In this document: in pieces, positions 1-29,821 of the stretch
How the letters are laid out: each line of letters starts with the position of its first letter
Numbering within the stretch: position 1 is the first letter of the stretch
IMG/VR virus record: IMGVR_UViG_3300017748_000071
DNA from: a virus
Length of the DNA: 29,821 bases
Strand: one strand, 5' to 3'
Notes under the pieces: generated by a model
What the model was told of the DNA's origin: nothing
Databases searched by the model: none
Seen by the model: the letters and a program-made list of their open reading frames with translations, nothing else
Made by a program: the position numbers and the translations under genes

Positions 1-108
1 AAATCTGCTCTCGGCGAAGAAGCGGTATCTCAGTATGAGGATAGCGTTGCTAGCCAGATAGAATTATCCAAGAATCCAGTTCAAGCGAGTGGTACACCGT
101 GGAATTAG
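1..108 (+). CDS. 3' fragment (duplicate copy) of the gene annotated in full at 29477..29806
   Basis: Lies inside the terminal repeat; same frame and same TAG stop (106..108 = 29804..29806). Confidence 0.7.
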   Translation, partial: KSALGEEAVSQYEDSVASQIELSKNPVQASGTPWN

Positions 109-123
109 TCGAAATCATTGCCC
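1..123. repeat. Left copy of exact 123-bp terminal direct repeat (identical to 29699..29821)
   Basis: Read directly: aaatctgctctcggcgaagaagcgg...gtcgaaatcattgccc is present at both window ends, offset 29698 bp. Confidence 0.95.
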
Positions 124-260
124 TGTTACCTACGTTATCGGTTTTGTGTTCTGCGATTTGCGCGGCAACCCCGACCCCGAAAGATGATGCGATATATGCC
201 AAGTATATCTATCCGGCTATTGAGTACATTGCTTTGAATTTTGGGAAAGCTAAAGAATGA
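99..260 (+). CDS. Small predicted membrane protein (53 aa, GTG start), below the ORF-track length cutoff
   Basis: Hand translation MELVEIIALLPTLSVLCSAICAATPTPKDDAIYAKYIYPAIEYIALNFGKAKE. Hydrophobic helix followed by TPTPKDD. Start overlaps the upstream stop and the stop overlaps the next ATG (ATGA at 257..260). Confidence 0.4.
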   Translation: MELVEIIALLPTLSVLCSAICAATPTPKDDAIYAKYIYPAIEYIALNFGKAKE

Positions 261-478
261 CCCAAGAAGAGCGCAATCTGGCCTTAGATGCCCTCGAACG
301 CATCGCAAAACATGAAGAAGTTTGTGGTCGGCGATGGGGTGAGGCATTGACCGAGTTAAAACAACTGCGGTCGGCCACTGACGCTCACGCTGCGAGATGG
401 GAAAAGCTTGCTTGGTTAGTAATCACAACAGCCCTTGCAACGGCTGCAACAGTAATCACAACACATTTTGTGGGGTAA
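257..478 (+). CDS. Hypothetical tail-anchored membrane protein (73 aa)
   Basis: ORF track; soluble helical N-part, then the hydrophobic C-terminus LAWLVITTALATAATVITTHFVG; coupled to neighbours. Confidence 0.6.
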   Translation: MTQEERNLALDALERIAKHEEVCGRRWGEALTELKQLRSATDAHAARWEKLAWLVITTALATAATVITTHFVG

Positions 479-480
479 AT

Positions 481-789
481 ATGTCCGAACAAAACACGGT
501 GAAGATTCCGACCTTTTTGCTACCAATCGGTGCCGCTGCGGTATCGCTGGCCGTCGCATGGGGAGTTTTACAATCTAACGTAGCTCACGCGACAGAAGAC
601 CGCGAACGCATACAAATCATAGCGGAGGAAGCCGCAAAAAAAGCAGCAGCCAACGGTCAAGCGCAAGCAGTGACGGACGCCCGTCTGGACGCTATCGTTG
701 CGAGCCTCGAGAAGCAGGAACAGATCAGCGAGAAAACAAACGAGCAGATCAGTGTTCTGGTTCAAGCTCTTTTGAAGGGACAGAATTAG
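481..789 (+). CDS. Hypothetical type-II membrane protein with coiled-coil ectodomain (102 aa)
   Basis: Internal ATG of ORF 397..789, placed 2 nt after the upstream stop with GTGGGG upstream. N-terminal TM FLLPIGAAAVSLAVAWGVL, then an Ala/Glu/Gln/Lys-rich helical region. Confidence 0.65.
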   Translation: MSEQNTVKIPTFLLPIGAAAVSLAVAWGVLQSNVAHATEDRERIQIIAEEAAKKAAANGQAQAVTDARLDAIVASLEKQEQISEKTNEQISVLVQALLKGQN

Positions 790-842
790 ACCCGTTTCCG
801 TTCTTTGACCCCGCATTAAAGTGCGATTTACGGCGCTGGGAG

Positions 843-1064
843 ATGTTAAAAACGTTACATGGCCAAGCGCGTAGGGACGCTGCTATCAAGTGGCTAACCG
901 ACGCGCAGCAGACTTGCAGTTTTGGCGCTGCGGTGTACGTCCAAAACAGTTTGGATCGGTATTTAGTCGGGGCGGTGAACCAGCGCATTAAAATGCTTAG
1001 CTGGAATTTAAGGGCTAGAGAGGCCGTCCAGACCCAAGTTATTACTAAAAAGCGGGAAATCTAA
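843..1064 (+). CDS. Hypothetical protein (73 aa)
   Basis: ORF track; GGGAG 4 nt upstream of the ATG; stop overlaps the next start (TAATG). Confidence 0.55.
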   Translation: MLKTLHGQARRDAAIKWLTDAQQTCSFGAAVYVQNSLDRYLVGAVNQRIKMLSWNLRAREAVQTQVITKKREI

Positions 1065-1324
1065 TGCCGGAGATGCTTGTTTATGTTTTGCTAATGTATG
1101 TGGGTGGCGTAGAAGAGCCTAACTTCCGAGTACATTTTCGCACTTTAAGCCAATGCGCTAAACACAAAGTGGCGATAGAACATCAGAGCGGTGATGATTT
1201 TCCGTACATCTTTCCTAAAACCAACCGCTTTAGCTTGGTCTGCATGCCAAAGATAATTACATCCAAGCAAGCTGGCACCGAAATCATATTCCACGACTTA
1301 CCTGATGTAGTGGCAGACAAGTAA
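1064..1324 (+). CDS. Hypothetical protein (86 aa)
   Basis: ORF track; TAATG coupling to the upstream ORF. Confidence 0.55.
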   Translation: MPEMLVYVLLMYVGGVEEPNFRVHFRTLSQCAKHKVAIEHQSGDDFPYIFPKTNRFSLVCMPKIITSKQAGTEIIFHDLPDVVADK

Positions 1325-1387
1325 CCTTTTAGCTGTCATCCAATAAGTTATTTGCTAAAGTATCCCCTCAACCAAACGGGGACAAAA

Positions 1388-1594
1388 ATGATCACAATTG
1401 ATGACGTTGAATATGCTGAAGAAGATCTAACCGAAGAAGCGAAAGCCAGAGTTGAACGCATTCAAGAACTGCAAAAACAAGTCCACCAAACCCTGCTAAA
1501 CTATGAGGAACTGCAAGCCGCAATGAGTCACCACGCGGCCAAGATCAAAGAGGCGCTTAATGTACCAGTACAATCCGACGAGGCCAACGACTGA
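1388..1594 (+). CDS. Hypothetical acidic helical protein (68 aa)
   Basis: In-frame ATG of ORF 1352..1594 (the track start is TTG); GGGGA 5 nt upstream of ATG 1388. Confidence 0.55.
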   Translation: MITIDDVEYAEEDLTEEAKARVERIQELQKQVHQTLLNYEELQAAMSHHAAKIKEALNVPVQSDEAND

Positions 1595-1611
1595 GTTTCT
1601 ATTTATTGAGG

Positions 1612-1983
1612 CTATTCTGGTTCAGGATTCATAAGCGCAGCCTTTCGCGCCGCTCTATCTATACGCCGCTGTTCTACTTGCTCCGGCAGACCGTACTTAG
1701 CAAATCGCCGCTCGTGTACTGTCCAAATAGAGCCCTTGGTTGGAGCGCGCCACAATAATTGCTCGTCATCATTCGGTATATCCGCGCAAGCAACCCTAAA
1801 GGCATCGTCATCGCCTTCGATAACGGCTAATTTCGCCGCAGCTATTTCATCCCAGTTACGCTTAACGGCGTCCAAGTACTGCACAAAGAAATCTACAGGG
1901 ACCATCTTCCTATTGTCTAAGACGGTGGCCCCGTAAAGATCTTCCTCACTTATTTCTTTCGTATCGCTCATACATCTCATCAA
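1612..1983 (-). CDS. Hypothetical protein, last gene of the early-left operon
   Basis: ORF track. The start is uncertain (ATG at 1983, 1980 or 1971) and it overlaps the upstream ORF by 26-38 nt. Confidence 0.6.
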   Translation of the reverse strand: MMRCMSDTKEISEEDLYGATVLDNRKMVPVDFFVQYLDAVKRNWDEIAAAKLAVIEGDDDAFRVACADIPNDDEQLLWRAPTKGSIWTVHERRFAKYGLPEQVEQRRIDRAARKAALMNPEPE

Positions 1984-2131
1984 TTTCGATGGCGTTGATG
2001 ATTGCCATGATTCGGCCTTTTAGCTTCATCAGTTCTGCAATCTTATCCACATCGTCTAGTTCTTCCCATCGAGTAGGGTATTTGATCTGAACATACCGCT
2101 GGTCGATTGACATTTTGTGCGCCGCCGTCAA
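1946..2131 (-). CDS. Hypothetical protein (about 55-61 aa)
   Basis: ORF track; the start is either TTG 2131 (TTGA overlap with the upstream stop) or ATG 2113. Confidence 0.5.
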   Translation of the reverse strand: MTAAHKMSIDQRYVQIKYPTRWEELDDVDKIAELMKLKGRIMAIINAIEIDEMYERYERNK

Positions 2132-2394
2132 AACGGTATATCCTCAACCAACTCTTTTTTAGTCGGCATCTCGGTCTTAGGCACTAAGGGCTCGCTGGTC
2201 GGCTTCCAAGTATTAACCTCGAAATACCAGCTACCCTTTTGGCTTTCCTTCATATCTATCTTGATTTTGTCAGGCTGAGATTCTAGCCATTTCACAAGAT
2301 CAGCCGTGTGAATTACCACATTAGCTTTGATAAAGTCCGGCGACTTTTCGTTTGGCTTAAAGGCTCGCAGACCATCCACGAATTGTTTTTCCAC
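2128..2394 (-). CDS. Small (88 aa) protein ending in an SSB-like acidic tip ...ELVEDIPF; candidate minimal ssDNA-binding protein or SSB-tip mimic
   Basis: GTG start directly after the upstream TAA, with AGGAG 9 nt upstream. The C-terminal EDIPF matches the DDDIPF tip of bacterial SSB. Lies next to the Rad52-like gene. Confidence 0.7.
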   Translation of the reverse strand: MEKQFVDGLRAFKPNEKSPDFIKANVVIHTADLVKWLESQPDKIKIDMKESQKGSWYFEVNTWKPTSEPLVPKTEMPTKKELVEDIPF

Positions 2395-2775
2395 TTACAT
2401 TGCTCCTAGTAGGGTTGAGATAAAAGCTGACACAACGACAGACGCAAATACGCATGTGCTGATAATTTTTTCGGGGCTTATCACGCTCGATTTAGGCGTT
2501 TCGACCTCTACCCTTTGGGGTTGGGTCTCTTCGACGGTAACTCGTTTAATTGGGGCTTTATAAGCCGTTGTACGGGCCCTATATCTGCCCTTATCGGTAC
2601 GGATCAAGAACCCGCGCTGGATGCAGTTATCCAACGCTTTCTTAACCTGTTTTTCACTAGCTTCTTTGTGCGACTTTCTGACCGTCTGCATAATGGCTTT
2701 AGTCGTTACGCCTAGATCGTGGCCTTGGACTCTTTCGACCACGATTTTACTGATTCCGTTTTTTGGTAACTTCAT
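2395..2775 (-). CDS. Basic putative winged-helix/HTH DNA-binding protein with a C-terminal transmembrane anchor (126 aa)
   Basis: ORF track; ATGA overlap with the upstream gene. Lys/Arg-rich N-domain (...KKALDNCIQRGFLIRTDKGRYRA...). Extreme C-terminus IISTCVFASVVVSAFISTLLGAM is hydrophobic. Confidence 0.65.
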   Translation of the reverse strand: MKLPKNGISKIVVERVQGHDLGVTTKAIMQTVRKSHKEASEKQVKKALDNCIQRGFLIRTDKGRYRARTTAYKAPIKRVTVEETQPQRVEVETPKSSVISPEKIISTCVFASVVVSAFISTLLGAM

Positions 2776-3269
2776 GCTGGCCTCGGTAGTTTTTGCTCGT
2801 ACTGCTCTGCAGTTAGCAATGGCCCGTCACGGTATAGATAGCGAGCTACCCCGAAAGATACCGCTGCGCGTTTGAATGCGTCACTGAATTGACCCTTTTC
2901 GCCCTCGATACTGGTTTCACCAGCGCCATCGGATTTAGCGATCCACTGATCGCCCATCTTAATTGATAAAGTACAGCAGCAGTTGCCGCCGATCTCTGAG
3001 TAGTGTGATTGCCAACCATCTGGGCCAACTACAGCGTCGAGCCTAGCCATAACCTGTCGCGCATCGACATAGGAAAGCATCTTACCTCCCGGCCCTTTGC
3101 GCTCTTTAACTTGATTGGTGGGCCAAGGGCGTTTTAGTTCCCAAGAAATCAGCTCTGCGCTTTTGGTCATATCAGCCTCGGTGAATTTGGGTAGTGGTGA
3201 ATCTTGAACGATGGCCTCTAGCTCATCGAACACCTCGGAAAACTTCATTAGTTCATCTTTGACCTTCAT
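2772..3269 (-). CDS. Rad52/Rad22-family single-strand annealing protein (165 aa)
   Basis: Motif block LSYVDARQVMARLDAVVGPDGWQSHY...GEKGQFSDAFKRAAVSFGVARYLY is typical of Rad52-like SSAPs. I chose the internal ATG 3269 (MKVKDEL...) because it forms an ATGA overlap with the upstream stop; the track start 3365 would overlap the upstream gene by 100 nt. Confidence 0.8.
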   Translation of the reverse strand: MKVKDELMKFSEVFDELEAIVQDSPLPKFTEADMTKSAELISWELKRPWPTNQVKERKGPGGKMLSYVDARQVMARLDAVVGPDGWQSHYSEIGGNCCCTLSIKMGDQWIAKSDGAGETSIEGEKGQFSDAFKRAAVSFGVARYLYRDGPLLTAEQYEQKLPRPA

Positions 3270-3541
3270 GGCGTCACCTCGGTAACCGTACCAACAGCAT
3301 AACCATCTTGATCCGCAATGGTAGAAAAGCCATCGTGGTTTAGGTCGAGTTCGGAATATGACCACTGATTGCGCGGCCTTAGTGTTTCGCCGATTAATCG
3401 GTCTAGTTGGGTTAGGCCAAGAACTGAGTGAGTATCTTCGCCAAAGATAACAACATCGAATTCGCGGTCTGCGTCATCGAGTGGTTCTTGGTTGAATGGT
3501 GCGCGTGGATTGGCGCGGTCTTCATCGGATCTACAAATCAT
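3266..3541 (-). CDS. Hypothetical strongly acidic protein (91 aa), first gene of the early-left operon
   Basis: ORF track; AAGGGGA 5 nt upstream of the ATG; about 19 Asp/Glu versus 7 Arg and no Lys by hand count. Confidence 0.6.
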   Translation of the reverse strand: MICRSDEDRANPRAPFNQEPLDDADREFDVVIFGEDTHSVLGLTQLDRLIGETLRPRNQWSYSELDLNHDGFSTIADQDGYAVGTVTEVTP

Positions 3542-3595
3542 AGGTTTCCCCTTCTTAGTGTTTCTCGTGATCGGCTTCCCAACCGATACAAGAAT

Positions 3596-3632
3596 AATAA
3601 ACCCGTTGTTTAGGAAAATAAAGGTTTATTTT
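3596..3632. promoter_or_regulatory. Inverted pair AATAAACC (3596..3603) / AAAGGTTTATTTT (3620..3632) in the divergent early control region
   Basis: Read directly. The right arm shares the 14-mer AAAATAAAGGTTTA (3615..3628) with 4220..4233 and the core AAAGGTTTAYTTT with 9886..9898 (minus strand). Confidence 0.5.
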
Positions 3633-3653
3633 TAGTTTTAGCTGATTTAAGAT
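3625..3653 (+). promoter_or_regulatory. Candidate sigma70-type promoter for the cro-like gene (-35 TTTATT, 17-nt spacer, -10 TAAGAT)
   Basis: Hexamers read by eye. The predicted start falls at or next to the A of ATG 3660, and no Shine-Dalgarno is visible, so the mRNA could be leaderless. Confidence 0.35.
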
Positions 3654-3659
3654 CGCCCG

Positions 3660-3860
3660 ATGGATCAGGAAGTTTTTACAAGAATCAAAAAGTACATTGG
3701 GACGCAGCGCGACTTAGCGAAGCATCTCGGTGTACAACCTCAGGCAATCTCGAAGTGGAAGCGAACGCAGATCCCTGCGACTAGGGTGGTAGAGATTGAA
3801 CGATTAACTGGCGGAAATGTAACTCGCCAAGAAATCAGACCTGATGTATTCTACGGTTGA
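3660..3860 (+). CDS. Cro/YdaS-like helix-turn-helix transcriptional regulator (66 aa)
   Basis: GTQRDLAKHLGVQPQAISKWKR...IPATRVVEIERLTGG is the pattern of small Cro/YdaS-type phage HTH proteins. It sits at the divergent early region. Confidence 0.8.
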   Translation: MDQEVFTRIKKYIGTQRDLAKHLGVQPQAISKWKRTQIPATRVVEIERLTGGNVTRQEIRPDVFYG

Positions 3861-3862
3861 GC

Positions 3863-3904
3863 ACCGGCCTCCACATCCCCCGAAGACTTCCCACGGAGGT
3901 CGGT
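3863..3904 (+). promoter_or_regulatory. Stable hairpin 3 nt after the cro-like stop (10-bp stem accggcctcc / ggaggtcggt, 22-nt loop)
   Basis: Paired by hand: 9 Watson-Crick pairs plus 1 G-U. There is no downstream U-tract, so it is not a canonical intrinsic terminator. Confidence 0.4.
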
Positions 3905-4219
3905 TGCTCCCCTTATCCAAGCTTCACGAAAGTGGCAGAAACCCTAACGGGCGCGGTCTAATCAGTATTGAACCGTTGAGCGAAACAAATCTGAAGACAA
4001 TTATCTGGAACTTGCGCGCTATAGGTGCGGCGCGAAATTGAACATCCGTTAACGGTGGCAAAAATCCTCGAATGAGGTGGTCGGGTTGGGTCACACCTGC
4101 ATATACCGCAAAGTGATTGGATGGAAATACAAGCCAGATATAAAAAACTCCCCCAGATGCTTTAGGCCACCCTACGCACCTATCGGTCGCTATGGCAAAA
4201 ATTAATTTCGCTAAATAGT

Positions 4220-4259
4220 AAAATAAAGGTTTACTTTAGTATGTAGGCCATTAAAGTAA
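4220..4259 (+). promoter_or_regulatory. Second copy of the AAAATAAAGGTTTA motif with a candidate promoter (-35 TTTACT 4230..4235, 16-nt spacer, -10 TAAAGT 4252..4257) and an 8-bp inverted repeat TTACTTTA/TAAAGTAA
   Basis: Read directly; located about 40-70 nt upstream of the AGGAG-ATG of gene 4299. Confidence 0.45.
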
Positions 4260-4298
4260 CGAGTGTCGAAATTAAGTAATAACCAATAGGAGAACGAC

Positions 4299-4928
4299 AT
4301 GGCCAAGCACACTTACAAAGGAACCTGCCAAGTTTGCGGAAGCGTTCAAGCGATAACAGGCGAAGCTGGCGTAATCGCAAAACACGGATACACCGTAGAA
4401 TGGGGCTTTTTTAACGGAACCTGCTCAGGATCGCACTCGAAGCCACTAGAGCAAGATAAGTGGCTTACCGAGAAAATGATTAAGCACTTACGAGAAGAAG
4501 GCGAAGAAATGGCGGCAAAAACAATCGCCGACATCAAAACAGCATCGCTAACAATTAGAACTCAGCAGAAGACCTACACTTTTAACAAGGAATCGAACAT
4601 AGAAGAAGAGCTAGGCAACTTTTTTCTAATGTTTGGCGCACCTACATTTGAAGAATTGGCAGGAGATAATCTTGCAGCAATTCACCGTCAAGCCAAGAGC
4701 GTATTAGACCACGCCGACTACCTAACCCGCTTAATCGAAAAGCGCCACGGTCAGGAGCTATACCCAGCGCCAAAGCAGCAAGAAGTTGAGCGCATCAAAG
4801 AGCTTTATAACAAATACCAGCAAGCAGTTAGCCGGAAAGCAGAACTTACTGCGGAAGGCTGGAGAGCGCGACTCAAAAGATCTTTTGAGGGATACGTTGT
4901 AACAGCAACTAGAAAGGTGGCCGCTTAG
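4299..4928 (+). CDS. Hypothetical protein with an N-terminal Cys cluster (CxxC...C), 209 aa
   Basis: ORF track; AGGAG RBS. N-terminus GTCQVCGSVQAI...HGYTVEWGFFNGTCSG, then a helical charged region. It is the first gene after the long non-coding region and lies upstream of the helicase. Confidence 0.7.
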   Translation: MAKHTYKGTCQVCGSVQAITGEAGVIAKHGYTVEWGFFNGTCSGSHSKPLEQDKWLTEKMIKHLREEGEEMAAKTIADIKTASLTIRTQQKTYTFNKESNIEEELGNFFLMFGAPTFEELAGDNLAAIHRQAKSVLDHADYLTRLIEKRHGQELYPAPKQQEVERIKELYNKYQQAVSRKAELTAEGWRARLKRSFEGYVVTATRKVAA

Positions 4929-4949
4929 GCGGTCCCCCTGGGGTTAACC

Positions 4950-5126
4950 ATGAAGACAATTACCGAGCGCGAAGTTACGCAACTTGCAGAGCAAGTCGAT
5001 ATTTTGGAAACGGCTTTAGCTGACATGCCAACGGATCACGCAGACCGATTTAAGATGCGATGCCAAGTAAAATTGGCGCGACTAAAACTTAAAGATGCAG
5101 TTTGGCAATTAGCGTGGCAAATCTAA
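4950..5126 (+). CDS. Small hypothetical ORF (58 aa), below the track cutoff
   Basis: Hand translation MKTITEREVTQLAEQVDILETALADMPTDHADRFKMRCQVKLARLKLKDAVWQLAWQI. Its TAA overlaps the helicase ATG (TAATG at 5124..5128). Confidence 0.45.
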   Translation: MKTITEREVTQLAEQVDILETALADMPTDHADRFKMRCQVKLARLKLKDAVWQLAWQI

Positions 5127-6646
5127 TGCAGCTTAGGGATTATCAAAGTAAGGCGGTTGTGGAATCAATCGCCGAACTACCCAAGCACGACGCGATAATA
5201 CTGCACGCACCAACAGGCTCTGGCAAAACGGTTATGGCTGCGGCTATAGCTGACCACTATCTACACCGACAGCAACGGGTACTTTTCTTACTGCCACGAC
5301 GCGAGTTAGTGGATCAGACCGCGGATAAGTTTGACGCGATTGGGTATAGCTTTGGCAATGATTACGGAATCATTATGGCTGGCGAAGAGATGACCTACTG
5401 GACGTTAGGTTGTCCGCTACAGATAGCATCGAAAGATACTCTACACGCTAGAACTAAAAGCGGCAGGATAGATATGCCAGAGGCTGATTTACTTATCGTC
5501 GATGAATGCCATCTATCACTAAGCCCTACTTGGCTAAAGCTAATAAATCACTACAAGGATCGCGGCACTCACGTTTTAGGCCTAACTGCCACCCCAGCGC
5601 GGGGAGATGGTAGGGGATTAGGGGAAGCGTATTCGATAATGGTACAAGCGCCAATGGTAGCAGAGCTAATGAACTTAGGGCATTTATCTACAGCTAATTA
5701 TTACGCGCCGACGCAAGTGGATCTCGACGGTATAAAGATTGATCGCAAAAAGCACGACTACAACGAAACACAATTACAGGAGCGAATGTCGCAGCAGCAT
5801 ATAGTCGGCGATATTGTTGAGCATTGGTTAAAGCTGGCTGGCGGCAGACGGACGGTGGTGTTCTGTGCAGGGGTTAGACATAGCATACTTGTAAGAGATC
5901 GTTTTATTGCACACGGCGTTGAGGCAGAGCATGTAGACGGTGGTACAGAAACAAACGAGCGTAAGGCTATTTTCGATAGGTTCAGATCCGGCAGAACGCA
6001 GGTACTTACTAACTGCATGGTTGCCACGTATGGTTTCGATCTACCAGAGATGGATTGCGTTGTGCTAGCAAGGCCAACTCAGTCGATTATTTTGCATTTG
6101 CAGATGCTTGGGCGTGGATTAAGAACCGCAACCAAAAAAGACAACTGCTTGGTACTAGATCATGCAGGTAATGTAGTAAGGCTTGGCTTTGCCAGTGACG
6201 AGGTTCCGTGGAGCTTAGAGTGTAAAGGTAATGTTTATGAGCGAATTGAACGAGAGCGATTGGTCAAAGATGAAGACCGCGAAGGAATTGTTTGTAATAG
6301 CTGCGGCCATATTTTTCAAAGCAGCAAAGAATGTCCAGAGTGCGGGTGGCAGTTACCTGAGAAGACAGGTAAAGACATACAAGTTAAAGACGGCGACTTG
6401 GTGGCCTACAGCGCGACAGATGGCGCTAATCTTGACGAGGTTAGAGTTTTTTACCAAGAGATGTTGGGATTATGCAAGATGCGCAAAAAGAAAGCTGGCA
6501 TCGCATATTTCAGAACGCTGGATAAGTATCAATTTAAAGCGCCATATTCTTGGCAAAAATTACAACCGTTACCGCCATCAGATGCAACGGTACGTTACGA
6601 AACATATCAACAAATAAAATACGCTAAAAGCAGGGGGCGCAGATGA
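5126..6646 (+). CDS. Superfamily-2 DEAD/DEAH-type helicase with a C-terminal zinc ribbon
   Basis: LRDYQ, Walker A APTGSGKT, motif II VDECH, motif III TATP, motif VI QMLGRGLR; CNSCGH...CPECGW. I prefer ATG 5126 over the track's TTG 5102. Confidence 0.9.
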   Translation: MQLRDYQSKAVVESIAELPKHDAIILHAPTGSGKTVMAAAIADHYLHRQQRVLFLLPRRELVDQTADKFDAIGYSFGNDYGIIMAGEEMTYWTLGCPLQIASKDTLHARTKSGRIDMPEADLLIVDECHLSLSPTWLKLINHYKDRGTHVLGLTATPARGDGRGLGEAYSIMVQAPMVAELMNLGHLSTANYYAPTQVDLDGIKIDRKKHDYNETQLQERMSQQHIVGDIVEHWLKLAGGRRTVVFCAGVRHSILVRDRFIAHGVEAEHVDGGTETNERKAIFDRFRSGRTQVLTNCMVATYGFDLPEMDCVVLARPTQSIILHLQMLGRGLRTATKKDNCLVLDHAGNVVRLGFASDEVPWSLECKGNVYERIERERLVKDEDREGIVCNSCGHIFQSSKECPECGWQLPEKTGKDIQVKDGDLVAYSATDGANLDEVRVFYQEMLGLCKMRKKKAGIAYFRTLDKYQFKAPYSWQKLQPLPPSDATVRYETYQQIKYAKSRGRR

Positions 6647-6972
6647 ATAGGGAAATCGACCAGCTTGATCGGATTCTTGATAAGCTAAGTACAAGAATCG
6701 AAGAATGGGATGCAGCGCAAAGCGAAGCAGCAGAAGCCGAGGCAAGACTAAAAAGCCAAGAGGCGATGGCCGCTAAAGCGATGATGGATAGCGGCATGAG
6801 CGCAGCCAAGGCGCAGCAAGAAGTCCGAGCCAAGGATGAATGGCAAGAAATGTATCTGGACGTTCAGTACAAAAGCATCGCAGCGCAGAAGGTAAAAATG
6901 CAGATCGAGCTAGGTAACAAATACTTTGAAGCCGAAAGAACGCGACAAGCTAATCTGCGGGGTATTCGTTAG
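6643..6972 (+). CDS. Hypothetical coiled-coil protein (109 aa)
   Basis: ORF track; ATGA overlap with the helicase stop; Ala/Glu/Gln/Lys-rich heptad-like sequence. Confidence 0.6.
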   Translation: MNREIDQLDRILDKLSTRIEEWDAAQSEAAEAEARLKSQEAMAAKAMMDSGMSAAKAQQEVRAKDEWQEMYLDVQYKSIAAQKVKMQIELGNKYFEAERTRQANLRGIR

Positions 6973-7376
6973 TGCCGGAAACCCTACGTGCTAAGGCTAT
7001 GAAAAAGCTACAACTCTTAGCCAGAATTGCAGCGGCAGATGATCACGGTTATGTGGATTGTGTTACCTGCGGTATCACTAAGCACTACAAAGAAATGGAC
7101 GGGGGCCACTTTATTCCCAAGGGTAAATCTAGCTACTGGGCATTAGAAGTGGAGAACGTTCACCCGCAGTGTAAGGCGTGTAATAACTGGGGCATGAAAC
7201 ACGGCGCAGCAGCACAGGCTTATACAATATGGATGATTGATTACTACGGCAAAGATTTCGTTGAGCATATGCTGGAAACGCAACGCAAAGTGAGGAAGCT
7301 ATACACGGCTGACTACCGCGATATGATTAAGCAGTTTACGAAAGACATAAAATATCACGAGGCGCGAATATCGTGA
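6972..7376 (+). CDS. ninG: NinG/Rap-like structure-specific recombination endonuclease
   Basis: CVTCG...MDGGHFIPKG...ENVHPQCKACNNWG...Y...G matches the lambda NinG (Rap) core pattern C-x2-C-G...D[AG]GH[YF]...N[IV]H.QC..CN. GTG start overlaps the upstream TAG. Confidence 0.8.
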   Translation: MPETLRAKAMKKLQLLARIAAADDHGYVDCVTCGITKHYKEMDGGHFIPKGKSSYWALEVENVHPQCKACNNWGMKHGAAAQAYTIWMIDYYGKDFVEHMLETQRKVRKLYTADYRDMIKQFTKDIKYHEARIS

Positions 7377-7591
7377 GGGGATCATTTAATGCGAAACGCG
7401 AAGCATCCCGAAGAAGGTTGCAGCAGGACGTTGAGAAATTTACAGAAAATGGGGGTAGAATCACCGAGGTGGAAGGGTATAAGCCAGTTGAGCTACTCTT
7501 CTGCTCGCACTGTAGGACTCGGAAGGCACGCGCCAAGTTTCCGAAGATTACAGGGATGGGGCAGTCAAAATGTTTTGATTGCGTACTGTGA
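7373..7591 (+). CDS. Small hypothetical protein with C-terminal CxxC...CxxC (72 aa)
   Basis: ORF track; GTGA overlap with the ninG-like stop; CSHC...CFDC. Preferred over the alternative frame 7389..7622. Confidence 0.45.
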   Translation: MRGSFNAKREASRRRLQQDVEKFTENGGRITEVEGYKPVELLFCSHCRTRKARAKFPKITGMGQSKCFDCVL

Positions 7592-7785
7592 AGCCGCGTC
7601 AGATAGCCGCCAAAATGATTAAGGCGATGGATGAAGCTGCTAAGCAGGTCTGGGAACAAGAAAAAGACCACATCGAAAAACAATACCGTAAGGGCTGGAA
7701 AGGACTCATTTGGGCGCATGTGACAAATCACTACATGAGGCAAAGCAGTGCAGCAGTATCGAGACAGGTCGGGATTAAACCATGA
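7588..7785 (+). CDS. Hypothetical protein (65 aa)
   Basis: ORF 7579..7785; the GTG at 7588 gives a GTGA overlap with the upstream stop. Confidence 0.45.
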   Translation: MKPRQIAAKMIKAMDEAAKQVWEQEKDHIEKQYRKGWKGLIWAHVTNHYMRQSSAAVSRQVGIKP

Positions 7786-8716
7786 AGAGTGGGTGGCTGA
7801 ATTTAAGAGATTGGGTGCGGCAGGATTCGCGCATAAATACGATCTTGATGTCAGGAACGTTTACAAAAAGCGAAGGATGCTTGAGGCGACATTCGGCGAC
7901 ATAAAGAACCCACGCAACCTAGATAAAAACGAACCAGCGAAGCATGTACGCAAAGAAATTAATACCGATGATCTAGTGATGATCGTCGGATCAGATGCGC
8001 ACTATCAACTGAATACCGTATCAACGGCCCATGTAGCTTTTGTTGAGCTAACCAAAGAGCTACAGCCTGACATGATTATCTTGAATGGGGATATGATCGA
8101 CGGGGCAAGTATTAGCCGACACCCGCCAAGAGGCTGGGAATACATACCAGCGTTATCCGATGAGATGGAAACCGTACAGCAACGGCTAGAAGAAATCGAA
8201 AAAGCAGCGCCCAGTGCCCAGCGAATCTGGACTATAGGTAATCACGATGCTCGTTTTGAGTCACGCCTAGCCAGCCAGATGCCAGAGCTAAGAGGACTGA
8301 CAGGTACGCGATTGGAAGACTTTTTCCCAAGCTGGTCGATCTATATGTCTATGCACATAAACTTCGGCGACAGGGAGAAGCTAGTCATTAAGCATAGGTG
8401 GAATGGCGGCGTTCACGCAGGGTATAACAACGTCTTAAAAGGCGGGGCCAATATGGTTACAGGCCACACCCATCAGCAGGAATGTAAGCCGTACACCGAT
8501 TACACCGGAACACGATTTGGCGTTCAACTAGGGACAATGCAAGAGCCACACGCGCCAGCATTTGAGTATGCAGAAGATTCCCCGAAGAACTGGGTCAGTG
8601 GCTTTGCTGTAATAACGATCCGAAATGGCATATTAATGATGCCTGAGTTTGTAAGAGCGCATAAGCCGGGGACTTACGAGTTTAGAGGCGAGTTGAGGCA
8701 GATAGATGATGACTGA
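7748..8716 (+). CDS. Calcineurin-like metallophosphoesterase with a roughly 75-aa N-terminal extension
   Basis: Ordered motifs GSDAHY (DxH), NGDMIDG (GDxxD), GNHD (GNH[DE]), TGHTHQ (GHxH). GTG start with GAGG 7 nt upstream. Confidence 0.85.
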   Translation: MQQYRDRSGLNHEEWVAEFKRLGAAGFAHKYDLDVRNVYKKRRMLEATFGDIKNPRNLDKNEPAKHVRKEINTDDLVMIVGSDAHYQLNTVSTAHVAFVELTKELQPDMIILNGDMIDGASISRHPPRGWEYIPALSDEMETVQQRLEEIEKAAPSAQRIWTIGNHDARFESRLASQMPELRGLTGTRLEDFFPSWSIYMSMHINFGDREKLVIKHRWNGGVHAGYNNVLKGGANMVTGHTHQQECKPYTDYTGTRFGVQLGTMQEPHAPAFEYAEDSPKNWVSGFAVITIRNGILMMPEFVRAHKPGTYEFRGELRQIDDD

Positions 8717-8933
8717 AGTTTATCCGATAGATTTAATCGTATCGCGGCGAATGGGATATCTCGATGGTGAGATAATCAAAGAGGTTACGGCATTTGCTGA
8801 AACGCAAAACATAGAAAATTTGCACAACGCCCAAGCGCATCTTGCTAAACTGATCGAGCGCGAAGAATTCAAACGCAAACAACAAGCAGATTACGAACAA
8901 AGGGTGGGATACTATGGTGAACATTCTGATTGA
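8706..8933 (+). CDS. Hypothetical protein (75 aa)
   Basis: ORF track; start overlaps the end of the phosphoesterase gene. Confidence 0.55.
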   Translation: MMTEVYPIDLIVSRRMGYLDGEIIKEVTAFAETQNIENLHNAQAHLAKLIEREEFKRKQQADYEQRVGYYGEHSD

Positions 8934-9081
8934 AGACATGCAGCCGGGGACGATAATCACAGTAATTTGCGAATATCAGGGAGAGATCGAGGGGCCTGAT
9001 CCTAGCGAAGAAGCCCCCGAAGACGAAGAAGAGCAGGTATTAAAACTTGTCGGCGAGCCGATAAGGACAGGTCGGGCGTAA
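8914..9081 (+). CDS. Possible small acidic ORF (55 aa); doubtful
   Basis: Hand translation MVNILIEDMQPGTIITVICEYQGEIEGPDPSEEAPEDEEEQVLKLVGEPIRTGRA, with GGGTGGGA upstream. It converges on and overlaps minus gene 9040..9225 by 42 nt. Confidence 0.25.
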   Translation: MVNILIEDMQPGTIITVICEYQGEIEGPDPSEEAPEDEEEQVLKLVGEPIRTGRA

Positions 9082-9225
9082 CTCTTTGAAGTCAGGCCAG
9101 ATGCCGTCGCAGACGTTGGTCATGTATTCGCTTTCTTCGAGCAATTCATCGTTGAACGACATTGCCGATGACCACATCATCAGCACGAATAGAGCGCCTA
9201 TCAATAAAACGTAACGTAATCGCAT
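9040..9225 (-). CDS. Small membrane or secreted protein (61 aa)
   Basis: ORF track; N-terminal hydrophobic segment YVLLIGALFVLMMWSSAMS; two Cys in the C-part; TAATG coupling to the upstream gene. Confidence 0.55.
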   Translation of the reverse strand: MRLRYVLLIGALFVLMMWSSAMSFNDELLEESEYMTNVCDGIWPDFKELRPTCPYRLADKF

Positions 9226-9455
9226 TATAAAACCCCCGAACGGATGAAGCGGCGAACCGCGTTGTAGATTGTGCTTTGAGCCAACCCCATCTCACGCGAG
9301 ATAGCAGCCTTTGTATAGCCTTGCTGGTATAGCTCACCAATGCGGTCGATTTGTGCCTCGGTCAGCTTTTTAGGTGCTGGCCTATTGCTAGAACGCCCGT
9401 ACATATCGGGCAGCTTTTTAAGCGCCTGAGTAGCTCGGTAGAATGTGTCGTTCAC
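9225..9455 (-). CDS. Small HTH DNA-binding protein (resolvase/Hin-type or sigma-region-4-like HTH), 76 aa
   Basis: LTEAQIDRIGELYQQGYTKAAISREMGLAQSTIYNAVRRF is a classic tri-helical HTH pattern; ATGA-type coupling to the upstream gene. Confidence 0.7.
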   Translation of the reverse strand: MNDTFYRATQALKKLPDMYGRSSNRPAPKKLTEAQIDRIGELYQQGYTKAAISREMGLAQSTIYNAVRRFIRSGVL

Positions 9456-9820
9456 GATGCCTCCAAAGTCGTTTCTAAATAATCAAAAATAAATTTATCC
9501 AAAGATCCTTGGTAGAAGGGGTCAAATGTATCTCCGAAATCGCCTTTTCGCTTGTAAGCTATGATTTGCCACTTTCTTTCTAAATCCATAGAAAGATCAT
9601 AGCGATATTCGGTATCAGAGTGCGTGCCGTGATGACTTATCACTTCGGATCGCTCGTTTGCCCAAAGAAAGCAACTTAGAAAATTTCGATTGGTTTTTTC
9701 TTGCAGTAACTGCGCTTTGAGAAAGTAATGAGCTGCGCCAGCAGCATACCCATCGTGATGGATATAGAAAGTTGTTGTGCTAAAGCCGCTTTTGATTTGA
9801 TAGGTTGCTCTTGTGGCCAT
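9452..9820 (-). CDS. Hypothetical protein (122 aa), first gene of the minus cassette
   Basis: ORF track; AAGGA upstream; conserved-looking blocks TFYIHHDGYAAGAAHYF and HHGTHSDTEYRYDL; no family recognised. Confidence 0.65.
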   Translation of the reverse strand: MATRATYQIKSGFSTTTFYIHHDGYAAGAAHYFLKAQLLQEKTNRNFLSCFLWANERSEVISHHGTHSDTEYRYDLSMDLERKWQIIAYKRKGDFGDTFDPFYQGSLDKFIFDYLETTLEAS

Positions 9821-9864
9821 GTCGTTTTCCTTGGTTGTTAAGTCTTAATTGTTTCAACGGGTTC

Positions 9865-9898
9865 ATAATTACAAAAAACCAATCAAAAGTAAACCTTT
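9865..9898 (-). promoter_or_regulatory. Third copy of AAAGGTTTACTTT (minus strand, 9898..9886) with a candidate promoter (-35 TTTACT, 17-nt spacer, -10 AATTAT) for the 9820..9040 cassette
   Basis: Reverse complement read by hand; same -35 context as the sites at 3620 and 4225. Confidence 0.45.
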
Positions 9899-9912
9899 CG
9901 TTTAGGATAGCA

Positions 9913-9921
9913 AAAGGGTTA
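9913..9921 (+). promoter_or_regulatory. AAAGGGTTA, an imperfect inverted partner (8 of 9) of the 9890..9898 TAAACCTTT arm, facing the late operon
   Basis: Read directly; separated from its partner by 14 nt; TAAAAT (9920..9925) overlaps it. Confidence 0.3.
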
Positions 9922-9950
9922 AAATACCCGATTTGCTATGTTGAGGTAAC

Positions 9951-10361
9951 ATGAAGACTGTAAAACTAGAACGGCTGGCGTATTTAGAGGAAGGGACATT
10001 CGGTGAACTGACATCCGATTGCGGGTTTCACTGTTACACTGTAGAGCGGCCTTGGTTAGATAACAAACCTTGGGAGTCATGCGTCCCCGAGGCCAGCTAT
10101 CAATGCCAGCCATTTGACGGTAATAGGTTCAAAGGCGTCGTTGAGCTAACTAACGTGCCTGATCGCAGTCATATCCTGATTCACGCGGCTAACTGGCCTA
10201 AAGAACTACACGGCTGTATCGGATTGGGTAACGGATGGGAGATTACAAAAACTGTTCCGATGGTTTACAATTCCAAGGCGACCTGTAGAGAATTCTTTGC
10301 AAAGGTCGGTAAAGAGTTTATTTTGACCATAACGAGCAAGAGCGCGATTTTATGGGAATAG
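9951..10361 (+). CDS. DUF5675-like protein with a YkuD-like His...His-Gly-Cys motif; candidate non-canonical endolysin
   Basis: GTFGEL...CYTVERPW...CVPEASYQC...VELTNVPDRSHILIHAANWPKELHGCIGLG matches my memory of the DUF5675 family. It lies immediately upstream of the holin and overlaps it. Confidence 0.7.
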   Translation: MKTVKLERLAYLEEGTFGELTSDCGFHCYTVERPWLDNKPWESCVPEASYQCQPFDGNRFKGVVELTNVPDRSHILIHAANWPKELHGCIGLGNGWEITKTVPMVYNSKATCREFFAKVGKEFILTITSKSAILWE

Positions 10362-10735
10362 GCATAGTTAAAGATCTAGTCGGCCCTGTAGCGGGCATCC
10401 TAGACAAGTTTGTCGAGGATAAAGACCAGCGGGCGCAGTTAGCGCATGAAATCGCAACGATGGCCGACAATCACGCGCAGGAACTAAGTCTAGCGCAGAT
10501 CGAGCTAGCCAAAGTCGAGGCTGGCGGCAACTGGCTACAACGAAGTTGGCGACCTATGATCGGCCATATCTGTTGGATTGGGTTGGCTTACAACGTAGTA
10601 GTCTCGCCGTTTCTAGGCATTTGGTTGCCTGTTCCTGAGATACAATCGGATCTGCTGTATCCGGTTCTATTGGGGATGCTTGGAATGTCAGGCATTCGCG
10701 GATATGAGAAAGTGAAGGGCAAAGCTGGTGGCTAA
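10352..10735 (+). CDS. Holin, GTA-type 3TM holin family
   Basis: ILDKFVEDKDQRAQLAHE...ELSLAQIELAKVEAGGNWLQRSWRPMIGHICWIGLAYNVVVSPFLG plus a second hydrophobic segment LLYPVLLGMLGMSGI. This pattern matches the GTA_holin_3TM family as I recall it. Confidence 0.7.
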   Translation: MGIGIVKDLVGPVAGILDKFVEDKDQRAQLAHEIATMADNHAQELSLAQIELAKVEAGGNWLQRSWRPMIGHICWIGLAYNVVVSPFLGIWLPVPEIQSDLLYPVLLGMLGMSGIRGYEKVKGKAGG

Positions 10736-11018
10736 GGTTTCCGAAGATTCAGAACTGACGATACCGCTGAAAAACTTGCTTAGTTTGGTCGGAGCAACGG
10801 CTGTAGGTGTTTGGGCATACTTTGGTATCACTGAACGCCTTGGCTTGTTAGAGCGCGAACAAGCTATGATGATGGTCGAGGTTGAAGAAAACGACAACTG
10901 GATTGACAACTTCACGCCCCCGCCAGAAGTGAACGCCAGCGTTCAACGGGTCAGGGAGCTAGAGTTGCAGCTTGTTGAGATAAAGTCGCGGCTTAAATTC
11001 TTGGAGGCAGAAAAGTAA
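10728..11018 (+). CDS. Membrane-anchored coiled-coil protein (i-spanin-like architecture), 96 aa
   Basis: GTG start overlaps the holin stop. TM LLSLVGATAVGVWAYFGI, then the helical C-part VRELELQLVEIKSRLKFLEAEK. No lipobox partner ORF was seen. Confidence 0.5.
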   Translation: MAKVSEDSELTIPLKNLLSLVGATAVGVWAYFGITERLGLLEREQAMMMVEVEENDNWIDNFTPPPEVNASVQRVRELELQLVEIKSRLKFLEAEK

Positions 11019-11240
11019 ATGCGTGGTGTATTACTGTTTAATCAAGATGGCACGATATACGCGGGTCAGGTTCATACAATGCCGAATGGCGAAGTTCATA
11101 CAGGAACCGCCCATACAGCAGCAAGCAAGCGGGTCTTTTACTATTCAGACCTGCCCCCGCCTAGTCGGATCAGAGCGTTAGAAGCTATGGTGGAGCGTCA
11201 CGACAACCCTAGTAGAACAAACGGAAGCCTAAACAACTGA
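11019..11240 (+). CDS. Hypothetical protein (73 aa)
   Basis: ORF track; ATG directly after the upstream TAA. Confidence 0.5.
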   Translation: MRGVLLFNQDGTIYAGQVHTMPNGEVHTGTAHTAASKRVFYYSDLPPPSRIRALEAMVERHDNPSRTNGSLNN

Positions 11241-11593
11241 TGGCAAGACCATTGATCGAGATAGACTGGGATCAAGTTGATACTATGTGTGAGATACACT
11301 GCACTGGCGAAGAACAGGCAGCGGTTCTCGGCGTTGACTATGACACGCTCAACACGGCGTGTAAGCGCGAGCATGGCGTCGGTTTTTCGGACTATTTCAA
11401 ACAAAAGAGCGCAGCGGGCAAAATGAGCCTCAGACGTAGGCAATACACCAAGGCAATGGACGGGGACAATACCCAGCTTATATGGCTAGGAAAGAACTGG
11501 TTAGGCCAAATGGATCAGCCAGAAGCCGCACCGATAGACTTGCAGCCCATAGTTATCGAGCGAGCCGATGAAGCTAACCAAGCCTCAGGATGA
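11240..11593 (+). CDS. terS: Terminase small subunit (HTH type)
   Basis: Position immediately upstream of TerL. Pattern ...EEQAAVLGVDYDTL...GKMSLRRRQYTKAMDGDNTQLIWLGKNWLGQ is typical of small terminases. Confidence 0.75.
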   Translation: MARPLIEIDWDQVDTMCEIHCTGEEQAAVLGVDYDTLNTACKREHGVGFSDYFKQKSAAGKMSLRRRQYTKAMDGDNTQLIWLGKNWLGQMDQPEAAPIDLQPIVIERADEANQASG

Positions 11594-12782
11594 TATATTC
11601 TTTAACGACTGCCGTTTTCGGGTAGTTGTTGCGGGTAGACGATTCGGCAAGACGTTCATCTGCGTTTATGAGCTACTGCGTGTTGCTCTAAGCGATAAAG
11701 GCAAGAATTGCTGGTATGTTGCCCCGACCTACAAAGCAGCCAAAGAGATCGCTTGGACTATGCTTCTAGATGCTATACCTGATGGGTACATAGAGCGCAA
11801 AAACGAAACGTCACTCACGGTAACACTACGCAACGGGTCAACCGTTTCACTAAAAGGCGCTGAGAACCCCGACAGTCTGCGGGGTAGGGCGTTAGATTTT
11901 GTTGTGATGGATGAGTTCGCCGATATGCGACCAGAAGCGTGGTACGAGGTACTACGGCCATCGCTATCAGACCGCAAGGGGTCAGCGTTATTCATTGGAA
12001 CACCGAAAGGGCGCAATCACTTCTATGACCTATGGACTAGGGGCGTTGACGGTTATGAGTCATGGAAAGCGTTTCAATACACGACAATCCAAGGCGGCAA
12101 CGTAGAGTCTCAAGAGATCGAGGCGGCGAGACACGACCTAGATGAGCGCACGTTTCAGCAAGAGTATGAGGCGAGGTTTGTTAACTACAGCGGGATCATT
12201 TACTACGGCTTTAACCGTGAGCAGTCAGTTAAGACCTACAAAGGCCCAATCGAAGACTTACATATTGGGATGGACTTCAACGTCGATCCGATGTCGGCTG
12301 TTGTATGCGTTAGGCATGGCGGGGTAGTACACGCGATTGATGAGGTCGTGATGTATGGCTCGAACACTGATGAGATGGTCGATGAGATCAGGCAGCGTTA
12401 CAATGACAAGCCAATCACTATCTACCCAGACCCAGCATCGGCGCAGCGTAAGACATCCGCAGGGAGTCGAACGGATCTGAACATACTGCAAAACGCGGGC
12501 TTCAAGGTTAAAGTTAGGACAAGACACCCGGCGATTCGTGATAGAATCAACGCGGTGAATAGCAGACTGCTATCGAGCGAACAAGAGCGGCGGCTATTTG
12601 TTAGCCCCAACTGTAAAAACGTAGTCAACAGCCTAGAGCGTCAAACGTATAAAGAAGGCACCAGCCAGCCGAATAAGGATGACGGGTTCGACCACATGAA
12701 CGATGCACTAGGTTATTTGATCGAGTATATGTTCCCGATTCGTAAGGAACACGATGTACCGCAGCCGGTGAGGTGGAGTTAA
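11568..12782 (+). CDS. terL: Terminase large subunit
   Basis: Walker A-like VAGRRFGKTF, Walker B-like FVVMDEF, C-terminal nuclease-like region (MDFNVDP...DHMNDALGY); followed by the portal gene. Confidence 0.9.
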   Translation: MKLTKPQDDIFFNDCRFRVVVAGRRFGKTFICVYELLRVALSDKGKNCWYVAPTYKAAKEIAWTMLLDAIPDGYIERKNETSLTVTLRNGSTVSLKGAENPDSLRGRALDFVVMDEFADMRPEAWYEVLRPSLSDRKGSALFIGTPKGRNHFYDLWTRGVDGYESWKAFQYTTIQGGNVESQEIEAARHDLDERTFQQEYEARFVNYSGIIYYGFNREQSVKTYKGPIEDLHIGMDFNVDPMSAVVCVRHGGVVHAIDEVVMYGSNTDEMVDEIRQRYNDKPITIYPDPASAQRKTSAGSRTDLNILQNAGFKVKVRTRHPAIRDRINAVNSRLLSSEQERRLFVSPNCKNVVNSLERQTYKEGTSQPNKDDGFDHMNDALGYLIEYMFPIRKEHDVPQPVRWS

Positions 12783-14155
12783 TGCGATTTCTTGAATACC
12801 AGCATCCCGATTATGATCAGAATCAAGAGCGATGGGAGCTGTATTTGCGCTCATACATGGGCGGTGAGGATTACCAAGCAGGTTCATATCTGACTGGGTA
12901 TCTCAACGAATCAAAAGACGATTACAACCGTCGCATCTCACTCACTCCGGTAGATAACCACTGCCGAAACATTGTTCACATCTATTCATCGTTTCTGTGG
13001 CGTGTGCCGCCGGTCAGAAGTTATAACAGTCTGGCGAATAACCCCGCGCTGCAATCATTCATCAGTGACGCTGATCTTGATGGCATGAACTTTAATTCGT
13101 TTATGAAGCAAGCGCAGATATGGTCATCGGTTTATGGGCACGTTTGGATTCTAGTTGATAAGCCGCAAAGCAACGCGCAGACACGAGCCGAAGAGCTAGA
13201 TCAGGACATTCGACCCTACGTAACGCTATTCACGCCTGAAAACGTATTTGATTGGAAGTATGAGCGCACTCCTAGCGGGCGGTTTGAGCTTACATACCTA
13301 AAGCTGCGTGAGTCAGTAGACCGTGAAGATGCTACAACGACCGTTAGTTATTACAGGCTGTGGCGCAAAGACACCATCGAGTTCTGGAAAGATGACGGCC
13401 ACGCTGAGACAAAGATTGAAGAAGTACCCAATCCATTGGGCAAGATCCCGGCGGCATTCTTACCTGCTGCGCGCAGTGTCGTTCGAGGCGTAGGCATTAG
13501 TGATCTAAGTGACGTTTCGTTAATGCAGAAAGCCATCTATCAAGAGTTAAGCGAGATCGAGCAGCTAATTAGAATCAGTAATCATCCGTCACTGGTTAAG
13601 ACCTATGACGCAGATGCGAGTGCTGGCGCTGGTTCGGTTATTAACTTGCCCGAAGATAGTGATGCAGGACTGAACCCGTATCTGTTACAACCTAGTGGTC
13701 AGAATATCGACTCGATACGCGAATCAATCAAAGACAAGGTTCAGGCTATCAACCGAATGGCTCATATGGGCGCAGTACGAGGAACCGAAGCAATTACGCA
13801 ATCAGGCGTAGCGATGCAGACCGAGTTTCAAATGCTTAACGCAAAACTATCTGAGAAGGCTGATTTGTTAGAGTTAGCCGAAGAGCATGTCTGGACGTAT
13901 TTCTGCAACTGGCTGGGCGTAACCCCTGACGTTGAGGTGTTCTACCCCGATGCGTTTGATCTACGCGATTACGACAAAGAGCTATTGTTCTTGCAGCAAG
14001 TCAGAGCCAGCGGTGTACCGTCTACTACTATGCAGCGTGAAGTTGATAAGCAGATCGCCGATCTAGTGTTAGACGATGAGAAACTAGCAGCGGCGCATAA
14101 CGAGATAGAAGCCGAGACGCGAGTTATAGGGCAGTTTCCCGTACAGGCTGAGTAA
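12782..14155 (+). CDS. Portal protein
   Basis: 457-aa ORF directly after TerL and before the Mu-F-like head protein. ATG 12782 (TAATG overlap, GGTGAGGTGGAG upstream) is preferred over the track's GTG 12773. Confidence 0.8.
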   Translation: MRFLEYQHPDYDQNQERWELYLRSYMGGEDYQAGSYLTGYLNESKDDYNRRISLTPVDNHCRNIVHIYSSFLWRVPPVRSYNSLANNPALQSFISDADLDGMNFNSFMKQAQIWSSVYGHVWILVDKPQSNAQTRAEELDQDIRPYVTLFTPENVFDWKYERTPSGRFELTYLKLRESVDREDATTTVSYYRLWRKDTIEFWKDDGHAETKIEEVPNPLGKIPAAFLPAARSVVRGVGISDLSDVSLMQKAIYQELSEIEQLIRISNHPSLVKTYDADASAGAGSVINLPEDSDAGLNPYLLQPSGQNIDSIRESIKDKVQAINRMAHMGAVRGTEAITQSGVAMQTEFQMLNAKLSEKADLLELAEEHVWTYFCNWLGVTPDVEVFYPDAFDLRDYDKELLFLQQVRASGVPSTTMQREVDKQIADLVLDDEKLAAAHNEIEAETRVIGQFPVQAE

Positions 14156-15030
14156 TGGCCGCAAATGACGATTACGCGGATTTCCTAGAACGCCTGACTG
14201 ATGAACATCAGCGTCGGATGGCTGGGGTATTGCAAACCCTAGAGGGGAACATAACGTCATACGTTAACAGCGCTCCTGATACTGACGGTAAGTTATTCGA
14301 CCTAGAATGGTCGGTACAAGCTAGACAAGAAGTCCGTAGATTGATGGAAGTGGATTTCCTGTCTCAAGTGCAGGGTATCATTGATGAGTATGTAGACGTT
14401 GCCAATAGGCAGTTTGCAATGCTGTCCCAATTTGGGACTTTTACGCGAGTAGCGCCCGAATCTATAGCAGCGTTACAGCAGCTATCGTTTCAAGGTTTCC
14501 AAGCAATAGCTGATCAACAGCTAGACACCCTAGCAACTGGGATATACCAATCCACACTGACAGGCCGAAGCAAAGCGGATCTGATCGTTGAGTTACGCGG
14601 ACAAATTAACGGCGTATATCAGCAATCCGATGATGAAGAAGCTAGGCAACTGGTAGAAGTAGCACAAACAGCTACCGGCAAAAGACAGCAAGATGCAGTC
14701 GATAAACTGCACAACATCTATGCCCGCGACCGATTGGGTAACAATATGCGTCGTTATGCCACGCAGATGGCCAATGACAGCCTAGCCCAGTACAGCGCGT
14801 CGATAACTAAAGCCACCGCTAATGAAGCCGGTGTAACTAAGTTCAAATACTATGGCGACGTTATACGAGACAGCCGACAGTTCTGCCGCGACCATGTAGG
14901 AAAGACGTTCACAGAAGATGAAATCAATGACATCTGGCAAGGTTCTTGGGCTGGCAAGGCACCGGGCGACCCTTTTATCGTTCGGGGCGGGTATAATTGT
15001 CGACATCACTGGTTACCGATAGTGGAGTGA
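14155..15030 (+). CDS. Head morphogenesis protein (Mu gpF / SPP1 gp7 family)
   Basis: C-terminal hallmark ...CRDHVGKTFTEDEI...GGYNCRHHWLPI; position after the portal. Confidence 0.85.
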   Translation: MAANDDYADFLERLTDEHQRRMAGVLQTLEGNITSYVNSAPDTDGKLFDLEWSVQARQEVRRLMEVDFLSQVQGIIDEYVDVANRQFAMLSQFGTFTRVAPESIAALQQLSFQGFQAIADQQLDTLATGIYQSTLTGRSKADLIVELRGQINGVYQQSDDEEARQLVEVAQTATGKRQQDAVDKLHNIYARDRLGNNMRRYATQMANDSLAQYSASITKATANEAGVTKFKYYGDVIRDSRQFCRDHVGKTFTEDEINDIWQGSWAGKAPGDPFIVRGGYNCRHHWLPIVE

Positions 15031-15031
15031 C

Positions 15032-15298
15032 ATGAGTAAAGAACTAGATCGCGCAGCAAACCTATGCGCTAGAAGGCCCATCCCGCCAGCTATTCGACAA
15101 CTAATCGAACCGCTAGAAGCTGCTGCACCGGATAGCGAGGTTGATGACTTCAAAGAATTACACGCAGTGATTGATGAATTGCTACCAATTGAGAACCCTA
15201 AAGGGAGAAAGAAACGTGCCAAGTCATTACAACAACCCGCAATCGAAGATGAAAAAGAAAAAGAAGAAGAAGTCGGGCAAGAAAAAGTAATGGATTGA
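15032..15298 (+). CDS. Hypothetical acidic protein (88 aa)
   Basis: ORF track; C-terminal Glu/Lys-rich low-complexity region. Confidence 0.5.
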   Translation: MSKELDRAANLCARRPIPPAIRQLIEPLEAAAPDSEVDDFKELHAVIDELLPIENPKGRKKRAKSLQQPAIEDEKEKEEEVGQEKVMD

Positions 15299-15352
15299 AC
15301 ATAACTCTATGGGTTACACTCGGCGTGTTACTCATTAGAGGATAATCGTTAC

Positions 15353-16012
15353 ATGAGCGAAGAAATCATGGATGAAGGTGTCGAGACTGAGGCGACCGAA
15401 ACCACTCAGGAAAATAAGACGTTCACGCAAGAGGAACTAGACCGCATTGTTGCTGATCGCATAGCGCGAGAACGCAGGAAAGCGGACAAGAAACTCGAAG
15501 GTATCGACATAGATGAAGCCCGTAAACTCATGCAAGAGCGTGAACAGGCTGAAATAGAACGCCAGAAAGAACGCGGCGAATTCGAGTCGATCCTAAAGCA
15601 GACCGTCGAGAAGAAAGATCAAGAGATCACGGCGTACAAGCAGAAGCTACAACAAACACTGGTCGATGGATCATTGTTAAGCGCAGCGAGTAAGCATGAC
15701 GCAGTATCGCCTGATCAGGTATCGCAGTTACTAAAGAACCGAGTTCGACTAGCCGAGGACGGTGGGGTCGAGGTACTCGATGATTCTGGAACACCGCGAT
15801 ATAACGGAAGCGGCGACCCGCTATCGGTAGATGAGTTTGTGGTCGATTTCCTAACGGCTAATCCGCATTTTGTTCGCGCCTCTGGTGGAGGGGCGGGCAG
15901 TCAGGGTAACGCTGGTGGCTCTACTCCGAAGCCTGTATCGGTGGCTGATATGGTCGAAAACTGGAACAGTGGCGGTAAGGAAGCATATGCCGCGCTGAAG
16001 AAAGCGAAGTGA
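15353..16012 (+). CDS. Capsid scaffolding protein
   Basis: Position just before the major capsid gene. Highly charged helical sequence with FTQEELDRIVADRIARERRKA, typical of DUF4355-type scaffolds. Confidence 0.7.
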   Translation: MSEEIMDEGVETEATETTQENKTFTQEELDRIVADRIARERRKADKKLEGIDIDEARKLMQEREQAEIERQKERGEFESILKQTVEKKDQEITAYKQKLQQTLVDGSLLSAASKHDAVSPDQVSQLLKNRVRLAEDGGVEVLDDSGTPRYNGSGDPLSVDEFVVDFLTANPHFVRASGGGAGSQGNAGGSTPKPVSVADMVENWNSGGKEAYAALKKAK

Positions 16013-16047
16013 CCGAATTAACCATTTTTTAGTTTTGGAGAAACACA

Positions 16048-16881
16048 ATGGCTGCTACTACTAGCACAACCCTAGACGATCTATTTGTCAACATTATCGC
16101 TCAAGCCCGATTCACTGCTGAAGAGCAGTCTTTGATGATGGGCCTTGTAACTCGCTACGACATCGGCGCTGACGCTGGTAAGACAATCCAAGTACCTAAG
16201 TATCCTGCGATTGCTGCCGCTGATTTGACCGAAGGCACTGATATGTCTTCTACAACTGTAAGCACTAGCTCAGTAACCGTTACGGTTGGTGAAGTTGGCG
16301 CTCAGGTTGTATTGACTGACGTTGCTGCAATGGGCGCAGGTAATCCTGCTGAAGAATTGGGTACGGTTCTCGGTAACGCAATCGCCACAAAGATGGATGT
16401 GGACTTGATTGCATTGTTCGACGGCTTTAGTTCTGGTTTAGGCGGTGCTGGAACTGAGATCACTGTAGCTGACCTGTTCAAAGCTGCTGCAACTCTACGC
16501 GCTGCGAAGGTAACTGGCCCAATGGCGGCTGTTGTTCATCCTTTCCAAGCGTATCAGTTGAAGGCTAACCTCACTAATACATTCGCTAATCCGAATGGCG
16601 GTGACGCGCAGAATACTGCTATGGTAAATGCTTATGTCGGCACAATTGCTGGCATCGATGTTTACGAGTCTGCAAACATCACTGTTGATGGTAGCGATGA
16701 CGCTAAAGGCGCTGTATTTGCACCTGAAGCACTCGCTATCGCTATGAAGCGCGACTTCCAAATTGAGCCACAGCGTGACGCATCACTGCGTGCGTTTGAG
16801 CTTAACGCTACTGCCGTTTACGGTGTTGGCGAGTTGGATGACAGCTTCGGTGTTGAGATGCTTTTCGACTCAGCACTCTAA
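16048..16881 (+). CDS. Major capsid protein
   Basis: Position after the scaffold; GGAG RBS; Ala/Thr/Gly/Val-rich 277-aa protein; followed by a strong intrinsic terminator. Confidence 0.85.
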   Translation: MAATTSTTLDDLFVNIIAQARFTAEEQSLMMGLVTRYDIGADAGKTIQVPKYPAIAAADLTEGTDMSSTTVSTSSVTVTVGEVGAQVVLTDVAAMGAGNPAEELGTVLGNAIATKMDVDLIALFDGFSSGLGGAGTEITVADLFKAAATLRAAKVTGPMAAVVHPFQAYQLKANLTNTFANPNGGDAQNTAMVNAYVGTIAGIDVYESANITVDGSDDAKGAVFAPEALAIAMKRDFQIEPQRDASLRAFELNATAVYGVGELDDSFGVEMLFDSAL

Positions 16882-16896
16882 GGCGCACCTTGGGAC

Positions 16897-16923
16897 AGCC
16901 CCGCTTCGGCGGGGTTCGTTTCA
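16897..16923 (+). terminator. Rho-independent terminator or attenuator after the major capsid gene
   Basis: AGCCCCGC-TTCG-GCGGGGTT (8-bp stem with one G-U, UUCG tetraloop) followed by CGTTTC. Confidence 0.7.
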
Positions 16924-16936
16924 TAGAGGGGACAAT

Positions 16937-17224
16937 ATGGCGATTAGTTATCGAGGCGAGCGATTCGAGGGCTACAACAAGCCCAAGCGCACACCTAAGC
17001 ACCCAGACAAAAGTCACGCAGTCCTAGCGAAAGAAGGCGACAAGGTTCGTTTGATTCGTTTCGGACAACAAGGTGCAGATAACAAGCCACCCCGTAAAGG
17101 CGAAAGCGAAGCCGATAAGGCGAAGCGTAGAGCGTTCAAAGCTAGATTTGCAGATCAGATCGAGAAGGGACGCAAAGACAAAACAGCATCAGCCGCATAT
17201 TGGGCTGACAAGGTGAAGTGGTAA
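16937..17224 (+). CDS. Basic Lys/Arg-rich hypothetical protein (95 aa)
   Basis: Internal ATG of ORF 16763..17224 with AGAGGGGA upstream. The longer track ORF would overlap the capsid gene and span the terminator. Confidence 0.6.
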   Translation: MAISYRGERFEGYNKPKRTPKHPDKSHAVLAKEGDKVRLIRFGQQGADNKPPRKGESEADKAKRRAFKARFADQIEKGRKDKTASAAYWADKVKW

Positions 17225-17637
17225 TGGCGTTTTCACAAGATTCAGACTTGGTGGCATTGATACCCGATATTCTGGATTTCGGGATTACTTCATTTGCTAC
17301 TGAACACGCAAAGGCTGAAGCCGACCTGATTAGAACTATTCGTAACGAGTGGTGGCATAAGAAAGGTATCGGCGGCGAGATGAATTCGGCTTATTTAACC
17401 GACTCGCAGTTTACCCGCTGTAACAGCTACTTGGTTTTGTGGAAGTACGCATTACCACAGCTAACCAACTGGGTAGACGGTGACCGATTCAAAGAGATGC
17501 TAGAGTTCTACAAGATGCGCTATGAAGAAGAGATTAGCGACATATTCAAAGATGGCATCGAGTACGATGATGATAACAGCGGCACCATTGATGATGATGA
17601 GAAAGAAATAGTCTCATTCGGTAGGCTGGTTCGCTAA
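17224..17637 (+). CDS. Probable head-tail connector/adaptor protein
   Basis: Position in the neck module; ATG 17224 forms a TAATG overlap; no diagnostic motif. Confidence 0.45.
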   Translation: MAFSQDSDLVALIPDILDFGITSFATEHAKAEADLIRTIRNEWWHKKGIGGEMNSAYLTDSQFTRCNSYLVLWKYALPQLTNWVDGDRFKEMLEFYKMRYEEEISDIFKDGIEYDDDNSGTIDDDEKEIVSFGRLVR

Positions 17638-18071
17638 TGGCTCAGAGCGTTGGATTACAGGTAACGACTACCCCCAAGGATCTGGCGCAAGTTTCAAAGA
17701 AGGCCCAGAAGGGTATTTTGAAGGGCGTACCAAGGGCTGTGCTGCGCACTGGCGTACACGGCATGGGTATCATCAAAGAGCGTACAGCGGACGGTAGAGG
17801 CTATCTGGGGGCGTTTAGAGCGTATTCTCCAGAGTACATGGCGACACTATCGAAAGAAGGCAAGCCAACGTCCCCTGTTGATCTATTTAATACTGGCCAA
17901 ATGCTTAGGTCGATGCAGACTAGGCGCAAAGATAAGCGCACTTCTGAGATATACTTTGACAACAAAGAAGCGGCAGAAAAGGCGGCGATGAATAACAAGT
18001 CGCGCCCGTTCTTTGGCTTCAATCGGCAAGAAGAAAAAGCATTAGGCGTATTTTTTAGGAAGCAACTGTGA
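17637..18071 (+). CDS. Probable head-tail joining protein (HK97 gp10-like / virion-morphogenesis-like)
   Basis: Position; NTGQMLRSM-type motif recalled from that family; TAATG coupling. Confidence 0.5.
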   Translation: MAQSVGLQVTTTPKDLAQVSKKAQKGILKGVPRAVLRTGVHGMGIIKERTADGRGYLGAFRAYSPEYMATLSKEGKPTSPVDLFNTGQMLRSMQTRRKDKRTSEIYFDNKEAAEKAAMNNKSRPFFGFNRQEEKALGVFFRKQL

Positions 18072-18502
18072 GCGTTAGAGAAAACATTGCGACCAATCTG
18101 GTTACATCACTACAGGCCATCACGACGCCCGTAGCTGTTAAGTATGTAACTCGTGAACCGTTCGAGTTCGATAAGTTAAGTAACGCTCAATACCCTGCGA
18201 TTCTTGTTAGAACGCAGAATGAAGATCGTGAAGATTCGACAATCAAGGGCACGTTAACGCAGCGATTTGGAACAGTTGATTATCAACTAGTCTGCTATGT
18301 AAAGGCGTCGGCCATTGATACAGCAAGAAATAACATCATCGAAGCGATAGAAGAGAAATTGGACGTTGATAGAACGCGAGGCGGTCACGCGATTGATACG
18401 CAGATCGTAAGTATTGAGACAGACGATGGTTCTATACATCCCGTCGGAGGTGTTATTATAACGGTACGGATTGAATACCAATTCACCAGAGGCACAACTT
18501 AG
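18068..18502 (+). CDS. Probable tail completion / neck protein
   Basis: Position immediately before the tail tube gene; GTGA coupling. Confidence 0.5.
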   Translation: MSVRENIATNLVTSLQAITTPVAVKYVTREPFEFDKLSNAQYPAILVRTQNEDREDSTIKGTLTQRFGTVDYQLVCYVKASAIDTARNNIIEAIEEKLDVDRTRGGHAIDTQIVSIETDDGSIHPVGGVIITVRIEYQFTRGTT

Positions 18503-18513
18503 AGGATTTCTAA

Positions 18514-18915
18514 ATGGCTACCACAAAAGGTTCAAGCGGCGTTGTAAAGCTCGCTGTAAGCGGCGGCACTGTTGCTGCTATGGGTGAGGTTAGATCCTAC
18601 ACCCTCACACAATCTGCGGACACAATCGAAGACACCACAATGGGTGATACTTCGCGCACATATCAATCATCTTTGAAGACGGGCACTTTATCTGCCGAAG
18701 TCTATTGGGATGACGCGGACGCAGTACAGCTAGTAATGGACGCTGCGGCTTCTATTATCTTCGAGGTCTACCCGACAGGAACAGGCACCGGCGAGAAGTA
18801 TTACACCGGCGGCGGTGTAGTAACTAGCAACGAAATCACTGCATCATTCGACGGAATGGTTGAGGGTTCGTTTGAAGTACAAATCTCAGGCGCGGTAACA
18901 GAAGCAACAGCATAG
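18514..18915 (+). CDS. Major tail (tube) protein
   Basis: 133-aa Thr/Gly/Ser-rich beta-type protein directly upstream of the G/GT chaperone pair and the tape measure; GAGGA RBS. Confidence 0.75.
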   Translation: MATTKGSSGVVKLAVSGGTVAAMGEVRSYTLTQSADTIEDTTMGDTSRTYQSSLKTGTLSAEVYWDDADAVQLVMDAAASIIFEVYPTGTGTGEKYYTGGGVVTSNEITASFDGMVEGSFEVQISGAVTEATA

Positions 18916-18924
18916 GGGTAGCAC

Positions 18925-19275
18925 ATGGGTCTAGCTAAAGAGCTAAGAAACAGACGCACAGTAAACCCTCGCAAGATAAGTGTTGACGCATGGGCTGACT
19001 CGGAAGGGCAGCCCTTTGTTATGTACTGCTTTCCGATTACCTGTTACGACTTAAACGAGTTGCAGAAGAAGCACCCGAAATTCCTAGAGAACACAACGGT
19101 TGCTGCAATGGTTGACCTGATCGTTATGAAAGCGGCGAGCGAAGATGGCGAAAAGCTATTTACTGCCGCCGAGGATCGGGTTGACCTGATGGGCGAAGAG
19201 ACTGCGGTTATATCCGAGATTGCCAATCAAATGTTTGCCGAAATTGAATCGGTTGAGGATGCGGAAAAAAACTGA
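18925..19275 (+). CDS. Tail assembly chaperone (gpG-like)
   Basis: Acidic 116-aa protein between the tail tube and tape measure genes; ends 1 codon after an A_AAA_AAC slippery heptamer. Confidence 0.7.
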   Translation: MGLAKELRNRRTVNPRKISVDAWADSEGQPFVMYCFPITCYDLNELQKKHPKFLENTTVAAMVDLIVMKAASEDGEKLFTAAEDRVDLMGEETAVISEIANQMFAEIESVEDAEKN

Positions 19276-19415
19276 TGTCCGATCCGTCGAGGATGAATCT
19301 CATATCCTTGGCTGATCGGTTACATAAGACAATAGAAGAGGTTGAGCAGATATCCGTTAGCGAATTTAACGAATGGCTCGCCTACTTCAAGATCATAGGC
19401 AAAGACGATGGCTAA
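18925..19415 (+). CDS. Predicted gpGT-like frameshift fusion product (about 162 aa). The extension could also be an independent 46-aa ORF starting at ATG 19275.
   Basis: Hand translation of the -1 frame: ...KKLMSDPSRMNLISLADRLHKTIEEVEQISVSEFNEWLAYFKIIGKDDG*; it overlaps the tape measure start. Confidence 0.5.
19266..19272 (+). promoter_or_regulatory. Candidate -1 programmed frameshift site A_AAA_AAC
   Basis: Zero-frame codons gaa-aaa-aac-tga. The -1 frame stays open from 19272 to the TAA at 19413..19415. Confidence 0.55.
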
Positions 19416-21018
19416 TCAAGACGTTCGCATTTCGATCAAGGCGGTAGATAAAACCAGAGCTGGTTTTTCATCCGTCACGAAAGGGCTGAAGAGCGTAGCC
19501 GGGGCAGTTTTCAGTATGAAAAGCGCGATTGCTAGTGCTGTAGGCATTGGCGGTATCGGCTTGATGATTCAGCAATCCCTAAAAGCCACTGATGCACTCG
19601 CAAAAACTGCTACCCGAATAGGTACGACCACTGAGGCATTAAGCAAGCTGCATTTCGCGGCTGATCTTACAGGCGTATCCACAGATACCATGAACATGGC
19701 ACTACAGCGGTTCACTAGAAGAACCTCTGAGGCTGCGCGTGGTACTGGAGAAGCGCGTGGCGCATTACGTGATCTAAACTTAAATGCTGAAGATTTGCTT
19801 AGATTGCCGCTCGATGAGCAGATGATCAAGCTGGCACAAGCGTTTGATGAAAACATTGATCCAGTTAATCGAACCGCTACGGCGATGAAGTTGTTTGACT
19901 CGGAAGGTGTGGCATTACTGCAAACCCTTGATGGGGGCGCTGAAGCCTTGCGAGGGATGTTCACCGAAGCTGAATTACTCGGCTTGGTAATGGATACCAA
20001 ATTATCCGCTGGCGTAACAGAAGCAAACGACAGCATTACCAGATTGTTTGCTGGTACGAGAGGGTTAGTTCGGCAGTTTACGGCGGCGCTGGCCCCAGCA
20101 ATAACCGCTGTGGTTACGGAATGGCACAATTATGTAGCGGGCTTGGCCGAGGCAGAAGGTGGCTTTAAGAATCTCGCACTAACGTTTGCGACAGATGTTG
20201 TGTCGGCGCTACAGCAAAGCGTCCAATCTATCGCCAATGTGGTCAATTCGTTTATAAGAGGCTTCAACGCAATCAAAGAAGCCTATGCGGGATTCATGGA
20301 CTTCATCGGCAAAGGCGATGGCACATTTGAAGTAACCGCCGAGATAGATGTTTCTGAATTTATAACCAAGCTAGAAAAAGTCAAAGACAAAATAAGCGAG
20401 ATTCAACACGGTGTAAAAGAGGTCGAAAAAGCTACGGTACAGGCTACAAAGCCATCGCTTTGGGCGCAGTTCACCGAGGCAGCTGGTGGCGCGTTGCAGA
20501 ACATCCGAGATGAGATCGGCAGCACTCAGCAAACATTTCAAGCAATGGAAAAGACCGTCGAGGATATTGCTACAAAGGGCATGAAAGACCTTACCGATGG
20601 TTTATATGATGCGGCTGCGAGCACAAAGACTCTAGGCGAAGCGTTTAGAAAGATGGCTGCTGGTATTCTGGAAGATCTGACCAAAATGATTATCAGATAT
20701 TTGATTGTACGTCCTTTGTTTGGAGCGATTACAGGCGGCGCATCAGAGACGTTTACAGGCAAGGCGATAGGTGGATCGGTGCAAGCTGGTAGCCCGTATA
20801 TGGTCGGCGAGCGTGGGCCGGAAATGTTTATTCCTAATTCATCGGGGTCGATTGTTCCTAACGATAAGATGGGCGGCGGTATTACTGTCGTGAATAATGT
20901 TAATGCGTCTGGCGCTGGCCCTGAGGTGGACTTAAAGATCCGAGCGGCTATGCAGCAGACATCGCAGCAGACTATTCTATCCATTCAAGATTTGCTGCGT
21001 AGAAGGCGCTTCGTATGA
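19408..21018 (+). CDS. Tail tape measure protein
   Basis: 536-aa Ala-rich helical protein after the chaperone pair; N-terminal block ...ATRIGTTTEALSKLHFAADLTGVSTDTMNMALQRFTRR... is typical of tape measure proteins. Confidence 0.85.
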   Translation: MANQDVRISIKAVDKTRAGFSSVTKGLKSVAGAVFSMKSAIASAVGIGGIGLMIQQSLKATDALAKTATRIGTTTEALSKLHFAADLTGVSTDTMNMALQRFTRRTSEAARGTGEARGALRDLNLNAEDLLRLPLDEQMIKLAQAFDENIDPVNRTATAMKLFDSEGVALLQTLDGGAEALRGMFTEAELLGLVMDTKLSAGVTEANDSITRLFAGTRGLVRQFTAALAPAITAVVTEWHNYVAGLAEAEGGFKNLALTFATDVVSALQQSVQSIANVVNSFIRGFNAIKEAYAGFMDFIGKGDGTFEVTAEIDVSEFITKLEKVKDKISEIQHGVKEVEKATVQATKPSLWAQFTEAAGGALQNIRDEIGSTQQTFQAMEKTVEDIATKGMKDLTDGLYDAAASTKTLGEAFRKMAAGILEDLTKMIIRYLIVRPLFGAITGGASETFTGKAIGGSVQAGSPYMVGERGPEMFIPNSSGSIVPNDKMGGGITVVNNVNASGAGPEVDLKIRAAMQQTSQQTILSIQDLLRRRRFV

Positions 21019-21614
21019 CCACTTACTCATTCCCGTCGATAACGCCATCAAGCAGTACGTTTGAGCTAGTCAGTAACACTAGAACCTACCGATCACCGCT
21101 GACTAATGCGGTTCAGACTGTAGGGCGCAAGGGTTCGTTATGGCGAGCCACGTTACAGTTCAACAACCTTACAGGCGCAGATCGCGCTGAGATGCAAGCG
21201 TTTGTTACTAAATTGAACGGCCAAGAGCATCGGTTCACGCTACATGATCACTCATACACCCTTCGAGGCGCAGGTGGCGGCACGTTAAGAGTAAACGGCG
21301 CAAGCCAGTCTGGTTCTAGCTTGGTTTGTGATGGCGCGACTGCCAGTGTTACGAATTACCTCAGAGCGGGCGATTACGTTTCGTTTAGTAATGAACTGCA
21401 TATGGTCACGGCTGACGCTAATTCTGACGGTTCTGGGAATCTAACCCTGTCACTGGCACCGCCTATTAGAAAACAACCTGCCGACGATACGATTATTGAC
21501 TACACTGCTCCGGTCAATGGGGTATTCATGCTCGCTAGTCCAGCATCTTGGAATAACCAACCCGGCATCTTTTCTAGCTTTACTATCGAGGCAATTGAGG
21601 ACGTTCTAGCGTGA
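21015..21614 (+). CDS. Minor/distal tail protein (lambda gpM / GTA g12 position)
   Basis: Position directly after the tape measure; ATGA coupling. Confidence 0.6.
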   Translation: MTTYSFPSITPSSSTFELVSNTRTYRSPLTNAVQTVGRKGSLWRATLQFNNLTGADRAEMQAFVTKLNGQEHRFTLHDHSYTLRGAGGGTLRVNGASQSGSSLVCDGATASVTNYLRAGDYVSFSNELHMVTADANSDGSGNLTLSLAPPIRKQPADDTIIDYTAPVNGVFMLASPASWNNQPGIFSSFTIEAIEDVLA

Positions 21615-22246
21615 GCAGAGACTTTCCAACAAACGTATCCAATGCGCTGGTTGCTAATCACGTTGCCACGGTTACGTTCATTAAGCTGGAGTTCTCATCA
21701 GGTACTTTATACCTGCACAACTCAATCGGAACCTACACTTGGGGCGGGCAAGACTGGCTAGGGGTAGGCGATCTTGGTGAAATATCCGCCATAGAAGAAG
21801 GGGCCGAAGTCAGCCCATATAAGATTACGTTAAGCCTGTCTGGTATCGACTCGACTATCAGTAACGCGGCGCTGAATGAAGATTACTACATGCGTCCGGT
21901 TACGTTGTATATCGGGGCGCTCGATGCAAATGATGATCTCTTAGCCAACCCAACGGAAATATGGGCTGGGTTTATGGATCAGATGAACGTATCGCTAGGC
22001 GCTCAAAGCGGCGATGACATAGCACTGATAGCTGAGAGCGAATTAGCGAAGTTTGATCGCGCATCAAATCGTAAATATACCGACGCGAATCAGCAAACCG
22101 CATTCTCTGGCGACCTATTCTTTGGGTTCTTGAAAGATATAGAAGGGGCCAAGATCCAGTGGGGTAGCGCTGGCGAAGAAGGGACTGCGGGGCGTGGTCA
22201 AGACCGACACCATACTGAACGCGAGAATCCCGGAATGTATCATTAG
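21611..22246 (+). CDS. Minor tail protein (lambda gpL / GTA g13 position)
   Basis: Position; GTGA coupling; beta-rich sequence. Confidence 0.6.
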   Translation: MSRDFPTNVSNALVANHVATVTFIKLEFSSGTLYLHNSIGTYTWGGQDWLGVGDLGEISAIEEGAEVSPYKITLSLSGIDSTISNAALNEDYYMRPVTLYIGALDANDDLLANPTEIWAGFMDQMNVSLGAQSGDDIALIAESELAKFDRASNRKYTDANQQTAFSGDLFFGFLKDIEGAKIQWGSAGEEGTAGRGQDRHHTERENPGMYH

Positions 22247-22248
22247 TT

Positions 22249-22611
22249 ATGAAGGTATTAGCCGCACTCAATAAGTGGCAACGGCGCGAGTTCAATTATG
22301 GCGATGCTGATTGCTGCCAGTTTGCAGCTTTTATTGTTAAAGACCTAACTGGGCAGGATTACGCTGCCGATTTTCAATATAATAGCGAGCAAGAAGCCGA
22401 CAACATCGTAAACGGTGATCTTAAAGGCTTGATCGTGTCGATTCTGGGTGATGAGTCAGACCAACTTAAAGATGGCGACCCCTGCTTGATTGAGGTTCCT
22501 ATCGTTGGTCAGCTAATGGGCGTAAAGCTGGGTGATAAGATTGTCGCCCTAACGCAAAAAGGGCTAATCAGAATCAGTAATCGTTATTTAGTCTGCGGTT
22601 GGAGCGTATAG
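22249..22611 (+). CDS. Small tail-tip protein in the gpK / GTA g14 position, with an NlpC/P60-like N-terminal DCC motif but no histidine
   Basis: FNYGDADCCQFAAFIV resembles the catalytic-Cys region of NlpC/P60 tail proteins. The 120-aa sequence contains no His (checked by eye). Confidence 0.5.
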   Translation: MKVLAALNKWQRREFNYGDADCCQFAAFIVKDLTGQDYAADFQYNSEQEADNIVNGDLKGLIVSILGDESDQLKDGDPCLIEVPIVGQLMGVKLGDKIVALTQKGLIRISNRYLVCGWSV

Positions 22612-22614
22612 TAA

Positions 22615-25600
22615 ATGCCTCAAGTTATCCCTGCATTAATTGCCATCGGTGATTTTATAACTGTAGCTGTAGCTGGCTATACAGCCGGAGCCGCTACCGC
22701 CGCCACTATTGGTGCAATCGCCGCAACTGCCGCCGTTATTGGTGGGGCAAGATTGACAACGTCACTGATGATGCCTGATCTTACAAGTTCGATTGGGGAT
22801 AACTCTTCGGTCAGGCAATCCACGGTTAGAAGCACCACAGAACCACAGAAGTTAATTTATGGTCAGGCTTTAGTATCTGGGCCGATTACGTTTGTAGGTA
22901 CGGCTGGCGATAAGAACCGTGACCTATATCATCAGGTTGCACTTGCAGGGCATGAATGCGAGTCAATCGGGGACATTTTCTTTGATGATCAACGAATTGC
23001 AAGCTCAGTCATTAGCGGTGGCAATGCGGCGGGTGGTAATGTCACAGGCGGCGACTTTGGCCCTATCAACAGCACCACTATCTGTAAGATCAACAAGCAT
23101 CTAGGGACATCGACCCAAGCAGCAGATGCAGACCTAGTAGCAGCGTTTAGTGAATACACTAGCGCCCACCAAGGTAAGGGCATTGCCAATATCGTAACCA
23201 AGTGGATTCTCAACGATGAGTCCCAATCCGTATGGGATCAGAAACGCCCACAAAACATAAAAGCCCTAGTTAAAGGCAAGAAAGACATCTATGACCCGCG
23301 TCTGGATACATCTGTGGGGGCCAATCCTACGAATTCGAGTTATCAGGCATGGACGGACAATCCTGCGCTGTGCATAGCTGATTACTTGATAAGTACAACC
23401 TTCGGGCTGGGTGTTGCTGCGGCTAAGATTGATTGGAATGCGATAGTTACTGCGGCGAATGCCTGTGATGCAACCGTATCAATCCCCGGCTCTACCACTG
23501 AAAAACGTTTCACGTGTAACGGTGTAATTTTCGGCACCGATCAGCACCGCCAGAACATCGACAAGCTATTGAGCAGCATGAATGGCAACCTGACTTATAC
23601 ATCGGGTAAATACACGGTCAGAGCGGGTGTATACGAGGCTCCTAGCGAGTCTTTAGATGAGGATGATCTATCAGGCCCAGTAATGGTTAAAACGTCTGTA
23701 GAGCGTTCTCAGCGGTTTAACAAGGTCACAGGGATGTATATAGCGCCGACTGATAACCACAAGTCGGTAGAGTTTCCACCAGTACAACTGACTGCGGCCT
23801 TACAGCGTGACAATAACGAAACGCTAGTCCGCAATATTGCATTACCGATGACCAATACCAGCTATATGGCGCAGCGTATTGCGAACAAGTTGGTGCAGCT
23901 AAGTGACCAGCAGAAGGTCATAACGTTCCCAGCCAATCTGTCTGGATTGCGGGTAGCCGTGGGTGATCGTGTAAGCATTACCCTTAGCGATTTGGGATAT
24001 TCCAACAAAGTATTCCGCTGCGTTGGTTGGTCGTTCTCGGAGTCTAATGCTAATGGCGTTAATCTAACTCTGATCGAGGATGATTCTGCAAGCTATGCTG
24101 ATCCTGCTGTTTCTGCATACTCAACAGTCAGCGCGACTGGTGTAATCACGGCAGGGTTTCCGGGCGTACCCGATCCCAGTAACTTAACCGCTACGGCTGG
24201 CTTAAAGAACATTGAATTAAATTGGACTACCCCCACCGAGACCAGCCTGTTTACGGAAATTGCGATTTATTCATCGCCAAACTCTAGTTGGGCAAGTCGC
24301 ATTCTGATCGGTCGCGTTCGCGGCACTCAGTTTATACACGATGCGTCAAACGCCGCTGACTCCATTACCGCTGGCGACCAACGATACTACTGGGTTCAAG
24401 CATTAGCTTACGGGACTGGCGCTGGTTTCGGCGTTGTTTCAGACAGAAACCCAGACAACGACACTAGCACGATTAGCGCCACGGCTGGGGTCAATGATCC
24501 CAATTATACGGATGTCGTTAACAACGTCCCCGCGCAGGAAGCGCCGTCTGGTCTAACACTGACCGAAACCACTGTATTGGGTAATGACGGTTCGGTTTTG
24601 CCAGCGATTCGGGTGTCATGGACTGCGCCCACTGCAAATACTTATGTCAGCCACTACGACGTTGAATTTAAGAGAACGTCACAAGGCGAAATTGACTACG
24701 GGCAAGTCACCGACTCGTACACGGCCACTATTGACTACGGTTCTGTTGCTACGGCTACCACTGTTGAGTTGAATTACGGCGGCGTTAACGAGGCCATCAG
24801 CGGCGCGGGTACAGCATTCTCATCAGTCAACGTTCATGGCGTTTCGACTGTCATCTCAGGGATGCAAGAGCTAGAAGAATTTACCGTCCGAGTAAAAGCG
24901 GTCACAGTTGTAGGCACAACGTCAGGAACCATAACCGGCGCGATCACCTTGCAGGGCGATCAGACTGCGCCGGGTATACCGGGATCAATTACCGCTACTG
25001 GCGGCATTCAGCAAATTAAGCTGAACTGGGACAATCCAAGCGATTCAGATTTAGCGTATGTCGAGATATACGAAAACGACACCGACAACCGTGCCACATC
25101 TTCGCTGATTGTTCAGACCAGAGCAGACCAGCATACGGTTTCGGGATTAGGTAACTCGGTTACTAAATACTACTGGCTAAGAAGCGCAGACCGATCCGGT
25201 AACGTTTCTGGGTTCAGCGCATCTGTAAACGCGACCACGCAAAAGGTCGCAATGAATGATTTGGCGCAAGACGTTCTTGATGAGTTTGCTGCCGGTGATG
25301 CCTTTGGTATTGAGCCGGTCAGCACCCTATCCGGCGTCACAGGCTCGCATGTTGGTCAGATTAAACTATTAACTACGACCGACACGTTGCACGTTTGGAC
25401 TGGTTCGGCGTGGTCAACTGACTTATTCACTGCATCGAACGTAGACCCCGGTTCGATTACTGCGGCATCGTTTGCTAGTGGTGTAGAGCCAATATCAGCT
25501 GTCAGCAGCTTGCCGTCGCCTACGGGATACACTGGGCCGAATATCGTATTCCTGACCACTGACAAGAAACTGTACAGGCATGACAGCTCGGTTCCTGAGT

Positions 25601-27228
25601 TTACTACTCTGATCAACGCCAGTGATTTGACTGGCACGTTTGATAGCGACCAGTTCCCTAACAGTCTGCGACCCGTTGAGGTTTTGGGGGCGTTACCGAC
25701 TACCGGCAACACTCAAGGCCGGACGGTACTTCTTACAACTGACAACAAGCTTTACAGGTACACCGGCACATCATTTACAACGGCAATATCTGCGGCTGAT
25801 CTCAGCGACCAGCTAAATGTCGCCACGCAGGTGGTCGGTGAATTGCCTGTATCGAACGCGAATGCAGGTCTCAGAAATAGTGGTATCACTATCAACGCAG
25901 ACGGGTCACTGAGCGGGGCCGGTGCAGGTAATGTAACCCTTTCTGGCATAGGGGCTGGCGCACTAGCAGCGCAGAATACGGTAAACCTAGCAACTCAAGT
26001 TGCCGGTGAACTATCAGCAGCTTACGCAGCGGCAGGTCTAAAGAATTCCAACGTCACGATAAACGCGGATGGTACGTTAGGCGGCGCTGGTTCTGGGCAG
26101 GTTTCTCTAAGCGGTATCGGGGCGGGTGCGCTTGCATCGCTCAACAACATCACCGAAACAGAGATAACCGACGGGTCGATCACTACACCTAAGATCGCAG
26201 CGGGCCAGATTACAGCGGCCAAATTAAACGCCTCAGAGGTCTTTGCTGACTCGGTAGTGGCGTCCAACATCGCAGCTAATTCGGTCACAGCGGCTAATAT
26301 CAAGTCTGTACTGGTGTCTACTGATAAGTTGGTTGCGGATCAGATTGCAGCGAACACGATCACATCGGATTTGATCGCAAGCCGGACTATTTTGGCCGGT
26401 AACATCGTTGCTGACACTTTGACCGGCAATGAGATTTCGGCGAATTCGGTAAATGCTGACCGCCTAGTTGCGAACAGTATCACCGCAGGAAAGATTGCAG
26501 CTGGAACCATAACTGCAACTGAGATATCAACCGGCACTTTGACCGCAAACAAGCTCAACGTTTCTGAGATTTTCGGAGATACGGCGGTAATTGGCGCGAT
26601 TCAAGCATCATCGATCACAACGGCGGCGGTTGTTGCTGCTATTGGTACGTTTGAATTCATCCAGTCGGATAACATCCAGTCGAATGCGATCACGGCGGGC
26701 AAGCTGGCCACATCTAATGTTGTAACGTCCAGCGCACAAATATCTGACGGTATTATTACTAACGCCAAGATCGGCAACACGATCCAATCGTCAAACTACT
26801 CAGCGGGTTCTGCTGGCTGGATTATTAACAAGAATGGTGACGCTGAATTCAACGGCGTTGTTCTAAGCCGGAATCTTATTGTTGCGAACGGTACTTATTA
26901 TCCAAGCGACCAAACGACCACATTTTCAGGCGATATAAATACGCTGGCGACGTTCTTTATTGAGGGCGTGTATACCGGCGGCTTTACCGCATGGGGCGGG
27001 TCAAACTCTACCCTACTTTGTAACGTCGAGATGGGCGGCAGCTTCTACACCAACGTTGGCTATCAAACCACCTCGATGCTGGGGCCGGTCGCTACCATTT
27101 TACCTTTGACCAAGTTTCAAGGCACGCAAGGCTTTACGCTAAAGATTGAGATGGTCGGTAGGCACGTTGCTGGCTGGGGTGCGCCGAGTGATTTAACGCT
27201 AAGCTGGAAAATCTACAAGGTAACGTAA
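22615..27228 (+). CDS. Host-specificity / central tail fibre protein (lambda gpJ-like), 1537 aa, with FN3-like domains and C-terminal repeats
   Basis: Size and position; DNPALCIADYL-type block. Three FN3-like units (NIELNWTTP, IRVSWTAPT, IKLNWDNPSD...YYWLRSADRSGN) at about 24170..25240, followed by repeat-rich fibre sequence. Confidence 0.85.
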   Translation: MPQVIPALIAIGDFITVAVAGYTAGAATAATIGAIAATAAVIGGARLTTSLMMPDLTSSIGDNSSVRQSTVRSTTEPQKLIYGQALVSGPITFVGTAGDKNRDLYHQVALAGHECESIGDIFFDDQRIASSVISGGNAAGGNVTGGDFGPINSTTICKINKHLGTSTQAADADLVAAFSEYTSAHQGKGIANIVTKWILNDESQSVWDQKRPQNIKALVKGKKDIYDPRLDTSVGANPTNSSYQAWTDNPALCIADYLISTTFGLGVAAAKIDWNAIVTAANACDATVSIPGSTTEKRFTCNGVIFGTDQHRQNIDKLLSSMNGNLTYTSGKYTVRAGVYEAPSESLDEDDLSGPVMVKTSVERSQRFNKVTGMYIAPTDNHKSVEFPPVQLTAALQRDNNETLVRNIALPMTNTSYMAQRIANKLVQLSDQQKVITFPANLSGLRVAVGDRVSITLSDLGYSNKVFRCVGWSFSESNANGVNLTLIEDDSASYADPAVSAYSTVSATGVITAGFPGVPDPSNLTATAGLKNIELNWTTPTETSLFTEIAIYSSPNSSWASRILIGRVRGTQFIHDASNAADSITAGDQRYYWVQALAYGTGAGFGVVSDRNPDNDTSTISATAGVNDPNYTDVVNNVPAQEAPSGLTLTETTVLGNDGSVLPAIRVSWTAPTANTYVSHYDVEFKRTSQGEIDYGQVTDSYTATIDYGSVATATTVELNYGGVNEAISGAGTAFSSVNVHGVSTVISGMQELEEFTVRVKAVTVVGTTSGTITGAITLQGDQTAPGIPGSITATGGIQQIKLNWDNPSDSDLAYVEIYENDTDNRATSSLIVQTRADQHTVSGLGNSVTKYYWLRSADRSGNVSGFSASVNATTQKVAMNDLAQDVLDEFAAGDAFGIEPVSTLSGVTGSHVGQIKLLTTTDTLHVWTGSAWSTDLFTASNVDPGSITAASFASGVEPISAVSSLPSPTGYTGPNIVFLTTDKKLYRHDSSVPEFTTLINASDLTGTFDSDQFPNSLRPVEVLGALPTTGNTQGRTVLLTTDNKLYRYTGTSFTTAISAADLSDQLNVATQVVGELPVSNANAGLRNSGITINADGSLSGAGAGNVTLSGIGAGALAAQNTVNLATQVAGELSAAYAAAGLKNSNVTINADGTLGGAGSGQVSLSGIGAGALASLNNITETEITDGSITTPKIAAGQITAAKLNASEVFADSVVASNIAANSVTAANIKSVLVSTDKLVADQIAANTITSDLIASRTILAGNIVADTLTGNEISANSVNADRLVANSITAGKIAAGTITATEISTGTLTANKLNVSEIFGDTAVIGAIQASSITTAAVVAAIGTFEFIQSDNIQSNAITAGKLATSNVVTSSAQISDGIITNAKIGNTIQSSNYSAGSAGWIINKNGDAEFNGVVLSRNLIVANGTYYPSDQTTTFSGDINTLATFFIEGVYTGGFTAWGGSNSTLLCNVEMGGSFYTNVGYQTTSMLGPVATILPLTKFQGTQGFTLKIEMVGRHVAGWGAPSDLTLSWKIYKVT
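25816..26151 (+). repeat. In-frame tandem duplication, 2 x 168 nt (2 x 56 aa), inside the J-like gene
   Basis: NVATQVVGELPVSNANAGLRNSGITINADGSLSGAGAGNVTLSGIGAGALAAQNTV versus NLATQVAGELSAAYAAAGLKNSNVTINADGTLGGAGSGQVSLSGIGAGALASLNNI; 37 of 56 identical in my hand alignment. Confidence 0.85.
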
Positions 27229-27383
27229 TGACGTTAATTGATGGTTATGAAAACGAGTCGGGTATTTTTCTGCACTACACGATGGTTGATGGTGAACGTG
27301 CAATAATAGACATTAAATTCTACCCGCCCGATGATCCTGAATTCGCATGGGCATTAGAACAACTGAGAAACTTAGAGGGCTGA
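27228..27383 (+). CDS. Small hypothetical ORF (51 aa) between the J-like gene and the tail fibre gene, below the track cutoff
   Basis: Hand translation MTLIDGYENESGIFLHYTMVDGERAIIDIKFYPPDDPEFAWALEQLRNLEG; TAATG overlap with the J-like stop; it ends 1 nt before the fibre ATG. Confidence 0.45.
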   Translation: MTLIDGYENESGIFLHYTMVDGERAIIDIKFYPPDDPEFAWALEQLRNLEG

Positions 27384-27384
27384 G

Positions 27385-29475
27385 ATGGCAACACAACTAC
27401 AAATCAGACGAGGCACCAGCACTCAGGTTGCCGCGTTTACCGGGGCTGAAGGTGAAATCGTTGTAAACACCACCAACGATTCGGTACACGTAAATGATGG
27501 TTCAACTGCTGGCGGCTTTGAGTTGGCCCGCGCTGACTTCAACAACATCTCGGCCAGCGCGACCCTAACCATCGGGACGCTGAATACCACGAACCTTGAC
27601 TTAACAAATCTCGAAGTCACGAACATAAAAGCCAAAGATGGCACCGCTGCGGGGTCGATTGCTGACTCAACCGGCGTAGTGACTTTAATTAGCTCATTAC
27701 TGACAACTGCTGACATCACCACGCTGAAGATTGGCGGCACCACAGTAACCAGCACCGCCGCTGAGTTAAACATCTTAGACGGCGTTACCTCTACCGCTGC
27801 CGAGCTAAACATCCTAGATGGGGTGACGGCTACCACTGCTGAACTTAACCATGTGGACGGCGTAACTTCTGCCATACAGACTCAGATAGACGCTAAGGCA
27901 CCTATTGCTAACCCGACGTTCACCGGCAGCGTGACTACCGGCGGCGCAGTAACAATCGACTTAGCAGACGGTGTTGCAGACGATGCTTATGCTTTAACTG
28001 TTCGGAACAATGAAGCAACTGACGGTAGAAACTACGGGTTGTGGGTTCGCGCTGGTAGCAACTCAAGCGATGAGTCCTTCAGCGTTAGAAACCATGACAA
28101 CTCAGCGACCTATTTCAAGGTTCGCGGCGATGGCAACGTGGGCATCGGAGAGTCAAACCCGTTAGACAGCCTATCCATTTCTTCATCAGCCGGAAATGCT
28201 GCTATTAGGTTAAAGCGCACAGATACCACGATTGCAAATGATGACATCTACGGAGCGATTAATTTTGCAGGCGATGACAGCGATACGAATGCCAGCGGTA
28301 TAAGAGGTTTCATCAGAGGACGGGCGCAGGGTACTGGCGGCGGCATGAAGATGGAGTTTCATACAGCCGGTGGTGGGGCTGCTCTAGCTTCAGACCCCAG
28401 AATGACGCTGAACGCAGACGGAAATTTAGGCATCGGCGTAACGCCAGCAGCAAACTTCGATGTGATGGCATCGGGTGCAAACCAGTGGTACATCCGAAAC
28501 TCAGATGGCTCTGCGCAAAACAATGCAATTGTGTCACTGCGGACAGGCGGGTATTCAAATATCGCCTTAGATGGCGCGACGGTTGATTTGAAAATTGCTG
28601 GTTCGTCAAAGTTACATGTGGACAGCAGCGGCGACCTTATACTTGCTGCCAATGCAACAGGTGCGGCATTAATCAAAGGCGTTTCAGGAGACCAAACAGA
28701 TAGAAATGCTGGGGGTTATCCGCAATACACTTTTGTTGGTAATGAAGGCACAGGCATAAGAAGACCGTCTGCAAATGTTTTAGCGTTTGATACGGGTGGA
28801 GCAGAAGCCGCGCGATTTGACTCATCGCAAAATTTTCTTGTGGGGAAAAGCGCAACAACACAATCAACCGCTGGAACAGTGCTCTACAACAACGGGCAGA
28901 TTTATGCGACTGCAAATGGGGCGCAAGTACAGGTTTTAACTAGAACGTCAACTGATGGGAAAATTCAAATTTTCTATAAGGATTCTGCGGAAGTTGGCTT
29001 TATCGGAAGTGACGCAGCTACAGGCATATCTTTTACCAATATGTTCTCTGTCAATTCTGGCGTAGGGACATTTCTGCATCAAGTTGCTTCGGGGGCAGGA
29101 AACTCCGATCTCCGCTACACGACAAGTACTGGATTTGTCACATTTGATACGTCAAGCAGACTTGTTAAAGAAGACATAGAGGAGATCCCTTACGGGCTAG
29201 AAGCTATCAAAAAACTTTCTCCGAAAAGATATACAAGAACAGACGGAGAAAAAGAGGTTGAGCTTGGCTTGATCGCGGATGAGGTCGTAGAGGTAATCCC
29301 CGAAGTCGTTGGAATCATGTCTAAATCAGTTTTCACCAAAGATGAATCCGATACTGAACAGGTGGCTGGTTCTGTTCGATATAGCAAGCTCACAGCCGTT
29401 TTGGTGAAAGCAATTCAAGAACAACAAACCCTTATTGAATCATTAACAGACCGCATAACGGCATTGGAGCAATAA
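27385..29475 (+). CDS. Tail fibre with a C-terminal intramolecular chaperone (peptidase S74-type) domain
   Basis: N-terminus LQIRRGTSTQVAAFTGAEGEIVVNTTNDSVHVNDGSTAGG is a common tail-fibre N-terminal motif. C-terminus DTSSRLVKEDIEEIPYGLEAIKKLSPKRYTR...ELGLIADEVVEVIPEVV...LTAVLVKAIQEQQ matches S74 chaperone domains. Confidence 0.85.
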   Translation: MATQLQIRRGTSTQVAAFTGAEGEIVVNTTNDSVHVNDGSTAGGFELARADFNNISASATLTIGTLNTTNLDLTNLEVTNIKAKDGTAAGSIADSTGVVTLISSLLTTADITTLKIGGTTVTSTAAELNILDGVTSTAAELNILDGVTATTAELNHVDGVTSAIQTQIDAKAPIANPTFTGSVTTGGAVTIDLADGVADDAYALTVRNNEATDGRNYGLWVRAGSNSSDESFSVRNHDNSATYFKVRGDGNVGIGESNPLDSLSISSSAGNAAIRLKRTDTTIANDDIYGAINFAGDDSDTNASGIRGFIRGRAQGTGGGMKMEFHTAGGGAALASDPRMTLNADGNLGIGVTPAANFDVMASGANQWYIRNSDGSAQNNAIVSLRTGGYSNIALDGATVDLKIAGSSKLHVDSSGDLILAANATGAALIKGVSGDQTDRNAGGYPQYTFVGNEGTGIRRPSANVLAFDTGGAEAARFDSSQNFLVGKSATTQSTAGTVLYNNGQIYATANGAQVQVLTRTSTDGKIQIFYKDSAEVGFIGSDAATGISFTNMFSVNSGVGTFLHQVASGAGNSDLRYTTSTGFVTFDTSSRLVKEDIEEIPYGLEAIKKLSPKRYTRTDGEKEVELGLIADEVVEVIPEVVGIMSKSVFTKDESDTEQVAGSVRYSKLTAVLVKAIQEQQTLIESLTDRITALEQ
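27745..27861 (+). repeat. 3 x 39-nt in-frame tandem repeat (VTSTAAELNILDG x2, VTATTAELNHVDG) in the tail fibre gene
   Basis: Codons read by hand. Units 1 and 2 encode identical peptides, yet 8 of 13 codons differ synonymously. Confidence 0.9.
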
Positions 29476-29476
29476 A

Positions 29477-29806
29477 ATGGCAGCAACATGGACAGTATCC
29501 ACAATGGAACGAACCCTAACCGACGGCGACCTAAGCGACGTTGTAACTGTGCTCCACTGGCAATGTATCGACAGTGAGACAGTGGATGACGTAACGCACT
29601 CAGGCCGATGCTACGGCACTGTGGGGCTAGAAGCACCAGATGCGGACAGCTTTACTGCTTACGCAGACATTTCTCACGATGATGCTGTAGAATGGGCGAA
29701 ATCTGCTCTCGGCGAAGAAGCGGTATCTCAGTATGAGGATAGCGTTGCTAGCCAGATAGAATTATCCAAGAATCCAGTTCAAGCGAGTGGTACACCGTGG
29801 AATTAG
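29477..29806 (+). CDS. Hypothetical acidic protein (109 aa) spanning the repeat/junction
   Basis: ORF track; ATG 1 nt after the tail fibre stop; its last 108 nt lie in the terminal repeat. Confidence 0.6.
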   Translation: MAATWTVSTMERTLTDGDLSDVVTVLHWQCIDSETVDDVTHSGRCYGTVGLEAPDADSFTAYADISHDDAVEWAKSALGEEAVSQYEDSVASQIELSKNPVQASGTPWN

Positions 29807-29821
29807 TCGAAATCATTGCCC
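29699..29821. repeat. Right copy of exact 123-bp terminal direct repeat (identical to 1..123)
   Basis: Same string as 1..123; the window ends inside otherwise continuous sequence. Confidence 0.95.

Follow-up and report, generated by a model that had tools for sequence, protein, structure and literature searches.

We find that the fourth gene of a leftward phage operon encodes an 88-residue protein in which a 63-residue beta-rich domain is followed by a short disordered linker and, at the free carboxy-terminus, by the tip of bacterial SSB. The protein is a member of a new, large and unannotated family, and in phages its relatives lie downstream of single-strand annealases or of lambda-exonuclease-like genes. 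We put the chances at about even that it serves as a non-canonical, SSB-like accessory partner of the annealase in a phage single-strand-annealing module, a partner that would itself bind ssDNA.

The window, that is, the whole 29,821-nucleotide stretch of viral DNA analysed here, represents an entire phage genome, some 29.7 kb long, that either was assembled as a circle or bears direct terminal repeats; its first and last 123 bp (1-123 and 29699-29821) form an exact direct repeat. The genome has a GC content of 47-51%, encodes a siphovirus-type tail and a large terminase about 54% identical to those of Pelagibacter phages, and holds no tRNA genes.

The 88-residue protein and its family

The gene is read from the minus strand (Table 1) and yields the product MEKQFVDGLRAFKPNEKSPDFIKANVVIHTADLVKWLESQPDKIKIDMKESQKGSWYFEVNTWKPTSEPLVPKTEMPTKKELVEDIPF, with the carboxy-terminus ...PTKKELVEDIPF*, the last residues being KKELVEDIPF. 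Its GTG start codon (2394..2392) comes straight after the TAA stop of an upstream 126-aa ORF. Given that MEKQF is the N-terminus of all close homologues (about 8), and that the copy in locus L006, 97% identical, starts with ATG, the GTG start is well supported. Homologues align with the ORF from end to end.

Table 1. Position of the gene, of the parts of its product and of the neighbouring features in the window
Feature	Position	Strand	Basis or remark
88-aa ORF	2128..2394	minus	88 codons 2394..2131 plus TGA stop 2130..2128; GTG start
AGGAG Shine-Dalgarno-like motif	2403..2407	minus	8 nt 5' of GTG; read from sequence
Residues 1-63, compact beta-rich domain	2206..2394	minus	AlphaFold2, conserved columns, co-evolution contacts
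Residues 64-80, disordered Pro/Thr/Lys/Glu linker	2155..2205	minus	pLDDT 42-66; length and sequence variable in the family
Residues 81-88, ELVEDIPF, SSB-Ct-type tip at free C-terminus	2131..2154	minus	
91-aa ORF, first in operon	3266..3541	minus	no family match
Rad52/Sak-type single-strand annealing protein	2772..3365	minus	Pfam Rad52_Rad22 2.6e-16; PHROG 1097 'Erf-like ssDNA annealing protein' 3.8e-33
126-aa ORF between annealase and tipped gene	2395..2775	minus	
Two downstream ORFs, 61 aa and 123 aa	1612..2131	minus	no family match; conserved in L006
Cro/YdaS-like regulator, divergent, marking the early-region switch	3660..3860	plus	Pfam YdaS_toxin 4.9e-20, P22_Cro 2.5e-13

An exhaustive profile search over 1.84 billion cluster representatives returned 1,846 clusters (50% identity) at E<=1e-3 and 673 at E<=1e-10; the best 150 of the 1,846 representatives are 71-137 aa long. 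No Pfam, PHROGs v4 or NCBIfam model covers the 88-aa protein or its relatives, and every source name given to a member is 'hypothetical protein'. When 50,697 phage records of GenBank were searched by tblastn with the window protein, two divergent tipped members and one tail-less member as queries, a single member was detectable, an uncultured 'hypothetical protein' in MW202828.1. Megablast of positions 1-8000 of the window gave no match, and no description of this small tipped family was found in the full-text literature. In one member, P0151 (137 aa), the domain is duplicated in tandem (residues 1-72 and 74-136) and the tail is absent, which hints at a functional unit no smaller than a dimer.

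The carboxy-terminus is the most telling part of the protein. Among all stop-to-stop frames in the six reading frames of the whole window, the 88-aa frame is the only one to end in [ILVM]P[FW], and its E-D-I-P-F displays what defines an SSB-Ct motif, namely Pro-Phe at the free C-terminus, with a hydrophobic residue before it at -3 and acidity over -4 to -6. The end D[IVL]PF is present in 6 of 7 close homologues (46-97% identity); among the best 150 family representatives, 114 end in PF and 111 in [ILVM]P[FW]. Over 257 members the proportion ending in PF is 74% (190 sequences), the consensus from -10 to -1 being D/E, D/E, I/F/D, D, D, D, D, I/L/V, P, F, with Asp dominant at -7 to -4, whereas none of 604 ORFs neighbouring family genes ends in [ILVM]PF. 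In a profile comparison by hhalign with E. coli SSB, the last 7 residues alone align, and they align to FDDDIPF. The family consensus tip is thus the bacterial SSB C-terminal tip, conserved far beyond chance. The initial annotation had noticed this tip on the 88-aa protein and had asked whether homologues keep the acidic IPF terminus; they do, and the tip proves to be real, terminal and family-wide. At one family locus we also observe an unrelated 412-aa protein (L113:6072-7322, minus strand) that ends in ...NKLDTFDDDIPF, which suggests that the SSB tip has been grafted onto several different proteins.

The globular part is equally well defined. AlphaFold2 run on 143 diverse sequences gives residues 1-63 a pLDDT of about 92 (87-94 per 10-residue block) and the tail 42-66, superseding a run with 8 sequences that was unusable (pLDDT 54). 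The predicted elements are b1 (3-6, with a beta-bridge at 5), b2 (9-12), b3 (25-28), a helix (30-38), b4 (46-50) and b5 (56-60), with a loop KPxxxAPDF[IV]K at 13-23 and a TWKP cap after b5; this loop and cap, together with F5, G8, P14, P19, L37, K49, G54 and Y57, are the most conserved columns. Mean-field co-evolution contacts, calculated from 343 sequences (effective number about 230), independently back the strands and the helix of the model. They pair b2 with b3 (11-24, 11-26), b3 with b4 (24-48, 26-46), b4 with b5 in a hairpin (47-61, 49-59) and b1 with b5 (3-59, 5-57), and they pack the N-terminal strand on the helix (6-33, 4-36). Across the family the tail extends a median of 28 aa beyond the domain and is acidic (mean net charge -3.5), the domain itself being about neutral (mean +0.6).

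An OB fold in residues 1-65 had been proposed as a check on the initial annotation. The order of elements, b-b-b-helix-b-b, is compatible with such a fold; the sheet order derived from the contacts is 2-3-4-5-1, as against 1-2-3-5-4-1 in the OB fold. Foldseek against the PDB gives no match at E<1 and no OB protein, and against the viral predicted-structure library BFVD it retrieves only uncharacterised phage proteins. Pfam PF00436 matches neither the window protein nor any of 143 members (E<=0.1), and a profile search of PDB sequences yields nothing below E=0.03, the best match being a nanobody. The fold is therefore confidently predicted and not recognisably OB by Pfam, Foldseek or contacts; residues 1-63 apparently do not form an OB fold, a view that we draw from the Foldseek searches and the contact pattern rather than from the model coordinates.

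That the ORF, or the likeness of its last residues to SSB, is a product of chance has next to no probability. The shortness of the ORF would fit such an origin, and nothing else does; the 1,846 clusters, the confident fold, the co-evolving contacts and a tip kept by 74% of members and by none of 604 neighbouring ORFs refute it.

Gene neighbourhood in phages and bacteria

In the window the tipped gene belongs to a compact leftward operon on the minus strand (3541 to 1612), whose genes mostly touch their neighbours or share a few bases with them. It begins with a 91-aa ORF, followed by a Rad52/Sak-type annealase, the 126-aa ORF, the 88-aa ORF, a 61-aa ORF and a 123-aa ORF. The annealase is listed from a GTG at 3365; its true start is likely the ATG at 3269, which overlaps the TGA stop of the 91-aa ORF (ATGA, 3266-3269), an overlap that suggests translational coupling of the two genes and has a similar counterpart in L006. 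The presence of this Rad52-family gene bears out the earlier view that the tipped gene belongs to a recombination operon. The same view had the tipped gene adjoining the annealase, which needs correcting, for the 126-aa ORF stands between them. That ORF has weak N-terminal winged-helix/linker-histone-like matches (E 0.002-0.035) and a hydrophobic C-terminal segment (...CVFASVVVSAFISTLLGAM), and it is conserved in L006, L007 and L011. On the other side, the 61-aa ORF overlaps the stop of the tipped gene. A promoter and terminator scan of 1300-4300 stayed at or below the shuffled expectation.

No recognisable SSB is encoded in this complete genome, as judged by tblastn with E. coli SSB and by Pfam over most called ORFs of at least 55 aa (the tape-measure gene, at 1,537 aa, and some frames that are short or overlap others lie outside this Pfam set). 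The rightward early region (4299-4928, 5102-6646, 6972-7376, 7748-8716) encodes an SF2 helicase (ResIII/DEAD), a NinG-like protein and a metallophosphoesterase; among its Pfam-scanned ORFs there is no recognisable DNA polymerase, primase, integrase or CI-type repressor.

Relatives in other phages keep the same company. Nine diverse contigs have precomputed Pfam assignments, and in 8 of them the family gene is preceded on its own strand, at a distance of 0-2 genes, by ERF or Rad52 (ERF in L001, L002, L129, L130, L131, L133 and L134, Rad52 in L128, none recognised in L132), and in none of the 9 is a PF00436 SSB found within 10 kb of the family gene. A single peptide pattern identified 258 confirmed relatives in IMG/VR, 80 of which were fetched. 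Within three positions of tipped members at the fetched loci, Pfam recognises YqaJ (6), ERF (5), Rad52_Rad22 (5), NinG (5) and SSAP_Sak (3), and SSB not at all; one upstream gene is lambda-exonuclease-like (PDB sequence 3syy, 6.5e-27) and another is of the DUF1071/Sak type (PDB sequence 8qe9, 1.4e-23). Dereplication left 45 tipped loci (28 on viral contigs and the window, 17 in MAGs or genomes), which are not phylogenetically independent and of which 19 have an annealase upstream, 5 an exonuclease only and 21 neither, 15 of these 21 being bacterial MAG or genome loci. Counting the 28 viral loci alone, an annealase is upstream in 15 and a lambda-exonuclease-like gene in 5 more. The recombination context is accordingly upheld, the slot downstream of ERF, Rad52 or Sak annealases being kept across unrelated phage contigs. 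Phage recombination modules typically pair an annealase gene with ssb, as erf-ssb, rad52-ssb or duf1071-ssb (PMC8093625), and it is the usual ssb slot of these modules that the tipped family occupies.

Two of these contigs, L129 (11589-12587, 15452-16004) and L133 (15493-18127), carry a module of ERF, exonuclease and family gene, and they also encode RecA, the chaperonins Cpn10 and Cpn60 and an Acb2/Tad1-hairpin-like protein. Small genes that follow annealases or DNA polymerase can be nuclease inhibitors, such as P22 Abc2 and T7 gp5.9, so that gene position alone is no proof of SSB function.

About a quarter of the family consists of the domain alone, with no tail. These members include a coherent marine clade of 68-73 aa that ends in ...TWKPRSE (L014-L072, for example L044:3989-4195 and L017:884-1102). 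Across 21 tail-less loci, 11 have a family-A DNA polymerase a few genes upstream and none has an annealase or exonuclease beside the gene. These polymerases are similar to ones from Pelagibacter-phage-like genomes of roughly 60 kb; in HTVC023P and DSL-LC04, two isolates with related DNA polymerase A, no family member lies near the polymerase. Since the domain persists without the tail in so many members, it has a function of its own and, as its place beside DNA polymerase A indicates, it works in DNA-replication contexts without the tip.

A further branch is cellular. In bacterial MAGs (L099, L101, L107, L102-L106, L108, L112) the tipped genes are ordinary chromosomal genes and not prophage genes. 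In two Gammaproteobacteria with shared synteny the tipped gene is placed between nitroreductase-like genes and a PhoD-like gene, in five Pseudomonadales MAGs between dehydrogenase-like genes, and in a complete 1.29-Mb Moraniibacteriota (CPR) genome next to ispD; these metabolic neighbours offer no functional hint. The gammaproteobacterial MAG members have Pro/Gly/Asn/Gln-rich linkers of 33-49 aa and ends such as FDDDIPF, DYDDDIPF and DDMDDDIPF, and as read from their sequences they possess the full C-terminal architecture of a proteobacterial SSB. The ends are IENIPF, NSLPF or VDLPF in members from Ignavibacteria and Cytophagales bins, and IGKVPF in the two tipped Moraniibacteriota members. 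Given that these ends differ from those of the gammaproteobacterial FDDDIPF type, the tip varies with host lineage.

Relation to known SSB proteins

Bacterial SSB of the E. coli type (PF00436/TIGR00621) resembles the tipped family in having a disordered linker and an acidic tip that ends in [I/L]PF at a free carboxy-terminus. Its globular part, in contrast, comprises about 115 residues against 63, and the tipped family differs further in lacking a PF00436 match and a Foldseek OB match and in its inferred strand order. TIGR00621 matches one family member, and there only the tail.

Another parallel is the SSB of phage HK620 (HkaK, DUF669/N4 gp45-like), which likewise has no obvious similarity to bacterial SSB, carries an acidic tail ending in PF and is encoded directly after an annealase. 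It differs in length (195 aa against 88) and in its partner, which is Sak4, whereas the tipped family goes with ERF, Rad52 or Sak. Loading and stimulation of Sak4 depend on the six C-terminal residues of HK620 SSB (PMC5928155), and the annealase Red-beta binds the SSB-Ct peptide with a Kd of 11 uM (PMC6393309). SSBs of the DUF669 and N4 types were predicted from their acidic tails and from the absence of another SSB (PMC4889955); given that the tipped protein too has an acidic tail in a genome with no other recognisable SSB, the same logic applies to it. Membership of DUF669 itself was considered and rejected: two members gave E=0.018, which was not reproduced, and hhalign against an alignment of 28 HK620-SSB sequences returned a probability of 1%.

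The ORF34-type SSB of lactococcal phage p2 and T7 gp2.5 are comparable as phage-specific SSBs that act with annealing and replication proteins, and unlike the tipped family they are solved variants of the OB fold, which neither the PDB profile search nor Foldseek matched. T7 gp2.5 works through an acidic tail whose last residue is Phe. ORF34 of p2 was reportedly first suspected from its place downstream of the annealase gene (Scaltriti 2009). No sequence or fold similarity to the tipped family was found in any of the solved phage SSBs T7 gp2.5, T4 gp32, p2 ORF34, Enc34 and Ff gene V. By these comparisons of sequence and fold the tipped protein falls outside every SSB family tested, whether PF00436, DUF669 or the solved SSB structures.

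Two other candidates were set aside. P22 Abc1 occupies the same slot after erf and is unrelated (hhalign probability 0.1%); for gp49 of mycobacteriophage L5 (PF25690) the matches were sub-threshold, in a low-complexity part, with an hhalign probability of 0.5%. A phage SSB-like protein with an FDDDIPF C-terminus, Bas52_0087, has been described in a preprint as the trigger of the DRT10 defence system, and the proposal there is that it interacts with clients of host SSB, SbcB among them (10.64898/2026.04.29.721553). Bas52_0087 is much larger (>350 aa) and has two predicted OB folds, and therefore belongs to a different family.

Possible functions of the tipped protein

If the protein is an SSB-like partner of the annealase, its globular domain, probably as an oligomer, would bind the ssDNA exposed in recombination and replication, and its free acidic ...EDIPF carboxy-terminus would act as a docking peptide that recruits a partner, presumably the phage's own Rad52-like annealase. 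The tip, being a copy of the host SSB tip, could likewise attract the host's own SSB-docking proteins. In favor of SSB-like function are the architecture, the conservation of the tip, the gene position and the lack of a recognisable SSB in the complete genome; against it stands the domain, which has no sequence or fold likeness to known ssDNA-binding proteins, a non-OB order, about neutral charge and only 63 residues.

The same features of the domain make one ask whether the protein coats ssDNA at all. It might instead be a mediator or adaptor whose domain attaches to the annealase, to the exonuclease or to a DNA junction, while the tip either tethers the complex to host SSB clients (PriA, chi, DnaG, RecO) or fills the SSB-Ct site of the annealase, annealing being thereby coupled to the host replication fork. 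We consider this unlikely, though well worth weighing: a very small, near-neutral domain unlike DNA-binding folds would suit an adaptor, as would the most conserved element, the Pro-rich surface loop KPxxxAPDFVK, which could form a protein-protein interface, and small accessory factors such as P22 Arf (annotated) do exist in such modules. The slot is moreover kept after three unrelated annealase families and after exonucleases, which speaks for an adaptor; yet that the very same domain follows whichever annealase family lies upstream argues against a family-specific protein contact, and tail-less members with no annealase nearby and cellular members with no recombination genes do not fit an adaptor of recombination. 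Improbable, in our judgement, is that the tip is chiefly a decoy or inhibitor, a role that the initial annotation had also raised in the form of titration of SSB clients. A protein of this kind would offer SSB-Ct peptides in competition with host SSB, would titrate or block Exonuclease I, RecJ, RecQ or defence systems that monitor SSB, and so protect the 3' ssDNA tails of recombination intermediates. Such a role accords with a tip that copies the host-type motif (MAG members have the exact FDDDIPF), that co-occurs with recombination modules and that is absent from the polymerase-linked clade, and a preprint proposes that a phage SSB-like FDDDIPF protein interferes with SbcB (10.64898/2026.04.29.721553). 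For a decoy, though, the tail would suffice, and yet conservation is strongest in the 63-residue domain and the tail is missing from about a quarter of members, which weakens the case for a pure decoy; chromosomal copies in bacteria would be self-inhibitory and, by our own reasoning, a monomer with one tip would compete poorly with the four tips of host SSB unless it were abundant or oligomeric.

Returning to the SSB-like reading, we tentatively go one step further, to a proposal that we rate somewhat below an even chance. The domain may be an undescribed non-OB ssDNA-binding fold that, joined to a complete SSB linker and tip, constitutes a second, independent class of SSB-like protein, which uncultured phages employ after their annealases and which free-living marine Gammaproteobacteria and CPR bacteria employ as well; the tip would then be a portable element that evolution grafts onto unrelated domains.

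What would this mean for the biology of the SSB tip? In bacteria the tip organises at least a dozen genome-maintenance enzymes, and during recombineering it sets which phage annealases work in which host. In the tipped family it is carried by a much smaller, unrelated domain that is abundant in uncultured phages and present in bacterial chromosomes as well. Should the domain bind ssDNA, the family would represent a new minimal class of SSB and could supply compact partners for ERF, Rad52 or Sak annealases in genome-editing tools; should it not, the family would be a natural case of the SSB tip serving as a stand-alone hijacking or regulatory peptide.

Follow-up and report, generated by a model that had tools for sequence, protein, structure and literature searches.

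The window analysed here, a 29,821-nt stretch of viral DNA (IMG/VR record IMGVR_UViG_3300017748_000071), is the complete genome of a marine siphovirus of ~29.7 kb, and its positions 9951-11018 constitute a lysis cassette at the head of a late operon that runs on into the terminase genes. The cassette was originally predicted to encode a DUF5675 protein, a holin of the type known from gene transfer agents (GTA) and a protein with a transmembrane (TM) segment and a coiled coil, here called p96, and the open reading frames (ORFs) and their Pfam and PHROG matches agree with that composition. Our analyses indicate that the DUF5675 protein is probably the endolysin of this phage, a soluble cytoplasmic cysteine peptidase with distant kinship to Tlde1/DUF2778 that would act together with the holin and p96.

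The window is taken as a complete genome because of an exact terminal direct repeat (DTR), found by comparing its two ends (Table 1); a related IMG/VR contig has 29,642 bp. The three cassette genes lie on the + strand, each at the coordinates predicted beforehand, and neighbouring genes overlap. The holin start lies over the lysin stop in a 10-nt overlap (ATGGGAATAG), which suggests translational coupling of the two genes, and the holin and p96 genes share 8 nt. A GAGG Shine-Dalgarno sequence stands 6 nt before the ATG of the lysin gene, and the intergenic region upstream may hold the late promoter; a promoter scan upstream of 9951 detected no sigma-70-like promoter. The terminase genes are packed tightly downstream with start/stop overlaps, and since they follow directly on the same strand, the cassette stands first in the row of late and packaging genes. 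The small protein p73, encoded between cassette and terminase genes, has no family match in Pfam or PHROGs, and relatives of it occur in 37 of 95 DUF5675 loci and in locus L095.

Table 1. Coordinates of the lysis cassette and of associated features in the window
Feature	Coordinates	Strand	Evidence or remarks
Terminal direct repeat	1..123 (= 29699-29821)		Exact 123-base identity
Second protein with N-terminal TM segment and coiled coil, ~103 aa from internal start	478..789	+	Remote membrane-protein block
86-aa protein, hydrophobic N-terminus (…YVGGVEEP…), two Cys	1064..1324	+	Weak similarity to 71-aa protein of L115 (E=0.013)
Divergent intergenic region, presumed late promoter region	9821..9950		Between leftward gene 9452-9820 and lysin gene
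DUF5675 protein, 136 aa, proposed cytoplasmic endolysin	9951..10361	+	Pfam PF18925 E=3.6e-27; AF2 pLDDT 93
Proposed active-site stretch R72, H78, N81, G88, C89	10164..10217	+	Conserved in 42 homologs; Tlde1a match
GTA_holin_3TM / TeaA-type holin, 127 aa	10352..10735	+	PF11351 E=1.1e-14; phrog_3427 holin 3e-28
p96, 96 aa, GTG start, N-terminal TM segment and coiled coil	10728..11018	+	265 homologs; neighbourhoods
p73, small soluble protein, motif DGTxYxGxxHxMxxGxxHTG	11019..11240	+	Between cassette and terminase genes
Small terminase subunit	11240-11593	+	phrog_606 TerS 4.5e-4
Large terminase subunit	11568-12782	+	Terminase_6N/6C

The case for the DUF5675 protein begins with the rest of the genome. 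Pfam was applied to all ORFs of at least 80 aa except those nested inside longer genes, and PHROGs to the ORFs with no Pfam match plus several tail proteins. These searches recovered no lysozyme, amidase, transglycosylase, M15, M23, CHAP or NlpC domain, which upholds the original prediction that the phage has no conventional lysin. The DUF5675 protein, predicted to be the best endolysin candidate, is well supported as by far the best, and only, such candidate in the complete genome, and comparative genomics agrees.

Its partner matches GTA_holin_3TM with 55.5 bits (cut-off 24.8) and phrog_3427, has hydrophobic segments at about residues 1-17 (weak), 66-90 and 97-115, and belongs to a set of more than 2000 homologs. 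Its assignment to the holin family first seen in gene transfer agents is borne out by both matches; a member of this family, ICP1 TeaA, is an experimentally backed phage holin (PMC7182436). In other marine phages, holin homologs of 52-64% identity adjoin Peptidase_M15_3 in loci L111-L114, and in L115/116 such a homolog is overlapped by a GH24 Phage_lysozyme gene. DUF5675 is the window's partner in the slot held there by M15_3 and GH24 enzymes, which supports the endolysin reading.

The Pfam match of the DUF5675 protein reaches 94.9 bits over profile positions 2-112 of 114, with a gathering cut-off of 26.7 bits, and all 21 aligned homologs also match this family; the corresponding PHROG is phrog_1501 (2.4e-28), of unknown function. 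A hydrophobicity scan revealed no signal peptide, SAR or hydrophobic segment. The family comprises 14,077 clusters at 50% identity and 145 cultured-phage records; it is annotated as 'hypothetical' in more than 140 phage genomes, and some GenBank homologs have been deposited as 'transpeptidase (catalytic domain protein)'. The view that it has no established function holds experimentally, as no published activity for any DUF5675 protein was found in the literature. The lysin idea itself has already been put forward in a 2026 preprint (bioRxiv 10.64898/2026.04.11.717860), which classed its lysin candidate LysPd160, a DUF5675 protein obtained from oral-microbiome prophages by structure clustering, as 'C82-like' on purely structural grounds and gives no activity for it.

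Five residues (R72, H78, N81, G88 and C89) are invariant in an alignment of 42 diverse homologs. They lie in and just before the segment SHILIHAANWPKELHGCIGLG (residues 73-93; 10167-10229), with the codons of R72, H78 and C89 at 10164-10166, 10182-10184 and 10215-10217, respectively. The resulting pattern is R-x5-H-x10-C, with an invariant Gly directly before the Cys and a residue 87 that varies across the family. This segment had been likened to the His...(Ser/His)-Gly-Cys site of YkuD-type L,D-transpeptidases (Ldts), of which the canonical motif is HXX14-17[S/T]HGCh. The invariant H78, G88 and C89 bear out part of that likeness, and the local LHGCIG resembles SHGC; the canonical motif itself is not found, the His-Cys distance being 11 vs 17-20 and position 87 variable, so that the site reads as a shortened variant, with Tlde1 the closer counterpart.

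Tlde1a, or Tae5 (DUF2778, PF10908; PDB 7UMA), is a Salmonella T6SS L,D-carboxypeptidase/transpeptidase-exchange toxin in which mutation of R115, H121, G130 or C131 abolishes toxicity. At the motif level these residues are mirrored, in like order, by R72, H78, G88 and C89; the Arg-His distance is 6 in both proteins and the His-Cys distances, 11 in DUF5675 and 10 in Tlde1a, are both shorter than in YkuD. In Pfam the window protein itself matches neither Tlde1 (PF10908) nor YkuD (PF03734 / MEROPS C82). Among its relatives, 4 of 21 match Tlde1_dom weakly over the proposed active-site core (best 18.8 bits, E=0.0023, vs a cut-off of 30.1) and one of 21 matches YkuD at E=0.053. The Tlde1_dom alignment of a second family member, P0007, pairs residues 41-105 with profile positions 17-95 and ends 2 residues past the Cys. 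PDB-sequence searches with the DUF5675 protein, its alignments and profiles, and P0007 returned chance matches only, with no Tlde1a or Ldt chain among them. When hhalign was run with a shallow profile built from four E. coli Ldts, H78 and C89 fell onto the catalytic His and Cys in an alignment below significance (P=0.055, probability 1%). These comparisons support the link to YkuD only in part. Within the L,D-transpeptidase superfamily the active site resembles that of Tlde1/DUF2778 more closely than canonical YkuD, and we infer a distant kinship to the superfamily, in which these L,D-carboxypeptidase toxins would be the nearest relatives.

The AF2 model consists of a predicted all-beta core and one helix. 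In the proposed comparison with YkuD folds, a Foldseek search of the PDB gave LdtMt2 and M. abscessus Ldt2 as its only coherent matches (probability 0.66-0.69, TM 0.48-0.51), but with E>0.1, and the model of P0007 (pLDDT 83) gave no L,D-transpeptidase match. Because this replicate failed to recover it, we do not take the PDB fold match as established. A Foldseek search of BFVD matched the model to a protein from a crAss-like phage that carries the name 'L,D-carboxypeptidase/transpeptidase' (E=1e-6, TM 0.75).

The occurrence of the family in other phages bears on its function. DUF5675 contexts recur in five unrelated phage types. Two Mu-like vibriophages, martha and ZX4290, carry the gene directly after the late activator, in the Mu lys slot, and no annotated lysin is present within the retrieved stretches (~90% and 84% of those genomes, respectively). 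In Paraglaciecola virus JLT2 it is found where the tail operon ends, with genes for 2-TM and for holin-like proteins on either side, and two unrelated microviruses (4.9 and 6.4 kb) carry it as an accessory gene, neither of them with a holin or other lysin. The many IMG/VR contigs of 4-6 kb with DUF5675 were rejected as microviruses, a microvirus capsid match being found in none. In jumbo phages DUF5675 forms one domain of far larger proteins (868-1251 aa), and for one of these the annotation reads 'tail fiber protein'; known lysin domains are likewise reused in virion proteins.

Adjacency to a holin is not general for the family. A PHROG census of 37 other DUF5675 clusters, which replaced a strict-hydrophobicity gene walk that overlooked even the window's own holin, found a recognisable holin (phrog_3427) next to the gene in only 4, and most of the genes adjoin terminase and HNH genes. 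The sample of related loci was drawn with a tighter alignment and is biased to ERPWLDN-type members. Such neighbourhoods would suit a protein unrelated to cell-wall cleavage, for instance a late-gene regulator or a virion/assembly factor lying beside the holin by coincidence, as would the sub-threshold level of all superfamily links and the 'hypothetical' label noted above. We nevertheless consider this explanation very improbable, since the invariant Arg/His/Gly-Cys set matches a validated peptidase active site, the contexts recur over such diverse phages, and the gene overlaps the holin start in a complete genome with no alternative lysin.

If the DUF5675 protein is the endolysin, the TeaA/GTA-type holin would build up in the inner membrane and then trigger, whereupon the lysin would enter the periplasm and cleave the L,D bonds that involve meso-DAP, within peptidoglycan stems or cross-links. 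C89 would be the nucleophile and H78 the general base, with R72 a likely binder of the D-amino-acid carboxylate, while the single-pass, coiled-coil p96 may work alongside the holin or in the disruption of the envelope. The characterised relatives Tlde1 and Csd6 are L,D-carboxypeptidases. An L,D-carboxypeptidase trims stems, not cross-links, and trimming alone would not quickly dissolve the sacculus. E. coli DpaA/LdtF, a YkuD-fold amidase, cuts the meso-DAP link of peptidoglycan to an outer-membrane lipoprotein. Moreover, laboratory lysis of V. cholerae took no more than a TeaA-type holin (PMC7182436), and a lysin is therefore not strictly required for lysis. The DUF5675 protein might accordingly be envelope-active rather than a bulk muralytic enzyme, making a DpaA-like cut of the meso-DAP/outer-membrane-protein link or trimming stems while the holin lyses the cell, and it would then partly stand in for the missing spanin. 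The genome encodes neither an o-spanin nor any lipoprotein, DpaA likewise has a short His-Cys spacing (LMIHGDCVSIGC), and those relatives with such short spacing that have been characterised show carboxypeptidase or amidase rather than endopeptidase activity; hhalign also aligns the PEGxY and IH motifs of DUF5675 and DpaA, but in a non-significant match. We regard such a role as unlikely, given that the slot beside the same holin and p96 in related cassettes is held by true endolysins (M15, GH24) and by no accessory enzyme, and that the DUF5675 microviruses have no holin to do the lysing and no other lysin.

The third gene of the cassette had been predicted to have i-spanin topology. In p96 a single hydrophobic stretch, at ~residues 14-34, precedes a charged C-terminal region of helical character that includes a PPP break, and the N-terminal TM segment and coiled coil of an i-spanin are thus present at the level of topology only; identity as an i-spanin is not established, and an antiholin or a partner of the holin is equally possible. 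PHROGs gave no spanin-family match, only phrog_20984 ('unknown'), and the homologs share ~60% identity. Relatives of p96 adjoin phrog_465 M15 endolysins (E about 1e-50) in loci L098 and L100, and lie near a holin and M15_3 in L111 and near an annotated endolysin in pelagiphage HTVC010P. The holin-like proteins beside p96 in L098 and L100 were rejected as kin of the window holin, as they belong to a different family (phrog_2524).

The predicted lack of a lipoprotein o-spanin partner was confirmed by a search for embedded, overlapping or separate lipobox ORFs in any frame of 10300-11600 and genome-wide, which found no credible o-spanin; the sole lipobox ORF of the genome is spurious, lying antisense inside a tail gene. 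No lipobox ORF adjoins the p96 relatives examined; frequent neighbours of such relatives are small proteins that contain Cys and have a hydrophobic N-terminus. Together with the position of the p96 gene directly downstream of, and overlapping, a TeaA-type holin gene, the lack of any o-spanin counts for p96 being an antiholin or holin-associated timing factor, like the TM antiholin ArrA that ICP1 has beside TeaA (PMC7182436). The TM segment is, in addition, unusually conserved across hundreds of phages, which suggests a specific intramembrane partner. We hold this antiholin role to be a serious possibility, at somewhat less than an even chance, for the architecture of p96, with its TM segment and bipartite helical domain, is that of an i-spanin, a homolog encoded by the T7-like pelagiphage HTVC109P has the place of the i-spanin gp18.5, immediately ahead of the large terminase, and the small Cys-containing neighbours could be unconventional partners. 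p96 is a conserved accessory protein of the lysis cassette.

A second block of small membrane proteins, overlooked in the original prediction, lies at 99-1594. Its 478-789 protein is homologous (E=2e-9) to a 101-aa protein of L109/L110 whose gene stands two places upstream of the holin gene; homology to p96 was rejected (hhalign probability 0.2%). The 1064-1324 protein is of the same type as HTVC109P gp46 and gp49, and such small proteins adjoin relatives of p96 and the holin, making it a speculative candidate for a non-lipoprotein envelope partner.

If DUF5675 proteins are muralytic cysteine L,D-peptidases, a function would be assigned to one of the larger phage protein families that now lack annotation, and it would become clear why no endolysin is seen in many marine, Vibrio and Mu-like phages and in some microviruses. 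The enzybiotic toolbox would be extended by a very small enzyme of one domain against Gram-negative walls, and phage lysins and T6SS Tlde1 toxins would represent two uses of one active-site design. More tentatively, and with a chance that we place just short of even, DUF5675 could constitute a new endolysin class, a cysteine L,D-endopeptidase of ~130 aa that is the sole muralytic enzyme in thousands of phage lineages and operates here in a spanin-less cassette. That reading would cover many vibriophages, Mu-like phages and some Microviridae, and would leave the outer-membrane step to non-lipoprotein partners (p96 and small Cys-containing proteins). As a complete genome that has a single holin, a single lysin candidate and no lipoprotein spanin, the window lends itself to a clean test, and genetics is possible in cultivable relatives, namely Vibrio phages martha 12B12 and ZX4290 and Paraglaciecola virus JLT2.

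Among known systems, LysPd160 belongs to the same Pfam family and is the subject of the same proposal of a C82/YkuD-related peptidase; its case was made without a genomic-context argument, whereas the window shows the gene in a clean, naturally occurring cassette, and its genome is complete. Tlde1a and, by prediction, the DUF5675 protein are both small single-domain cysteine enzymes, and the proposed role makes them alike as agents against the Gram-negative cell wall. DUF5675 differs in its extra invariant residues (E32, W35, S43-C44, Y50 and S108) and in being, as proposed, cytoplasmic and holin-dependent, whereas Tlde1a is T6SS-delivered; a T6SS context and a cognate periplasmic immunity gene are absent around the DUF5675 gene, its neighbours being the holin, p96 and terminase genes. 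With YkuD-type enzymes (LdtMt2, M. abscessus Ldt2, E. coli LdtA-E, Csd6 and DpaA) the window model shares a predicted all-beta core with a helix, a His at a strand end and a Gly-Cys at a strand start, but the protein has no LysM or PG-binding domain; according to PhaLP, YkuD is already present as a rare catalytic class of phage lysins. Compared with the canonical Gram-negative cassettes (lambda SRRzRz1, the Mu lys region) and with ICP1 TeaA/ArrA, the window differs in drawing its lysin from an uncharacterised family, in the order lysin, holin, accessory gene, and in encoding neither a lipoprotein o-spanin nor a u-spanin, and further small membrane-protein genes, as a rule found ahead of the holin, lie ~8 kb away at the left genome end. 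It nevertheless shares with them a compact arrangement of overlapping genes, a validated holin family, a soluble lysin without export signal, a protein with TM segment and coiled coil and a site at the head of the late/packaging genes, as well as lysin modules that are interchangeable beside one holin.

All three genes of the predicted lysis cassette were borne out by the ORF listing at the positions originally assigned to them (see table), and the cassette is real. The end of the DUF5675 gene, including its stop, overlaps the start of the holin gene by 10 nt (ATGGGAATAG), the latter overlaps the p96 gene by 8 nt, and a 73-aa ORF, a small-terminase-like gene and the large terminase follow p96 without gaps. 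The first product belongs to DUF5675 (Pfam, E=3.6e-27, 94.9 bits vs a cut-off of 26.7) and to phrog_1501 (PHROGs), annotated as function unknown. The second matches GTA_holin_3TM (Pfam, E=1.1e-14) and phrog_3427 'holin' (PHROGs, 3e-28), in agreement with its proposed GTA-type identity. The 73-aa soluble protein (11019-11240) carries the motif DGTxYxGxxHxMxxGxxHTG without a family match; relatives occur at 37 of the 95 DUF5675-bearing loci, as well as in L095 (4450-4617).

Coordinates of the cassette genes and of the small-gene block at the left end of the genome
Feature	Coordinates	Strand	Remarks
DUF5675 gene	9951-10361	+	136 aa, ORF listing
Holin gene	10352-10735	+	127 aa, ORF listing
p96 gene	10728-11018	+	96 aa, GTG start, ORF listing
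Small membrane/coiled-coil gene block	99-260, 257-478, 478-789, 1064-1324, 1352-1594	+	left end of genome

An identical stretch of 123 bases opens and closes the window (1-123 and 29699-29821). Because this direct terminal repeat is exact and a related IMG/VR contig measures 29,642 bp, the window, with ~29.7 kb of unique sequence, represents a complete phage genome, and the absence of another lysin therefore becomes testable. Every ORF of at least 80 aa not nested within longer genes was scanned against Pfam, and ORFs without a Pfam match, together with several tail proteins, against PHROGs. Matches comprised helicase, Rad52, NinG, phosphoesterase, terminase, portal and scaffold, as well as tail tube, tape measure, distal tail, J-like tip protein and Mtd_N/S74 fibre; no lysozyme, amidase, transglycosylase, M15, M23, CHAP or NlpC domain was found among the scanned ORFs, tail proteins included, as the original prediction had held for conventional lysins. 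The presumed major capsid gene (16048-16881) had no Pfam match and is overlapped by ~119 nt by ORF 16763-17224, reflecting either a miscalled start of the second ORF or an unusual overlap.

The DUF5675 protein, already proposed as the best endolysin candidate, is best explained as the endolysin of the cassette, an assignment that we regard as probable, mainly because of module swapping, positional equivalences and a conserved Arg/His/Gly-Cys constellation, with the comparison of genomes providing the strongest evidence. Homologs of the holin number more than 2000, and on long contigs encoding those of 52-64% identity a Peptidase_M15_3 gene lies 54 bp downstream of the holin (L111/L112) or one gene from it (L113/L114), or a GH24 Phage_lysozyme gene overlaps its end (L115/L116). 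The 265 homologs of p96 include two beside which the next gene encodes an M15 endolysin (L098/L099; phrog_465, E=7e-53) and two with an M15 endolysin ~700 bp downstream (L100/L101); in L111 the order is p96 relative, holin, M15_3, and in pelagiphage HTVC010P the p96 relative lies three genes past the annotated endolysin. To judge from the neighbours of the holin homologs, the occurrence of DUF5675 beside the window holin is ordinary endolysin module swapping next to a conserved holin. The holin family itself is experimentally supported, since TeaA of ICP1, a holin of the GTA_holin_3TM type, dissipates the proton motive force and brings about cell lysis, and is adjoined by the antiholin ArrA (PMC7182436). 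As the DUF5675 protein has no hydrophobic segment, it is predicted to be cytoplasmic and would need a holin.

DUF5675 was found in 145 cultured-phage records, whose hosts are all Gram-negative, and 14,077 clusters at 50% identity match the family (E≤1e-3). In two Mu-like vibriophages, martha 12B12 and ZX4290, it comes immediately after the late activator, the position of lys in Mu, and the portions of these genomes that were retrieved have no other annotated lysin. Paraglaciecola virus JLT2 carries it at the end of its tail operon, flanked by a 2-TM protein and by one whose N-terminus is holin-like. Two unrelated Microviridae (MH992181, 3009-3419; PP511321, 3649-4041), with genomes of 4.9 and 6.4 kb and 6-7 genes in all, carry DUF5675, followed in the Dulem virus by a 71-aa protein that bears a canonical lipobox (LTSC), which suggests enzymatic lysis in some microviruses. 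In the Ralstonia jumbo phages RP31 (AP017925) and RP12 (NC_041911), the domain lies inside 868-1251-aa proteins (BFVD A0A1L7N1E2), that of ~1250 aa being annotated 'tail fiber protein'; DUF5675 may thus double as a wall-degrading domain of virions. When the two genes on each side of DUF5675 in 37 other clusters were assigned to PHROGs, the count was 16 for terminase, 15 for an unknown family, 14 for HNH and only 4 for holin, so that holin adjacency is not general. No endolysin family occurred among the 25 most frequent neighbour families, and no rival lysin shows as a frequent neighbour. In another DUF5675 locus, L003 (10417-11207), the lysin gene precedes two successive lipoprotein genes (…LVSTGC…, …LASLGC…) and the gene of a 2-TM protein. 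Lipoprotein partners thus do exist in some DUF5675 cassettes, and that of the window lacks them.

The p96 protein, previously noted for its i-spanin topology, matches only an unannotated PHROG. Its sequence, in which a single N-terminal hydrophobic segment leads into a charged helical part broken by PPP, agrees with that topology; the protein may be an i-spanin or, equally, an antiholin. A search for lipobox ORFs recovered no lipoprotein anywhere in the genome, in line with the o-spanin reported missing, and none lies beside the p96 relatives examined. The TM segment is unusually well conserved. Relatives among cultured phages are almost confined to Pelagibacter phages (13 of 14 records, among them HTVC010P; L119, L120), and in T7-like HTVC109P the relative occupies a gp18.5-like slot ahead of the large terminase. 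The large terminase of the window also resembles pelagiphage genes, yet the GC content is 46-51% and the host is not obvious. The left-end block, which follows DUF7936 across the terminal repeat, includes several homologs of small membrane/coiled-coil genes that related marine phages carry between DUF7936 and the holin (E=9e-12, 2e-9, 2e-5). Here, then, ~8 kb of early genes divide the block from holin and lysin. Its products include a second TM and coiled-coil protein and also a small one, lacking a lipobox, that has two Cys and a hydrophobic N-terminus; a similar Cys-containing protein accompanies the p96 relatives of pelagiphages. These products are candidates for unconventional envelope-disruption partners.

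Across 42 diverse homologs of the DUF5675 protein, E32, P34, W35, S43, C44, P46, Y50, R72, H78, N81, G88, C89 and S108 are invariant, and the stretch originally likened to a YkuD active site, SHILIHAANWPKELHGCIGLG, corresponds to residues 73-93. The AlphaFold model (pLDDT 93, pTM 0.88) is mostly beta with one helix. When it was compared with the PDB using Foldseek, nothing was retrieved at E≤1e-3; the only matches with non-trivial probability were L,D-transpeptidases, namely M. abscessus Ldt2 (prob 0.69, TM 0.51) and LdtMt2 (prob 0.66, TM 0.48), both above that E value. Among predicted viral structures, DUF5675 proteins were matched strongly, including the domains inside proteins of 868-1251 aa. 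Further matches there were to a protein of a crAss-like phage, named 'L,D-carboxypeptidase/transpeptidase' (E=1e-6, TM 0.75), and to an 'Endolysin' of a Nodularia phage (prob 0.97, TM 0.60). Because the PDB matches are sub-threshold, a replicate model of another family member (P0007, pLDDT 83) recovered no Ldt match and profile searches against PDB sequences yielded none at all, the model-based link to solved structures is suggestive and fragile.

Two vibriophage papers treat DUF5675 as a domain of unknown function. A 2026 preprint (bioRxiv 10.64898/2026.04.11.717860) used structure to group the DUF5675 lysin candidate LysPd160 with MEROPS C82 peptidases and proposed a 'C82-like' family, its text reporting no activity for LysPd160. 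In GenBank, the homolog of crAss-like cr50_1 is named 'transpeptidase catalytic domain protein' and that of JLT2 'transpeptidase', and YkuD is a rare lysin catalytic class in PhaLP (10 entries). The lysin idea thus has precedent in the preprint and in database annotations, the enzymatic role being a predicted one, and the window cassette makes it readily testable.

Scanning an alignment of 21 homologs against Pfam at a permissive threshold matched Tlde1_dom (PF10908) to 4 of them (best E=0.002) and YkuD to one (E=0.053), levels that do not place DUF5675 in either Pfam family. The Tlde1 alignments cover the catalytic core, since they begin at the ERPW motif and end two residues beyond Gly-Cys. 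An hhalign comparison with four E. coli Ldts placed H78 and C89 onto the catalytic His and Cys, below significance (P=0.055). The conserved His and Gly-Cys of the YkuD comparison stand, the likeness being better termed Tlde1-like and falling below formal significance; DUF5675 is probably a member of the L,D-transpeptidase superfamily, with Tlde1 as its nearest branch. In the T6SS toxin Tlde1a/Tae5, H121 and C131 are essential, R115 salt-bridges the D-amino-acid carboxylate, G130 is conserved, and the His-Cys distance is less than that of YkuD. The invariant R72, H78, G88 and C89 of DUF5675 occur in the same order as in Tlde1a, with identical Arg-His spacing and a His-Cys spacing one residue longer, and a short His-Cys spacing is likewise found in DpaA, the YkuD-fold amidase of E. 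coli.
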